Source of the DNA: Bdellovibrionota bacterium FG-2
GTDB taxonomy: Bacteria; Bdellovibrionota; UBA1018
Assembly (NCBI GenBank): GCA_051382305.1
Contig: JBBCAV010000153.1
Span: forward strand, 1 to 64,000
Direction of reading: 5' to 3'
DNA length: 64,000 bases
In this document: one piece after another, positions 1-64,000 of the stretch
Layout of the letters: each line of letters opens with the position of its first letter
Numbering within the stretch: the first letter of the stretch is position 1
Notes under the pieces: model-generated
Told to the model about the DNA's origin: nothing
The model's database searches: none
The model's input: the letters and a program-made list of their open reading frames with translations, nothing else
Program-made: the position numbers and the translations under genes

Positions 1-416
1 CGGCGGTTCTTGGTACGAAAAAACTGCTGCCGTCGATTGCTCGTGTGAGGTGTCCCTTGAATTTAAGTTTTTCAGGCAATTTCTCGCTCTCAATATTTGC
101 CTCAGTCAGTAAAAACTCAAATGCCTCCCAGCCAAGTTTGGCGCGTCCATCGGAGATGGTCTGATGCCGAACGGGATCGATAATCTCTTCAGTCATGTGA
201 CTCAAATCGAGAAAATAATGCTGGGACGAGATATCATAGCCGTTTGCATTTCGAGCCGCTGCCAAAGAGAGCGTAAATCCAATCACATGCTCAAGAGTTA
301 AGATGCGCTCACGAGTGAAATCGGTCGAATTCTTGCGGAATTTCAGGAGTTTTTGCTTGTTTTTATGAACCAGAGATGAGACTTTATGTTGGGCTGCTGC
401 GACGAGGGCGTGTCAT
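1..416 (-). pseudogene. IS4-family transposase, N-terminal part (runs off window edge; start codon out of frame)
   Basis: Manual minus-strand translation: ...KFRKNSTDFTRERILT...TISDGRAKLGWEAFEFL...FKGHLTRAIDGSSF, matching IS4 N-terminal motifs and the first DDE Asp (AIDGS). The GGAGG-preceded ATG at 416 reaches TAA after 10 codons; the transposase continues in another frame. Confidence 0.75.
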
Positions 417-456
417 GATCGTTCCCTCCGTTGGGGTAGTTAAAGTAACGTTATTT

Positions 457-487
457 AAAGCTCGGAATCTTAGTCCGGGCTTTTTTT
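457..487 (+). terminator. Intrinsic terminator-like hairpin in the IS4 leader
   Basis: Stem AAAGCTCGGA / TCCGGGCTTT, 7-nt loop, T7 run at 481-487. Confidence 0.55.
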
Positions 488-589
488 ATTTGTACCCTCA
501 ATCCTAAAATCCGCAACAATTTTATCAGATCACGCCGACGGCGGCGAGGTGAACGGGCTTATCCGGCTGCCATTGAGATTAGATCATTT

Positions 590-1822
590 TTATTTCAAGT
601 ACTGAACTAAATCCACGACCCCACCCGCATCGATTTTACCCTGCCACTGCGCAGACACCTGCGAAGTCTCGCGAAGTTTTTGAATGGCCGCCGTTGGCGA
701 CATCCCGGCGCTCAACCCGCGCGCCAGAATTCCTGCAACCAGCGGGGTCGAATAACTCGTGCCCGAGCCCTTACCCCAGGTATCGTCCGTTTCAGTGGAC
801 ACCATATTCGTGCCAGGAGCGGCAAAATGAATGAAGCCCATGCCAAAATTCGAGAATGTTGCGCGCGCGTCGTTCTCATCGCTGGCGGCGACACCGACCA
901 TATTGGAGTGCCCGGGCAACGCCACTGGAATTCCAATGTCGGACCCCGGTATCCCCACATCCAAAGACTCATTGCCCGCACCCGCCACAAAGATCACGCC
1001 ACGTTTTTCGGCATAGCGGAGGGCAGATTCTAGAATTCCCAAATTCTCAGGCGTGGGCTTGTAGTCTTGCCAAGAACTGTAGATTCGCCAAGAATTCGAC
1101 ACGATTTGCGCCCCGTTATCAACGGCGTACTTTATCGCCTCAGCAGCGTTTGAAAGAAGCATGGGCTGCAGTGAGGCGGGTCCTCCCAGAATTCGAAGCG
1201 CCATGATGCGAGCGCCGGGAGCCACGCCTTGCGCGGCGGTTTTGCTCTCCGACTTACTCTCGCGTGTGGCCGCAATCAGACCCGCACAAAAAGTTCCGTG
1301 GCTTGCCGAGAACCGTCCTTGCGGATCTCCTTTACGTTCCACAAAATCGTAGCCGTAAACGTCATCAACGTAACCGTTGCCGTCATCGTCTTTCTTGTTC
1401 CCCGCAAGCTCGCGCGGGTTAACCCACATTTGCGAAAAAAGGGCCGGATGATGAAGTTTCACACCATCATCCAAGACTGCCACCACAACTCCGTGGCCAT
1501 CAGCGTTTGCTGGCAATTCTTCATAGCGAAGATGTTTCACAAACCAAGCCTCGGGCCGTGTAGGGCCCAAAAGACTTTGAATCGGCGCTTCGCCTCCCAA
1601 CGGGCCAATCTCAAAATCAGGAGAGGCGCCTTCAGGCGCGCAGTCGGGCGCGCCGTCGGGTAACTCAATCGAGACAAAACGCTCGCCGTCAAAGCTAAGC
1701 TCTCCAAGAATCACAAAATTCCGGGGCAAAACGCCGGGGTTTTTGATAATCCAACGTGAGGCGTGAGCGTCAACCAGTGGGAGCGCGAGTAGGCATAATG
1801 AAACCCAAAACCCGCACTTCAT
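590..1822 (-). CDS. Secreted subtilisin-like S8 serine peptidase
   Basis: Signal peptide; triad motifs VAVLDDG, HGTFCAG, GTSYSTP; oxyanion AGN; DDDGNGYVDD Ca-binding insert. Confidence 0.93.
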   Translation of the reverse strand: MKCGFWVSLCLLALPLVDAHASRWIIKNPGVLPRNFVILGELSFDGERFVSIELPDGAPDCAPEGASPDFEIGPLGGEAPIQSLLGPTRPEAWFVKHLRYEELPANADGHGVVVAVLDDGVKLHHPALFSQMWVNPRELAGNKKDDDGNGYVDDVYGYDFVERKGDPQGRFSASHGTFCAGLIAATRESKSESKTAAQGVAPGARIMALRILGGPASLQPMLLSNAAEAIKYAVDNGAQIVSNSWRIYSSWQDYKPTPENLGILESALRYAEKRGVIFVAGAGNESLDVGIPGSDIGIPVALPGHSNMVGVAASDENDARATFSNFGMGFIHFAAPGTNMVSTETDDTWGKGSGTSYSTPLVAGILARGLSAGMSPTAAIQKLRETSQVSAQWQGKIDAGGVVDLVQYLK

Positions 1823-1828
1823 ACGCGC

Positions 1829-2914
1829 CTACCCCTCAACCGATAGATCGCAACCCTGAATCACAATTTCAGGAGCATCCACGGCCGTGCCCCCGTCTTC
1901 GGTGATCGAAATTCCTGAATCCGTATCCTGACCAAACGTAATCACATAGGTCTTTGAAGCCGCAGTGGCACCTGAGGCATATACCGCACCCGTTATACTT
2001 CCCGAAGTAGCAAGGCACGGATCGTCCTGCGCAGATTCAAAAAGAAGATCTTTAAACGTATTCTCAATGCGCGTGCCATCAGGCTTCGTCAACACAACCG
2101 TGCCCGAAACAACCTTCTTCGATACCCATGATCCATCCGCAATCAACCGGGTCACTTCAACATTCAAGTCTTCGCCGGTTTTCGTGGCCACCGTATAACT
2201 CAACGTCTCGGCCACTCCGCTCGTGGTCGTCGTAACGTCCCGGGTCACCGAACTCGAAATCGTTTTTGTCCGCGCAAGGGTCGTCGCGGTTTTTGTCCCC
2301 ACCGCCCAAGTAATGGTTCGTGCGCCCTTCACCACTCCCTGAACAGCCCTCGAAACCGTTTGCTTTGAAGTCTTAAGATCCACGGTCCTGGTGCGCGTCC
2401 GATCGGTCGTGACTTTTAGCGACAATCCGGAAACAACATTATCATTAGCCCACCGAACTTGGGCTCTGTTGTTGGCAGTGCAAGCCAGCGTCTGCCCTGT
2501 GGGTGGCGTCCAAACGCGGCTCTGGGTTCCTGTGACGGTCAAAGAACTTGCGAGTGTTGCCTTAGGTCTGACGACGGATTTGGTCATGGTCCCAGACCAG
2601 GTCTCCGCAACCGTTACTGCGCCGGCGGCGCCTGCGGTACAGGTGCGAGAAACATCAAGCCCCCCTGTCGTCGTTAGAGCAGCGGCGTGAGGCGCAAGTT
2701 CCGAAAGCACGTTGAGTGCAGATGAAGAAGAATATGTGGACTCTTCTCCTAGTGACTCCGCTGCGTCTTCTAACGCAGTCGCCGCCCCGGTTCGAAGTTC
2801 ATCGGAACTCATTGCTACGATTGCTTTAGCTTTTGCACATCCCGCGCCCGCTCCTGCAACCGCCACCATACAAAGACTGAGAAACCCAAGCCTAGAAACA
2901 GTCGTACTAGTCAT
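1829..2914 (-). CDS. Thr-rich putative lipoprotein, function unknown
   Basis: Start refined to ATG 2914 after GGAGG; hydrophobic leader ending AGAGC (lipobox-like); 6 bp from the S8 gene, so probably co-transcribed. Confidence 0.65.
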   Translation of the reverse strand: MTSTTVSRLGFLSLCMVAVAGAGAGCAKAKAIVAMSSDELRTGAATALEDAAESLGEESTYSSSSALNVLSELAPHAAALTTTGGLDVSRTCTAGAAGAVTVAETWSGTMTKSVVRPKATLASSLTVTGTQSRVWTPPTGQTLACTANNRAQVRWANDNVVSGLSLKVTTDRTRTRTVDLKTSKQTVSRAVQGVVKGARTITWAVGTKTATTLARTKTISSSVTRDVTTTTSGVAETLSYTVATKTGEDLNVEVTRLIADGSWVSKKVVSGTVVLTKPDGTRIENTFKDLLFESAQDDPCLATSGSITGAVYASGATAASKTYVITFGQDTDSGISITEDGGTAVDAPEIVIQGCDLSVEG

Positions 2915-3068
2915 GTTCAATGACCTCCGTTGAAACGATGCTACTCCAAAAAACCGATATGACAATGAGTATAAAAAACAGAACGGGCCCAGAATCTTTC
3001 AACAAAATCTTGAAAAAGATGCTGAGCCCGCTCCTAAAAAATACCAAACGAACAGCTAATGCTTCGGC

Positions 3069-4592
3069 CTATTTTTTCACCGTTACGTTGAATGAATTGG
3101 AATCCACTCCATAGGCCTTGCCGTTATACTGGGTCTCCCCATGATAAAGGATCCTGTACTGCCCATCGGCGATCGTCATCACTCTCCAGCCCATTTTCAT
3201 CTCTTCGAACACGCGATCCGTGCTCTTGGATAAGATGAGTTTGCCCGTCATATCGAAAACTCGAAACTCTAACTTCTGAATCGGAACGGGTGAAAACTCG
3301 GCCTTAATCAAAAACTCAGGACGCTCAAATAGAGGGGCTCCAAGGTTCGTTCCCGAAGCCGCACTCATGTTGAGTTTCATCTTAGGTTCAGAGTTAATCA
3401 CGAAAAACTCACGCACCTGAGACTGCGAACTTCCGCCATCCGCAAAAATCTCATAACGCCCTTCACGAAGCTGAGCGGTATCGAGCTTTGTCGAACAACC
3501 CGTTTCGGTCTTGACTGAACAATCCATCGCACTGAGCAGAGCACCATCAGGCCCCCTTAAATGAACGCGAATCGCGGCGTCTTTCAGACCTTGGGTTTGA
3601 ACTCCGAGCTGATAAACGCCCGAAACATACTCGCGATCAGCGGGAGCCGTGACCGACAAAAAATTCTGGGTTGAAGCGACTTCCATCGCCCAGGTATCAG
3701 CGCCCACTCCTGAGCGATCATCCCAACTCACCCAACCAAAACCATTATCGCCCCACTCCTTGCCCCAACTGTTACGAATAAGCCAAGCGCGCTTGACGTC
3801 ATCATAGCCTACGAGACTGACGGCATGACCGCCCAAGGCGGATCCCGTTACGTGCTTATAAACGCCACTGCTATAAGTCATAAAGTCGGCGTAGACCATC
3901 AACGTCGTGATGAGCGGGCCTTTTTTTAGGGCCGTTTTCACTGAATCTACGCTTCCGCCGTAGCTGGTGGGCATTGAGAACGATACGATTTTAGTTGTGC
4001 GACTCTTTGAGTCGCTACATTTTTGATTACAGGAAACATCTTCGCCCGTAGAGCCAGAGGTGTAGGGCATACAAGCCTCATCCACGGTTCCTGATCTCTT
4101 GAGATAGCTTGCCGCTTCATCGGGCAGCCAACCGGTTTCACAACCGCCGCCCCCGCAGGCAAACACTTCTTGGGGCGAAAAACTAGGAGCAAGCCATGGT
4201 GCGCCGGCGGCCACCGAAGTTCTTGCTTCAAGTGTCGCCACAGCTGCAAAAGCCACGCAGCTTCCGCAGTTTCCCTGGTTCATGACCGGCCCAAGCCAAT
4301 TCACGCCATTGTAGTTTCGCCAATCAATTGTGCTCGGACCTAGATTGACCTGCATCGATAGGCCTTCAAAATCTAAGGTCCCTTGAGGTGGGGTTTGCAA
4401 ACCCAACATTCGTTGAATCTCAGCTTGAGACAGATGTGTGACCCAAGATTCTTTCGCTTGCCAGGCAGCGTTCGCTTTCTTAATCGAATTCTGAACGCTC
4501 TGAATATCGATAATATTCGTAGCGGAAAAGGCAGAAGTTGAAAGAACCATCCCCACCAACAGGCCAAATCCATGGCCATTTTTTTTCTTCAT
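3069..4592 (-). CDS. Secreted papain-family (C1) cysteine peptidase with C-terminal beta-sandwich-like domains
   Basis: QGNCGSCVAF, GGHAV and IRNSWG motifs; signal peptide from ATG 4592 (MKKKN...). Confidence 0.92.
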   Translation of the reverse strand: MKKKNGHGFGLLVGMVLSTSAFSATNIIDIQSVQNSIKKANAAWQAKESWVTHLSQAEIQRMLGLQTPPQGTLDFEGLSMQVNLGPSTIDWRNYNGVNWLGPVMNQGNCGSCVAFAAVATLEARTSVAAGAPWLAPSFSPQEVFACGGGGCETGWLPDEAASYLKRSGTVDEACMPYTSGSTGEDVSCNQKCSDSKSRTTKIVSFSMPTSYGGSVDSVKTALKKGPLITTLMVYADFMTYSSGVYKHVTGSALGGHAVSLVGYDDVKRAWLIRNSWGKEWGDNGFGWVSWDDRSGVGADTWAMEVASTQNFLSVTAPADREYVSGVYQLGVQTQGLKDAAIRVHLRGPDGALLSAMDCSVKTETGCSTKLDTAQLREGRYEIFADGGSSQSQVREFFVINSEPKMKLNMSAASGTNLGAPLFERPEFLIKAEFSPVPIQKLEFRVFDMTGKLILSKSTDRVFEEMKMGWRVMTIADGQYRILYHGETQYNGKAYGVDSNSFNVTVKK

Positions 4593-4748
4593 AGAAGGCA
4601 GAATAACAGACGGCTTGAGATTGGCAAATTTTATTACACGTAAACAGGCCTGGTTTAAGATTCTTGTGGCACGCAAAACTCTTTCGCAAGGGGCCTTTTA
4701 TTTTCAAAATAACTGTGGTTCTATTCATGAGCGACTCCCGCAAATCAT

Positions 4749-5099
4749 ATGAATCTAGAAACCCTTCAGCCCTACATCCTCCCGGTTCTTATTGCCGCCT
4801 TTTTTGCCCGACGGCATCTCAAATCCAAAAAAGTCAGAGCGATGATTCCTAAACTGATGAGTGAAGGCGCCGTGATCGTTGATGTCCGCACTGCTGCCGA
4901 ATTTGCCTCAGGGGCGAAGCTTGAAAGTCGCAATATTCCGATGCAGCAACTGGATCGTCGTGTGGCGGAACTAGATCCCTCAAAACCCGTGATCGTGTGT
5001 TGTGCCTCGGGCTCCCGAAGCGCGATGGCAGCCGTAATCTTGAAGCGCCATGGATTTAAGAATGTCTTGAACGCGGGAGCTTGGACGAACGTTCCTTAG
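4749..5099 (+). CDS. Membrane-anchored rhodanese-like protein
   Basis: N-terminal TM segment; IVDVRTxxEF; active loop CASGSRS. Confidence 0.9.
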   Translation: MNLETLQPYILPVLIAAFFARRHLKSKKVRAMIPKLMSEGAVIVDVRTAAEFASGAKLESRNIPMQQLDRRVAELDPSKPVIVCCASGSRSAMAAVILKRHGFKNVLNAGAWTNVP

Positions 5100-5176
5100 C
5101 AATCTTCGCATTTACCTGACCAAAGTCTTGCGCTTATCTTAGCGCAACCAACTCTTTTGCTCGGGCAACGGCCACG

Positions 5177-6016
5177 CTATTCGCTCGGCGATCTCACCCC
5201 AAAAAAATCCATGGCCAGGCAATGCACTTCTTCTTCGGGAGAGGGCGCAACCGTCGCATTGAACTCGTCAATCGTCTTCACCAAAAACGCTTTGAGTTTG
5301 TGCTGATCGGTACGAGAGAGAGAAACAATCGACGTGTAATGTAAGTCGCGCTCGCCTTCCCGATCGCCACCCCTGTCATACGACGCGATGGCCTGTATTC
5401 GCCAATTGGTGTGATGTTTAGAAATCAATTCCGAATCCGCCCCTAAATGCACGCGCGCGTTTCCAATCAAGTAACGGCCGGATTCATGGCGGGCGAGGCC
5501 TACGGATTCTAAGAATTCAAGCGCCCGGCCGACTTTCGAGGGCGAGAGTTTCAAGTAGCGCGCAATCGCATCACGCGTCTGAAGCGCAGGCACCGTGATA
5601 CACATGTGGATTGCGGTATAGCTCCATGAACTATAATATTTTGTCTGCGCTTCAAGCATCAGCGTCTCTTTAACTTTGAATCGCTCTTTTAAGACGAGCC
5701 GCTTTTTCTGAACCTCTTCAAGTTGGCTTGCGAAATGCGCCCTGAGCCTCGCCGATCCCGCCCGCGCATATTGGATGAGAAGCAAAAAATAATTCGCTTC
5801 ATCTTGTGAATGCCCCAAAAACAGCGCGATCGCATCGGCCTGCTCTAAGCTCAGCTCCGCCTGATCTGAGAAAACGCGCGTGAGGTACGCGACCTGGCAT
5901 CCCGCCGCCTGCGCAAGGGCCGAGCGCACGCCGCGCCCTTTTTTGGGACGCGTATCGATATATTTGTGGAGATAGCGTCGATAATCAGTGAAATCAAAGA
6001 CTGAGATTGCTTCCAT
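5177..6016 (-). CDS. TIGR02147-family protein (N-terminal HTH plus DUF4423-like winged helix)
   Basis: VFDFTDYRRYL N-terminus, HTH region, YYSSWSYTAIH, C-terminal EEVHCLAMDFF; 279 aa is typical for the family. Confidence 0.85.
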   Translation of the reverse strand: MEAISVFDFTDYRRYLHKYIDTRPKKGRGVRSALAQAAGCQVAYLTRVFSDQAELSLEQADAIALFLGHSQDEANYFLLLIQYARAGSARLRAHFASQLEEVQKKRLVLKERFKVKETLMLEAQTKYYSSWSYTAIHMCITVPALQTRDAIARYLKLSPSKVGRALEFLESVGLARHESGRYLIGNARVHLGADSELISKHHTNWRIQAIASYDRGGDREGERDLHYTSIVSLSRTDQHKLKAFLVKTIDEFNATVAPSPEEEVHCLAMDFFGVRSPSE

Positions 6017-6041
6017 AGTTTCAAATACATGATCGGTCTTC

Positions 6042-6096
6042 TTTAATTAAAAGCAAAGTAACTGCGAGTTTTTTAATTAAAATAAGCTGTTATAAT
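6042..6096 (+). promoter_or_regulatory. Paired TTTAATTAAA palindromes and extended -10 promoter
   Basis: TTTAATTAAA at 6042-6051 and 6072-6081 (30-bp period); TGTTATAAT at 6088-6096. Confidence 0.55.
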
Positions 6097-6197
6097 ACCG
6101 ATTCAGTCAGTAATTAGTGACGCATCGCAGGCGATATGGTCATTATGCCACGATGCACAAAGGCTCCCGCAGGGGGTGGAAGGAAACGGATACTGAT

Positions 6198-7139
6198 ATG
6201 AAATTTTCGAAATCTTTCAATTTGGCAGCAGCTTTGGTTTTGGGACTCTCTTGGGTTTGCAGCGTGAAGGCGGAGCAAGGCAAGATCGCACTTCCCACAT
6301 TTGGCAAAACTTTAGGCGGAAACACCAGTGGTGGCGGCAACGACGAGACGACGCTCGCGGGGTTATTGCCAAAAACGATACACGCGGTTTTTGATTTGGA
6401 ATTTTATACTGAGGGTTACGGGTACAGCTCCAAACCAATTTTCGATCAACATAGATGCTATATTTTCAAAAAGTGCGACATTTTCCCAGAGACAATGCGC
6501 CTTTCCTCCACTTTGCAGCTCGCAAGCGACCCCGACCTCCACTACGAAACACTTGACCTTGCCGTCACTTACGAGAGTGAGGGCGAGAGCGGCTATATTC
6601 CTGGAGCTAAAATTCAATTTGGATAGCTTGCCAACACAGCAGATACTCAACTCCAACGCTTAGCAGCCCTTACTGTTCCATTTTTAGGAATTCGCCACTA
6701 TAATCGCACGGAAACGCTCTCCGAACCTACAGACATGTTTGAATTACTAGTAGGCTATCGCTCCGACCTTCGCGTGGGGCTTCGCAACAATCACTACGAA
6801 CTTCAAATAGACGGCATCACAGTATCTGATGGCTACTTCATGGGTGACCGCAAAATCAAAGAACGAATGGCCGGCATTCAAACCCCGCTCCAATTGTAAA
6901 CAGACTTTCGAGATGTCCAGGCGTTTAGAAAACTTTGGGGGCAGGTCAAAAAACTTCAAGACATCTACATGGCTGTTAGGGCTCACGCTGTTTGGCAGGA
7001 GTTCCTCTCGCTTGGCTTTTCAGCCATCGCCCAAGATGGCACTTGCGATGCAAGCAAGTACGCCGATCTCTTAGCTAAACTGGGCGAGTGGAAAACTGGA
7101 AGCGCCATCTACTTCTACGAACTCAACGGCAATGACTAA
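6198..7139 (+). pseudogene. Secreted hypothetical protein interrupted by two in-frame stops
   Basis: Signal peptide plus GGNTSGGG. One frame continues past TAG 6624-6626 and TAA 6897-6899 to TAA 7137-7139, overlapping the next ATG (7132). Confidence 0.7.
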
Positions 7140-7946
7140 AATCCTTTCTCTCTTTGCACTTCTGAGTATGTTTGCAATCCCTGGCGCGTTTGCCGCAGAG
7201 GCTGTGAACAGCGGCGTCGCCGACGCCGCCAGGGATCAAGCCCTTGCCACCTGCGAGTCGCGCTTAAGCAAAAGCCTCTACCTGCCGCTAGCTAAAATGC
7301 AGGGTCCCAACCACGACTACCCTGTGAATCGTATCAACGAAAAAAATCCCCTCACCCATCCGTTTGCTAAAGACTATCATCTGCTCATCTCCGACCTTGC
7401 CGCGCACCTCACCTCTTTGCCACTCGAAACTCAGACCGTGTGCCTGGAGCTGGAACACAAGGTAGAGGCCCAACTCACGTCTTTTTTTACGCGCCGGTTT
7501 GCGCTTTTACAGGTCAACGAAAACCTTGACGTATTCTACCAGGAATTCCAAACCGTCTTAGCCTACTGGGGCTTAGTCGCCGAACGACGAATGCTGGTTG
7601 AGCGGTTTCACGACGCCACCCAAAACTACCTGCAATTAGGCCTCGTTTTACTTAAGCGAGATCTCGTGGGTACGCCCTGGGAGAATTACGCGGCCTTCGA
7701 GCCGACCCTTGAAACATGGAACGACGAATGGTTAAGATCGTTTTGTTTCATGAACTCTCTCATCTTGCTGATCCTGCTCTCGCAACCGAAGAGGGACGCA
7801 TTGCCCTCACCCGCGAGTCGGCCGAAGTCTTTGCTTGGGGCGAGACCGTCAAGTTTTTGCAAGCCTTGAAGTCTCGGGGCACCGTTTTGCCCCCCCGATT
7901 TGAGTCGAGGCTGGTGTTGATTTCTCAGTATGGCCTTAAGACGTAG
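7132..7946 (+). pseudogene. Secreted putative HExxH zinc metallopeptidase, frameshifted
   Basis: Signal-peptide ORF 7132-7869; the alternative frame 7716-7946 carries LFHELSHLAD. Confidence 0.6.
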
Positions 7947-8877
7947 GTTGAAGCAGTGATCGGGAAATAAGCCCCTGTTTTTCGGCCGTGTACGCGTTAT
8001 GGCTTCGACACCTCAATCTTAGATTTGCCTCGCTTGTCTCCCCACCCCACGCAAACGGCTTCGCGTGATCATACTCCAGCGCAAATCGGCTCCCGCATCG
8101 CTTACCTGTCTTTTCATCTTGATACGTACAACATCCCCCATCACGCGCGAACACTCGTCGTTTGACCTCCGCCGGAATATACCGTGACCCGACTTTTTCC
8201 ACTGTGGAAACAAAAGCAGTCTTCGCGTCATTATCTGGCCGCTCTGACTTAGGCTTCTTGGGCTCGATTTCCTTTAGAGCCATATTCGCCAAAACCTCAA
8301 AAAGCCCTTCATAGCTGCCGTCTGGATTCTGATGCGCGAGCAAGCCCTTTAGTTTCTCAAGCTTCTCCACCAGCTCTTGGCCTGCAGAAAACTGAATCAA
8401 AGTTTTGCCCTGAGAAAGTTCGCGAGTCTTCTCAGACGGAAGCGCAGCCTGCGGTGAAATTTCTGCCAACTTCTTCTCACACTCACGCATTGAAGCGCCG
8501 AGCATAGATAGGGCGATATCTTGCTTCACCTGCAAACTCAATTTCTGATCGCCATCGCCCTTTCGCCGCTTGTCCTCACTTTTAAAAAAACTCTGCGTCT
8601 TCGCTGCTACACAAAGTGACAGACTGCCGGTTTCAATTTGGCTTGCTATTTCTGGCAGTGTTTTGATTAGCCGCATCGATTGAATACGCCGATGAGCAGC
8701 GACAGCCGAATATCCCAGCTTTTGAGTCACAAATTCAAACAGTGAGGGAAAGCCCATTTCCAAATAATGCCCGTCACGCTCTACTTCTCGAAGTAAATGG
8801 AGTACCCGAATCTGGGACTTACGCTCTTCGGCCACGGCATTTTGAAGTTCTGATAATACGGTTTCGTGATTTCTCAT
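7936..8877 (-). CDS. HNH endonuclease with DUF222-like helical N-terminus (copy 1)
   Basis: RYIPAEVKRRVFARDGGCC...RCGS...EYDHAKPFAWGGETSEANLRLRCRSHN; N-terminal SLFEF...LGYS..AAHRRI motif. Confidence 0.88.
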   Translation of the reverse strand: MRNHETVLSELQNAVAEERKSQIRVLHLLREVERDGHYLEMGFPSLFEFVTQKLGYSAVAAHRRIQSMRLIKTLPEIASQIETGSLSLCVAAKTQSFFKSEDKRRKGDGDQKLSLQVKQDIALSMLGASMRECEKKLAEISPQAALPSEKTRELSQGKTLIQFSAGQELVEKLEKLKGLLAHQNPDGSYEGLFEVLANMALKEIEPKKPKSERPDNDAKTAFVSTVEKVGSRYIPAEVKRRVFARDGGCCTYQDEKTGKRCGSRFALEYDHAKPFAWGGETSEANLRLRCRSHNAYTAEKQGLISRSLLQPTS

Positions 8878-9195
8878 AGAGAGAGGTCATAACACGGGTT
8901 TTCTGAAGGGCATTTTCGCTTGGCCGAGCTCACCTGAAAAACGCAGGCACACACGCGTTTAGGCGCTTGCTATTGAAACAGACGAATTCCAATCCTGATA
9001 CATTTCCAAACGCCGCAAACAAACCTCTCTAGGAGTCTGCAAAGTGCCTGATATTTTCGTCAAGACCTAAATCTCAGATCCAAAAATATTTTGCCCCCGC
9101 TCTAGCAATCGCGGATGATTCGCCACTCTCGAATTCTCGCCCCCCCGCGAAGAGCCCTATTGATTTCTTCCAAAATTCCTCTAAAATTTAATCCA

Positions 9196-10047
9196 ATGAC
9201 ACATACCACATTTCTCCTCCCCCTCATTCTCCTCTGCTTTTCCAATCCCCTCTTTGCCGAGGAGCACCCCCAGGGCAACGGCCAAGACCAGGGCAAAACC
9301 CAGGAGCACGGAGCCGCCGCGCCAAGCGCACACTCCGGGCCGAGCGCGGCCGCACACTCAACCGCACACGCTGGCCCCCACTGGTCCTACGAGGGCGAAG
9401 GCGGACCCGAACACTGGGGAGAGCTGGACCCCAAGTTTCAGACCTGCGGTCAGGGAGGCGAACAATCCCCCATCAATTTAAAATGGTCCAAGAAGAAGGG
9501 CGAAGGGCCGATTGAATTTCACTACGCACCCTCGCCGCTCAAAATAATCGATAATGGGCATACGGTGCAAGTGAGTTTTGCCCCAGGGAGCAAAGTGATC
9601 ATTCGCCAAAAAGAGTATCAGTTGATTCAGGCGCATTTTCACGCCCAAAGCGAGCATACGATTTCAAATAAAAGCTACCCGCTTGAATTTCATTTTGTGC
9701 ACAAAAATGAAGGCGGACAATTGGCGGTCTTAGGTGTGATGATTGAGGAAGGTGAAGAGAACCCGTCCCTTGATAAGGTTATCAGGAATTTGCCTAAAGA
9801 GAAGAACAAAGAAGTAGAGGTCGCAGCCGTCACGCTGAACCCTCTGGAGCTGCTCCCCACCGTTCAAACCTACTACCATTATATGGGCTCGTTAACGACG
9901 CCCCCGTGTTCTGAGCGCGTTAACTGGAATGTCTTTAACACTCCCGTCCGCGCATCAGCCGCGCAAATCTCGGCCTTTCGTACAGCCTATGGGCACAACA
10001 ACCGTCCCGTGCAAGCGCTTAATAATCGCAATCCAATCAATTTTTAG
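9196..10047 (+). CDS. Periplasmic alpha-class carbonic anhydrase
   Basis: Signal peptide, His/Ala-rich linker, HWSYEG, QSPIN, QAHFH..SEH, EFHFVH, GSLTTPPCSE. Confidence 0.93.
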   Translation: MTHTTFLLPLILLCFSNPLFAEEHPQGNGQDQGKTQEHGAAAPSAHSGPSAAAHSTAHAGPHWSYEGEGGPEHWGELDPKFQTCGQGGEQSPINLKWSKKKGEGPIEFHYAPSPLKIIDNGHTVQVSFAPGSKVIIRQKEYQLIQAHFHAQSEHTISNKSYPLEFHFVHKNEGGQLAVLGVMIEEGEENPSLDKVIRNLPKEKNKEVEVAAVTLNPLELLPTVQTYYHYMGSLTTPPCSERVNWNVFNTPVRASAAQISAFRTAYGHNNRPVQALNNRNPINF

Positions 10048-10049
10048 TG

Positions 10050-11441
10050 CTAAGCCCCCGCCAACCAATTCAATAGCGCCGCAAAAACCGGCCAGGTATT
10101 ATCCGGGTCAACCAACGGCAGCGAGCTATTGTTTCGGTAGTCGTCCCAAAACGTCCAGTCCAATTCGTCATTACCAGGTAAAGACTGAAGATGAGTCGCA
10201 ATCAATACCACCTTGCCACTCCCATAATTATAGCGAACCATCGCCGCCTGGCCTGCCGCAGAACCACCATAAGCATAGGTTCCAACCGTCGTGACATGCG
10301 AACCTTGTTGCGCATCGGTGGGAATCGTCCCAAAATCGCCGATGACGCTATCCCCACTCACATTAATCGGAGTCAGGCCATAATCCGGCCAAGGGATAAT
10401 ATCGTTAATCGGCCCCGTCACGACTCCTTTATAGATCCCAAGCGGAAACGGAATATTTTGCCCGTCCAATTTAATCGTCGATGCCGCATAAAAAGAACCT
10501 GCGCAATCACCCCAATATGCCCCTCCCGAACTCATGAAGTTTCGAATCTTCGATTCTTGCCCCGCAAGCCCTGTCTTCAGTCCGTAGGCATAGCCACCAT
10601 CAAAAAAGGCGACCTGAAAATTGGCTAACGTCAAGCGCCCAGCCGCAATCTCTTGAAAACGAATCGCCAGAGGAATATTCCCACTAAACTCAATGGCGCG
10701 CCCTACCGCCGGCAATAAGGGAGGCGCGATTCCGCCATCCGTCGTGTGAGTCGCCACCACCGCGACACGTGCTCCCGTGGGATTAGGTGTTTCCGTCATC
10801 GCGGGCGCCGACGCATCACCGTTATATGCAAAACCAATCATGCGCCCGAGTAACCTCCAGGCCCCTATCGAATTCGCGTGAACGCCACCCATCATCAAAT
10901 TGTCCCAAATCGTCCAATCCAGGCCACTATCGCCACGCAACGAGAGTTCAAACGCTCCCAAAACCACGCGTCCCGCATTATATGAAGCACGCACAATCAC
11001 TGGCCGGTTTGACGTATCCCGTGCGACAACAGTCGCATTTGATGCCACATTAAAATATCCGCCACCACTATTGAGGTAAGCCCGAATCGCGTTCATCGCC
11101 GCAATACTCCCTAGCGAATTCGCATTGTCCGCGTAATGTCCACTGCAGCAGCGTTGGCCGCCCTCACCTGCAGGCAAAATAAAAACATCAAAATTGGCTT
11201 TCGTAAGGCGGTTATTCAGGACATCCGAATGCGTAATTCCTAATGGCGTATGGCCCATCGCCTGCACTGCTCTAAATAGCGAAAGAATTTTATCCGAATC
11301 CGCCCCGATATCGTTGAAGATCGCAATCCGCAAACCGGTTGCCGAATACGAGCTCGTCGCGGTTGAGATAGCTAAAATCAAAAATGTGGCTCCGAGACCT
11401 ACAAATCTTAGCGCGGAGCGAACCAATTTAAGAGAGTGCAT
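10050..11441 (-). CDS. Secreted protein with tandem BPL_N (class I glutamine-amidotransferase-like) domains; internal in-frame deletions likely
   Basis: Two repeats each ending in a LDWTxWD motif. Repeat 2 has SGGAYWGDCAGSFYA; repeat 1 jumps from SGGGY to FNVA and lacks that block. Confidence 0.65.
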   Translation of the reverse strand: MHSLKLVRSALRFVGLGATFLILAISTATSSYSATGLRIAIFNDIGADSDKILSLFRAVQAMGHTPLGITHSDVLNNRLTKANFDVFILPAGEGGQRCCSGHYADNANSLGSIAAMNAIRAYLNSGGGYFNVASNATVVARDTSNRPVIVRASYNAGRVVLGAFELSLRGDSGLDWTIWDNLMMGGVHANSIGAWRLLGRMIGFAYNGDASAPAMTETPNPTGARVAVVATHTTDGGIAPPLLPAVGRAIEFSGNIPLAIRFQEIAAGRLTLANFQVAFFDGGYAYGLKTGLAGQESKIRNFMSSGGAYWGDCAGSFYAASTIKLDGQNIPFPLGIYKGVVTGPINDIIPWPDYGLTPINVSGDSVIGDFGTIPTDAQQGSHVTTVGTYAYGGSAAGQAAMVRYNYGSGKVVLIATHLQSLPGNDELDWTFWDDYRNNSSLPLVDPDNTWPVFAALLNWLAGA

Positions 11442-11541
11442 ACAGAGACCTTCTTTCCAGAACCCCCTTTTGCACACGCTATGCCATGTCGCATTACTTT
11501 ATGATCTTTGTAAAACTTAATTCGTATGGTATTTCACGGCT

Positions 11542-12114
11542 GTGATACGCAAGCCCGTCCTTATAACTGGAGGAGATCGAAGTTCGCAGCCTAGATATCT
11601 GTGACCCTCGCAACCCTGTTTCTGGAGTGAACTACATCAAAGGAGATGTCCGCGACCCAGTGGCCCTTGCGTGTGCGGCTGCTGGGGTCGAGGCCAGGAT
11701 CCTCTTTCGCCTTATTCAGGCGTTATCAGTATTTTCTCCCGATTGAGTCGCGATCACATCCCCCTTCAAATTCACGGAGGAGGGACACAAACGCGTGATT
11801 TCATCTCCGTCCACGATATCGTAGCCGCCTGTTTTTTGGCCCTTCCACCCACGACCGTTTCAGCAGAGGCGATCAATCTAGGAACAGGTAAAGCCACCTC
11901 CATTCGGCAATTAGCGGAACAAATCTCAGGCATTTCCAGAGGAACCCCTTCTCTCGTCGCAACACCCTCCCGCGCTGCTGATGTATTACATTCACTTGCT
12001 GATATTTCTCAGGCGGAGCGTATCCTTGGTTGGAAACCTCGGGTCACACTCGTAATGGGTTTGAAGGAGCTTCTTTCAGAAATTCCACCAAACGCACCGG
12101 ACCCCAAAAAATAA
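11542..12114 (+). pseudogene. NAD-dependent epimerase/dehydratase remnant
   Basis: GTG 11542 gives VLITGG, then a break; IKGDVRD in another frame; C-terminal GQDPLSPYSGVISIF...QTRDFISVHD...NLGTG...LGWKP. The YxxxK core is absent. Confidence 0.8.
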
Positions 12115-12150
12115 TTTATTTATTGCACAGGCTTCGGCTATATTCTCCCA

Positions 12151-13176
12151 ATGCCATTGCCTCACACGACAGTTCACGGACGCGTTCTGCTTCTTACCCC
12201 TTCTTTTGAAACTGAGGGGCTCCTTACGGAGCTTCGAGCCAGGGGCCAGTGGGAGCCATTTGTGCTACCTTCACCCCCGGCGCTTTGGGGCTTACTTAAG
12301 TTCATTCATGCCCACAAAATCAATATCATTCACTCCCATGGCAAGGGCACCCTGTTTTACGCGGTTTTAACAAAAATTCTCACATTTGGTCGTATTCGCA
12401 TTGTTCATTCCCAGCCGAACTTCGCTCCTCTGAGCTTTCTTGTGCGCTTTGTTGACGTTCTAGCCGTCGCTAGCGAAAGCCTGCAGGCGCCCTATGAGGC
12501 ACTAGGTGTTGCCCAACCCAAGCTCAGAGTGATTAACAATGGCGTTGTTTTTCCAAAGCAGCCCGTTGTCACTTTTGATGAAAAAATACAGCTCCGCCGT
12601 GAAATTCTAGCCCAGCTTTCCTCGGGGGATAAGATTATTCCACCCCGAGCCCCTTTTCCCGTTTTTGCAACTAAAGATCACTGGATCCTTGACCTTGCCC
12701 CCTTGCACACACTTGAGGATCAAAAGAAGGCAGCCGAACTGTGGAGTGGGCTAAACCCGGTGATTCGAAAAGCCTCATTACTATGGATCTTCAAGGCCGA
12801 GCCGAGTAGCGACTTATTGAAAGCCTTTGAATCCGTTCCCAATCGAGATCGAGTGGTTTTCATCCGTAAGCACAATGAGGGGGCACTGACCCGGCAACTT
12901 TGGCTCAGAGCTTCGGACTTAGCCCTCACCATGGAGCCCCATGAAGCCTTAGGTTCTGGCCTCGCCGCAGTAGTGTCTTCTGATGTTCGCCAGAACGCGG
13001 CTGCGATTGAAGCGGCCCTCACCGCGCCAGGATACCGGACCCCTCTTTATTACTATCACCTCTGGCGGGCAAATCGGGGCGTGCGACAAGATTTTTCACT
13101 CATGGGCATGGTTGAAAAGTATGGCAAGGCATACGAGGATTCTTTGGCGACTTCTCAGCAGGCATCAAATAACTGA
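12151..13176 (+). CDS. Divergent GT4-like glycosyltransferase
   Basis: IIHSH, AVASES, VINNGV, EALGSGL and FSLMGMVEKY resemble a GT-B family 4 fold; appears shortened. Confidence 0.6.
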   Translation: MPLPHTTVHGRVLLLTPSFETEGLLTELRARGQWEPFVLPSPPALWGLLKFIHAHKINIIHSHGKGTLFYAVLTKILTFGRIRIVHSQPNFAPLSFLVRFVDVLAVASESLQAPYEALGVAQPKLRVINNGVVFPKQPVVTFDEKIQLRREILAQLSSGDKIIPPRAPFPVFATKDHWILDLAPLHTLEDQKKAAELWSGLNPVIRKASLLWIFKAEPSSDLLKAFESVPNRDRVVFIRKHNEGALTRQLWLRASDLALTMEPHEALGSGLAAVVSSDVRQNAAAIEAALTAPGYRTPLYYYHLWRANRGVRQDFSLMGMVEKYGKAYEDSLATSQQASNN

Positions 13177-13559
13177 AACACGAAGATGGATTGAATTTGA
13201 TTTTGCTCTAGCTGATCCAAACTCACAGTGCAATAATCCTCATTTTCGACCACGATCTTGGTTTCACGTTTTTGTGCATCAAAAGTCGCAGCAATAACCT
13301 GGCAAGCAGAACCCGTCGTGCGCACCACAAAATCCCGCCCCAAAGCGCCAGGAACTGAAAAACTAATCGCGCGGTAAACGATGTCATCGCAACGCATGGG
13401 CAGAGCGAGCTCGCGACCGCCGTCACGTCTCCAATCAATACGCTGATGCGCATATATGCCGTTTTCCGGGTTTTTTGGAGTCGCGCCAAAGGCGCTGCCA
13501 ACTATTGATTGAAAAGCGACAAGACCCAGAGCCAATACAGAAATTTTTTGTGGTTTCAT
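13155..13559 (-). CDS. Small secreted hypothetical protein
   Basis: Signal peptide ending SAFG; 134 aa; 4 Cys. Confidence 0.55.
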   Translation of the reverse strand: MKPQKISVLALGLVAFQSIVGSAFGATPKNPENGIYAHQRIDWRRDGGRELALPMRCDDIVYRAISFSVPGALGRDFVVRTTGSACQVIAATFDAQKRETKIVVENEDYCTVSLDQLEQNQIQSIFVFQLFDAC

Positions 13560-13655
13560 CAGGCCCCAACCTACGCCACCGGCCCGCGAAGGTGAAATGC
13601 ATAGATGTAAAGTTATTATACCTAATGTGCATGATGCCGAAAACCGCGATCGGAT

Positions 13656-15536
13656 CTAGTGCCCCATCGTGCTTTCAATGAGAATCAAGATAATCCCGAT
13701 AATCGAGCCCCCGGCAATTACCCCGGCGGCCAGCGTTTCTTGGTTGGCCACAAAAGCTCTAAAGCCAAAGCTCGATTTTTCCTTGAATTTGAGGCGGCAA
13801 ATCCAAAAGAACAGCGTCCCGACCGCCATGAGCCAGGCGTCGGAAAATCTCAAAACAAAGCCCAATCCCATCCCCACTCCCGAAATAGGCCATTTGCCAC
13901 GAGTGCGTTTATTTAAAATCTCGAACACTATACCAAGAATCGCACCCACAAGCGCCGCCACTTGCGCAGTGGGGTGAAGCGCGCCCAATCCCTTCGTGAG
14001 CACCTCCGCAACGCCTTTCCAAATCGAAGCCCCCGGGAGCGGGAGCGCATCTGAAGTAAAACGTGAAATATCGCCCCCGAATATTTGATAAAACACGGGA
14101 ACGGCGACCAGGCCCCCTGCAAAAATTCCGAGGACATGGCCGATCGCTTGATGCCGAGGTTTGCCGCCCAAGAGGTACCCCGGTTTGATATCCATCAATA
14201 AATTGCTCGCATTGAGCGCCACTTCGGAGGTGATTCCGGCGGTCATCAAATTGGTCGAAATGTTCCCAGGCGCCAACACGCTGTAGGTGATCTGCGTGAG
14301 TTTGCCCAACGCCCCACCCGGCGTAATCGCCGTCAAGCCCGTCGAAGTCACTGCAATAAGGGTGAACACAAAAACCAGCGGAATCGCAAGCAGCCCCAGC
14401 CACCAATGAATGCCGAACCACGCATGCCCCATCCAAACCGTGATCGCGCCCATGATAGGGATACCGACCACAAAAATCCACATCGGCAGCTCGATGTCTT
14501 TGAGGGGGTCGACTTTGAGGTCGGCTTTTTTGGCAAACGGCTTCTTGAAGGCATCAATCAACATCTGAGGCTTTGAGAAAAATGCATAGAGAGAGGACGT
14601 CGTCATCATCGAAGCGCCCAGCCATAACGACCACATCGTAATCGCCTTGAACTTCGCCTCCGGAATCACCCCCGCATTGATCATAATCGGCGCCAACACA
14701 AAATAGTTCAGCCCGCCACCCAAGAGGATCGACATCGCAGTCTTCATGCTCATCAGCCCGCCCGTGCCCACCATCACAATCGAAGTCTCCCATTGGATGG
14801 TCAACGCTTTGAGGGGAATTCCCCCAATCGCCGGCGTGAAAAACCGATACACAAAATCATCCCAATACTGGGGCAGCGCCAGCGCTTTAAGCCTCAGGGC
14901 GCCCATCACCGTCGAATTGCGCCAAGTCTCTAAAAGTGCAGAAAAGAACATCCCCATAAAAAGTAGTTTTGCCTTAAACACCCCCTCTTTGCCCCCGTGA
15001 TCGGAGTGCAAATTGTCCAGCACAACTCCCGAAGCATAGCCCTCAGGAAACGGCAGCTGCTCATCGTTGATAAATCTCTTCTTAAGGGGGAACGCAAACA
15101 AGACGCCGAGCAATGAGAGCACGATGATCCACCAAAACGTCTGCCACATGGGAACTACCGTGTGGGTGACCATCATGTACGCGGGCATTGAGGCCATCAT
15201 GGGCGCGGTCATGTAGCCCGCGCTCGTGGCGATGGATTGCATGGCGTTATTTTCGAGGATCGACATTTCCTTTCCCAATTTGAGCCGAGACAGAACCCGA
15301 AAAATAGCAAAGGACAAAATCACGGAGGAAATTCCTACGCCTAATGTCCAACCCGTTTTAATCCCTACATAGAGGTTGGTGAGACTCAAAACTCCGCCTA
15401 AAAGCATCCCCGTAATAGCGGATCTAAAATTGAGTTGCGGCATATCGCGCTTATAAACGGTCTTAAGCCACCACTGATCTTTTTGCTCAAGAGTCATCGT
15501 TCGGATTTGTTCGGGGGTCAGTTCGTGTATTGCCAT
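13656..15536 (-). CDS. OPT-family oligopeptide transporter
   Basis: NLYVGIKTG, ENNAMQSIATSAG, LPFPEG, LMDIKPGYLLG; many TM helices. Confidence 0.93.
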   Translation of the reverse strand: MAIHELTPEQIRTMTLEQKDQWWLKTVYKRDMPQLNFRSAITGMLLGGVLSLTNLYVGIKTGWTLGVGISSVILSFAIFRVLSRLKLGKEMSILENNAMQSIATSAGYMTAPMMASMPAYMMVTHTVVPMWQTFWWIIVLSLLGVLFAFPLKKRFINDEQLPFPEGYASGVVLDNLHSDHGGKEGVFKAKLLFMGMFFSALLETWRNSTVMGALRLKALALPQYWDDFVYRFFTPAIGGIPLKALTIQWETSIVMVGTGGLMSMKTAMSILLGGGLNYFVLAPIMINAGVIPEAKFKAITMWSLWLGASMMTTSSLYAFFSKPQMLIDAFKKPFAKKADLKVDPLKDIELPMWIFVVGIPIMGAITVWMGHAWFGIHWWLGLLAIPLVFVFTLIAVTSTGLTAITPGGALGKLTQITYSVLAPGNISTNLMTAGITSEVALNASNLLMDIKPGYLLGGKPRHQAIGHVLGIFAGGLVAVPVFYQIFGGDISRFTSDALPLPGASIWKGVAEVLTKGLGALHPTAQVAALVGAILGIVFEILNKRTRGKWPISGVGMGLGFVLRFSDAWLMAVGTLFFWICRLKFKEKSSFGFRAFVANQETLAAGVIAGGSIIGIILILIESTMGH

Positions 15537-15621
15537 AGGGATGTTCTACAATAGCCGCTCCTTTTTGTCACAATTCCTCCTATCTTCTCTCGCCGCGCTT
15601 TGTTATTACCTTCCCCTCACT

Positions 15622-17250
15622 ATGATTCACTTTACCAACGTCACCAAGCAGTATGGTCACCATGTTTTATATCGAGAAGGCAGCTTTCAAGTGCGCCCCA
15701 ACGATCGCATTGGGTTGGTCGGCCCCAATGGCGCCGGCAAAACCACAGTTTTTCGCCTCATTACGGGCGAGGAGAAGGCCGACGCCGGGGGCATTACGTT
15801 TTCAGATAAGCTCGTGATTGGCTATTTCTCCCAAGACGTGGGCGAAATGTCTGGCCGCTCGGCACTCGAAGAAGTGAAAGCGGGCGCAGGGCGGATTTCG
15901 GCGTTGGCGGAGCGGATTTCGACGATGGAAAAGCGGCTGGAACTTTCGGCCGTGAAACCACTGTCTGATGACCAAATGGAGAAGCTCCTTGAAGACTATG
16001 GCGACGCCCAGCTTGAGTTTGAGCAACGAGGCGGCTACGACCTCGACTCTCGTGCCAAAGCCGTTCTAACCGGACTCGGAATTGGTCCTGACGACTACGA
16101 CCGCCCTGTCGAGACTTTCAGCGGTGGTTGGAAAATGCGTATTGCGCTGGCCCGCATTTTGGCACTCAACCCCGATCTTTTACTCATGGACGAGCCGACC
16201 AACCATTTGGACATCGAAAGCATTGTCTGGCTTGAAGAGTGGCTTGCGAGTTTCAAAGGCGCGCTTGTGATGACATGCCATGATCGCGATTTTATGAATC
16301 GTCTCGTGACAAGAATTGTGGAAGTCGCCAACAAGGCCATCACTTCTTACACCGGCAATTATGATTTTTATGAGCGCGAGCGGGACATTCGCAAAGACCA
16401 GCTCCTGGCCTCTCAGAGAAAACAACAAGACATGCTGGCTAAAGAAGAGGAATTTATTGCGCGCTTCGCGGCTCGGGCCTCCCATGCAGCGCAAGTGCAG
16501 TCGCGAGTGAAGAAGCTTGAGAAGATTGACCGCATCGAGATCCCGGCGGCGGAGAAGACCGTAAATTTTGAATTTCCCACGCCTCCTCGCAGCGGCAATG
16601 ACGTTGTGAAACTTGACGGGATTGCTAAATCTTGGCCGCTGCCTGATGGCCGGGTGAAACCGGTTTTTCACGGAGTTTCTGGCCGGGTGACCCGGCTGGA
16701 TCGTATCGCGGTCGTCGGCGTTAACGGCGCGGGCAAATCCACACTGCTCAAATGCATCGCCGGAATGACAGAGCCCACGGAAGGCCATGTCACCATTGGC
16801 GCGAACGTCAATATTGGCTATTTTAGCCAGAATTCTTTAGACGTCTTGAATCCGGAAAAATCGGTTTTCGATGAAATTCACGACCGGATTCCTGATTCAA
16901 CCTTAGGCTACGTTCGTAATCTCTTAGGTGCTTTTTTGTTTGGCGGCGATGACGTGTATAAGAAGATCTCGGTGCTTTCGGGCGGCGAAAAAAGCCGTCT
17001 CGTGTTGGCAACGATTTTGGCCACTCCCGTGAATTTTTTGATTTTGGACGAGCCTACTAATCATCTGGACATCAAAACCCGGGAAATTCTCCTGCAAGCC
17101 ATCCAAAATTTTGATGGGACCGTCATGATCGTTAGCCATGATCGACACTTTTTGCGGCACGTCGCCCGCAGTGTTGTGGAAGTCGACCACGGGGAGCTGC
17201 GCGTGTACGAAGGCGGCTACGAGTATTATCTCACAAAAAAGGGACACTGA
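15622..17250 (+). CDS. ABC-F family ATP-binding protein
   Basis: Two ABC domains (GPNGAGKT/FSGGW/DEPTNHLD and GVNGAGKS/LSGGE/DEPTNHLD) with linker and no TM; start refined to ATG 15622. Confidence 0.95.
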   Translation: MIHFTNVTKQYGHHVLYREGSFQVRPNDRIGLVGPNGAGKTTVFRLITGEEKADAGGITFSDKLVIGYFSQDVGEMSGRSALEEVKAGAGRISALAERISTMEKRLELSAVKPLSDDQMEKLLEDYGDAQLEFEQRGGYDLDSRAKAVLTGLGIGPDDYDRPVETFSGGWKMRIALARILALNPDLLLMDEPTNHLDIESIVWLEEWLASFKGALVMTCHDRDFMNRLVTRIVEVANKAITSYTGNYDFYERERDIRKDQLLASQRKQQDMLAKEEEFIARFAARASHAAQVQSRVKKLEKIDRIEIPAAEKTVNFEFPTPPRSGNDVVKLDGIAKSWPLPDGRVKPVFHGVSGRVTRLDRIAVVGVNGAGKSTLLKCIAGMTEPTEGHVTIGANVNIGYFSQNSLDVLNPEKSVFDEIHDRIPDSTLGYVRNLLGAFLFGGDDVYKKISVLSGGEKSRLVLATILATPVNFLILDEPTNHLDIKTREILLQAIQNFDGTVMIVSHDRHFLRHVARSVVEVDHGELRVYEGGYEYYLTKKGH

Positions 17251-17257
17251 GGCGTCC

Positions 17258-17920
17258 GTGAGTGAGCTCGTCTTCGACTCCCATGACCCCTTTCCCCTGT
17301 TTCCACTTGACCATCACGCCTACGCCGACGCGCAAATTCATTCAGAGCAGGTCGATGCTTGGCTTGGATTTGAAACTTCGCCTGTTGAATCGGGGCTTGC
17401 ATCCCCGAGCCTTGATCAGCAGTTTTGGCAGCATCTGCCTCCGCGATCCTTTCAGACGCCCTACACGGAGATAAGGCAAATCCTTCACGTCTTGGATCCA
17501 AAACCTGGCAGCACTTTGATTGATCTGGGCGCGGGTTATGGCCGAATGGCCTTTGTTGTAAGCCGGCACTACCCAGAAGTGCGTTTCATAGGATATGAAG
17601 CCGTGGAGGCGCGCGTTCGCGAAAGCCAGCGAGTTTTAGAACAATGGCCAGTTTTAAACGCCCAAATGGTTTGTGTGGATCTTTCGCGGCCAGAGTTTGT
17701 TTTACCATTTGCGGAGAACTATTTTGTTTTTGATTTCGGCTCTCGGCAGGACGTTTCCAAGACTCTGGACGATCTTAAGCAACTCTCGGCACGCGGCATG
17801 CTTTCGGTGGTCGCGCGCGGGCGTTTGAGCCGTCATCTCATTGACCAAGAGCATCCCTGGCTTGCACAAGTGGTTCCACCTCGGCATTTTGCGCAGTTTT
17901 CGATTTATGCGAGCGCTTGA
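17258..17920 (+). CDS. Class I SAM-dependent methyltransferase (DOT1-like)
   Basis: TPYTEI, IDLGAGYGR motif I, GYE, FVFDFG; GTG start 7 bp after the ABC-F stop. Confidence 0.75.
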   Translation: MSELVFDSHDPFPLFPLDHHAYADAQIHSEQVDAWLGFETSPVESGLASPSLDQQFWQHLPPRSFQTPYTEIRQILHVLDPKPGSTLIDLGAGYGRMAFVVSRHYPEVRFIGYEAVEARVRESQRVLEQWPVLNAQMVCVDLSRPEFVLPFAENYFVFDFGSRQDVSKTLDDLKQLSARGMLSVVARGRLSRHLIDQEHPWLAQVVPPRHFAQFSIYASA

Positions 17921-17938
17921 ATTAGTTCGCGCGCGACG

Positions 17939-17998
17939 CTAGTTAATTTTCGGGTTTGTTCGGGTTTTGATTTCCTAACAAACCCGAAAATTCACTAG
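17939..17998. repeat. Long inverted repeat (16-bp perfect stem) upstream of rnr
   Basis: AATTTTCGGGTTTGTT (17945-17960) / AACAAACCCGAAAATT (17977-17992), extended by CTAGT/ACTAG. Confidence 0.85.
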
Positions 17999-18062
17999 GG
18001 TCTTTCAGCCTGCCCGTCTCAGTCATTGCCATGTCCTCCATATATGCGCTACATTGAGCGCT

Positions 18063-20252
18063 ATGAAGCGACAGAAGAAACAAGAAGACCGACCTGCAAA
18101 CAGTGGACATTTTGTTGACCGAAGTGGTCGCGTGCACGGCAAAAAAGGAAGCGTGGCTCCCGCCACGCCTGCAAGCTCCCATAACCCTGCGCATAAAAAT
18201 GCACCAAAGGGCACGCCTTCAGGCGCGCGCACCGCGCGCACCGCGCGTCCCAACACGCACAAGATCGTGCTAAACCGCCCAGAAAAACAACCTCCCAAGG
18301 AAATTTCCGCACCTCGTGAGACACGCCTCCGAGGCACAGTGGAGAAGAATCGCAAGGGTTTTGGATTTGTGATTTTCGAAGGACAAAGAAGAGAAGACGC
18401 CTTTGTCCCGCCGCGAGATGCGGCAAAATTGTTTCAGGGTGATCGGGTGGAGGTCACCCTCAATCAGCGCGGGGTCGTGGTTGATCTTAAAGTCTTGGAG
18501 CATCGTTTTCGCGAGCTGGTGGGCCGCTACTCTCCCATGCCAACGCAGGGCAAACACCCCCGTGGGGGCTTTGTCGTCTATGAACGCAAACGCTCACGCG
18601 AAGAAGTTTTTGTGCCAGAGAAGTCTGCGGTTCCCAAAGACGGTAAAGCGATGATCCCTGGCGACTGGGTGCGCGCCAAACTGTATTTTCATGAAAAGGG
18701 CCCCTTCCCTGTCACCGCCGAAATCACCCAAAACTATGGCAGTGTCCTGCCCGCCAGCGCCGATATCGAAATGGTCGCCGCCGAATACAATTTAACCGAA
18801 GAACATACCGCCGCGGCGGTACGCGAGGCAAAAGAATTCAAGCTTGATTTCCAGCAGGTTCTCGCCTCAGGACGCGAAGATCTGCGCAAAGTGCCCTTTA
18901 TTACCATTGACGGCGAAACGGCGCGAGACTTTGATGATGCCGTTTTTGTTGAGCGCAACAAATCAGGGTATAGACTCTGGGTCGCTATCGCCGACGTCAG
19001 CCATTACGTTCGCCCAGGCACGGCACTTGATAAAGAAGCGCTCTCCCGAGGGACGAGTGTCTATTTTCCAGAACGCGCTTTTCACATGCTCCCCGGAGCC
19101 TTGTCTGAAAACTTGTGCAGTCTCAAACCTAAAGAGCCCCGTCTAGCTTTTGTCGCCAAGATGGAATTCGATCGTAATGGGGTGAGGGAAAACACGCAAC
19201 TCATCGAGGCCGTCATTGAGAGCCACCGGCGTGCCACCTACACCGAGATTCAAAACGAATGGCAAGCACAGAAGAGGAACGCGAGCTGGGAATTTGTGCC
19301 TCATTTTGAGCTATTTCGGGCGATTCAAAAGACCCGCACCGCCCGAGGTTCGATCGATTTTGATTTACCTGAGGCGCAGGTGCGCGTCGATGATACCGGC
19401 GAACCGATTTCAATTACGCTGGCAGAACGTTTCGATTCTCATCGTTTAATTGAAGAATTCATGATCGCGGCCAACGAGGCCGTAACCGAATGGATGATGC
19501 AACGGAAATGGCCGTTTATTTATCGCACGCATGATGAGCCCGCGGCGGAGGCCTTGCTCAAGTTTTCGAAACTTGCCGCAACCGCAGGCGTGAAGTTTTC
19601 ATTAAAAGGCGATAATCTCAATCAGGCGCTCGCAGATCTAGTCCGCCGGTTGGACAAGCATCCGGCCCAATCCCTTCTGAACACGGCTCTTTTGCGTTCC
19701 CTAAAACGCGCCATTTACAGTGCGATTCATGGTATCCACTTCGGTCTCGCCTCTCCTGGTTATACTCATTTTACGAGTCCGATTAGGCGATATCCTGATC
19801 TGGTGGTGCATCGGCTCCTGCGCCATGCTCTGCAAATCGAAAAACGCAAACTTCCCTCGCTCAAAATGAACGAGCGAGACGCAATGGAAAAGTTGTTGGA
19901 TGAAACCGCCGAGCATTGCAGTTATCGCGAGCGGGTCGCGACCCTTGCGGATCGCGAAGCGACGAGGCTAAAACAAGTGCGTCTGATGATGCATCATTTG
20001 GGTGAGGAGTTTGCGGGCAAAATCATTGGCATGGCGGAAATCGGGATGTTTGTCCAAATTGATGCGCCTTACGTCGAGGGTCTTGTGACCGCAGAGTCCA
20101 TCGGCGATGACTTTTACCAATTCAACGAAGAGCGCATGATCTTCTCTGGGACGCGCAAGAAGAGAACTTTTCGCATGGGCGATCCGGTGCGCGTACGCGT
20201 GACTCGGGCAGATCTGGATGAGCGAAAAATCGATTTTCAGTTTATTGAGTAG
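18063..20252 (+). CDS. rnr: Ribonuclease R
   Basis: Cold-shock domains (GFGFV), RNB motif TIDGETARDFDDA, IADVSHYV, HFTSPIRRYPDL, C-terminal S1 domain. Confidence 0.95.
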   Translation: MKRQKKQEDRPANSGHFVDRSGRVHGKKGSVAPATPASSHNPAHKNAPKGTPSGARTARTARPNTHKIVLNRPEKQPPKEISAPRETRLRGTVEKNRKGFGFVIFEGQRREDAFVPPRDAAKLFQGDRVEVTLNQRGVVVDLKVLEHRFRELVGRYSPMPTQGKHPRGGFVVYERKRSREEVFVPEKSAVPKDGKAMIPGDWVRAKLYFHEKGPFPVTAEITQNYGSVLPASADIEMVAAEYNLTEEHTAAAVREAKEFKLDFQQVLASGREDLRKVPFITIDGETARDFDDAVFVERNKSGYRLWVAIADVSHYVRPGTALDKEALSRGTSVYFPERAFHMLPGALSENLCSLKPKEPRLAFVAKMEFDRNGVRENTQLIEAVIESHRRATYTEIQNEWQAQKRNASWEFVPHFELFRAIQKTRTARGSIDFDLPEAQVRVDDTGEPISITLAERFDSHRLIEEFMIAANEAVTEWMMQRKWPFIYRTHDEPAAEALLKFSKLAATAGVKFSLKGDNLNQALADLVRRLDKHPAQSLLNTALLRSLKRAIYSAIHGIHFGLASPGYTHFTSPIRRYPDLVVHRLLRHALQIEKRKLPSLKMNERDAMEKLLDETAEHCSYRERVATLADREATRLKQVRLMMHHLGEEFAGKIIGMAEIGMFVQIDAPYVEGLVTAESIGDDFYQFNEERMIFSGTRKKRTFRMGDPVRVRVTRADLDERKIDFQFIE

Positions 20253-21504
20253 AGGCTGAGAGTTTCCTGACCCTGGCCATAAAGGCCAACTGCTCGGGCG
20301 GGAGAGGCTTCATGCCCTCAAGAAGATCTAGAATTCTTCGTGATCCGTTGGTTTTAGCTATTATGGCTGAATGAGCAAGAAGCATCCATCGCCCCGGGGT
20401 TGAAGCCGCTTCGCGGATTAAGGGTTCTGATAAACTTTCAAAAGCGCCGTCGCAAATGAGGTGGACGATGCGAGGTAGTTCAGTATTTGCACTTTTAGGA
20501 ACGCCCTCAAACGAGTGGTTTTCAAGGTCTTTGAGAAATACTTCAAAAAACAGGCCGCGAATAATGGGTTTCGAAAACATGGGTAAGCGAGTCTGGGTAA
20601 TTCGTTCCGAAAATCGTAACCAAGACTCCGAAAACAAAAGCAACGCATTTTCGGTGCAATCACTATGAGGTGTGAGTTCAGGGCAAAGAAGGGTGCTGCG
20701 AATAGCGTCAGCATCAATGACATTACTGACCCCTTCAAAAAGGTCCCCCGTGCCTAACATAACCCTAAGCCATTCAAAGAAACCTTTTTCCAAGGCACGA
20801 ACAAGGTGAACCCCAGTCAGAATCCCGACAAAGTGCCCGTCTTTATCAAAAAGTGGCGAGCCACTATAGCCCTTGCGAGAGTCAAGCTCGACCTCCAGAA
20901 AGGGGCCGATTCTTCCTGAAACAGCCCCCTGCTTTACGAGCGTCGCGCCCTCATATTCGAAATGCCGATTCGCAAGAGTTAGAACTTTCTCTGTAGGGGA
21001 ATTTGGATTTTTATCAAAAGAAGGTTTCCCGATGGGCTGCCCCACTTCGGCAAAAGCGCAAACATCGAGCCATTGCGAACAGCGCAGCGGCTTTATCCGT
21101 ACTTTTCTAAACTTAAGCTCGTTATAAAAACTGACATTCATTTCCTCGGGGCAGCCAGTACTCAAACAGATAATATTCAAAACATGATGATTCGTTAAAT
21201 AGTAATTAGAACCAGGAAAGCGATAGGCTCGCGCGCCCGAATCTTCATTAGCAGGAGAAATATCAAGAATGGCAGACTGCACTTGGGCGAGTCTCGAGGG
21301 GTCGAGCACAGCAGAAGCAGGAACAGACTTATAGATTCTAAACGACTCAACGGTCTTGAGCCAAGTCATTGCACTCTTCGCAACTATAATGAAAATGCTC
21401 AGGAGCGCAAAAAAAAGCACGACTGAACCAATCCACCGGGCCAGGGTTCTCCAGATTTTTGCAAGTGTCGCGAACATCGTCCGCCTGCGTTTCTCTTTGT
21501 TCAT
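20242..21504 (-). CDS. Membrane-anchored trypsin-like serine peptidase
   Basis: N-terminal TM; LTNHHV (His), LDVC (Asp), GYSGSPLF (Ser). Confidence 0.75.
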   Translation of the reverse strand: MNKEKRRRTMFATLAKIWRTLARWIGSVVLFFALLSIFIIVAKSAMTWLKTVESFRIYKSVPASAVLDPSRLAQVQSAILDISPANEDSGARAYRFPGSNYYLTNHHVLNIICLSTGCPEEMNVSFYNELKFRKVRIKPLRCSQWLDVCAFAEVGQPIGKPSFDKNPNSPTEKVLTLANRHFEYEGATLVKQGAVSGRIGPFLEVELDSRKGYSGSPLFDKDGHFVGILTGVHLVRALEKGFFEWLRVMLGTGDLFEGVSNVIDADAIRSTLLCPELTPHSDCTENALLLFSESWLRFSERITQTRLPMFSKPIIRGLFFEVFLKDLENHSFEGVPKSANTELPRIVHLICDGAFESLSEPLIREAASTPGRWMLLAHSAIIAKTNGSRRILDLLEGMKPLPPEQLAFMARVRKLSASTQ

Positions 21505-21642
21505 AGATCAGGAGTCAAACACAGTATATTGCGAAGCTCAACACCCGAGGTTATTGCTTCTCTTGCTTTAAGCGATCTAACTCAGCTTGAGCTTGATGGA
21601 TAGCCATTTCCAGGTCCAAATCCTCGTCAGATTGGGTGTTCA

Positions 21643-21981
21643 TTAAACCCTGCTGACGAGCGATGCGGCTTTGTGATAGCAAAGACCTTTCAGTAACCAA
21701 ATTTGAAAACGACCTCGACTATCTGCTGATGCAGACGGTCCAATGTTAACCCCCCAGATCACATAGACCGACTCGTCCCCATAACGGCCGTAGTATTTAA
21801 ATTCGGGAAATTGATTTGGCTGGGCCGAGGAGTTCCAATCCAACAACGGTGTTGCATCATAATACGATCCTCGGACAACCTTGCACCCGAGAGGCGCATC
21901 GTCAGCAAAGGCCGTACCTTGCAATAATGAAAGCATGAGGCTTGTAGCCACTAATACCTGATAAGCGATTTTGATAAACAT
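21643..21981 (-). CDS. Small secreted hypothetical protein
   Basis: AAGGAG RBS; signal peptide ending TAFA. Confidence 0.55.
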   Translation of the reverse strand: MFIKIAYQVLVATSLMLSLLQGTAFADDAPLGCKVVRGSYYDATPLLDWNSSAQPNQFPEFKYYGRYGDESVYVIWGVNIGPSASADSRGRFQIWLLKGLCYHKAASLVSRV

Positions 21982-22074
21982 TCTCCTTCGTTTCTAAATT
22001 CTATGATTCTGCCCGAAACATGTTTTTTCGTGTTTCAGGCTAACAGCCGGCTCACTCGGTTGTGCAAGTGCAAA

Positions 22075-22109
22075 CGGAACAATGTGTTCCGACCTAGCAA
22101 AACGGAACA
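22075..22109. promoter_or_regulatory. Dyad operator-like site CGGAACA-N3-TGTTCCG plus a third half-site
   Basis: CGGAACA 22075-22081, TGTTCCG 22085-22091, CGGAACA 22103-22109, in a divergent intergenic region. Confidence 0.5.
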
Positions 22110-22196
22110 CCACCTGCCTTTTGTCCTCTTTGAAATACCTTGCCTAAGGGTGCGATGCGATATATCAAAATCCAACCGTTATTGGGGGATGATACT

Positions 22197-23003
22197 ATGA
22201 ACCGCTTTTCAATCACTTACGCGTCTTTTATATTTGCGCTCGCCCTAGGTTTGGCCCCAGTTCCCGGGGCGTCAGCAGCAGATCCGTTCTGCGCCCGCAC
22301 GCTTAATGACATCAAGCAAGCGGCGCAAGATCCCGCGATGCGCTTGAGTTTTTCCAATCAAGGGGGCGCTTTTAGTTCAGGGGTATGTTGGTGGCTTTCC
22401 CGATTTCAAAGAGCCGCGCTCTATCTCGCGAGGTTTTATCCCGAACTCCCCAAACCCACCGCTGACGAAGCCCGAAAGCTGATTCGGCGGCTTGCGCAAA
22501 TGAACGAAGTCGTTGAGATCCCAGGGTATCGCAATATTTTTGATTTCTCGTGCGACTTTTCGACCTTGATTCAACGAAGACTTGAGCGTTGGCAAATTCT
22601 CGACGGAATTTTTCGATTTGCCTGGATTGAGGGGATTAGAGGCAAGTCCGCTCTTCCAAACTAAAAAATGAAATCCCATATGGTTGATCTTTTCTTGGCC
22701 CATGAACAAAACCGGGCTTTGACGTTTCTGAAGCTACAGGTCCCTGGACTTGTCGCCCACTCTTGGATCGTCATTGATCTACTTCCCACACCCAGCGGCT
22801 ACGAAATCTATTCAATCGATAGCAACGTTCCGGCAGAAACGCTTCGTACCCAATACGTTTTTGGTGACACCCATTTGTCGTTCCCTTATGCCCCTCTTAG
22901 GTTTGTGCCTCATCTGGATTTTCAAGGTGACCTGCGAAAAATGGGGGCTGCACTCACAAAAACTTGCGGTCCGTCACAACCCGGCAACCCCAATCGTATA
23001 TAG
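22197..23003 (+). pseudogene. Secreted hypothetical protein split by an in-frame TAA (possible Cys-His-Asp protease-like fold)
   Basis: ORFs 22197-22664 and 22668-23003 share a frame, separated by TAA-AAA; motifs GVCWW, AHSWIV, IDSN. Confidence 0.65.
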
Positions 23004-23019
23004 CAACAGAAGAGGTTTA

Positions 23020-23538
23020 ATGGACGAGGAACTGAGCAATGAAGCATTGATGGTCGCTTATCAAAAGGGCGACCTGAAGGCGTTTGAAGTTCTTTATCGC
23101 AGGCATTCGGGCCGAGTCTATGGCTTTTTAGTAGGGAAACTAAAAGGAGTGGGAATGGCGGATGACGTTTTTCAAGCCACGTTTCTGAAGCTGCATCAGT
23201 CACGCGCGTCTTATGAGGCCTCCTACCCTTTTCTGCCTTGGCTGTTTACGATTTGCCGAAACACGATGATCGATTCGTTACGCAAAAACAAACGATCGAT
23301 AGAAGAACTTAATCCCGTCGCGATCGAAAAAGCACAGGCGCCGGCAGGGGAAAACACGGAGGACTGGAGCGCGATTCCGAGTCTGAGCACGCTTCCCGAA
23401 AACCAGCGTCAGGCCCTTGAACTTCGCTACAGTGAGGAGCTTTCGTTTGTAGAAATTGCGCAAAAACTCAAAACTTCGCCCGTCAATGTGAGGCAGCTCA
23501 TTAGCCGCGCTGTCAAGAAACTGAGGGCGAACGCATGA
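23020..23538 (+). CDS. ECF (sigma70-family) RNA polymerase sigma factor
   Basis: AFEVLYRRH, ADDVFQATFLK, FLPWLFTICRN (region 2); LPENQRQALELRY...SFVEIA (region 4); AGAGG RBS before ATG 23020. Confidence 0.93.
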   Translation: MDEELSNEALMVAYQKGDLKAFEVLYRRHSGRVYGFLVGKLKGVGMADDVFQATFLKLHQSRASYEASYPFLPWLFTICRNTMIDSLRKNKRSIEELNPVAIEKAQAPAGENTEDWSAIPSLSTLPENQRQALELRYSEELSFVEIAQKLKTSPVNVRQLISRAVKKLRANA

Positions 23539-24059
23539 TGACTGAAAACAAAAGTTTCACAGAATTTATTTCAAGCAAAGAGGTGACGCCTCCCGCCCAT
23601 CTCACGCATGAGATTCTCAATACTGTACGCGGCGCCCTTCATCCCCCAGTCTGGAGGGTGTTTACGAAACTGGGATCGTTGCAACTAACCGTGGGCGCCG
23701 TGGTGCTGATGTTTTGCCCTCAATTCGGCACGAACCTGTTTCCTGGAATGGGGCTCATGTCCCTGTTTATGCGCTTTGGGGACGTGGGTTGCATGATCGG
23801 CTGCGGGGGCGTGTTCTTGGGCGGGAGTGGCCTTTTAGGGAGCCTGATTTTTAGTCTGGAGGAGATTCGGGTGATCCGTGGGTCGAGATTCCTTCAACTG
23901 AGTTCCATGACCCTGCTTTCAGGCGCCGCGTTCGTGTGCCTAGCCGGTGACCAACTCCTGACCCTTGGCGTGGCTTGGGTTTTAGGCGGACTCGTGGGTG
24001 GAATGACGACTCTTGAGCTGGGGTGGCTGGTGCGCAAGGCCGTTTGGGCCGGAAAATAG
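23535..24059 (+). CDS. Multi-pass membrane putative anti-sigma factor
   Basis: ATGA overlap with the sigma gene; about 4 TM helices; Cys-containing CPQFG and GCMIGCG motifs. Confidence 0.65.
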   Translation: MMTENKSFTEFISSKEVTPPAHLTHEILNTVRGALHPPVWRVFTKLGSLQLTVGAVVLMFCPQFGTNLFPGMGLMSLFMRFGDVGCMIGCGGVFLGGSGLLGSLIFSLEEIRVIRGSRFLQLSSMTLLSGAAFVCLAGDQLLTLGVAWVLGGLVGGMTTLELGWLVRKAVWAGK

Positions 24060-24160
24060 CCCGACCAAAAGAGTTGGTTGCGGCGTAATAAGCGCAACAA
24101 AAGAGTCAGATTTTGCGCAACTACTTTTCTCCACGAAACGATCGTGCTAAGCCTTCCCAC

Positions 24161-25183
24161 ATGCCTAATACCAATCTGCCGATCCTAGAATTCGTCCTCA
24201 AAAACTACAAAAATTTCAATTCACGCGCGACCCGTGATGCGACTCTCTCTTATTGGAGTCATATTGAAGGCGGCGGCAAGATGTTGTGGGCCGTGGCCGG
24301 TGCTATGTCCTCCGCCCAACTCGGCATTACACTCGCGCCAGCAATTCGCGCAGGCCTGATTCACGGTCTCTCGGTGACCGGCGCCAACCTCGAAGAATCC
24401 CTTTTTAGACTCGTGGCGCATCACGGCTACAAAGATTTTCCGGAGTATCGCTATTTTACCAAAGATGATGATACGCGCATCCTTGAACAACGTATGCGTC
24501 GGGTGACGGATACGAGTATTCCCGAAGACGAAGCGTTTCGCGCGGTTGAAAAATACATCGTCCCCATGTGGACGGATGCGACAAAGAGCAACACGCGCCG
24601 TTTCTGGCATGAGTACTTTTACGAACTCATTCAAAAGATTGATCCGCAACTTTATGAAGGGAGTGCTGAGGAATGTTGGCTCTTGGCTGCCGCCCGCGCA
24701 AAGTTACCTATGGTCGTGCCGGGATGTGAAGACTCCACATTTGGAAACATTTTTGCTTCCCACGTTAAGACCAACGAGTGTAGCGCCTCGATCGTCAAAT
24801 CCGGAATCGAGTACATGGGGCAGCTTTATGATGATTATAAAGAACTGTCTTCAGGCAAAGGTGTAGGATTCTTCCAAATCGGCGGCGGAATCGCAGGCGA
24901 CTTCCCGATCTGCGTGGTGCCCTCGATTAAGTATGACTTGAGCGAACCCGTGAAACCTTGGGCGTACTTCTGCCAGATCTCGGATTCGACGACTTCGTAT
25001 GGTTCGTACTCAGGCGCGACCCCCAACGAAAAAATCACGTGGGACAAACTCACGCGCGACACGCCGATGTTCGTCATTGAATCGGACGCAACGATTGTGG
25101 TGCCGCTCATGCTCAACGCGCTTTTAGAAGCCAAGCAAAATCCAAAAGTGGCCAATGAGTTAATTAAGAAGTATACGGCTTAA
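24161..25183 (+). CDS. Deoxyhypusine synthase-like protein (probable polyamine/homospermidine biosynthesis)
   Basis: AGAMSSA, TGANLEE, IGGG, YGSYSGATPNEKITWDKL (conserved Lys), ESDATIV. Confidence 0.9.
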   Translation: MPNTNLPILEFVLKNYKNFNSRATRDATLSYWSHIEGGGKMLWAVAGAMSSAQLGITLAPAIRAGLIHGLSVTGANLEESLFRLVAHHGYKDFPEYRYFTKDDDTRILEQRMRRVTDTSIPEDEAFRAVEKYIVPMWTDATKSNTRRFWHEYFYELIQKIDPQLYEGSAEECWLLAAARAKLPMVVPGCEDSTFGNIFASHVKTNECSASIVKSGIEYMGQLYDDYKELSSGKGVGFFQIGGGIAGDFPICVVPSIKYDLSEPVKPWAYFCQISDSTTSYGSYSGATPNEKITWDKLTRDTPMFVIESDATIVVPLMLNALLEAKQNPKVANELIKKYTA

Positions 25184-25191
25184 CCGTTCAC

Positions 25192-25851
25192 CTAGCCCAG
25201 CCACTCCGCGAATTCCTCCACGCGCTTAAACAACGGCGTGGGTTGCTCGATCATAAAATGATGTTCGGGCAGATGAGCAGGCTTTTTGGCCCACGCCGCG
25301 CCCGCAAAAGCACATTCTGCCGCACGCGCCCCTTCCCAATCATGGGGATGATCGCCGACGACCAAAATCTGTGAGGGCATGAGCGCCATTTTCTCTAACG
25401 TCAAATGAAGGCCTGAAGGATCAGGCTTGTTGACAGCTACCATGCATCCCCCAACGACCGTTTCGAAATAATCTCGCACTCCGTTTAATCGCAAAACCTG
25501 CTCGGCACCAAAGGCGGGCCGACCTGTCCAGACGCTCATTCGAATGCCAGCGGTTTTAAGCGTGGCAAGCATATCTTTGATTCCCGGGAATAGCGGGATC
25601 TTCGAGGCCCCTTGCGTTGCGAAACTCGCTAACCGCTCAAAGGCAACTTTTGCGTCTTTGGGAGGAAGCAGGTCCTTAAACACCTCGAGCGCAGGCAGCG
25701 CTCGAATTCCCTCAAGCAGCACGTCATCGCAGACAATGCCAAATGGCTCCAGCGCATATTTAAACGACTCAAACACGACGGCCCCTGAATCAATCAAAGT
25801 GCCATCCAAATCAAAAACGACTGCCGCAAATTCGCGCCCCTTCGGTTCCAT
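25192..25851 (-). CDS. HAD-superfamily hydrolase (phosphoglycolate phosphatase-like)
   Basis: FDLDGTLIDS, WTGR, KPDP, VGDHPHD. Confidence 0.9.
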   Translation of the reverse strand: MEPKGREFAAVVFDLDGTLIDSGAVVFESFKYALEPFGIVCDDVLLEGIRALPALEVFKDLLPPKDAKVAFERLASFATQGASKIPLFPGIKDMLATLKTAGIRMSVWTGRPAFGAEQVLRLNGVRDYFETVVGGCMVAVNKPDPSGLHLTLEKMALMPSQILVVGDHPHDWEGARAAECAFAGAAWAKKPAHLPEHHFMIEQPTPLFKRVEEFAEWLG

Positions 25852-25891
25852 GCCACAAGCATAGCCCATAAATAATTAAGAGTGAAACATT

Positions 25892-26143
25892 TCAGAGACT
25901 CTGGCTTTTTTCCCGACGACTATTCTCGGGATTGAACTTTTGCTGTTCTTCCCGATAAAGCGCTTCAAAACGATTTTCAAAGCCTAGAAAATGCTCTTCG
26001 AGATAACGCTTTAACGTATCCAATTCAAGTTTGACGTGTCCCAGTTCGCCCTGCTGCGCCAGCCGCTGGGCTTCGAGCGATTCCCCAAGAAGTTCAATTT
26101 CTCTTTTCAACAAATGCATATCCATAGCACCAAGTGTCGACAT
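25892..26143 (-). CDS. Small coiled-coil hypothetical protein
   Basis: Follows polX on the same strand; AAGGGG RBS before MSTLGAMD; charged helical composition. Confidence 0.55.
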   Translation of the reverse strand: MSTLGAMDMHLLKREIELLGESLEAQRLAQQGELGHVKLELDTLKRYLEEHFLGFENRFEALYREEQQKFNPENSRREKSQSL

Positions 26144-26175
26144 CGTGTGCCCCCTTAGCGCTTTGGATTGCAAAC

Positions 26176-27939
26176 TCAGTGCCTTCTCAACAACTTCTTA
26201 ATCTCGCTCCATGAACGAGTATTGACGACGTCCGACGCCTCAAGCCCCCCCCGCCGCGCTTGTGCAATGCCCAAAGGCATGAAGTCCAATTCGTGATCAT
26301 CATGTGCGTCAGAAGAGATCACAACCTTCACACCCAACGCCTTTGCCAACTTGCAATGCACGTCATTCAAATCCAAACGCTCAGGCTGGGAGTTAAGTTC
26401 TAAGAAACACCCCCGCTCACGCGCGGCCTGTAGGATTTTCTCAATATCAATGTCGTAAGGCTCGCGTTCCAAAAGAAGCCGTCCGGTCGGATGCGCCAGC
26501 ACATGAAAATGAGGATGATCCATCGCGCGAATGATCCGCTCGGCTTGCTTCTCACGCGTTAACTTAAACCGTGAGTGCACTGAGCACACCACCCAATCCA
26601 GCGCCGCAAGCAACTCATCGTCATAATCGAGCGCGCCGTCTTCCAAAATGTCGACCTCGGCGCTTTTCAAAATCCGAAACAAACCATCATTAAGCTCATT
26701 AAATCTATCTATCTCCCGAATGCGCTCCCACAACCTTTTGGGCTCCAACCCCCGCCCCACTGTGAGGCGTTGAGAATGATCCGTCACGGCCAAGTATTCA
26801 TAGCCCAAGGCCCGTGCTTTGGCCGCCATCTCTTGGAGCGTTTTTCGCCCGTCGGAAGCGGTCGTGTGGCAATGAAGGTCGCCACGGATATGCGAAGTTA
26901 AGACAAGGGAGCGTAGTTTGTGTGCGAGAGAGGCTTCGATTTCACCTGCGTTTTCTCGCAATTCGGGCGGAATATACGACAATCCCACCGTTTTAAAGAT
27001 ATCCGTCTCCTCTGCCCCACTCACCCACCTGGCGCCCTTGTATACCCCGTACTCGCTAATACGAAGCCCCTTCTTCATCGCCATCGTTCGCACAGCAATG
27101 TTATGCGCCTTTGAACCCGTAAAATAGTGCAAAGCAGCGCCCCACTCCCGCTCACTTACGAGCCGTACGTCGACATGCATCCCTGCGTGCCCTTGGGGGT
27201 ACCCCCTCAATACAAACGTCAACTTCTTGGGACCACGCGCCAGGACGGCTTCAATGTCCTCATATTCCAAAATGGTTTTGAGGATTGCGGTATGCCCCTT
27301 AGATCCAGCGGCCGCCTCCACCAAAATATCCAGATCTCCCACTGTTTCCAAACGGCGCCGCAAACTCCCTGCGACCTCCGCTTGCTTAACCCCTGGGATC
27401 GCCCGTATATACTCAAGCATCGGCAATGCGAGTTGATTAGCGGCTACCCAAAGCACGCGAGTGGGAAGCTTGGCCTGCGCCATCTTCTTTACGATTCCCT
27501 CATAAAGTTGGTGCGCAATCTTCTCTCCAAAACCAGGCAGCTCGACCACTCGCTTTTCTTTAAGCGCCTTTTTGAGGTCGTCGATTCCTTGAATTTTAAG
27601 ATCCGTCATCAAAGTTCGGACCCGCTTTGGCCCTAAGCCCGGGATCTTCAGTAACTCCAATACCCCTACCGGAATTTTCTGCGTAAGCTCTTCCAAAAGA
27701 GCGATTTTCCCTGTCGTCACGAACTCCGCGATCTTTTGCCCCAGGTCCTTCCCCACCCCGGACATCTTTGGCAAGGCCTCGCCCTTCGCGATTAGCTCCG
27801 AGAGTTCCAGCGCAGATCCCGTAATGACGCGCGCCGCGTTTCGATAGGCACGTACCCGAAACTCGTTCTCCCCCTGAATCTCGAGAATGTCGGCGATCTC
27901 TTCGAAACAAGCGGCAATTTCAGAATTATGAATAGCCAT
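26176..27939 (-). CDS. polX: DNA polymerase X family with PHP 3'-5' exonuclease domain
   Basis: FRVRAYRNAA, HhH motifs, AGSLRR, GDLDIL, VDVR, YFTGSKAHN; PHP motifs DLHCHT, TDHS, HPTGR, SSDAH. Confidence 0.95.
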   Translation of the reverse strand: MAIHNSEIAACFEEIADILEIQGENEFRVRAYRNAARVITGSALELSELIAKGEALPKMSGVGKDLGQKIAEFVTTGKIALLEELTQKIPVGVLELLKIPGLGPKRVRTLMTDLKIQGIDDLKKALKEKRVVELPGFGEKIAHQLYEGIVKKMAQAKLPTRVLWVAANQLALPMLEYIRAIPGVKQAEVAGSLRRRLETVGDLDILVEAAAGSKGHTAILKTILEYEDIEAVLARGPKKLTFVLRGYPQGHAGMHVDVRLVSEREWGAALHYFTGSKAHNIAVRTMAMKKGLRISEYGVYKGARWVSGAEETDIFKTVGLSYIPPELRENAGEIEASLAHKLRSLVLTSHIRGDLHCHTTASDGRKTLQEMAAKARALGYEYLAVTDHSQRLTVGRGLEPKRLWERIREIDRFNELNDGLFRILKSAEVDILEDGALDYDDELLAALDWVVCSVHSRFKLTREKQAERIIRAMDHPHFHVLAHPTGRLLLEREPYDIDIEKILQAARERGCFLELNSQPERLDLNDVHCKLAKALGVKVVISSDAHDDHELDFMPLGIAQARRGGLEASDVVNTRSWSEIKKLLRRH

Positions 27940-28410
27940 GCCCTAGTCTCTAACACAACATCCGTGAAGCAGGGAGATCCTTGCCCAAAAAGACATCTAG
28001 AGTTAGGAGTATGGCCATGCTCCATTACGGTGCCTTCACAATATAATCCGTCAGGCCTTGGATCATTTACTTTGTCGTTTGGGCAACAGACAAATTACTT
28101 CGATAATACCGAGCAAACGGTGACAATATCGGATCTTGGAAAAACAGATATCGCGGACCTCAAGCAGGGGCCTTATGCTGTTAACTATGACAACAACGTG
28201 GATGCCGCCTGTTTTGCCACATACGCGTATAGCAAGGATAGAAAGATCGGCAAGGAGAATCACTTCAACTGGGAGTGCCGACTTACTGGCAAGGGAGGCT
28301 CCAAAATGCTGTGTGCGCTCAAAATGACTTCCAATCCCGAAACGATTGACCCCGAACACGCTGATTATAATACTCGCATTGGAGCGTTCATAGAGTTCGT
28401 GCGGAAATAG
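27928..28410 (+). CDS. Orphan hypothetical ORF (possibly a gene remnant)
   Basis: 160-codon open frame with protein-like composition; no convincing start; overlaps the polX start head-to-head. Confidence 0.35.
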   Translation: MNSHALVSNTTSVKQGDPCPKRHLELGVWPCSITVPSQYNPSGLGSFTLSFGQQTNYFDNTEQTVTISDLGKTDIADLKQGPYAVNYDNNVDAACFATYAYSKDRKIGKENHFNWECRLTGKGGSKMLCALKMTSNPETIDPEHADYNTRIGAFIEFVRK

Positions 28411-28573
28411 CAATATGTGATAGCTGACAACCGTTTGTTTTCGCGACGGCGGATGACCGGCTTCCATAATATGAGATATCCCGACCGCCCCAACTTCTGA
28501 AATAGTGAAGTTAGAGGCTCACCCCCCTGCCGGGTAGGCCATTTTCTTCGCTATTTGCGAAGTTCGGGGATTC

Positions 28574-28606
28574 TTCCAAGATAATTCCAAGATAATTCCA
28601 AGATAA
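28574..28606. repeat. Tandem repeat (TTCCAAGATAA)x3
   Basis: Three exact 11-bp units, intergenic. Confidence 0.9.
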
Positions 28607-28770
28607 AGTGAGAATTGAGTTAATCGTCAAACCTTCGCAACAGCTTATGCTCTCAGGCACCGGAAGCTTAGTCACAAGAACTCGTCAAAAATAAAAAACA
28701 TGGGGTCCTTAGCCCCCCGCTCCACCCCGCTCCACCCCGCTTCGGCCCAGTTTTCGCTACTCATTAGAGC

Positions 28771-29361
28771 ATGACAAACCGCAAACTTGATCACCAATTT
28801 AGAGAGCCTACCCGCACTGATCCCTATCGCGACACCCGCAAAGCCGCAGGCCTTGCCACTTGCAAGGACTGTGGAGCCGTTTGTTTTCGCGGGCGCTGGG
28901 TTTCGGAGGCCGAATATCAAAAGCACTTTGAATTAAGGCCGCTTGAAATGCACAAAGCCACATGCCCCGCCTGCCTAAAACTCAAGTATCGCTATGCCCA
29001 AGGTGTGCTTGAACTTACGGGCACCCAATGGCTTAAATCAAAGAATGCAATTCTCAATACCTTGCGACGATCAGAGCAAATCTTTCGAAAGCGCAACGAC
29101 CAAAGCCGAATCTTATGGTTTGGGGATAACCCAAAACATCGAGAGGTCGCCGACAAATTCAAAATCTATGTCACCCTCCCCGAACTCGCCCGTCACATGG
29201 GGCGCCAGCTTCAAAAAACGTTCAAGGGACTGATCCATACGAGTACCTCCCCAGAAGAGCCTTTTGTTCGTGTGCGATGGGGTGCAGAGCAGCCCATTGA
29301 TCTAAACCGTCGGCGCCACACCTCGCGTGCGTTTCGAAAACGAGGATCTAGCAATGCTTAG
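28771..29361 (+). CDS. BCAM0308-family zinc-binding protein
   Basis: DPY...CKDCGAV..GRW, CPAC, G.LEL.G, LARHMGRQLQKTFKG, VRVRW. Confidence 0.8.
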   Translation: MTNRKLDHQFREPTRTDPYRDTRKAAGLATCKDCGAVCFRGRWVSEAEYQKHFELRPLEMHKATCPACLKLKYRYAQGVLELTGTQWLKSKNAILNTLRRSEQIFRKRNDQSRILWFGDNPKHREVADKFKIYVTLPELARHMGRQLQKTFKGLIHTSTSPEEPFVRVRWGAEQPIDLNRRRHTSRAFRKRGSSNA

Positions 29362-29364
29362 TTT

Positions 29365-29697
29365 CTAAGTCGATTGTTTAGAAAGGTCGACCTGCACGCT
29401 GATTTTAAGTTGCTTGCCATCAGAGCCCAAAACCTCAAAATGAACCCCGGAAGCTTTGCTTGCAGAACTCAAAAGCTCAGCGGCTAACGCCTCCACATCA
29501 CGTCCGGTGACCCAAGCAATGACAGAAGAATTATCTAAAACGAGATTGGTTTTCCCACCGACGCCAACCGAAAAACGAAAAGGTTTCCCCCCAGGAAAAG
29601 GTACTTTTTCGGAAATGGCCGTTCCCTCCCGAAGACTCACAAACTCTTTTTCGCTCAAGCGAAACCTTACTGATCTTCCATCAAGTCGAATGTTCAT
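29365..29697 (-). CDS. DUF7009-like hypothetical protein at the end of the Moco operon
   Basis: MNIRLDGRSVRFRLS N-terminus and LKISVQVD C-terminus; overlaps the mobA stop. Confidence 0.6.
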   Translation of the reverse strand: MNIRLDGRSVRFRLSEKEFVSLREGTAISEKVPFPGGKPFRFSVGVGGKTNLVLDNSSVIAWVTGRDVEALAAELLSSASKASGVHFEVLGSDGKQLKISVQVDLSKQST

Positions 29698-30262
29698 GGT
29701 ATTCCTGAAATTCCTCTGGAGTATTTACATTCAAAAACGCTGCACGCTCAACAGACTGCAACGAGAGTGCCTCTAGGTTACTGCTTTCCCCAAGAAGTTC
29801 AAGAAATGCCTGAACCGAAAGACGAGAATCCGCAATGCACCGCAACAGGCAATCTAACACCCGAGGCTCGCACCGAAGAGCCACAGGCAGCGGAAATCCC
29901 TCAAAATGCACGGCCAAGGTATCCTCACTCGCCAAGAGGGCTTGCGCCATTTTTTCAAAGTAATGCTTTGTCATTTGCGGCATGTCAACGGGGACAAAAA
30001 GTAATGCTTTGGGCGGAACTTTCTCACCTAGCGCACGCTTCAAGACTGTGCTCACCCCACCCAGAGGACCCAGATCTGGGCAATCATCAGCAATGCCCCC
30101 TGCTCCACTCACCCAAATCTCAGGGGTCACTTCGCGCAGCCGCGCAATCATTCGATCAAGGAATCGCTCACCTGACACCTCAAGTAACTCCTTGGGACGC
30201 CCCATCCGCGAGGATTTACCCCCCGCCAAAACAACGCCTACAATCTCACGCCCTTGAGCCAC
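29681..30262 (-). CDS. mobA: Molybdenum cofactor guanylyltransferase
   Basis: VLAGGKSSRMGRPK, GPLGG, PVDMP, FLNVNTPEE. Confidence 0.92.
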   Translation of the reverse strand: MAQGREIVGVVLAGGKSSRMGRPKELLEVSGERFLDRMIARLREVTPEIWVSGAGGIADDCPDLGPLGGVSTVLKRALGEKVPPKALLFVPVDMPQMTKHYFEKMAQALLASEDTLAVHFEGFPLPVALRCEPRVLDCLLRCIADSRLSVQAFLELLGESSNLEALSLQSVERAAFLNVNTPEEFQEYHEHST

Positions 30263-30723
30263 TGCGATTCACCCTCTTTATAATGTTCCAATTTCCAAAT
30301 CGGCGCACGGATTTTGAGTTGCTCTATCAAATAGCGAGACGCTTCAAAGGCCGCCTCGCGATGCGCACTCCCCACGGCTATCCCCACGCTCGCCTCACCC
30401 ACCGCAAGTTTTCCCACGCGATGTACCAGGACAAGGTCTAAATCTTCATCCCACTTGGCGTGCGCATTCGCCACGCTTTCTTGACAAATTTCCCCAAAAA
30501 TCTTCTCAGATAATCCAAGATGCGCATCATAAGAAACAGCCAGAACTTCACGACCGTCATGAAAGTTACGAACGATGCCTAAGAAAAGCACACTCGCACC
30601 ATGCGCAGGGTTCGAAACAGAAGCCAAAAGGGCTTGCAATCGATTCGCATCGATGGCCTCATCGCTCACTTTTACCGTAATACGCCCCACGCCTCTATCC
30701 TCCACAAACCGGCGGCAACACAC
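30238..30723 (-). CDS. moaE: Molybdopterin synthase catalytic subunit
   Basis: GASVLFLGIVRN, HRVGKL.VGEASV, SAHREAAF, LKIRAPIWKLE; true start probably the GTG near 30693. Confidence 0.92.
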   Translation of the reverse strand: MCCRRFVEDRGVGRITVKVSDEAIDANRLQALLASVSNPAHGASVLFLGIVRNFHDGREVLAVSYDAHLGLSEKIFGEICQESVANAHAKWDEDLDLVLVHRVGKLAVGEASVGIAVGSAHREAAFEASRYLIEQLKIRAPIWKLEHYKEGESQWLKGVRL

Positions 30724-30955
30724 TTAAGGTCATACTCTTTGAGATTCGTGCTTCATCCGAAAGAATATGACTCTCATCCGCAAAAACCGAATCACTCACC
30801 AGCGCGGCCTCCATCGCTTGTGGATCATGAAGCTTGATTTCCTCACTCAAATGCCGACGAAACTCTCCCACGCTACATTCGGAGACAAGGTTGACGTTTA
30901 GTTCTGAGCCCAGCCTCTTAAACGCTCCAAAATATTTTACCTTCACTTCAATCAC
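30695..30955 (-). CDS. moaD: Molybdopterin synthase sulfur carrier subunit
   Basis: VKVKYFG N-terminus; C-terminal LPPVCGG. Confidence 0.92.
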   Translation of the reverse strand: MIEVKVKYFGAFKRLGSELNVNLVSECSVGEFRRHLSEEIKLHDPQAMEAALVSDSVFADESHILSDEARISKSMTLSVLPPVCGG

Positions 30956-32259
30956 AAAAATACTCCTCCGCCACTAAGGGTCGCCTGCAGAGGATAAACC
31001 TCTAGCAACTCGCCTTCTCTCAAAACATCAATAGACTCTGGCAATACCGCCCAGGCGTTAGCCTCCAAAAGCGGACTCACCATGAACGAAGCTTGTCCCT
31101 GCAAAATCTTCACACGCGCCTGCCCATCTTGCGCGCTTACACGAAGCTGCGCCTTATAGAAACACTCCAAACCCGGAGGTTTCTTCACAACGCCCTCAAG
31201 TTTCGCCCAAATAGCTGACTCGTTCTTTAACCCCATTAGATTTCTCAAAAAAGGAACGACAAAAAAACGCAAGCCAACTGCTGTCGAAACGGGGTTCCCG
31301 GGAACGCCAAAAAATGAAACGTTTCCGAGCTTAGCAAAAAGAATTGGTTTTCCGGGTCGAATCTTGACCTTATGAAAAAACACTTCAGCGCCTTTTTTTT
31401 CTAGGACTTGCGCGACAAAATCAAATTTGCCCATCGATACAGCACCTGTTGTTAAAACGACATCTGGTTTTTCCGCCAGTACACGATCTAAGACGCGCTC
31501 AAACTCCCGCGCATCATCTTGAATATTGCCAAAAAATGTAGCTTGAGCCCCAAAGGTTTTTAGAGAGGCTTCAAGATACGGGGCGCTGGAGTTTCGGATA
31601 GTTCCCGGTTTTAGGCCAACTTTAAGTGCCCCGGTATCCAGATCCACAAGCTCGCGGCCCGTAGAGAGAAAAATCACTTTGGGTTTTCTCAGCACTTCAA
31701 GCTTGGCAATCCCTAATGAAGCGAACGCCATGATGCACTCTGGGGTGATGCCCCGCCCCTTTTCGCCTATTTGCTGCTCGCGTTTAAAATCTTCACCTAT
31801 AAAACGAACATTTTCCCCAGGTTTTAGGGCTTTTCGTAAAATCACCTCCTGTGGGTTGCCCTTTGCGTCGCGCACCAATTCAACATCTTCGATCTTAACC
31901 ACACCATCAAATTTCATCGAACCGTGTGACACCGGCATCGGGGCCCCAGTCATAATCTCGAATACGCCCCCCTCGGCCGCAGGATAATCAACGCAAATGG
32001 GGGCATCGCCTGCCGATATGCAACCCAACGCTTTCAACTTCAGAGGCGCTGCCGGAGAGGCAGAAAAAGTAAGCAGTGCGTTGACCGCAAATCCATCCAT
32101 GGCCGAATTGTCAAAAGAAGGGACTGCCTCTGGTGAAAAGAGATCGGTAGCCAAAACACGTCCCAAAGACTGATCAAGACTCACACTCTCCACACCCCAG
32201 GGCCCGAAACTCTGCGCGACTTGCGTTAGGATTCCGCGCGCTTTAGTGTAAGATAGCAC
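30952..32259 (-). CDS. moeA: Molybdopterin molybdotransferase
   Basis: PSFDNSAMDGFAV, IMTGAPMP, STGREL, TGAVSMGKFD, RPGKP, GVPGNPVS. Confidence 0.95.
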   Translation of the reverse strand: MLSYTKARGILTQVAQSFGPWGVESVSLDQSLGRVLATDLFSPEAVPSFDNSAMDGFAVNALLTFSASPAAPLKLKALGCISAGDAPICVDYPAAEGGVFEIMTGAPMPVSHGSMKFDGVVKIEDVELVRDAKGNPQEVILRKALKPGENVRFIGEDFKREQQIGEKGRGITPECIMAFASLGIAKLEVLRKPKVIFLSTGRELVDLDTGALKVGLKPGTIRNSSAPYLEASLKTFGAQATFFGNIQDDAREFERVLDRVLAEKPDVVLTTGAVSMGKFDFVAQVLEKKGAEVFFHKVKIRPGKPILFAKLGNVSFFGVPGNPVSTAVGLRFFVVPFLRNLMGLKNESAIWAKLEGVVKKPPGLECFYKAQLRVSAQDGQARVKILQGQASFMVSPLLEANAWAVLPESIDVLREGELLEVYPLQATLSGGGVFL

Positions 32260-33428
32260 AACCCCTCCTCAAGAACCTCAAACGCAATTGCCACGCACAA
32301 CACCCAAAGCATATTGTTCGTGAGGACTGTGACCCCGGCCGCCACAAGAAGTTTCAGTTTCCCAACAGGCAGCCGCCAAGTTTCAACAGCCAATCCCATA
32401 TGGAAAACTCCCGTCGCCATGAGCAGGGAGGAAAGCAAAAACGGCGCAATCCCAAGTCCTGAGGGCCCAAACCAAAAGCCAAGCAAAGCCACGGCCATCA
32501 CGATGTTTGATAAAGCGCTTCGTGCACCGCCCGAGCCATGGCAAAAAGGGAGTCCCGCGACAGCGGCCGTTAGGAGATTCCCCAATCCAATCGAAACGAG
32601 CAGACTCTTGATGCTCACACGATGGACTGATTCTCCAAAATAGCGATCCACGGCCTGTTTCGTTCCCAGCACAGAATTCGTGAGCGTCAAAGCTTCGGGG
32701 GTAATATCGCGAGGAGAAATTCCGGTGCCGCCTGCAACGACAATAAGATCTGCTTTGTCCGTTTTCGAAAACCTCTCGATAGCAGCCGCCACCAAAGCCA
32801 CCTCATCGGCAACGACTCGCAAGCAGATGTCGCTTGCGCCTTGGGCTTTCAAGATCTCGACCGCTTTGGGGCCTGAAGTGTCCTGTGCGTCTCCGCGCGA
32901 GCAGCGATCGCTGACGATGAGCACGCGCGCACGAACACCATTCAACGCAAGCGCCGCTTGAGGCTCCGCAGCAGCAGGGGCATGATTGGGATTAACCCAC
33001 ACACCTGATTTGCCCCCCTCTTTTACGCTCAGGTGAATGCCCGAGATCGTCAGTACCGGATCAATCCCCTTCGTCAAATCATAGACGCACAAAAGCGCCG
33101 CACTCACGCCGGCTAAGGCTTCCATCTCCACACCCGTTTTTGCAAAAGCGTGGGCTTCGCAACTGACAACGACTTCAGAGCCTTGGACTTCACACTTCAC
33201 ATAGACCGCATCTAACGGCAAAGGATGGCAAAGTGGCAGCGTTTCAGAAACTCGCTTAGCACCCATGATGCCTGTCATTTCGGCAAGCGCCAGCACGTCA
33301 CCTTTAGGCATATCCCGAGCCGCAATTCGCTGAGCCGTCTGGATCGCCATTTCGATTTTGCCGAAGGCCACCGCGCGACGATGAGTCGAAGTCTTCTCTC
33401 CTACGTTGATCATTTTAAAAGTACTCAT
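32226..33428 (-). CDS. moaC: MoaC-MoaB/MogA fusion whose C-terminus is joined in frame to a molybdate transporter (MOT1-like) fragment
   Basis: MoaC motifs KGDVL, LPLCHPL, TGVEMEAL, YDLTK; MoaB motifs VSDR...DTSGP and GGTGISPRDITPEA; then an abrupt switch to SIGLGNLL..LPFCHGSGG and TM segments. Confidence 0.8.
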   Translation of the reverse strand: MSTFKMINVGEKTSTHRRAVAFGKIEMAIQTAQRIAARDMPKGDVLALAEMTGIMGAKRVSETLPLCHPLPLDAVYVKCEVQGSEVVVSCEAHAFAKTGVEMEALAGVSAALLCVYDLTKGIDPVLTISGIHLSVKEGGKSGVWVNPNHAPAAAEPQAALALNGVRARVLIVSDRCSRGDAQDTSGPKAVEILKAQGASDICLRVVADEVALVAAAIERFSKTDKADLIVVAGGTGISPRDITPEALTLTNSVLGTKQAVDRYFGESVHRVSIKSLLVSIGLGNLLTAAVAGLPFCHGSGGARSALSNIVMAVALLGFWFGPSGLGIAPFLLSSLLMATGVFHMGLAVETWRLPVGKLKLLVAAGVTVLTNNMLWVLCVAIAFEVLEEGLCYLTLKRAES

Positions 33429-33431
33429 GAG

Positions 33432-34454
33432 CTAGCCCCCTATTTGCGAAAGATTTTCGATATTTCCCAGGCGCCCCTGACGTAACCCATGAGCTTCGGG
33501 TTTTAACTTCAACACTGTGCGCACGCGATCCAGCAACTCGCTTTGTTGATCAGGGCTTTGCAATAAATCGCGCAAGCTCGCCGTTTGATTTCCATCCCCA
33601 AAAAGACAAAGCCGCAAAGCGCCTTTAGCGCTCACCCTGAGTCGATTGCAACCGTCACACAAACCTTCTTGATAAGGAGAAATCAATCCCACACTTCCCG
33701 CATAATTCGGATGCCCATACTCAAGCGCTGGGCCATCCGTAGATGATTTGGATTTTGGACTAAAACCGAGGCCAACAAACTTTGACCTCAAAGCATCTAA
33801 AGACAAATGAGCCTGCTCAAAAACCCCTGCTGCGCTGCGAGTTTGCATGAGTTCTATAAAGCGAATACTAAGCTTTTCAGTTCTCGCCCAATGAAGGTAG
33901 GCATCAATATCTTGATCGTTTAGCCCCTTCATCAACACGACATTGATCTTAATCGATTCAAACCCAGCGTCCTGAGCCGCTCGAACGCCCGCCAAGACTC
34001 CATCTCGACGATCCATCCCCGTGATAGAGCGGAACCCCTCGCGAGTAAGACTATCAACACTTACATTGATTTGATCCACGCCCGCTTCTTTGAGCGAACT
34101 AGCCAAAGCCTTCAATCGGTAACCATTCGTCGTAAGCGCAAGGGTATGGATTCCTGACACCTGTTTAGCAACGCGCGCGATCTCCAGAATATCGGCACGA
34201 ACCGTAGGCTCACCTCCTGTCAAGCGGACCTTCGTCACGCCTAAAGTGGTAAAAGCAGAAAGGAGATTTTGAATTTCAATGGGGGTCAAAAAAGGGTTCA
34301 AAGAATCGGGGGCAATACTCCCGCACTTCTCGGCAACGTAACCCTTGGGCAGGCAATAGACGCAACGAAAGTTACACACATCCGTGATCGAAAGCCTGAG
34401 GTAATTAAATGTGCGCCCAAAGGGATCGGCCAAGCCGATCCCGGAATTATTCAC
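33432..34454 (-). CDS. moaA: GTP 3',8-cyclase (radical SAM)
   Basis: YLRLSITDVCNFRCVYC, LTGGEP, C-terminal CDGCNRLR...LC and terminal GG. Confidence 0.95.
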   Translation of the reverse strand: MNNSGIGLADPFGRTFNYLRLSITDVCNFRCVYCLPKGYVAEKCGSIAPDSLNPFLTPIEIQNLLSAFTTLGVTKVRLTGGEPTVRADILEIARVAKQVSGIHTLALTTNGYRLKALASSLKEAGVDQINVSVDSLTREGFRSITGMDRRDGVLAGVRAAQDAGFESIKINVVLMKGLNDQDIDAYLHWARTEKLSIRFIELMQTRSAAGVFEQAHLSLDALRSKFVGLGFSPKSKSSTDGPALEYGHPNYAGSVGLISPYQEGLCDGCNRLRVSAKGALRLCLFGDGNQTASLRDLLQSPDQQSELLDRVRTVLKLKPEAHGLRQGRLGNIENLSQIGG

Positions 34455-34461
34455 TGTAATT

Positions 34462-34610
34462 AGCCCCTTTCCAAACGCGGAAGGTCAATACTTACGCGGA
34501 AGTTTTGTCCGTACGCTACTCCACAATTTAAAGACTTGCAATTGGCCCAAAAACCTCTATAAAGGCCCTCGCACCTTTTCAGCCCCAAGGGTGTCCCTTT
34601 TAGAGTTGAC
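34462..34610 (-). ncRNA. Moco RNA motif (putative molybdenum-cofactor riboswitch) leader
   Basis: Directly 5' of moaA; the 3' element CCUUCCGCGUUUGGAAAGGGG resembles the Moco motif terminal hairpin that overlaps the RBS; 5' AACUCU. Confidence 0.7.
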
Positions 34611-34710
34611 GCAACAAGTTGCTCCTGATAGACGCTACGCATCTAGCGGGATTCGTTTGGGACGTTGAACCTACAAAGTAACTTTACTAAGAAGTCTTAG
34701 GAGGACTTAT

Positions 34711-35808
34711 ATGCAGATTATTTCAAATCGTTTAGCACTCGTTCTATCATTGGGTCTGCTGTTGGGAACAACTTCGCAGGCCCTAGCTGCGGCCCCTGAA
34801 GATGTCGCAATCGATCCCATTACCGGGGACACCTTTGTAATCGAAAAAAGCCAGAATCCCCATGGTACTCTCTTGATCCTAAACGATCACGACGAAAATT
34901 TTAAACAAACCCTAGACCTGCTTGATACCCCTTCAGATAACGCCAAGTTTGAAGTGAAGCTCAACGAATCAGGCAACTTAACCTACCTCGTCTCCGTAGA
35001 CGGTTTGTGGATGATGGGAAGCGTAAAGAAGACCGACAAAGGTTGGGCTAAGACTTCTCTTCGCAAAGCGATCAGTGGCCAAGGCGAAGCCCAAGGCTTA
35101 GCCGCTCTTCCAGATGGCCGCGTCGGGGTCACCGTGAGTTCTAACGAAGCGCCCGATGGCGAAATTCTCTTGGTAAACACCCCTGTTCAAACAGGCTCAA
35201 ATTACCAGGTCATTGAAAAAATTCCTGCCGCTGTCATCGAAAACAGTGTCAATCAAGTCGTGGCTGAAATGGCCGCAAAACCAGAATCCGAAAACACAGG
35301 ATCCGGCCACGGATTGGGATTTGCGGCTGGCGTTGAAGCCGGAGTCGGAATTGCTTATCGTCGCCATTTTGAAAACAAATGGGGCATGCAACTCGCCGGG
35401 ATCGCCTTTGGTAGCAGCTCCTCCGTGAACGCAAACTTTGGCGCCACGATTCTACGCACGCTGGCCAAGACCCAGATCGTTCGGTTTTACGCCCTTGCCG
35501 GGGTCAGCGCTTTTTATAGCGGCAATAACAACCAAACCTACGCGCCTTGCCCTATAAGCTATGATCCCTACGGCAATCCCATCAAGGATCCTAATTCAAC
35601 CTGCGGAAACGAACCTGCGACGAGCACCTGGAACAATAACTGGATGTTAAACTTCGGCATGGGTATAGGGATTGAATTCACGATCGCTAAGACCATCGGC
35701 CTAGCCATCGAACTTCCTGTCACCGTGTCGTTCCAAACGGAGCAAGGTAACCTCAAGTTCAATTATGTTTACCCGATTCCAAGCGCCGCACTCATTTACT
35801 ATTTCTAA
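34711..35808 (+). CDS. Secreted protein with C-terminal outer-membrane beta-barrel-like domain
   Basis: AGGAGG RBS; signal peptide; alternating Gly/aromatic strands; terminal YYF. Confidence 0.65.
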   Translation: MQIISNRLALVLSLGLLLGTTSQALAAAPEDVAIDPITGDTFVIEKSQNPHGTLLILNDHDENFKQTLDLLDTPSDNAKFEVKLNESGNLTYLVSVDGLWMMGSVKKTDKGWAKTSLRKAISGQGEAQGLAALPDGRVGVTVSSNEAPDGEILLVNTPVQTGSNYQVIEKIPAAVIENSVNQVVAEMAAKPESENTGSGHGLGFAAGVEAGVGIAYRRHFENKWGMQLAGIAFGSSSSVNANFGATILRTLAKTQIVRFYALAGVSAFYSGNNNQTYAPCPISYDPYGNPIKDPNSTCGNEPATSTWNNNWMLNFGMGIGIEFTIAKTIGLAIELPVTVSFQTEQGNLKFNYVYPIPSAALIYYF

Positions 35809-36931
35809 GACTGTAGTAGTGGGGATGTCCGGCGGAGTTGATTCCGCCGTGGCATCCCTTCTGCTTAAACAGCAGGGCTACAACGTCATTGGGCTGTTCA
35901 TCAAAAGTTGGAATGAGAAAGATCCTGATGGCAGTTGCACCTCTGCGCGTGACTTCAGCGACCTCGAGCGAATTTGCGCAAAACTTCAAATCCCCTACAC
36001 TTCCGTCGATCTCGTCAAAGACTACTGGGATCGTGTTTTTTCAAACTTCTTAGCCGAAATCAAAGCAGGCTTTACACCCAACCCCGACATCTTGTGTAAT
36101 CGCGAAATCAAATTCGATGTATTCTTGGAAAAAGCGCGCGAACTCGGCGCAGACTTCTTCGCCACCGGTCATTATTGCAGACTCGAGCACGACACTCACG
36201 GCAGCCCCACCCTCCTCAAAGGTTTGGATACAAACAAGGACCAAAGCTATTTTCTTCACGCCGTAAAAGGCGAAGCGCTAAGAAACGTCCTCTTCCCACT
36301 GGGCGCGATGACCAAACCCGAAATCCGTAAAATCGCAGAAGCCGCCGGAATCTCAGTGTTTGCCAAAAAAGGGAGCACCGGCATTTGCTTTATTGGCGAG
36401 CGCCGGTTTCGCCCTTTTTTGAAGCAATACCTTTCGGCAAATGAAGGTGAAATTCGCACCTTAGATGAAAAGCGCGTAGGCACTCACATGGGGAGTGCCT
36501 ACTTCACGCTGGGCCAACGTAAAGGTCTGGGCTTAGGCGGCGAAGGCGAGCCATGGTTTATCGTTAAAAAAGACACTGTGAGAAACATCCTTTATGTAGC
36601 TCGCGGCGACGATCATCCCGCGCTTTATGCGAAGACCCTTTTTGCGGAGAATCCGACATGGATTTCTGGTGTGGCACCCGGCGAGAATCCCAAAGCCCCC
36701 TATCGCTGCTGGGCCAAAATCCGGTATCGGCAAGCGGATCAGGCGTGCACGATCACGGCTCACGGATCTGAGGGCGGCTTGCGAGTGGATTTTGATGAAC
36801 CCCAGCGCGCGATTGCTCCCGGCCAGTTTGCCGTCTTTTACCAAGGCGATGTGTGCTTAGGTGGTGCAGTTATTCGTGGAGTGGGGGATCCTGAGCCTTT
36901 GCCTGAGCCTTTGCCTGAGCTTTTGCCTTAG
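35765..36931 (+). CDS. mnmA: tRNA-specific 2-thiouridylase
   Basis: GMSGGVDS, TPNPDILCNREIKF, ATGHY, KDQSYFL, GICFIG, TLGQRKGLG, APGQ. Confidence 0.96.
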   Translation: MFTRFQAPHSFTISKTVVVGMSGGVDSAVASLLLKQQGYNVIGLFIKSWNEKDPDGSCTSARDFSDLERICAKLQIPYTSVDLVKDYWDRVFSNFLAEIKAGFTPNPDILCNREIKFDVFLEKARELGADFFATGHYCRLEHDTHGSPTLLKGLDTNKDQSYFLHAVKGEALRNVLFPLGAMTKPEIRKIAEAAGISVFAKKGSTGICFIGERRFRPFLKQYLSANEGEIRTLDEKRVGTHMGSAYFTLGQRKGLGLGGEGEPWFIVKKDTVRNILYVARGDDHPALYAKTLFAENPTWISGVAPGENPKAPYRCWAKIRYRQADQACTITAHGSEGGLRVDFDEPQRAIAPGQFAVFYQGDVCLGGAVIRGVGDPEPLPEPLPELLP

Positions 36932-37433
36932 ATTCCGCCCGGACACTCGCCGCAATTGTCCTTCTTGATTGCTTTTGTTGATCCGCCAAAAGAAAGCTCT
37001 GATAAAAAGTATTTCCCTCATTAATTCTTTCAACTTTTCTAGACTGCTCTATGGCCACGCTCCGATCTTTTTCTAAACCAACAAACAGTTTTTGCGCGGC
37101 AATTTGGGGCCTAAAATCCTCAGTGAAGGGACGCTCCATCTCGGCGACTAGAATCTGTTTTGCGGCGTTCTCAGACGCTGCATTCTTTGCCCTGACCGCA
37201 ATGCGATGGGCTAAGCGCACGCATTCCAATCGATAGCTAGCGGGCATCGATGTCTCGCGTTTCAATACGGCACTCAGCGCACCGAGATAACTGATCGGAT
37301 TCTCGCTAATTGCTTTGAATTCATCGCTGCGTAAAGCCAATGACATCATCGTCCGCCGCTGGCGAATCTTCAGCGAAGCCCCCACCCTCCGTCCACGTTT
37401 CTTGCCCACAGAGGGATCGCTATCGGGAGACAA
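36870..37433 (-). CDS. Hypothetical helical protein
   Basis: 187-codon ORF filling the gap between mnmA and the TA-like pair; start uncertain. Confidence 0.45.
   Translation of the reverse strand: MSPDSDPSVGKKRGRRVGASLKIRQRRTMMSLALRSDEFKAISENPISYLGALSAVLKRETSMPASYRLECVRLAHRIAVRAKNAASENAAKQILVAEMERPFTEDFRPQIAAQKLFVGLEKDRSVAIEQSRKVERINEGNTFYQSFLLADQQKQSRRTIAASVRAESKAKAQAKAQAKAQDPPLHE
36890..36925. repeat. 12-bp tandem repeat (CCTGAGCCTTTG)x3 in the overlap of two convergent ORFs
   Basis: Two exact units and one with a single mismatch; reads PEPL on + and AKAQ on -. Confidence 0.85.
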
Positions 37434-37500
37434 GAGTTTGCCGCGATCGCGTCACAACAGTCTGAACGTCGACATCTAGTTAGAAAGTCTTAATCGGAAC

Positions 37501-38043
37501 TCACCTGGACTTCAGTGCTTCTTGCATTTGGTCATAGCGTAACAATTTTTCCCGATCAGCCGACGCATCCCTTAATTTTCCGATCAAGCGAACCAGTGTT
37601 TTTCCTTCCGAAGATGATAGTTCGGCTGATTTTAACTTGAGCATTTCAAGACAGTCTCGAAAATCAGATTCCGATAACCGAGACAATTTCAACTGAAGGA
37701 AAAGCATCACGCTCGGACGATAAATCTTTGCCTGTCCCTGCTGAATTAGAACGAGATGATTCTTGAAATCCGGAATTTTTTGCAGAAAAAAGGCAGCGGC
37801 CCCATTCACGGTTTCAATGGGTAACCCTAACTCCTCGCAAATCGTCATGATCTTTAAACTCTGATCATTCGTCATGGCCTCGACTGGAACAAAATCGATA
37901 TCAGTCGTCGTGCGATAGGAGTGCCCAAGATACGGCAAGACCGTTCCTCCTAAGAGCACCCACTCCCCGCTTAGCCGCCCAGAAGCCAGCTTCAAGAATC
38001 GCTTTAGCAGTTTCTCATCAAGACTCTTCACCACAGGGGTCAC
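37501..38043 (-). CDS. DUF6036/AbiEii-like nucleotidyltransferase (putative toxin)
   Basis: WVLLGG...YRTTTDIDFV (GG plus DxD NTase motif); KLSRLSESDFRD (K..R...D..D); GTGA overlap with the upstream gene. Confidence 0.75.
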   Translation of the reverse strand: MTPVVKSLDEKLLKRFLKLASGRLSGEWVLLGGTVLPYLGHSYRTTTDIDFVPVEAMTNDQSLKIMTICEELGLPIETVNGAAAFFLQKIPDFKNHLVLIQQGQAKIYRPSVMLFLQLKLSRLSESDFRDCLEMLKLKSAELSSSEGKTLVRLIGKLRDASADREKLLRYDQMQEALKSR

Positions 38044-38564
38044 AAGTACTCCGAAATCTTCGCCAAGGCCAAGCGCCGCAATTTAACCACGCGCCCCGAT
38101 CGTACCCGTGCCATAAACTCGGCCTGCTGGTTTCGTCCGAAATGGGCTCGGAAAAAGGAAGGATAATGCGTCGAAAGCGCCAAAATCAACGCCGCAACTG
38201 CTTCGGTTTTTCGCGCCTCACATCCACCAGCGCTCGCTTCAATAATCGCGGTGCGGAGCTCTCGAACCAAGTCTTCTTTATTACCTTGATTGCCCCTATG
38301 CCTTGGCCCCAGAGCGCTCGACTGCGCTCGCATCAGAGGCAAACCCAATTCGATGAGTCGGTCCCAATCACAAGTTTTTAGCTGAAGCTCTACCGAAAAG
38401 CCTAAGACTCGGCCCAACTTCTCGAGGGTATCTATCGAAGGATTTGAAGTCCCAGCCTCCAACTGTTGAAGCGTCGGGAGCGCAATCTGGGCCTGAGCCG
38501 CAAGCTCAACCTGGGTAAGGCCAAGGCATAAGCGTTGAGATCTAACATTTTCCAGAACAGACAT
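38040..38564 (-). CDS. XRE-family HTH regulator (putative antitoxin)
   Basis: LGLTQVELAAQAQIALPTLQQLEAGTSNPSIDTLEKL. Confidence 0.85.
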   Translation of the reverse strand: MSVLENVRSQRLCLGLTQVELAAQAQIALPTLQQLEAGTSNPSIDTLEKLGRVLGFSVELQLKTCDWDRLIELGLPLMRAQSSALGPRHRGNQGNKEDLVRELRTAIIEASAGGCEARKTEAVAALILALSTHYPSFFRAHFGRNQQAEFMARVRSGRVVKLRRLALAKISEYL

Positions 38565-38570
38565 ACATCT

Positions 38571-38599
38571 ATTAAACCATGTATGCTAAACTATGTCAA
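38571..38599 (-). promoter_or_regulatory. sigma70 promoter (leaderless) with embedded direct repeats
   Basis: TTGACA-N17-TTTAAT-N6-ATG; ACATAGTTTA/ACATGGTTTA repeats at 38587-38596 and 38573-38582. Confidence 0.75.
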
Positions 38600-38606
38600 C
38601 TTCGCC

Positions 38607-39200
38607 CTATGCCGCCTTCACTTGGTTACGACCCGAAGCCTTTGCCACATACAGAGCCTTATCCGCCTCGGTTAGAAGCTTCTCGGACTCGTACCCCAAG
38701 CGCTCCGTAGAGGCGACACCCACACTGATAGAGCACCCGCCAAAGCGCTCTACTTGCCTTCGGACCCGTTCAGCAAGGGTTAAGAGATCCTGCTGCGAGC
38801 CTTCGGCGGCAATCACGAACTCCTCACCCCCAAAGCGACCTACCACGCAACCTGCAGACTCAAAATTCTTTAGAAGCCCTGCCACTCGTTTAAGCACCAC
38901 ATCTCCTTCGACATGCCCTAGCGTGTCGTTGATCTTTTTAAAATGATCAATATCCACGATGATCATTCCGCAGTTTTCAGTTTCCTTCTCACACGTATCC
39001 AAAATCGTTTTCCATTTAGCGAAGAAGGCCTTTCTTCTGAGGAGTCCCGTTAGCTCATCGACGTTACACACGCCTTCTAAGTTTTGAATAACCGAAAGCA
39101 CCCGAGAGTAGGATGCCTCTAACTCGGTGACTTCACCATGGAGGTTAGAGAGGAGTTGGCGAATCTCGAAGAGGCTTGTTTCTAGGTGCTTTCGGTCCAT
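38607..39200 (-). CDS. GGDEF diguanylate cyclase with N-terminal coiled coil
   Basis: DELTGL, DIDHFKKINDTLGH, RFGGEEF, ADKALYVAKASGRN; AAGGAG RBS. Confidence 0.93.
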   Translation of the reverse strand: MDRKHLETSLFEIRQLLSNLHGEVTELEASYSRVLSVIQNLEGVCNVDELTGLLRRKAFFAKWKTILDTCEKETENCGMIIVDIDHFKKINDTLGHVEGDVVLKRVAGLLKNFESAGCVVGRFGGEEFVIAAEGSQQDLLTLAERVRRQVERFGGCSISVGVASTERLGYESEKLLTEADKALYVAKASGRNQVKAA

Positions 39201-39229
39201 ATTGTGTTTTCTCCTTGCACACTAAGTAG

Positions 39230-39245
39230 AGCACGCGCAGTGCCA
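39230..39245 (-). promoter_or_regulatory. sigma54 (-24/-12) promoter of the GGDEF gene
   Basis: TGGCACTGCGCGTGCT with exact GG-N10-GC spacing, about 30 bp before the ATG. Confidence 0.7.
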
Positions 39246-39381
39246 TTAAATTTAGCTGCAAAAACGCGAGGTTACTTAGCGTTCGGTCCAAGTTACCCTG
39301 TGGTACCAAAAGACACACTGATGCGCGCGCGACCTCTTTTTCTACTGGACAACGCTGTGCAGCCACCATATGTTGCACCGC

Positions 39382-39978
39382 ATGAAAACAATAATGCTGA
39401 TACTCGCCCTGAGCTTAACAAGCCTAATGCAATTACACAGTGCCCTTGCAAACGATCGCGAAGATCTCACCCCCGGTTTGCTCGATGAGATTCAAGCCGT
39501 AAAAGATGGCATGAAAAAAACGCGAGTCTACTTGAGTCGCTCACTACACATCAATCGTACCGACTATATCGGAGAATCCGACAGCAGTGTCGTCGGCGGC
39601 GGACTTGAGAAGACCATTAAAGACAAACGTCGCAATGAAGACATTCCCAGAAACGCAAGAGGCCAAATCATCGAAATCAAAGACGAGCACGTCTGGATCG
39701 CTTTCGACAAAGATTGCGAGAGCAGAGAATGCGCTTTTCATTTTCAATTTCGCGCGCGCGAAAACGATACAAGCCGATTCCCCAAGGAAAAATTCATCTT
39801 CAACAACGCCCCGAAGAATCCGGATTTTAGAACCGTGACTTATCGAGCAACCAGTTTTTGGTTCGGGATTTTGAGAACCTCCGAAATCATTCATCTCGAA
39901 GTCAAATACGACGAAATTCACGAGTTTATCACCGAGTACAAAACTCACCCTGGCGTGGATGCCCCGGACGAGCGCTAA
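39382..39978 (+). CDS. Secreted hypothetical protein
   Basis: Signal peptide MKTIMLILALSLT...SALA. Confidence 0.6.
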   Translation: MKTIMLILALSLTSLMQLHSALANDREDLTPGLLDEIQAVKDGMKKTRVYLSRSLHINRTDYIGESDSSVVGGGLEKTIKDKRRNEDIPRNARGQIIEIKDEHVWIAFDKDCESRECAFHFQFRARENDTSRFPKEKFIFNNAPKNPDFRTVTYRATSFWFGILRTSEIIHLEVKYDEIHEFITEYKTHPGVDAPDER

Positions 39979-41501
39979 GCGATCTTCTTAACCGGCACCA
40001 CCACGGCGCTCGGGGACCCACCTACTTTTCTAAAGTCCGAAGCCGTGATGCGAAACTTGCGCAACATACGCAGAAAATTACTGCGATCAATTTTCGATTC
40101 TTGAGAGGCCTTACTCACATTCCCATGGTGACGGGTGAGCATCCCCGTCAGAAACTCTTTTTCGAAATTCTCACTCCAGCGTTTCTTAAGATCTCGATAT
40201 ACGCCCAGCTGAGACGTGGATTTTACCGGGAGATTTAGCGTCTGAGCAACTACTCGCAGCTCAGACGTCTTAGGAAGAGCAAGCAATCTCGCGCCAACAG
40301 TCTCCCCACCCTGGAATACAAGCGCCACCCGCTCAATCACGTTTTGTAATTCACGAACGTTACCCGGCCACGCGTAGCCCTCTAGCGCCGCGCGCGCTTC
40401 TTCGCTAAACCCAGAGAAGACTTTTCCGCGCGCGGAAAACGCGTCCCTTGAAAACTGCTCGGCAAACGGGACGATATCAGAGCGCCTTTCACGAAGCGCC
40501 GGGAGCTGTAAAACGACGCGACTCAAACGATGAAACAGATCCTCGCGAAACCCGCCTTCCGCCACTCGCTTGTTGAGATCCACGTGAGTTGCGGCAATCA
40601 CCCGAACATCTGTCTTTTCGTCTTGCGTGGCGCCCACGCGCCTAAACACTTTTTCTTGAAGTACGCGCAGGAGTTTAGCTTGAAGTTTTGGATCCATTTC
40701 ACCAATTTCATCTAAGAAAAGTGTGCCGCCTTTTGCGATTTCAAAAAGGCCGCGCTTTAGCGCCACGGCGCCCGTGAAGGCGCCCTTCTCATGACCAAAG
40801 AGTTCAGACTCCAAAAGCTGCTCATTAAAATTTGCACAGTTCACGGCTACCCAAGGTCCCTGCGCACGCGCCGAATCAGAATGGGTTCGACGCGCAATCC
40901 CCTCCTTACCAGTTCCACTCTCTCCCAAGATCAGGACGGTAGGTTCTTCTACGCCCTGCCTTAAGGCCTCGCGCCGCAAAACACTGAGCCACTCATTGAC
41001 CTTGGACATCGACGGATCTTTTGAAGCAATCCAGCTCTTCACCAATCGGGCGCCCCCGCCCTGCGCCTCAGCTCTAACGGCACGCGCTTCCAGCCTTGCG
41101 AGCAGGTCTTCATTTTCGCGTTCTAAAAAGACTTCGGCCTGCGCTCTTTTAACAGCGATGCTCAGCTCATCTAAATCAAAGGGCTTCTCCAAGTAATCCA
41201 CGGCACCTAACTTGAGTGCCGAGATCGCCACATCTTTTTCGCCATGCCCAGTGATCATAATGACCCGAAGCCGCGGAAATATCTCTTTGGCCCAAGCCAT
41301 CAAAGCCAGCCCATCTTTGCCGGGCATTTTTAGATCCGTGATCAATACCCCAAAACCAGGGGTCAAGGCTTTTTCGGCCTCTTCGGCCCCATGTGCGGTT
41401 ACGACCTCAAACCCCTCACGCTCCAAACGCGACTTCAGGAGTTTTCTAATCGTTTCTTCATCATCCACAACCAGCACTTTTTGCGGCATCTGATTTTTCA
41501 C
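39975..41501 (-). CDS. sigma54-dependent response regulator (NtrC-family enhancer-binding protein)
   Basis: Receiver (VVDDE, TDLKMP, KPF); AAA+ GESGTGKE, GAFTGA, LFLDEIG, WPGNVREL; Fis-type HTH. Confidence 0.95.
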   Translation of the reverse strand: MKNQMPQKVLVVDDEETIRKLLKSRLEREGFEVVTAHGAEEAEKALTPGFGVLITDLKMPGKDGLALMAWAKEIFPRLRVIMITGHGEKDVAISALKLGAVDYLEKPFDLDELSIAVKRAQAEVFLERENEDLLARLEARAVRAEAQGGGARLVKSWIASKDPSMSKVNEWLSVLRREALRQGVEEPTVLILGESGTGKEGIARRTHSDSARAQGPWVAVNCANFNEQLLESELFGHEKGAFTGAVALKRGLFEIAKGGTLFLDEIGEMDPKLQAKLLRVLQEKVFRRVGATQDEKTDVRVIAATHVDLNKRVAEGGFREDLFHRLSRVVLQLPALRERRSDIVPFAEQFSRDAFSARGKVFSGFSEEARAALEGYAWPGNVRELQNVIERVALVFQGGETVGARLLALPKTSELRVVAQTLNLPVKSTSQLGVYRDLKKRWSENFEKEFLTGMLTRHHGNVSKASQESKIDRSNFLRMLRKFRITASDFRKVGGSPSAVVVPVKKIA

Positions 41502-42718
41502 CCTAATTCCCTAAAATCTCTTGGTATGCGAACTAAAAACACCGTCCCCTTGCCCATTTCACTTTCAACGCGGATCGAACCATGAAGCTTTGAAATCATC
41601 CCATAACTTAGACTCAAACCTAGCCCCATGCCCTTACCAACTTCTTTTGTCGTAAAAAAGGGATTGAAAGCCTTGGATTTGGTGCGCTCATTCATGCCGG
41701 CGCCGTCATCACTAAACTGGACCTCAACAAACTCACCGTTAATTCGCGTCGTAATTGAAACTTTCCCAGAGCCCCGCCCTGTCGCCTCAATCGCATCCCG
41801 CGCATTAGTGGCAAGATTAATAAACACCTGCTCCAACTGAAGCGCGTTAGCATAGACCGGAGGAAGCTCCTGGCCGTAGCAACGGGTGACTTGAATTCCC
41901 CGCGTGACGAACTGTCGGGCTAGCATTTTAAGGGCTTCTTCAATACGATCATGGACATTCGTGAATTCGTGGCTCTCCGTTGATTTTCGTGTAAATGCGC
42001 GCAGATAATCAATGATTTTAGCCATCTTGTCAGCGTTGCTGATCACTTCTTGCAAACCGTCTTGGGTTTGCTTGAAGCCCTCTTGATTCGCAATCAAGGG
42101 CAGCGCAATCGCCTGCAGCTCCTGAGCATAACCTCTGATCCCCTGTAACGGTTGATTAAGCTCGTGTGCGATGCCTGCCGCAAGTTCTCCCAGTGCCGCC
42201 ATCTTGCCCGATTGCACCAGCGTTTCTTGCATCGAGTGAAGCTCCGCATTTTGCTTTTCGAGCTGAAAGTAGGCGTTTCTTAGTTCCGCGTGTTTTGTGA
42301 TGAGCTCCCGCTCCATGCGCTTTTTCTCGCTCACATCTCGAAAAATCGCGAGCGACAGCTTGGAGTGACTCCCCTGCACACGCCGGACACTCACATCGAC
42401 CAACGTTACATACCCATCTTTTCTCACCACGGCGATATCTTCATACGTGCCCGCTATCTTAAACGTTTCTCGCGCCAGCGGCCTTGCTCGTTCAGGGATT
42501 CGGTGTTTTGTGGGATCGGGAATCAAGAGCTGAATGGATTCCCCAATAAGTTCTTCTTTGAGATACCCCGTCAGCTCCTCGCCGGCCTTATTGAGCGCAT
42601 CGACTTTGCCCGTGGGAAGCACTGTTAAAATTGCGTCCGAAGCCTGGTCAAATAGGATTTGATAATTATTTTCGGACTCCGCTTCTGCTATGCGAAGATG
42701 TTTTCGATTAGTGGGCAT
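41498..42718 (-). CDS. Cytoplasmic PAS-domain sensor histidine kinase
   Basis: PAS domain; AGIAHELNQP H-box; NLATNARDA; DDGAG; FFTTK; GMGLGL; no TM. Confidence 0.95.
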   Translation of the reverse strand: MPTNRKHLRIAEAESENNYQILFDQASDAILTVLPTGKVDALNKAGEELTGYLKEELIGESIQLLIPDPTKHRIPERARPLARETFKIAGTYEDIAVVRKDGYVTLVDVSVRRVQGSHSKLSLAIFRDVSEKKRMERELITKHAELRNAYFQLEKQNAELHSMQETLVQSGKMAALGELAAGIAHELNQPLQGIRGYAQELQAIALPLIANQEGFKQTQDGLQEVISNADKMAKIIDYLRAFTRKSTESHEFTNVHDRIEEALKMLARQFVTRGIQVTRCYGQELPPVYANALQLEQVFINLATNARDAIEATGRGSGKVSITTRINGEFVEVQFSDDGAGMNERTKSKAFNPFFTTKEVGKGMGLGLSLSYGMISKLHGSIRVESEMGKGTVFLVRIPRDFRELG

Positions 42719-43595
42719 GCAAAAACGCGCTGGCCCTTTCTATTTCTTTTCCCAATTCCTCTTCGAGGACGGGAATTTCCTCCGGCTTAATTTTCAAGGG
42801 GGCCAACATATCGGGCGTGATGTCGCCAGCAGAGAAGTCCCCGGATTTTCCGATTTTATTCTTCACACAAAGCGCGTTGGCTAGCCTCACCATGTGGATC
42901 ACGGGCTTGGCCGAAGCTAAAACGCTATCCATTTTTGAAACATCAAAATGATGATAGCGAATCGCGAGACGAATAACCTGAGGCAACCCCCATTTTGAGG
43001 CAATCACCTCGCCCAAGAAAGAGTGTCCTGGAAGTTCAAATTCTTTTTCGACCTCCACGAAGGAGCATTCACGTTTGAGGGTTTCCTTGATGATTCCCTG
43101 TAGGCGTTCAGGATCAATTTTATGGAGCACAAGTTTCCCAATGTCGTGAAGCAGTCCACAGGTAAACGCCTCTTCAGGCTTGGGATGTTTAATGCGTTTC
43201 GCGAGCATCTCGGCGCCCACGGCGGTTGCAAGTGCGTGCCGCCAAAAATCCATCATGGGAAAATCTTCTAACTCGATATCTGGAAAAACCGAGAAAACGG
43301 AGAGCCCCAACACGAGTTGCGCAAGCGTATTGAAACCCAAGAAGGCCAACGCCCGCTGAACATCGGTCACCCCCCCTGGAATGGCATAATACGAGGAATT
43401 CACAAGCCGCAGGATCTTGGCCGTCAGGACCTGGTCCTTTTTAAGCACCATGGCAATGTCCGAGCTTGAAGAACTGGGATCGTTAATGAGCTCGTTGACG
43501 CACATCGCAACAACCGGAAGAGTTGGAATATCTTGAAGTTTTTCAAGCAGAGCCGAGTATTCGGATTGAGTTTTTTTCGTATTGGGTGTGGCCAT
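42708..43595 (-). CDS. HDOD-domain protein
   Basis: IPTLP, DQVLTAKILRLVNS, FWRHAL, GLLHDIGK, WGLP...AIRYHH. Confidence 0.93.
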   Translation of the reverse strand: MATPNTKKTQSEYSALLEKLQDIPTLPVVAMCVNELINDPSSSSSDIAMVLKKDQVLTAKILRLVNSSYYAIPGGVTDVQRALAFLGFNTLAQLVLGLSVFSVFPDIELEDFPMMDFWRHALATAVGAEMLAKRIKHPKPEEAFTCGLLHDIGKLVLHKIDPERLQGIIKETLKRECSFVEVEKEFELPGHSFLGEVIASKWGLPQVIRLAIRYHHFDVSKMDSVLASAKPVIHMVRLANALCVKNKIGKSGDFSAGDITPDMLAPLKIKPEEIPVLEEELGKEIERASAFLHAH

Positions 43596-43611
43596 AGGCT
43601 CTCTTAGGTAG

Positions 43612-43639
43612 TTATCGGAAGACGGGGGCGAGAAATTGA
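43612..43639 (-). promoter_or_regulatory. Putative sigma28 (FliA) promoter of the HDOD-kinase-activator operon
   Basis: TCAA-N16-TCCGATAA versus consensus TAAA-N15-GCCGATAA. Confidence 0.55.
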
Positions 43640-43684
43640 AGGAAAAGGGAGAAGAGTAGAGGCAGGAGGGAAAACATCAAACCT

Positions 43685-43715
43685 TTGACGCCAACAAAAA
43701 ACAACGTTATAGGTT
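43685..43715 (+). promoter_or_regulatory. sigma70 promoter of tRNA-Val
   Basis: TTGACG-N17-TATAGG about 20 bp upstream of the tRNA. Confidence 0.6.
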
Positions 43716-43734
43716 TGTTTCCTACACGAAATGT

Positions 43735-43809
<75 letters not shown>

Positions 43810-43947
43810 TTAAAATTCAATCATGTAACCAGAGAGAAGGAATGCACAAGAACGCCCCGTGGGACAGTGTTAATTCTACCAGATCTGACGCTCGGCGTCA
43901 AGTGAGTGGCCAATGCGCCGAGCCTCCCAATCGGTACGGTTTTAGCA

Positions 43948-46222
43948 CTATTCGCAACCCACCTCTTGCATGACGAATTCAATCGCCTTGCCACCTTTGG
44001 ATTCCCTTCGGTCTAAAATCTTGAACTTAGCGCCGGGAAGAAAAATTATTTCACGCTCCTCTGGGTGAACGGAGATCTTTTCAATATTGCGTCCGCATCG
44101 AGAGGAAATAATAAAACGGTGTGTGCACTTAAAGCCAGATCCGATCGAGGTACTTGTATAGCCTTCATAGGTCACAATGTCCCCCACTTGATGATGCTTC
44201 AGAGCGGCATCGGGCAAATCAGCCCCACGTTCAACTGGGCCATCTTTCCAAAACGAGGCCCACTACTTTGATATAGGGCTCTGCGGATTTAAGTTCGGTG
44301 CACCCACTTCTTAGTGCGTTGTTGACTTGCATGAAGATGCTCCCGGTATAGCTACGAATGGCGGCCACCTCGGCGTAAGTAAGATGGTATTGTCGGACCA
44401 ACTCTTTGCCACCCGTGCTGGTTTTTGCAAAGAAGTAATTATCATTCGTGGCCAAGAGGGGGCGTCCATAGAAAGTCTCGAGCAGGGTCTCCTCGACCTG
44501 CTCTTCAGTGTCTGGGCCCAGATTCAAGGCTACCGATTTAACCTGATCGCCGTGCGTCCAGCTCACTGTTTTGAGTGAAGACGGCTCTAGTGTCTTTATA
44601 GAAAAATCAAACTCAGTTTTCAACTTGGGGTTATGATCAATCATTTAGTTGTCTAAAATGACCGGAAGCAAATCGTCCTTCAAAATATAGATTACCTCGG
44701 ATCGCTCTGGCGGCGTGATGTGAAACAACACGGATTGAGCCCAGTCGCGAACAAAAGGTAACGGTGCTTTTCCGTAAACCAGCAGACCGGTCCCCGCTTC
44801 ACTCTCTGCTAGGAGGTTTGCGACAATTGATTTGAGCCAGCTTTGGGCTTCGGGGCTATCGACTTTTCCGAAACGCCCCGCAAGCGGATTTAGGGCTTGA
44901 GTCATTTGCCTGCCGTCGGGGTTGAAAAGATGCATAATCTTCTCAGTCGTGTTCGTGAGCGTTGCCGTAAGCATCTTCACTTCGTCAGGAGTCCGGCAAA
45001 GATTATTGAGATCTGCCGTCGGCGGAACCACAGGCGCAGAAGCAAGGTCGGGGATTTCAATCAATAAATCACGATAGCATTGAATATTCGTAGCAGCGAC
45101 ATTTTCGAGAATGGCGGCAACCTGGATGGGGAATTTATTTCGGATGTGCTCAGATTTGAGAAGTGACACAATGACTTCGGCGTCTTGAGTGAGCTTGAGC
45201 GCGCCCGGCTTTTGAAGTTTGAGCAAAAACGCTTCTGTTTGGCTGGCGGAGAGTTGCCCATTCTTGAAGTCGCGCAGATTGGGTACAGCGGTTAGCCAGT
45301 CCTTATCTTGGGATGGATATCGGCAAAGCAACCATGAAGAATACTTTCGGAGCTAGAGAGAGGTGTCTGTCCCTTAGTTGTTACGCTTTGGTTGGCACAG
45401 TCTGGTTTCTTAAGGGGCGTTTCATCTGCAATTTGCAAAGAGCCCGTAAAACAAGCTTTTTCGATTTGATAAAGGACCGGTGGCCTAGCCTTGTCATCTA
45501 AGGAGAAGTTTCCATTCGGTTTGGAGTGATAGAGGGGATAAGGAAAAATATATTCTCGATCATTAACCCACAGGGTGTCTTTATATCCGCTCACAGCGGT
45601 GTATTGAAAGAAGTTTCCGTTTACAATATCGAAGTTTCCCTGAGACAGGTTTGCCTCCTTGGGAAACTTCTTGACTGGATTTATCAAATTATCAAAATCC
45701 AGTGCGTAGCTTTCTTGGGCCGTTTTACCGAGAATTATGAAGTTTTTGCTTTGATTGAGCGTAGCGCTACCCTGCGCGGGGATAGAATAGTTTTGGATTA
45801 ACGCTCCAGTCGGAAGAGAGCAATGTAGGATAGAAGAGGGGGTTTGAACGACAAAACCGGGCGTGGGTGTCAGGATCTTAACGTGCTCACTCGTACCTCC
45901 GCAGGCTTTGATAAGCTCAGCTTCTGGGCGTGTGGTCTCTATTGCCCGCTGGGGCTGAACTGGCGCATGAAATGTCAGTCGCAATTGACTTTTGAGTTTG
46001 GGATTCGAAAAGAACCAACTTACCCAATGAAGAGCAAAGCGCTAGTCGAGTTCCATCGTTTGAAATGGAGCGAAAGGTTGAATTTTTAGGAAACGGAATT
46101 GCCACAAGGTTTTGAACGCATTTTTCGGGAAGTGATGACGCGGTTGCAGATTCAGTAAAGAAGAGCGGCAACAAGCTTCCTAATACATTAATGAACACAG
46201 AGGTGTGCCTGCACATTCCCAT
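43948..46222 (-). pseudogene. Large secreted protein with C-terminal R-S-E ADP-ribosyltransferase domain, broken into five ORFs
   Basis: Co-oriented abutting ORFs (45917-46222, 45292-45984, 44645-45331, 44231-44644, 43948-44217); in-frame TAA at 44645-44647; ART motifs AIRSYTG..VNNALR, VERG, YTSTS, PEEREIIFLPG. Confidence 0.78.
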
Positions 46223-46229
46223 GTTGGTT

Positions 46230-46237
46230 TTATCGGC
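46230..46237 (-). promoter_or_regulatory. FliA-type -10 box upstream of the ART gene
   Basis: Perfect GCCGATAA 7 bp before the ATG; TAAA upstream at non-canonical spacing. Confidence 0.5.
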
Positions 46238-46377
46238 AATTGCGGGCTTTTAATATTTAATAAAGGTTAAAGGTGTCGGTGATTGCGTCAATAAAGTAGC
46301 GGTTTTTTCTACCCCCCATCTAGTATGTTTGGAATCCAAACCGCTCCTACTCACTGGCAGAACTCAAGGACCGCCCC

Positions 46378-47370
46378 TCAATACACCCGCTCCGGCGGCA
46401 AATACTCAATCATCGCGCCCTGCCCGACATTCACGGTAAACGTCCACCCCGTATGAACATATCCATCCGCCTCAACCAAGCCCGTGGGCGGATTGGGAAA
46501 CCGCGAAATTTTCCGCCATGACGAATCCACGGCTGAATCAAACTCATCGATTCCTGAGCTTTGCATTCTGCGGATTTCAATGAGCCCCCCCTCTCGATCC
46601 AAAATCACATCCACCACGGTCGAATACTCTCCCGGCCGCACTTGCCTTCGGTAGCCAATGGAGCGAATCCGAGACTGCCAAACAGGACCAATGGCTTCAT
46701 ACAAACGAGCGTAAAAAGTATAAAAAATAGATTCCTTTGTATTCAAAAGATTCTCAGCCCCCTCCGGCAAATCCTTTTCACGTAGCGCCTGATCGCCCCC
46801 CTCCGAGCCGGGCTGCACTTGTTGAGCTTGCGATTTGCGCCCGTCTTTTCCTACTTTTTTGCGATCGGGAGCAAATTTCATGGGAATCCCCAAATTCCCC
46901 AGCTTTACTTTGGATCGCGACTTAGCGGCTTCGTTTTGAGCTTTGGGCAGTGCATTTTCCTGGGGCTGCGCCTGCTGAAAAGGAACTGCGGGCTTAGGAA
47001 TCACATTCGTTTGCTTTGCCCGTTGTTCTTTTTCCACCCGAACATTACGTGCGGATTCATAGCGTGCGTCCTTAGGCGCCTCCTTTTCGCTGGGCGCTTT
47101 GGGATCTTTATCGAGGAGAAACCCCGTAGGTTTCTTCTCTTGGTCACGCCATTGCTTGCGGATCGCCTCGAGTTTATTCATATCAATCTGCTTAACTTCG
47201 ACAGGCATCGGACGAGCAGGCGAACTCCACTGAACCTTCACCCACATAAAAAGCAGATGAAAAATCAAAGCCGCGAGCAAAGCAAGCCACACCCCGGAGC
47301 GTCGCCATGGAGAAGGCTGATCCATACTCACTGAAGAAGTAAATGAGGAGGTGATAGCAGACGAAGACAT
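46378..47370 (-). CDS. TonB/TolA-like energy transducer (TonB C-terminal domain)
   Basis: Single TM with ALIFH motif, Lys/Pro/Gln-rich linker, C-terminal SSGIDEFDSAV..FPNPP. Confidence 0.85.
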   Translation of the reverse strand: MSSSAITSSFTSSVSMDQPSPWRRSGVWLALLAALIFHLLFMWVKVQWSSPARPMPVEVKQIDMNKLEAIRKQWRDQEKKPTGFLLDKDPKAPSEKEAPKDARYESARNVRVEKEQRAKQTNVIPKPAVPFQQAQPQENALPKAQNEAAKSRSKVKLGNLGIPMKFAPDRKKVGKDGRKSQAQQVQPGSEGGDQALREKDLPEGAENLLNTKESIFYTFYARLYEAIGPVWQSRIRSIGYRRQVRPGEYSTVVDVILDREGGLIEIRRMQSSGIDEFDSAVDSSWRKISRFPNPPTGLVEADGYVHTGWTFTVNVGQGAMIEYLPPERVY

Positions 47371-47415
47371 AACTCAAACCTAACTTGAGTTGACCTGCAA
47401 TCCAAGCACCTTGAA

Positions 47416-47468
47416 GGTGATTCCAAAATGGAACCATTTTGCGCCCCCAGAACGCCTTTGGAACCACC
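47416..47468. promoter_or_regulatory. Putative upstream activator sequences for a sigma54 enhancer-binding protein
   Basis: Dyad TGATTCCAAAATGGAACCA (47418-47436) and inverted half-site TTTGGAACCACC (47457-47468). Confidence 0.55.
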
Positions 47469-47618
47469 TACTAGTTGCGCACAGCTCAATAGAAACACTC
47501 AGACACAGATCTCAAAAGAAGAGGTCAAAAAAAACATGGCCTCAAAAGGCCTTAATTATAGGGCAACATCAAAAATCACAAAAACAACTGCCCACAAAAC
47601 CTCCCAAACCCGGCCAAC

Positions 47619-47634
47619 TGGCACAAGCATTGCT
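47619..47634 (+). promoter_or_regulatory. sigma54 (-24/-12) promoter, consensus match
   Basis: TGGCACAAGCATTGCT matches TGGCAC-N5-TTGCW exactly; no + strand CDS follows. Confidence 0.8.
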
Positions 47635-47644
47635 AACTGCTAAA

Positions 47645-47760
47645 TCCGTTCGGCTGCTTTCACCACTGAGAAAAATCTTTTCCTTTCCAAAAAAAGGAAC
47701 ATTCCCCTCCATAGAGATTTAGCTCAACCAAGGGTGGTGAAAGCAGCCATTCGTTTTTTT
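47645..47760 (+). ncRNA. Putative sigma54-dependent small RNA (novel candidate)
   Basis: Predicted +1 near 47645; 15-bp perfect closing stem GGCTGCTTTCACCAC/GTGGTGAAAGCAGCC, nested inner stems, unpaired CCCCTCC, T7 run at 47754-47760. Confidence 0.65.
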
Positions 47761-47778
47761 GCGGATTAAATCTCAACT

Positions 47779-48582
47779 TTAAGACATTGCGCGGATCAAG
47801 AACCCGACGAGCATAACGGCTAAGAAAACCAACCCCAGCTTCGCGTCTGAGCGCGCCGCAAAAACCCCCAGCGACTCCAGAAAACTGTTTTCCAAAAATG
47901 AGCGATTCAATGCCCGCGGCGTGTCCACGACTTGCTGCAACTGTTGAAATTCGCTTTCTTTTTGCGCAAAAGACGGAAAAAACTTTTCAATCGCAAAGTA
48001 AAGCTCGCGGGCAACACCCAGCGATTTTCTACAAGAAGCGCACGCCATTAGGTGATTTTGCACAAAAAGCTGCTCAGATTTTTTCTCAAATTCATCATCC
48101 AAAAAACGCTGCGTCCATGGCCTCAGCGTATCGTATTCAGGGCATTTGGCTCCGGTTTGCGAATTCCCAACAGGATAACGCATTGCAGCCCCAAGCCCCG
48201 CCTCTCCCAACTGTACCCGCGCACGCCAAGCTTGCTCCTGCACCCATTCCACATCCTCATCAAAAACTCGAGCCAATCTCTGATAGGACCAGTTTCCACG
48301 ATGCAGCGCAACAAGCAGAAAGCGATGTTCTGGAAACAAACGATAAAATGGATGCCCCAGCAAATGCAAATTCTCTACTAAATTCGCAGGCATCCCCTCG
48401 CGAGTCGCACGTCCAATGAGGGCCGACGCAGCGCGCTCAAGCGTCCTCTCTGAGGTAAGCTCAAGCGACGAAACTGCACTGAGGGTCTCCGTTACAATCC
48501 GAACCGAACGCACAGGATCCGCCCAAAGTGCGACTCCTAGCTCAGTAAAAGTGCGAATTTCCTCACGATCAAGACGCGACAT
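47779..48582 (-). CDS. Hypothetical membrane protein: sigma region-4-like HTH plus zf-HC2 (ZAS) motif plus C-terminal TM
   Basis: LFPEHRFLLVALHRGNWSYQRLARVF...WRARVQL resembles ECF region 4; HLMACASC is HxxxCxxC; hydrophobic C-terminus. Confidence 0.6.
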   Translation of the reverse strand: MSRLDREEIRTFTELGVALWADPVRSVRIVTETLSAVSSLELTSERTLERAASALIGRATREGMPANLVENLHLLGHPFYRLFPEHRFLLVALHRGNWSYQRLARVFDEDVEWVQEQAWRARVQLGEAGLGAAMRYPVGNSQTGAKCPEYDTLRPWTQRFLDDEFEKKSEQLFVQNHLMACASCRKSLGVARELYFAIEKFFPSFAQKESEFQQLQQVVDTPRALNRSFLENSFLESLGVFAARSDAKLGLVFLAVMLVGFLIRAMS

Positions 48583-48684
48583 GGATTTCACAATACCTCT
48601 GTACCCCTTGACAGCCCTCACATTTTTGAGAGAGGCTGCCCTTGCATTGAAGTTTAACACAATGTTTTGTGGAGGGGAAATTCA

Positions 48685-49926
48685 GTGCAACTAAAAAGTT
48701 TCGCCTTTTATGCGTGCTTGGTTTTGTTGGCTTTTGAGAGTGCGCCTTCGCTTGCTCGCACCCCTAGCACCCCCATTGGGCCAATTCGCGAATCTGTGCT
48801 GAGCCTGGATGGTTTCACTTTGGCACTCAAGCATTTTTCTAACCCAGGAAAACAGCCTCTTCTTCTCATTCACGGCCTTGCGCAAAATGATCGCATCTGG
48901 GACTCACCCATTGGGCGCTATCGATTTGCACAAATCCTTCATGCTCAAGGCTATGATGTGTGGGTTGGAAACTTAAGAGGCGCGGGGACCGAAGGTTTTC
49001 GAAGCGACACGCCTCCTGGACCACACCACTGGACAGTTGATGACTATGCCATCAATGACATGCCAGCGCTGGTAGACAAGGTGTACAGAGAAACCGGTCA
49101 AAAACCTTGGCTCATCGGCCACAGCTTGGCGGCATGGGTTTTCACGGGTTACCTTGGCGGAATTGACTACACGCTTGATGGACAAGTCAGCGCTGACGAT
49201 GAAAAAAGTGCGGTCCGGCAAGCCACGGTGGCAGGAGTCATCACGATTGCAGGAGTCTACAATCTGGCTTGGGAGCATTCGGTAGAGAATCTCCTCAAAG
49301 ATCCGATTCGCTCCGAAGAAGACTTCTATCACTCAAACTATGAACTGGAACTTCTGGCCAAGGATCGGCCGCTTTTCTGGATCATTCCTAGGCTCCCGGG
49401 GCTTCCACTCGGGTGGATTGGCACCGTTTTGGGGCTACAATTTGATCGGATTCCGCTGATCGGAAAAAAACTTACGCAAGCTTACTCGGGGCTGCAGTCG
49501 CAGATCATTAAAACGCCTGTGTTCAGCATGTTCTACTCGCCGTCGAACACGAATGCCGAGATGGTCAAGAAACATGTCGCCGATGGATTTGAAGACCTGG
49601 GCCCCCATCTGGTTGAGCAACTTGCGAACGCCGTGAATAATCATGAAACCACGAGCTATTATCACTTAGAGCGCCCCCTGCAAGCTTATCGCTACAGCGA
49701 TGTTTTGAAGTCGCTCAAACTCCCTATCCTCTTTATGGGCGGGGAAAAAGACCGGCTCGCCTCTACACATCAGATCTACAATGACGGGTATCTGAAGACC
49801 GCGAGCCTTGATAAGATGTTCATCACCGTCCCCAATGCCGGACACCTCGATATTCTAACCGGGGAAAACTCCTCTGAAATCACGATCCCGGCTGTCGTGC
49901 GGTTTATCGAAGACCACCAGCGGTAA
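48685..49926 (+). CDS. Secreted alpha/beta-hydrolase (lipase/esterase-like)
   Basis: LIHGLAQN, GYDVWVGNLRG, IGHSLA elbow, GEKDRLA, AGHLDIL; GGAGG RBS before GTG. Confidence 0.88.
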   Translation: MQLKSFAFYACLVLLAFESAPSLARTPSTPIGPIRESVLSLDGFTLALKHFSNPGKQPLLLIHGLAQNDRIWDSPIGRYRFAQILHAQGYDVWVGNLRGAGTEGFRSDTPPGPHHWTVDDYAINDMPALVDKVYRETGQKPWLIGHSLAAWVFTGYLGGIDYTLDGQVSADDEKSAVRQATVAGVITIAGVYNLAWEHSVENLLKDPIRSEEDFYHSNYELELLAKDRPLFWIIPRLPGLPLGWIGTVLGLQFDRIPLIGKKLTQAYSGLQSQIIKTPVFSMFYSPSNTNAEMVKKHVADGFEDLGPHLVEQLANAVNNHETTSYYHLERPLQAYRYSDVLKSLKLPILFMGGEKDRLASTHQIYNDGYLKTASLDKMFITVPNAGHLDILTGENSSEITIPAVVRFIEDHQR

Positions 49927-49953
49927 GACTAATATTTGCAGCCCCTCTGAGGC

Positions 49954-50865
49954 ATGAACAAATTTATTTTTCCACACGGCCTAAGTCGGTGGATGTTTGT
50001 CTTGACGATTCTAACGCTTTCTTGTGCCGAATTCATGGTTTCATGTAGCAGCAAAACTACGCCGCCCCTCCCCCAAGAGAGCCAACAGCCAGGTATAGCA
50101 CCCACAACCATTCCGACCGCTGAGCCGCCGGAAACTCCGACGGAAACTCCAACAAGCCCCTCACCAGTTCCTGACGCTCCTGGAACCGCGCCTTCACCAA
50201 GCGCTCAGCCAGCGCCGTTGCCATCCGCCATCCCAAGCCCTTCTCCGATTCCCACGCCCACTGAAACCGTCACTTGGTCCATTGTCTCTGAGAAAAAAGA
50301 TTGTCCCTACCCCCTTTGTAAAGGCCGTGGGCTTTTTTGGATTGACAGCACGGGGCACTACTTTCAAGAACGCGAACAGGAGTCAGAGGACGACTTTAGG
50401 TTTCCCGATGCTCTGCGAGCGCAGGGCCGAATTACTCCCAGCGAACGGGTTGAGCTCTCAGCCATTGCGGACGTGGTGGCGGAGCAGAACTTTTCGCACT
50501 GGATGAGCTGCTCACCGATGAGTCCCGTACCGGGAATGTCGAGCGTGACCCTTCAGATGTGGTTTACGGATTGGACACTTCAAACTATCTATAAAGTGGA
50601 TGTCCAGAATGAAGAGGCCTGCCACGCAGGCAGCCTACCCAAGGCGCTGGCGCTTTACCGTGTGCTCGACACCTTGGTAAATAAATACTATATCATTCCT
50701 AGTAGTTACGAACCCTGTCGCGACAAAGCTTGTGGTGAACAATGTAAGATCTGCTCGCCCGATGATCCCACGTGTGAGGAGACAGCTGTCATAAAGCACT
50801 GTGACGCGCAAAAACACTGTGTGCCGGGGGTCGTGAGCTGCCCACCCGCAGCTATAAGTCACTGA
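49954..50865 (+). CDS. Lipoprotein with Pro/Thr/Ser linker and Cys-rich C-terminus
   Basis: Hydrophobic leader with SC; PT/PS-rich tract; about 6 Cys in the last 50 aa. Confidence 0.65.
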   Translation: MNKFIFPHGLSRWMFVLTILTLSCAEFMVSCSSKTTPPLPQESQQPGIAPTTIPTAEPPETPTETPTSPSPVPDAPGTAPSPSAQPAPLPSAIPSPSPIPTPTETVTWSIVSEKKDCPYPLCKGRGLFWIDSTGHYFQEREQESEDDFRFPDALRAQGRITPSERVELSAIADVVAEQNFSHWMSCSPMSPVPGMSSVTLQMWFTDWTLQTIYKVDVQNEEACHAGSLPKALALYRVLDTLVNKYYIIPSSYEPCRDKACGEQCKICSPDDPTCEETAVIKHCDAQKHCVPGVVSCPPAAISH

Positions 50866-50907
50866 AAATACAACCAAAAATACTGCGGCCAAAACGCAAT
50901 ACTGTAA

Positions 50908-50936
50908 TTGTCAACTAATCAATTCCGAGCTATAAT
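50908..50936 (+). promoter_or_regulatory. sigma70 promoter
   Basis: TTGTCA-N17-TATAAT. Confidence 0.7.
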
Positions 50937-50962
50937 CATATTTGGGGGAACTAGATATCGCT

Positions 50963-51922
50963 ATGGGGATATCGCGACGCTCTTTTGCCACTGCCTTCGT
51001 TTCAGCATGGGCAACACTTGCCATGTGTTCGTGCGCCGTGGAGTTCTACAACGACCCCAACGCCGAGACGCCCGCAACTGCAGCCGCGACAGCCGATAAC
51101 ATCGAATCGCCCACTCCAAGTCCTTCGCCTTCGGCGTCGGCAACGCCATACGCTTCGCCTTCAGCGTTGCCGAGCCCGGCATCAACTGCTTGCGCTGACA
51201 TCGCAGGGGACTGGGCTGGCCCATGCAGATCAAACTCCAAAACAATGGTCTTATACACGTTTAATTCAGACTGCAGTTATAGTGGATTCACCCAAAACTT
51301 CTCCGATGCCAACTGCGCTGTTGCGACGACGCAATCAGATGTAATCTCGGGCACCCTCGGCTTGGGAACCGAATCCTCGGGACAAAAGAGTCTAACACTT
51401 ACTGAAACTAGCAGCCACTTCAGCCAAACTCTCTATTCTGCAATTGAAATTATCAATAACGAACTCTTCATGCAAACTGAGTCTGCTTCAGCCGTCTCAT
51501 TGACCTCGCCACTTGTTATTTCATTTACTGACACCAGCCGAGGTTTAGGCCCAGCAATGACGGCGGCAAACCTTGCAGGAACGTGGATCATAAACACTTG
51601 CGCCTGGCGTGGGGCCTACTCTGCCTATGCCAAGGACATCTATACCTTTGACGCAAATGGCGCCGCCACCCTCACAATCAAGGCCTACTCCGATGCAGGT
51701 TGCACAAGCTTAACTTCAACAAACTCAGTCTACTCGGGGCATTACGCGCTCACTGATCTTGGAGGAAACAACTCAGGTGCCCAAGGCATCAACTTTAGTA
51801 ACCCCGCGCTCACCGTTGACGGACACGGCTCAGACATTTTCGTCACCTTCTGGGGATCTGGGTTCATCGGATTCGATAGCACACGCGCCATTAACACCAC
51901 GCCCTACTACACCAAACAATAA
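50963..51922 (+). CDS. Ser/Thr-rich lipoprotein with two repeated beta domains
   Basis: Lipobox-like CSC; repeats G.W...C...YTF....(F/Y)SDA.C in both halves. Confidence 0.65.
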   Translation: MGISRRSFATAFVSAWATLAMCSCAVEFYNDPNAETPATAAATADNIESPTPSPSPSASATPYASPSALPSPASTACADIAGDWAGPCRSNSKTMVLYTFNSDCSYSGFTQNFSDANCAVATTQSDVISGTLGLGTESSGQKSLTLTETSSHFSQTLYSAIEIINNELFMQTESASAVSLTSPLVISFTDTSRGLGPAMTAANLAGTWIINTCAWRGAYSAYAKDIYTFDANGAATLTIKAYSDAGCTSLTSTNSVYSGHYALTDLGGNNSGAQGINFSNPALTVDGHGSDIFVTFWGSGFIGFDSTRAINTTPYYTKQ

Positions 51923-51973
51923 CCTCCACACATTCTGTTATTCTCCCCATGTTATGTGAAAAATCAAGCAAGG

Positions 51974-52292
51974 ACTTTGCCCTAAATTGACTTTTTGTAT
52001 TCTGTGATCTCAAAATAGTTTCTGTTTTTACGGTTCTTTTCCCTTTTCTATCTGCTTCGACAATTTTAGCTGAACGACCTGTTATTCGTAGTCAAGGCCT
52101 TAGCCTCGCCACCAGTTGCAAAATTCGCTGTCTAAAAATCATGTGCCGCGCCACATACTGGGACTACGTGATGAGAAAATCCTCTCACGAGGGGGATAAC
52201 GTAGTCACGGCAAAGCTCTCAGTTCATACCTTTTTGTCGATGCAAATCATTGTATTCGATCAAAACTTCTATTCGCTGTTGTGTGTTTCGAC
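51974..52292 (-). ncRNA. Putative bridge/seekRNA region of the IS1111-type element
   Basis: Non-coding region downstream of the transposase and inside the IR; stems such as GACTACGT/ACGTAGTC and TGAGA/TCTCA. Confidence 0.65.
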
Positions 52293-53326
52293 TCACATGC
52301 AGACCCCCAATTGATATGTCATTTTTTGCCTGAAACAGGCCCTAATTCGACCACTAAGTTTTCTGGCAATGGCGACGATTGCCCTTTTCTTGCCGCGCGT
52401 GCCAGCGATCCGTTCGAACATGGCTTTAAGCGCCGGATCTTTATCTATCGCAAACCATGCGGCCTCCACCAATATTTGCCGGACTCGATACGACCCCTGA
52501 TGCGTGATGTGGCCTCTTCTAACGGCGTAAGTCCAGTGAATTTGAACAGCTCCCTCTCATTATTGAATCGCTTTGATAAGTCACCCATCTCGTTTGACAG
52601 TACTCGCGCTCCAATTGGCCCAATGCCCGGCACACTACGGTAAACCTTTTCCAGATGAAGGTCCTTTTTGCTTTGCTCCTGAAGCTTCTTTCGAAGATCC
52701 ACCAACTGTAGGGTCAAAAAACGCCATTGTTCGATCAAGAGATTCAAGGAATCCGAAAGGTCCTCGGGTAATTGCGTTTCTTAGATCTCTTTTAAACGGC
52801 GATTGCAAAGCGTCCGTTTAGGAGTATTGCAAGTGAGCAAGCCAAAATAATAGAGTTTGCTCTTAATTTGTCGAGCAACACGTCCCCGCGATTCTACAAT
52901 CTGCTCCCGCGTGCGTGTTAACTGCCGTCTAAGTTCTTGCGCCCGATCTGGCACAAAAATACAACGAAGTCTTCCCGCCTCTAGCTGCTCCGCGAGTTTT
53001 TTTGAATCCCGGCGATCTGTTTTGACTTTGTCGTTAGCAGCCACTTCAACGGACGCCGCATTGATTACGATGTTGTGAATGCCTCCCTCGACCAATGTAC
53101 GATGTAGTACAAACCCACTAAAACCAGCTTCGTACACGCTAAAAATACTCTTCGCATCCCCAAAGCTCCGCTTCAAGAAGGTGACGACCCCAGTCGGGTT
53201 TGCCTCCATCGTTACCCGATAGGCGATCTCTCCGTCGCATCGAACGGTAATCGAATAAGTTTTTAAATGAACAGCAATTCCCACGTAGACTTTTTTCCCT
53301 TTATAGCTGATTTTCTTAGCGCTCAT
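52293..53326 (-). pseudogene. IS110-family transposase pseudogene
   Basis: YVGIAVH (catalytic D replaced by A), YEAGFSGF, KTDRRDS; in-frame TAA 52781-52783; SVPGIG; GLTP followed by a frameshifting deletion of the SSG loop; LVEAAW and IVAIARKL in the next frame. Confidence 0.9.
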
Positions 53327-53467
53327 ATGAGCCCCCCTTGGTTGGTTTTGTTGTTTGTTTAGCAACCTGTAACAAATGCCAATCAAGGGGATCTTTCAAT
53401 AACTTCTCTCACCACTCCTTGTGATTTTTCAGCATAGCGACTGAGAGTGTGCTAGAATCCTCCCTCT

Positions 53468-54691
53468 ATGGGAAAAATCTTGTTTTTCGTCTTCGTTCTG
53501 CTTGCCACGCTTTCGCCTTTTTCAGCCCGTGCCGGAGGCCTCTGGAAAGCCACCGAATCTTGGAACTGGGATTGGGAAAAGCGCTACGCTACCTGGGTGG
53601 ACACGGAGTTGACGGCGGATTTCTTTTTCCGCTTTGGAATTCCCACCGACTGCGCCGACGCAGGCCTGGCTGCGCGCTGGATCTTCTCGCGCATCAATCA
53701 CCTTCCAGCTGGAAACCATCTCGCGGGCGCTGATAAACTTTTGACTCACCAATCAATGCGACGTGAATGGATGAGTCTGCCGACGTCTGAAAACTGGGCA
53801 GAAGACAAACGGTTTCGAGCCGCACTCGATTATCTTCTTCTTTACACCGATTCCCACAGCGTTTTCCGGGACACTTATCCTGTTGCGATCACCCCAGAAG
53901 CCCTTGCGCCCGGAACACTTCAACTCGAAATCAGTGAGCACAGCGGCCACACCTATATTGTAAGACACCTTGATCTCACCCCCAAAGCCGAAGTGCCAAT
54001 CGGACTTATGAACTCTACCGTTCCCAGAAAAGTACGAATTCTAGCTGAAACGGGGTTCTGGCGAATGGATCAACCCACCGAAGAAGAGGGGGGCTTTAGA
54101 AGGTTCCTCTGGATTAAAGAGATCGAGCATGGCCAGTGGGCACAGCTCGCGCCCGAAGAAATGCCCTACTTTTCTCGTGAGCAATTCGAACCCTTTTTTG
54201 TCGCGGGTTTTTTTAGTTTTGCCGATGCCGTGATTGTACGAATCAATCCTACCTATGACCGAGTGAAACGACTCATTGGAGGAATAGAGAGCCTCAAAAC
54301 CCAACTCATCATGCGGATGCGACTCATCGAAAACGGCATTCAAGTCTGTCAAACAAATCCGTGCACTCCGCAATCGGCAAACTATTATTATTGGAGCACG
54401 GATCATCGAGACGCACAAATCGGCGCCGTCTTCGAACAACTCGAAGCCCTTTACCAGGAACTAGCTCCCTTTCACTCAGAGCTCGCTGCGAATTGGGAAA
54501 ACGAAATGAATCAAGTCTTCCTCGTCCCACTGCCTTCCTTACCTTTTTCGCTCAAAGAACTCGCTAGGCGATGGAAGACGCATCAGTATTCTTCTGATCC
54601 CAGAGATACGGAAGAAGCGCGCTGGGGTGGACCCGTAACTGAGTTAGCCCTTGAAATATCGGCGCTACGCAGCCATACTCAGGCATCATGA
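53468..54691 (+). CDS. Secreted hypothetical protein
   Basis: Signal peptide ending ARA; TGCTAGAAT extended -10 nine bp upstream; DCAD and GHT motifs. Confidence 0.7.
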   Translation: MGKILFFVFVLLATLSPFSARAGGLWKATESWNWDWEKRYATWVDTELTADFFFRFGIPTDCADAGLAARWIFSRINHLPAGNHLAGADKLLTHQSMRREWMSLPTSENWAEDKRFRAALDYLLLYTDSHSVFRDTYPVAITPEALAPGTLQLEISEHSGHTYIVRHLDLTPKAEVPIGLMNSTVPRKVRILAETGFWRMDQPTEEEGGFRRFLWIKEIEHGQWAQLAPEEMPYFSREQFEPFFVAGFFSFADAVIVRINPTYDRVKRLIGGIESLKTQLIMRMRLIENGIQVCQTNPCTPQSANYYYWSTDHRDAQIGAVFEQLEALYQELAPFHSELAANWENEMNQVFLVPLPSLPFSLKELARRWKTHQYSSDPRDTEEARWGGPVTELALEISALRSHTQAS

Positions 54692-55953
54692 ATCCCTCCC
54701 TCATCCAATGGCTTGCGCTAATTATATTTGGGCTTGCGGTAAGTCACACATTTCTCGTTAAACGGTTTCAACACTGGGCCCATCAATACCGCGAAGGATC
54801 GGTTCCGGAAAACTTTTTCCATCTCTTGGGCGAAGTCGAGATCGTCTTTGGACTTTGGGCGGCCGTTTTGATTTTGGCTCTAGCCGCCCTGAGTGGCCCC
54901 ACAGTTGCTATCCAGTATCTTGAGTCACGAAACTTTACGGAGCCGGCGTTTGTTTTTGTCGTCTTAAGTCTTTGCTCCACCCGCCCCATTTTGGAGCTTG
55001 CCGAAAGATTGATCTCAGCTCTCTCAAAGCTTCTTCCGTTTAAGCGCCCCATTGCATTTTTTGCAACCGCCTTGGCCGTGGGTCCGATCTTGGGGAGTTT
55101 CATCACGGAGCCTGCAGCGATGACAGTGACGGCGCTTCTCCTTCTGGACCACTTTTTTGGGAAAGAAATCTCCACCCAGCTTAAATACGCCACACTCGGG
55201 GCCCTCTTCGTCAACGTCTCCATTGGCGGAACCCTCACGCCCTATGCCGCCCCTCCTGTACTCATGGTCGCAGGATCTTGGGGCTGGGGACTCAAACACA
55301 TGTTTCTTAATTTTGGATGGAAAGGTGCGACCGCCTGCATTATTTCAGCCGCATTTGTCGCGATCCGGTTCAAAAAAGAAATCAACACCCTTCGCGTCGA
55401 CCTGAAACTCCGCGCCCGAAGATCTCCGCTTTGGGTACAAGCCATCCACTTGCTGTTTCTCATCGCAACTGTCGCGGCGGCCCACTCCCCTACAATTGTC
55501 ATTGGCTTGTTCCTCTTCTTCTTGGGCTTTACGCGAGTCACAAGTGAACACCAGGAACCGATTCAGCTACGACAAGGACTCCTCGTGTCTTTTTTCCTCG
55601 CAGGACTCGTCGTGATCGGAGGCCAGCAGAATTGGTGGCTCGGACTCATTCTGGGTCAGCTCTCGACTCTCTCGCTCTACTTAGGTGCTATCGTCCTTAC
55701 TGCTTTTACGGACAATGCCGCCCTCACCTATTTAGGATCACTGGTCCCTACGCTCTCAGATTCCTCGCGCTACGCCTTGGTTGCAGGCGCAGTCGTGGGT
55801 GGTGGCCTCACCGTGATCGCTAATGCACCAAATCCAGCAGGCTACAGCATCCTCAATCCGAGCTTTGGCGAAGAGGGAATCAGTCCCCTTGGACTTTTTC
55901 GCGCAGCCCTGATTCCGACCGCGATTGCGGGGACATGTTTTTGGTTGCTCTAA
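54688..55953 (+). CDS. Putative Na+/H+ antiporter (DUF1504-like)
   Basis: HLLGEVEIVFG, GSFITEPAAMT, NVSIGGTLT, TDNAALTY, GGGLTVIANAPNPAG; about 12 TM. Confidence 0.88.
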   Translation: MNPSLIQWLALIIFGLAVSHTFLVKRFQHWAHQYREGSVPENFFHLLGEVEIVFGLWAAVLILALAALSGPTVAIQYLESRNFTEPAFVFVVLSLCSTRPILELAERLISALSKLLPFKRPIAFFATALAVGPILGSFITEPAAMTVTALLLLDHFFGKEISTQLKYATLGALFVNVSIGGTLTPYAAPPVLMVAGSWGWGLKHMFLNFGWKGATACIISAAFVAIRFKKEINTLRVDLKLRARRSPLWVQAIHLLFLIATVAAAHSPTIVIGLFLFFLGFTRVTSEHQEPIQLRQGLLVSFFLAGLVVIGGQQNWWLGLILGQLSTLSLYLGAIVLTAFTDNAALTYLGSLVPTLSDSSRYALVAGAVVGGGLTVIANAPNPAGYSILNPSFGEEGISPLGLFRAALIPTAIAGTCFWLL

Positions 55954-56597
55954 CCCAAAACCGCGCTTTCGTTTTTCTTCAAATACGCCAGGTAATCTTC
56001 TTTGAAAGTCGGCCTCACCGATTCCCGAACCGCAGGGAACGCAATTAGGGCTTCCGCCCATTTTCGGGTTTTAGGCATTGGCGACCAGGCAGAATCTGTC
56101 CACAAGCTGCTTAGAAGCTCTAGTCTTACAAAAAGAGGCGCAAACGAGGTATCGACTAAGGAAAAAGTTTGTCCGCTAAAATAGGGCCCTTTGATCATCG
56201 GTTCAAGTTTCTGCAGCGTTTCAAAAAACTCCGCTTTTTGAGTGGCCAACGCCTCTCGCTCCTTCTCCACCGAAACTTCATAGAGCATCCCAATGAGCTC
56301 CGAAGCATATTCGATCCACGCGCGTTCAAATGCTTTTTGCAAGGGCTCGGAAGCCAGCAGTCTGGGCGCAGTCACTTCGTCCAAGAATTCGTTAATAACT
56401 GCCGACTCAAAAATGGCCGTTTTGTCATCCACCATCAACACGGGAACTTTTCCAAGCGGGGAGAGCTTTAAGAACCATTCCGGCGGATTCACGATGTCGA
56501 CATCTCGAAAAGTGAATGGCACCTTCTTGTGTTTAAGTGTGATCACCGAGCGTTGAACATAGGGGCAAAGTGAGAAGCTAAGAAGCTCGAATTTCAT
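55950..56597 (-). CDS. Glutathione S-transferase family protein
   Basis: CPYVQR, SPLGKVPVL, FESAVINEFLDE, FSLVD. Confidence 0.93.
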   Translation of the reverse strand: MKFELLSFSLCPYVQRSVITLKHKKVPFTFRDVDIVNPPEWFLKLSPLGKVPVLMVDDKTAIFESAVINEFLDEVTAPRLLASEPLQKAFERAWIEYASELIGMLYEVSVEKEREALATQKAEFFETLQKLEPMIKGPYFSGQTFSLVDTSFAPLFVRLELLSSLWTDSAWSPMPKTRKWAEALIAFPAVRESVRPTFKEDYLAYLKKNESAVLG

Positions 56598-56704
56598 AGC
56601 GCTAGAGCTTAGCGCGTGCGCGCGAGATTCGCAACGAGGTCATTTGGCTCAGCGCCGCCATCTAGAATCATTGACATTATTGGCCTTCCCGCAGTATTCA
56701 TTAA

Positions 56705-59176
56705 GTGGGGAGTGTGCCTGTGCGTTTCGAAAAAATCTGGCGAAGCCTTTTGGTGGTCTCGCTCATTGTATTTCCTTTTTCGTATTCGTACGCGTCTTCT
56801 GCCGCGACTCCCCCCCAACCTCGAACTTTTTCCGCTCTCACTCTCAACGTCCAGTTTCTGACCTTCCCCACGACCGTGGCAAATATGTATCTTGTTTCCC
56901 AGCGCAAGCGGGCAAAACTTCTGGTTCAAAATGTCTTAAACGATAGCGGGCCCGACATTGTCGTCCTCAACGAATGTTTTTCCGACACCTGCCAAGATGC
57001 CGTCATGAGCGCGGCGGTCTCCCCGCTCTATATCACGCGCTTTACCCATATTTTTCATCGCTCCGCAAACCTCCTACAAGACAGTGGGCTTGCGATTCTC
57101 AGCAAATTTCCCCTCGCAGATATTGCGCAAGACCTCACGGATCCCTTTTCCTATTCCGAATTGTGTGCGCGAGGCAATCTCGACCTAGGAAACAGGCACT
57201 TCAAACACGCTTTTGATAAAACGGTTTGCTTAGAAAAATTCTTTCGGTCTTTTGCGGAAATTGCAGAAGTAAGACACCTCCGATTTTCAAATTTCGACCG
57301 GCTCGCAGCGCACCCTTTTGATACCGATAGTCAGGCCGAAAAAGGCGTCGGTTTCGTCCGACTTAAAAACCCCACGACTCAACGGGACATCGACATTTAC
57401 TTTGCTCACTTGCAATCGGGGTTTTCTGAGCGCGCGTCCACGGTCCGAAAAACTCAGTTGGAATCCATTCAAGATTCCATTCTAGCCCACTCCTTTTTAG
57501 CCCCCGGCACCCACGTCGATAACACCGACATTCTATTCATGGGTGACCTTAATGTTGCCGGAGAGCCTCCCGGTTCCCCGCTTAATGCATCAGAAGTCCC
57601 TGGCTTTTGGGACACCTCCCACCGCTGGAGCCAACATATCGCACGCAGCGACAGCGACCTGAACAGGAAACTCTCGGAAAAAGGCCGGTATTTATGGGAC
57701 TTGTGGTGGAGCACAAACCCCGAGCATGACACAGGCGAAACCCATTCACGGAAAACTGCCCATTTTGGGAATCGGGATTATTGGAACGGAACACGTGACG
57801 ACGAAGCGCGATTTGATTATCTGCTGCTGAGCGCAGCCCCTCTGCGCGAGGGCGGCCTTTGTGCCCAGAGCATTTTTCTAGATGAGAGTTTCTCTGCACC
57901 CGAAGGTTATCCACTTAACAACGCAACTCAAGCCCCTCGGGGGGGGCTATATCTCACCGATCATTTCGGCGTGCATGCTATTTTTGGCCCCACCTATCCT
58001 GGCTGCCGAGTGAGGGATGCAATTCATGTTGAAGACGTGCGTTCTGCGAATGCAATTACATCCCTGGCGTCCCAAATTCCAGTTGCGAATGGATTCCAAT
58101 GGTTTGAACTTGCTCCGGGCACCTATACAGCACGACTCATGGCCGACGCCGCTTTATCGGCCTCTGCCTTTTCCGGATCAGACGTGACCCACGCGTTGCC
58201 GCTTCATGAAGCAATTCTCGATGAGAAATCCCGGTCTTTTGCCTTTTCCGCAAGTGAGCGCCTCTTTTTTCGTGTGGGAACTCAAGAGACGCCCGCCCTG
58301 TATGAGATCCAATTTTTGCGACATCAGGGCGTATCATTTGATGAAGCGCTTGACCTGGAAACTCCCGGGATTCGAAAACCGTTGGAACTCGATCCAGACG
58401 CAGAGCACTTTATTCGCATCACCCCTCGCACCTTGTCTCACCCGGGGCATCAGGTGTTTTCGGTAGACTTAGGAGCAGAGCCTTCTCAAGAACCAAACAT
58501 TGCTGTAAGCGTCATACGAAGAAATGAAGACCGACTTGAAGTTTTGCACGATCTTCGAACCGGCCTAATTCTCGATTCGCTTTCGCCCTCTTCTCCCATG
58601 CTACAAGATGGCTTTTCATTAGATAATGAGTCTGAGTTTTTCGTCCGCGTTTCCAGTACTGCGCCCCTTACTCTCCGGCTAAACCCTCGCTATGATACGG
58701 ACCTTCGCTCGTTCTCCCTAATCAACCTCCTCAACCTCAACAACAAAGAATCAGGCTGGTTTTCTAATGACCAGATTCGCCTTCGAGTTCTTATCAAGAA
58801 TGCTTCTGGCAACACCTTAGAATCCTTCACTCACTATTGCGGAGCGATGGACAAAAACTCCCCGTGTGCTTTTCCCGACGCAAATACAGTTCCCGGCATT
58901 CGCGGTTTCACGATTAACTTCCTGCCTGTTGACACAGTCGATGTCGAACTTTGGGAAGACAGGCTCATAGGTCAAACATCTTTTGCGGCCTTGAGTGACC
59001 GCTATGGAATCCAGAAAGCCCGAATCCTCCAAGACGACCCCGAAACCCAAGGGGTTACGATCCCAGATCCCTATCGTTCTTCAGAAATAAAATCCGAGAT
59101 TTGGTTTCACAAGCGAAGGTTTCCGAGCTTGCGCGCCGACTGGGCCTATCACCTGACCTACACCACAACACGTTAA
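56705..59176 (+). CDS. Secreted EEP-superfamily (sphingomyelinase/DNase I-like) hydrolase with C-terminal beta domains
   Basis: TLNV, VLNECF, SGLAILSKFP, AEKG, AHLQ, MGDLN, FDY, TDH motifs; signal-like N-terminus; start uncertain. Confidence 0.82.
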   Translation: MGSVPVRFEKIWRSLLVVSLIVFPFSYSYASSAATPPQPRTFSALTLNVQFLTFPTTVANMYLVSQRKRAKLLVQNVLNDSGPDIVVLNECFSDTCQDAVMSAAVSPLYITRFTHIFHRSANLLQDSGLAILSKFPLADIAQDLTDPFSYSELCARGNLDLGNRHFKHAFDKTVCLEKFFRSFAEIAEVRHLRFSNFDRLAAHPFDTDSQAEKGVGFVRLKNPTTQRDIDIYFAHLQSGFSERASTVRKTQLESIQDSILAHSFLAPGTHVDNTDILFMGDLNVAGEPPGSPLNASEVPGFWDTSHRWSQHIARSDSDLNRKLSEKGRYLWDLWWSTNPEHDTGETHSRKTAHFGNRDYWNGTRDDEARFDYLLLSAAPLREGGLCAQSIFLDESFSAPEGYPLNNATQAPRGGLYLTDHFGVHAIFGPTYPGCRVRDAIHVEDVRSANAITSLASQIPVANGFQWFELAPGTYTARLMADAALSASAFSGSDVTHALPLHEAILDEKSRSFAFSASERLFFRVGTQETPALYEIQFLRHQGVSFDEALDLETPGIRKPLELDPDAEHFIRITPRTLSHPGHQVFSVDLGAEPSQEPNIAVSVIRRNEDRLEVLHDLRTGLILDSLSPSSPMLQDGFSLDNESEFFVRVSSTAPLTLRLNPRYDTDLRSFSLINLLNLNNKESGWFSNDQIRLRVLIKNASGNTLESFTHYCGAMDKNSPCAFPDANTVPGIRGFTINFLPVDTVDVELWEDRLIGQTSFAALSDRYGIQKARILQDDPETQGVTIPDPYRSSEIKSEIWFHKRRFPSLRADWAYHLTYTTTR

Positions 59177-59241
59177 TCTTCGGGCACTGAGGGCACTGAT
59201 CTCGCTTGACGAAGCAGGGCGTTTTGAGCTTTGCTTTCCCC

Positions 59242-60951
59242 ATGATCCTACTTCATCCCCATAAAACTATTCGACCCAGCACCGATCCCCATACTCGAGA
59301 GCTCATGCTCAAAACCGTCGAGTTTTTTGAAAACCGCGGCAAAGCCAAGCTTAAGCAAGATGATCATGACCGAGTTTGGTACAAAGACTTCTTGGAGTTC
59401 ATCGCAAAAGAACAGGTTTTCGCTTCCCTCCTCACTCCCCCCGCGTACGGCGGTCCGGCGTGTCGCTGGGACACTTATCGCAACTGCGAGTTCAATGAGA
59501 TTTTGGGCTTTTATGGATTACCCTATTGGTACACCTGGCAAGTTTCAATATTGGGGCTGGGTCCTCTTTGGATGAGTAAAAACGAAGCCATCAAAATCAA
59601 AACCGCCGCGCATTTGAAGGCCGGTGGAATTTTTGGTTTCGGCCTTTCGGAAAAAGAGCATGGCGCCGACCTTTATTCGAGCGAAATGACACTCACCCCA
59701 GAAAGCCCGGGGCATTATAAAGCCAACGGTCGCAAGTATTACATCGGAAACGCAAACGAAGCGGCGCTTCTTTCCACGTTCGGCAAAATGAGCGCCAAAA
59801 AGACTGAAGGCGGCGACTATGTATTTTTTGCCACCGATCCCAAACGCGAAGGTTTTGAGCTCGTCAAGAATGTCGTCAATTCTCAAAACTACGTCGCTGA
59901 ATATGCCTTGCACGATTACGCCGTTTCTGAAGCCGAGATCTTATCCAAGGGTCAAGAGGCCTGGGACTGCTCTCTCAACACGATCAATGTTGGGAAGTTC
60001 AATTTGGGTTGGGCTTCTATCGGAATGTGTACGCACGCTTTATACGAGGCCATCAACCACGCTTCGCACCGCAAACTTTTTGGACACACAGTTACGGATT
60101 TCACGCATATCAAACACCTCTTTACCGATAGTTACGCGCGCTTGACAGCTATGAAACTCTTTGCCCTGCGCGCTTCGGATTACATGCGCTCTGCAACGCT
60201 AGAGGATCGCAGATATTTGCTCTATAACCCCATGGTCAAAATGAAAGTCACCACGCAAGGCGAAGAAGTCATCAATCTTCTCTGGGATGTGATTGCCGCC
60301 AAAGGATTTGAAAAGGATACGATTTTTGAATCCGTCGCCCGTGACATTCGAGCCCTCCCTAAGCTCGAAGGCACCGTGCATGTCAACATGGCGCTCATTA
60401 TTAAATTTATGGGCAACTACTTCTTTAAGCCTGGGAAGCTCCCGGCAATCGGCAAGCGCGATGAGCCCGTCCACGATGAGTTTCTTTTCAAACAGGGCCC
60501 TACCAAAGGCTTAAGCAAAATTCGTTTTCACGACTACCGCATTGCCTACAACAGCGTGAATCTGCCTAATGTGGATATTTTCAAAAAGCAGATACGTATT
60601 TTGAAAACCTTTTTACTCGTGGCCAAACCGAGCAAGAAACAAACTGAGGACATTGATTTTCTGCTGATTTTGGGCGAACTTTTTACCCTGGTCGTTTATG
60701 GACAGCTGTTAATCGAAAGCGCCAAAATCCAGAAAACCGAGGGCGAACTCTTGGATCAGATTTTTGATTTCATGATTCGAGATTTCTCAAAATTTGCGCT
60801 GCAACTCTATTCCAAAACGAGCAGCACGACGCTTCAACAATTCTTGTGTCTGCAGATGATCAAAAAACCAAAGGTCAATCCGGAGCGCACAGATCGCATC
60901 TGGCGCAATCATGTGGAGAGCTTAAAAGATGGGTATGAGATGAAAGCGTGA
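59242..60951 (+). CDS. Acyl-CoA dehydrogenase
   Basis: FGLSEKEHGAD, NGRKYYIGN, HRKLFG, AAKGF, LPKLEGT. Confidence 0.92.
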   Translation: MILLHPHKTIRPSTDPHTRELMLKTVEFFENRGKAKLKQDDHDRVWYKDFLEFIAKEQVFASLLTPPAYGGPACRWDTYRNCEFNEILGFYGLPYWYTWQVSILGLGPLWMSKNEAIKIKTAAHLKAGGIFGFGLSEKEHGADLYSSEMTLTPESPGHYKANGRKYYIGNANEAALLSTFGKMSAKKTEGGDYVFFATDPKREGFELVKNVVNSQNYVAEYALHDYAVSEAEILSKGQEAWDCSLNTINVGKFNLGWASIGMCTHALYEAINHASHRKLFGHTVTDFTHIKHLFTDSYARLTAMKLFALRASDYMRSATLEDRRYLLYNPMVKMKVTTQGEEVINLLWDVIAAKGFEKDTIFESVARDIRALPKLEGTVHVNMALIIKFMGNYFFKPGKLPAIGKRDEPVHDEFLFKQGPTKGLSKIRFHDYRIAYNSVNLPNVDIFKKQIRILKTFLLVAKPSKKQTEDIDFLLILGELFTLVVYGQLLIESAKIQKTEGELLDQIFDFMIRDFSKFALQLYSKTSSTTLQQFLCLQMIKKPKVNPERTDRIWRNHVESLKDGYEMKA

Positions 60952-60959
60952 GGCGGCAC

Positions 60960-61967
60960 TCACTTCAACCCCGGAACAAACTGCGCCATTTTCTCGGAGC
61001 CAAACTCTCGAATAGCCTCCCACGGGTTGTGCTTCGCACATAACAAACGCAGGGATTGAAGTTCCGACGCGCCCCCCTTGGCAAGTGGAATGCGATGATC
61101 GATTTGAATTCCAAATCTAGACCCACATCGCCTGCCCGTCTCGGGCGAAACAAAAGTACAACAGCCGCCATCACGAGCCCAGACTTGCCTGCGCACAGCC
61201 GCCGGAATATTGCGCCGCAAAGCCTGGGGCGGCTGGGAAGCCTTAGTTTGCGGCTCTTTTGTGCGCTGCGCCTCCGGCGCCGGAGTGATTAGCGGAGTAG
61301 ACTCTGAAGTCGCCGTTGGAACAGATTTTCGCGGCTTTTTTCGAGCCGGATCCAATTGCGCGAGCGCCCGATCCGCCAAGAGTTCAACCAACTGCGCGAA
61401 CCTAAGACCTGGGTGAGCATGCGCCAACAATCCCTTAAGATGATCGAGTTTCTGCATCCACTCGTCTGAGGCGAAGAGTTTAAGTTCAGTTTCCGTGGGA
61501 GAAATCACCCGCAAACTCTCCTGGCGCTTTGCTGACTCAGGCGAGATCCTTTGAAGGATTTTGTCACACTCGCGATGTGAACGATTCTCCATTTGCCCAA
61601 GAAGCTCACGCTTTTCCTGAACCGAATAGACTTTGCCTTTTCCGCGCTCTTCACGTTTCAAGAAACATTGCACTGAACTTAGGGTAGAAAGATTGAGAAC
61701 TCCTGTTTCAATTTGTACGACCGCACCCGGCACGTCCTTCAGCAACCGCATTGAATGAATTCGGCGAGCGGCACTGGCTTCACTATAGCCCAACTCTTTG
61801 ACCGCGTACAAAAATAGCGACGCGTAACCTTGTTGCGCGAAGAGTCTGCGACGCTCTACCTCGCGCAAAAGTTCGAGCACTTGCACGGTAAACTTGCGCT
61901 CTTCGAGTGCGCAATGTTTGAGCTGATTCAAAAGATCGCAGTCGGTTAGTGTTTTGGGGTGTTGCAT
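60960..61967 (-). CDS. HNH endonuclease with DUF222-like helical N-terminus (copy 2)
   Basis: GYASLFLY..ELGYSEASAARRI; RNIPAAVRRQVWARDGGCC...QIDHRIPLAKGG..QSLRLLCAKHN (motif Asn replaced by Ser). Confidence 0.88.
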   Translation of the reverse strand: MQHPKTLTDCDLLNQLKHCALEERKFTVQVLELLREVERRRLFAQQGYASLFLYAVKELGYSEASAARRIHSMRLLKDVPGAVVQIETGVLNLSTLSSVQCFLKREERGKGKVYSVQEKRELLGQMENRSHRECDKILQRISPESAKRQESLRVISPTETELKLFASDEWMQKLDHLKGLLAHAHPGLRFAQLVELLADRALAQLDPARKKPRKSVPTATSESTPLITPAPEAQRTKEPQTKASQPPQALRRNIPAAVRRQVWARDGGCCTFVSPETGRRCGSRFGIQIDHRIPLAKGGASELQSLRLLCAKHNPWEAIREFGSEKMAQFVPGLK

Positions 61968-62086
61968 AGGTGGGCAAGCCTATCACAAATTCAACAAAAA
62001 ACAGCTTAAAAGAAGCTAATATCTCGAGTTTTTTTCAAGCCAACATAGTCCGAAAACCGGACCCATCCCAGCCCCGAACCCCCTCG

Positions 62087-62872
62087 CTAAATCGCTCGCC
62101 CAATCACTCGCATCACCCCCGGCAAAAACCGCGCAAGCCACACCGCGACCTTGCCATGCAAAGTCACAACATACTCACGCCGCCGTTTAACAACCGCGCG
62201 CAAAATATGGCGTGCCGCCGCCTCCGTAGGCATCACTAGCCATGAGGGCGCGCGATCCTCAGTTTCAGAATGCAGCACCCCTTGATTATCCACGTGCCTA
62301 ATCTCACTCTTCACAAGCCCCGGAGATACCAGCGTGACGCCCACGCCCCACTCCCGCCATTCTTCGGTCAATGAATCCGCAAGCGCACGCACTGCAAACT
62401 TGCTCATCGAATACGCACTGGATTCTGCAGGTGAGATATAAGACATAACGCTACCCAAAATAACAAATTGACCGCGCGAATTTTTCAAAGACTCAAGACC
62501 CGCATACGCCGATCGCAAGACCCCAAATACATTTGTTTCAAACTGGCGTCGGTAGTCATCAAGTCTCAATTCGTTTAACCGGCCTGTGACACCAAAACCT
62601 GCGTTCGCGATGAAAACATTGAGTTTGCCATATTCCTTAATCGCAGCCGCCACTGCCGCCTCAAGATCCCCATCACGATTGACGTCTGCCGCAACAGCCA
62701 AGGCTCTGCCTCCACCTGCACAAATTTCTTGCGCAAGCGCTTTGATGCGATCATCGCGTCGGGCAACAAGCGTGACGAAAGCACCCTGGTGTGCGGCGAG
62801 CCTAGCCAACGCGGCTCCAATTCCTGCAGATGCCCCTGTGATCAAGACTGATTTTCCGTGAAAATTGCTCAT
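62087..62872 (-). CDS. Short-chain dehydrogenase/reductase
   Basis: ITGASAGIG, ANAG, YSMSK (YxxxK). Confidence 0.93.
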   Translation of the reverse strand: MSNFHGKSVLITGASAGIGAALARLAAHQGAFVTLVARRDDRIKALAQEICAGGGRALAVAADVNRDGDLEAAVAAAIKEYGKLNVFIANAGFGVTGRLNELRLDDYRRQFETNVFGVLRSAYAGLESLKNSRGQFVILGSVMSYISPAESSAYSMSKFAVRALADSLTEEWREWGVGVTLVSPGLVKSEIRHVDNQGVLHSETEDRAPSWLVMPTEAAARHILRAVVKRRREYVVTLHGKVAVWLARFLPGVMRVIGRAI

Positions 62873-63032
62873 GCAGGTATCCTAAATAATATTCGCTTAT
62901 TGACCTAACGGAAAATGGCGTCAAATTCTAGACGCCATGGGCCCAAAAATCCGCACCAGCGCCGTGCAACAATACACAAAACATCATCAAGCCCCACCCC
63001 ATTCTCGCCGAAAAGTCCTTTAGGAGTGAGCT

Positions 63033-64000
63033 GTGAAATCTATTCCCCTTAATCGCCCCAAGACCGTTTTCTCGAAGTAACTCTACTTCTCACTGACCGC
63101 GATTACTGCCCTGACCTTAGGGCTGGCACTGGGCCCGCAAACACATGCGGCCCCGCCGACGAGCCTTACCCAACCGCAAGCCCAAGCCGAAGAGCCTCTT
63201 TTCTTTACCGTCGACGCAGGCAAGGGCCATGAAATGATCGAGAAGGCCATCAAGACCCCGTTAGATAAATCTGCTCCAGATTACGGGATGAGCATCTCCA
63301 AGAATTCAGTGATGTTGAATGACCATCTCGGTCGAGTCAAAAACTCTAATAGAAGAAGGGAAAATAGATCCCAAAATAAAAGAAGTGCAATTCGTCACAG
63401 ATCACGACGTGAATTTCAATTACCTCTCGCGCGGACTCATTATAGTTCCCCACCCCTCCCTTAAAGATAAACTCGTTAAAATGGGCAAGGACCCCAGCCT
63501 TGTGAAGGTTGTGGAGGGGATTCCAGCTGGGCCCGCTTATCTTGAAGATTTTGACAAAGCGGCCGTTCGAGCGGAGCTCAATGCATCTCTCTCGGCTGAG
63601 CTGAAGAGGCCGAATATTTTGGGCATAGAAGACCCCTTGATTCTTGCGACCGGTGGAGGGTTAGGTCTGGGGCTTAAGCCCATTGCAGATTTTTTGCCAA
63701 AGTGGAAACCCACGAAGCCGGTAAAGCTTGTAGTAGTCTGCGGGAGCAATAAAGAAATGCTACTACGTTTTCAGAAACTTCAAGTATCAAACAAACTTGA
63801 TCCGAATATTACACTCATCGTAAAGGGCTATACACCCCTTGCGCCCTACGTAAAAGCCGCGACGATGATCATTTCAAAGCCTGGGGGTTCGCAAACCGCA
63901 GAAGCCATTGCCGCAAAGCCCCCTCTTTTCGCGCATACTTATATCCGAGGACAGGAAACCAACAATTATGAGCTTCTGAGCAAAATCGAAGCAATCGGCA
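63033..64000 (+). pseudogene. MGDG-synthase/UgtP-like (GT28) glycosyltransferase, disrupted and running off the window
   Basis: AGGAG plus GTG 63033; in-frame TAA 63078-63080; DAGKGH N-terminal motif; after a disrupted middle, the frame from 63481 gives ATGGGLG, VVCGSN, ISKPGG..AEA, GQE. Confidence 0.72.

Follow-up and report, generated by a model that had tools for sequence, protein, structure and literature searches.

Background

Small RNAs (sRNAs) transcribed by sigma-54 RNA polymerase and sRNAs that carry C-rich seeds are the described systems closest to the locus reported here. The Qrr RNAs of the Vibrionaceae, controlled by LuxO and sigma-54, are stand-alone genes of about 100 nt that have a conserved single-stranded pairing stretch; they fold into several hairpins, need Hfq and are linked to quorum sensing. 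CrcZ and GlmY are protein decoys, and Pxr, an sRNA of Myxococcus, a neighbouring Gram-negative predator group, is said to depend on an NtrC-like system.

Enhancer-dependent sigma-54 transcription is described for GlmY/GlmZ, NrsZ, CrcZ/CrcY and the flagellar-tier sRNAs of Campylobacter (PMC3045617, PMC4253122, PMC6292655, PMC11187230), NrsZ being processed from repeats, and the text of PMC10162802 on LuxO gives the site TTGCAWWWTGCAA as driving the sigma-54-dependent Qrr RNAs. Among RNAs with C-rich seeds, 6C of the Actinobacteria is described as binding multiple mRNA targets through C-rich loops with no need of RNA chaperones (PMC6486639), and RoxS of the Firmicutes offers a second case for comparison (PMC10433868, PMC5419742).

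In the present work we analyse a locus in the first 64,000 nucleotides of contig JBBCAV010000153.1 of Bdellovibrionota bacterium FG-2 (assembly GCA_051382305.1; 4.34 Mb in 433 contigs, 85% complete), a stretch which we refer to as the window. The locus is probably the gene of a stand-alone, trans-acting + strand sRNA of about 115 nt under enhancer-dependent sigma-54 control, whose C-rich seed would act on G-rich ribosome-binding sites. The RNA would be a new family of the sigma-54-dependent, trans-acting sRNA kind, and it comes from an understudied phylum.

Comparison with described RNAs

Against Rfam 15 no family reached its gathering score in the window except a tRNA, and a search of 47300-47900 at E values up to 10 returned three chance-level matches only. 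This places the RNA outside Qrr, GlmY/Z, CrcZ, NrsZ, RsaE/RoxS, 6C and Pxr, in agreement with the original prediction, which had been unable to assign it to a known family. The likeness to Qrr lies in the gene type and its control: both are stand-alone sRNA genes of about 100 nt with a sigma-54 promoter and a conserved single-stranded pairing stretch, and both have a 5-3-5 palindrome with an A/T spacer and two sites, TTGCAWWWTGCAA for LuxO and TTCCAWWWTGGAA here, although the half-site differs from that given for LuxO at one mirrored position (PMC10162802). This shared enhancer layout suggests that the same control logic arose twice. The RNAs themselves are unlike, in that the window RNA is a single rod rather than several hairpins, matches no Rfam model (Qrr included) and belongs to a different phylum; a quorum-sensing link is known for Qrr, and the Pfam Hfq family was not found in any of the six carrier genomes searched, which at 85-98% completeness might still encode it.

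GlmY/GlmZ, NrsZ, CrcZ/CrcY and the RpoN-tier sRNAs of Campylobacter share with the window RNA, as far as they are described, the property of being sigma-54-driven non-coding RNAs, and have no match to it in sequence or structure. RsaE/RoxS and 6C resemble it through an exposed C-rich stretch for G-rich ribosome-binding sites that works with no help from Hfq, the pairing being a predicted one in our case; they are not homologous to it, have several C-rich hairpin loops where the window RNA has one C-rich stretch in an internal loop, and the sigma-54 promoter is a feature of the window RNA. Pxr differs in that the window RNA matches no Rfam model, and we know of no sequence motif common to the two. 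A literature search whose scope excluded supplements and the Bdellovibrio transcriptome paper PMC3627812 found no sigma-54-dependent sRNA in the Bdellovibrionota. By analogy, the window RNA would work like a cross between Qrr-type control and the chaperone-free action of a C-rich seed.

Layout of the locus

The features of the locus are as follows.

46378..47370, minus strand: gene of a protein with a TonB C-terminal domain (Pfam TonB_2, E 2.4e-7)
47421..47434, no strand assigned: putative upstream activator site 1, TTCCAAAATGGAAC, which contains the palindrome TTCCAAAATGGAA(C) and precedes the -24 box by 198 nt
47459..47464, no strand assigned: putative upstream activator site 2, a second TGGAAC half-site 30 nt past the first
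47619..47634, plus strand: sigma-54 type -24/-12 promoter, TGGCAC-N5-TTGCT, invariant in the first alignment of relatives
47645..47760, plus strand: predicted small RNA of about 115 nt, start placed from the box and end from the T run
47652..47666, plus strand: 5' arm of the basal helix P1, GGCTGCTTTCACCAC, pairing with 47734-47748
47667-47670 / 47723-47726, plus strand: nested helix TGAG/CTCA
47673-47679 / 47714-47720, plus strand: nested helix AAATCT(T)/(G)AGATTT
47680..47699 (arms 47680-47686 / 47693-47699), plus strand: apical hairpin TTCCTTT-loop-AAAGGAA, from fold and covariation
47700..47712, plus strand: C-rich segment and presumed seed, CATTCCCCTCCAT / CAUUCCCCUCCAU, unpaired in the minimum-energy fold
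47734..47748, plus strand: 3' arm of P1, GTGGTGAAAGCAGCC, which with the T run has the shape of an intrinsic terminator
47754..47760, plus strand: T7 run past the rod
47779..48660, minus strand: gene of p293 (293 aa), convergent with the RNA, no Pfam family above the cut-off
48669..48679, plus strand: candidate target site GUGGAGGGGAA in the ribosome-binding site of an alpha/beta-hydrolase gene, complementary to 47702-47712

The box, the basal stem, the three nested helices and the T7 run were read directly from the sequence. The box reads TGGCAC-AAGCA-TTGCT and points, as the original prediction had it, into a region with no + strand gene, the next gene downstream being p293 on the minus strand, as is the TonB-like gene on the other side. 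The 15-bp perfect stem, the three stems nested in it and the T7 run were likewise all found at the positions that had been given for them; GGCTGCTTTCACCAC is the exact reverse complement of GTGGTGAAAGCAGCC over 15 pairs. Of the exposed anti-Shine-Dalgarno loop that had been proposed, the unpaired C-rich stretch stands and the loop type does not, since this stretch forms the 3' side of an asymmetric internal loop and not a hairpin loop. Both ends of the RNA are predictions, the start at 47645 being obtained by taking the C of the GC element as -12; two covariance models, R1 and R2, match 47644-47762, and a scan for terminator-like sequences flags 47732-47752 plus GTTTTTTT. The TonB-like gene may start at 47325, because its relatives align from residue 16 on, and p293 has a weak match to zf-HC2 (E 0.039) which lies below the cut-off.

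Fold, covariation and strand

The + strand of the element folds at -45.5 kcal/mol (z = -5.7), a value matched by none of 200 shuffles, and each homologue, folded singly as a check independent of any alignment, gives the same rod; the fold proposed at the outset is thus borne out. The opposite strand folds about equally (-47.0 kcal/mol, z = -5.0), so that energy alone cannot give the strand. In an alignment of 14 homologues, 94.1% of cells are paired and 20 of the 33 pairs have compensatory changes (6 of 15 in P1; 5 of 7 in helix 4, the apical hairpin, where 94% of cells are paired), none of 500 shuffles reaches any of five measures, and pairing falls to 37-49% in controls with slid partners. 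With 24 sequences, compensatory change is seen in 29 of the 33 pairs and 94.1% of cells are paired against a shuffle mean of 78.3% (0/500 shuffles), all of these pair counts coming from alignments fitted to the model and being biased towards structure to that extent. The region 47645-47760 is almost certainly a conserved structured element.

The strand was left undecided by the first 14 sequences (14 G-U against 13 A-C), and the 24 sequences together, with 47 G-U against 16 A-C on the + strand, favour the + strand in these alignments; this is also the orientation of the sigma-54 box. At least four T lie within about 12 nt past the rod in 16 of the 24 homologues (by manual reading of the sequences). 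Termination directly past the rod is therefore not universal, and in the eight homologues with no such T run the 3' end may form further downstream.

Distribution of the RNA

In its own genome the element matches only itself above 25 nt, all other matches being of 25 nt or less, and the covariance models give one forward-strand match in each of 24 carrier genomes. It follows from this single-copy state that the element is not a REP or MITE, the dispersed-repeat reading that the original prediction had set against its own. A BLAST search of 40 relatives found the element in five, at 77-88% DNA identity across genera, with the match starting exactly at the box in the closest relative and at about the predicted RNA start in the others; the resulting alignment shows no change in the box, in either arm of the basal helix or in the C-rich stretch. 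When 185,579 species genomes were scanned for the pattern, 48 matches came back, of which nine carry the 5' arm and the box, these being metagenome-assembled genomes labelled Bdellovibrionota, Oligoflexia, Bdellovibrionales, Bacteriovoracaceae or Bdellovibrio sp.; the other 39 are boxless and correspond to the chance expectation.

A first covariance model, built from the window RNA alone and with no promoter bases, was run on 75 genomes from 48 genera of the window genome's family and detected the RNA in 14 of them, from 12 genera; in 41 genomes of other families of the same order it found none. The second model, built from those 14 members, extended the RNA to a second order of the same class, in 9/9 and 1/2 genomes of two families, and gave no match in a further sixteen families of the phylum (127 genomes). 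Nine further members were found among the 80 metagenome loci listed, the other 71 being chance matches. Within the genomes and metagenome loci covered by these searches, the family is restricted to two orders of a single class of the Bdellovibrionota. The sequence of the base helix is extremely conserved within the window genome's family; in the second clade it is different and varies with compensation, an extra 5' hairpin stands between promoter and rod, and the apical loop CCACC is conserved.

Promoter and upstream activator sites

In 13 of the 14 carriers of the window genome's family a box of the form TGGCA[CT]-N5-TTGC[TG] precedes the rod by 32-35 nt; in the second clade it stands 44-53 nt ahead of the model match in eight of nine assessable carriers, one locus being cut by a contig end. 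This amounts to 21 of 23 assessable carrier genomes, to which eight of the nine metagenome members may be added, and the conservation of the -24/-12 box together with the hairpin, on which the original prediction had staked its case, is thus borne out. The models held no promoter bases, and the conservation of the box is therefore independent of the way in which homologues were found. The spacing of the box in the second clade leaves room for the extra 5' hairpin. The two exceptions are G052, which has TGACAG..ATGAA at the same place plus a TACAAT hexamer, and G126, whose full-length locus has no box. The 4.34-Mb genome contains 20 exact copies of TGGCAC-N5-TTGCT where its base composition predicts 2.06, a ten-fold enrichment; rpoN is present (Sigma54_DBD at G000:C397, 219 bits), as are 16 matches in G000 to an NtrC-type activator.

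Upstream of the box, the sequence is conserved at the putative enhancer sites only. A k-mer count over 21 upstream regions found GTTCCAA/TTGGAAC in 20, and each of the 21 box-bearing genomes has TGGAAC/GTTCCA half-sites at distances of 47-208 nt ahead of the box (with one more at -290), 20 of these genomes having two or more; the dyads noted earlier at 47416-47468 thus prove to be a conserved pair of sites. No such half-site occurs within 330 nt upstream in the boxless G126. As a rule the first site takes the form of the palindrome TTCCA-W3-TGGAA, and in 10 of the 13 box-bearing genomes of the family two TGGAAC are spaced 30-32 nt apart, or three helical turns (by manual reading of positions). 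Three more exact TTCCAAAATGGAA 13-mers occur in the genome, none of them near a sigma-54 box. Palindromes with N4 spacing, at C121 and at C385, are possibly the sites of a different regulator.

Two candidates for the activator itself were considered and set aside. The NtrC-type regulator at 39975-41501, 6 kb upstream, has orthologues of 60-85% in 9 of the 13 other carriers of the family, all on contigs other than that of the RNA, and so its linkage is not conserved. The other candidate lies 5-14 kb upstream of the RNA in G010, G020, G007 and G063, and also at the edge of the G088 stretch, with a G000 orthologue at C381; it shows no useful co-occurrence with the RNA, being present in 79 of 127 genomes of the class, many of them with no RNA, and in one of nine of family f13 at that threshold.

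The C-rich segment and its candidate targets

The unpaired UUCCCCUCCA is invariant in all 24 homologues; TTCCCCTCCA is present in 24/24 and TTCCCCTCCAT in 22/24. The predicted unpaired probability of the C-rich segment has a mean of 0.88 and a minimum of 0.54, against 0.24-0.46 for the rest of each RNA. The stretch contains CCUCC, the core of the ribosomal anti-Shine-Dalgarno sequence. From these features, action by seed pairing on ribosome-binding sites appears a little better supported than not, and a C-rich stretch where Hfq was not found fits, by analogy, the C-rich-seed sRNAs such as 6C and RoxS that are used with no chaperone.

Of the individual candidates, the most prominent is an alpha/beta-hydrolase gene (start GTG 48685) that lies 0.9 kb from the RNA gene and two genes away. 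Its ribosome-binding site is predicted to form with 47702-47712 a duplex of 11 pairs (10 Watson-Crick plus 1 G-U) at -22.2 kcal/mol, ranking second among 40,482 candidate start regions of the genome in a scan in which many high-ranking sites stand at false internal starts. The G-rich site is kept in six of seven hydrolase orthologues from carrier genomes, reading GUGGAGGGGAAA in G001 and G063, AUGGAGGGGA in G018, GGAGGGGG in G084 and GAGGGGAAA in G058; that of G007 differs. Only 7 of the 14 carriers of the window genome's family have the hydrolase and all 10 carriers from the other two families lack it, so that it is missing in 17 of 24; a similar G-rich site also precedes hydrolase orthologues in two of three genomes with no detected RNA, so that the co-evolution of site and RNA gives a mixed result. 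For these reasons, that the hydrolase is a direct target is a possibility we regard as rather doubtful on the sequence evidence, and targets other than the hydrolase must exist.

The 5' regions of the two neighbouring genes have no notable pairing with the RNA (-11.7 kcal/mol for p293; likewise for the TonB-like gene), and a scan of all carrier loci gave no target site common to all. No common theme emerges from the Pfam labels of the 17 best-ranked predicted targets, several of these being internal false starts. In the second clade a hydrolase gene stands upstream of the RNA; it too was rejected as a target, its ribosome-binding site being an ordinary one.

Independence from the neighbouring genes

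The TonB-like gene is the upstream neighbour in 9 of the 14 carriers of the family, on the strand of the RNA in seven and inverted in G000 and G001. The p293 gene lies within the analysed locus in 13 of the 14: in 12 it comes directly past the RNA, and in G057 some 850 nt further on. It is found in 91 of 127 genomes of the class, with or without the RNA. In the other two families, 8 of the 10 loci also have a convergent gene directly past the RNA, and seven of these eight genes are similar ORFs of 117-121 aa; of the remaining two loci, the G119 contig ends about 70 nt past the RNA and the nearest convergent ORF of G126 starts about 270 nt on. BLASTP of p293 against these second-clade convergent genes gave no significant homology (E 0.15 and 0.54). 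The RNA keeps 77-88% DNA identity across genera against 33-42% for the adjoining p293 protein.

In genome G019 the TonB-like gene, p293 and the hydrolase follow one another as they do here, and a search with filters off finds no RNA; there the two convergent flanking genes abut or overlap, with neither spacer nor hairpin. Enhancer, promoter and RNA therefore make up one separate unit, some 350 nt long, which a genome either has entire or lacks altogether. That the gene stands alone, as had been proposed, agrees with the convergent orientation of the next gene and with the element's own T7 run, and a T run follows the rod in 16 of the 24 homologues. We conclude from the DNA that the element is very probably an independent, sigma-54-driven + strand sRNA.

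Alternative explanations

The element could be only an intrinsic terminator, perhaps a bidirectional one, for the flanking genes, with the sigma-54 box a chance match. The rod plus T7 has the shape of a terminator, it stands 18 nt past the stop of the convergent gene and between convergent genes in seven relatives, and both strands fold well; yet a box and a two-site enhancer are conserved alongside it, the 10-nt unpaired stretch that is invariant in 24/24 is not needed by terminators, the minus strand has no T run past the stem, and the same two genes abut in G019 with no hairpin between them. This reading, which the original prediction had itself named as a possible refutation, is very improbable. 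A larger but still low probability attaches to a main job in cis, in which the sigma-54-driven antisense or convergent transcript would interfere with p293 by read-through or by pairing with a long p293 3' end. It would account for p293 being convergent past the RNA in 13 of 14 family carriers (directly in 12), for a convergent gene coming next in 8/10 loci from the other two families and for the 8 of 24 homologues with no T run past the rod. It leaves the invariant open C-rich stretch unexplained, however, and sits poorly with the strong T runs past the rod in most members, with the presence of p293 in 91/127 genomes regardless of the RNA and with the unremarkable complementarity of the p293 5' region.

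CsrA sponges carry repeated GGA loops, and the window RNA has one GGA-containing hairpin arm only. This, together with a base helix that varies with compensation in the other two families, speaks against the RNA binding a protein or the ribosome instead of mRNAs, whether as a decoy that mimics the CCUCC of the 16S rRNA 3' end or as a sponge that takes up an RNA-binding protein. The genome does encode CsrA, conservation within the window genome's family is extreme also in the paired GGCUGCUUU/AAAGCAGCC base, and no target conserved in all carriers was found; on balance we consider such a role unlikely, if slightly less so than the cis role. That the element encodes a small protein has next to no probability. 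The only long mechanical ORFs run across the promoter region (47390-47722 and 47428-47643), whereas the predicted RNA itself has no ATG or TTG and only two GTG, both in the 3' arm of P1; substitutions track base pairs, not codons, and the sequence upstream of the box is unconserved apart from the enhancer sites.

Proposed mechanism

For the trans-acting sRNA that we favour, the following course of events may be envisaged. A putative activator of the NtrC family would bind TTCCA-W3-TGGAA(C) and the second TGGAAC three helical turns away, some 160-200 nt upstream of the sigma-54 box, and would drive the RNA polymerase-sigma-54 complex from TGGCAC-N5-TTGCT, so that the RNA would be made only with the activator switched on. 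The transcript would be one long rod, the G+C-rich base of which, with the U run, would double as its own intrinsic terminator, and which would hold the invariant AUUCCCCUCCAU open in an asymmetric internal loop. This stretch would then pair with the G-rich Shine-Dalgarno regions (GGAGGGG-like) of mRNAs and block the binding of ribosomes with no involvement of Hfq, the best single candidate for such an mRNA being that of the alpha/beta-hydrolase two genes off.

Conclusions

A complete module is legible here from the DNA alone: an enhancer, a sigma-54 promoter, a folded RNA with an invariant seed and a terminator, conserved over two orders. The alignment of 24 genomes and the model made from it could seed a new RNA family entry.

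A more far-reaching idea, which we put forward as a speculation with the odds against it, is that a LuxO-like signalling switch acts through the RNA in a branch of the Bdellovibrionota that lacks Hfq, which would make the RNA a functional analogue of Qrr with an origin of its own. On phosphorylation of the activator the RNA would accumulate and, by means of its near-copy of the anti-Shine-Dalgarno sequence, would shut off a whole class of mRNAs with extra-strong G-rich ribosome-binding sites, those of secreted hydrolases being an example; in this way it would bring about a lifestyle or density-dependent state. The single rod, at the same time a scaffold, a display for the seed and a terminator, would then be a compact type of sRNA with no described precedent. 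For the family as a whole, the RNA would, by its likely mode of action, add a Gram-negative and apparently Hfq-less lineage to the users of C-rich anti-Shine-Dalgarno seeds.

The RNA gene and its neighbours in related genomes

In the second clade, the carriers of the RNA in a second order of the same class (loci L092-L101), an additional 5' hairpin of the GCCAAA..TTTGGC type is present in the RNA, and the apical loop CCACC is conserved. Its upstream neighbour there is a 266-aa alpha/beta-hydrolase and the convergent genes downstream encode two proteins of 119 and 163 aa, the second of which matches sigma-70 region 4 weakly, and a pseudouridine synthase.

The gene convergent with the RNA in the window, p293 (47779-48660, minus strand), is single-copy, widely conserved in its order and found in 91 of the 127 genomes of the class. 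No Pfam family matched p293 above the cut-off; a weak match to zf-HC2 (zinc-finger anti-sigma) lies around an H-x3-C-x2-C motif. The C-terminus, as read from the sequence, carries a hydrophobic segment. In a relative that is without the RNA (G019, L249 1-520), the TonB-like gene and p293 are convergent with an overlap of about 10 nt, and the hydrolase gene adjoins this pair as it does in the window.

Other features of the window and RNA-binding proteins

39975-43595, minus: operon encoding an HDOD protein, a PAS histidine kinase and a response regulator of the NtrC type that has a sigma-54 interaction domain
43735-43806, plus: tRNA gene, the sole Rfam match in the window
47538-47551, minus: 5-bp GGCC hairpin, followed by ATGTTTTTTT
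52781-53386, minus: IS110-family transposase fragment

The NtrC-type operon precedes the RNA gene by 6 kb; among the relatives compared, its orthologues are not linked to the RNA. The GGCC hairpin sits between the promoter of the RNA and its enhancer and, judged from sequence, could terminate transcription of the minus strand ahead of the TonB-like gene. The same-genus relative has not conserved this hairpin.

An Hfq domain was found in none of six genomes (the window's own, G000, with G001, G057, G063, G117 and G120; 85-98% complete), the control genomes being positive in this search. CsrA is encoded in the window's own genome.

Enhancer-like sites and a possible promoter swap

Elsewhere in the window's own genome, palindromes of the GTTCCA-N4-TGGAAC type (positions 280 and 2201 of contig C121, position 9505 of contig C385) precede three further perfect sigma-54 boxes by 60-100 nt. 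These boxes are:

C121:218, minus
C121:2279, plus
C385:9603, plus

Since their spacer is one base longer than that of the RNA's enhancer, these palindromes may serve another regulator. The ORFs beside them resemble mobile-element genes on reading. The exact 13-mer TTCCAAAATGGAA has three further copies in the same genome, against roughly 0.07 expected, none with a sigma-54 box within 400 nt:

C72:2838
C168:41485
C293:35998

In one relative (G052, locus L074, which gives only 133 nt of sequence upstream of the RNA), TGACAG..ATGAA stands in place of the -24/-12 box and is overlapped by a TACAAT hexamer. The promoter of the RNA in this genome may have been swapped for one of the sigma-70 type.
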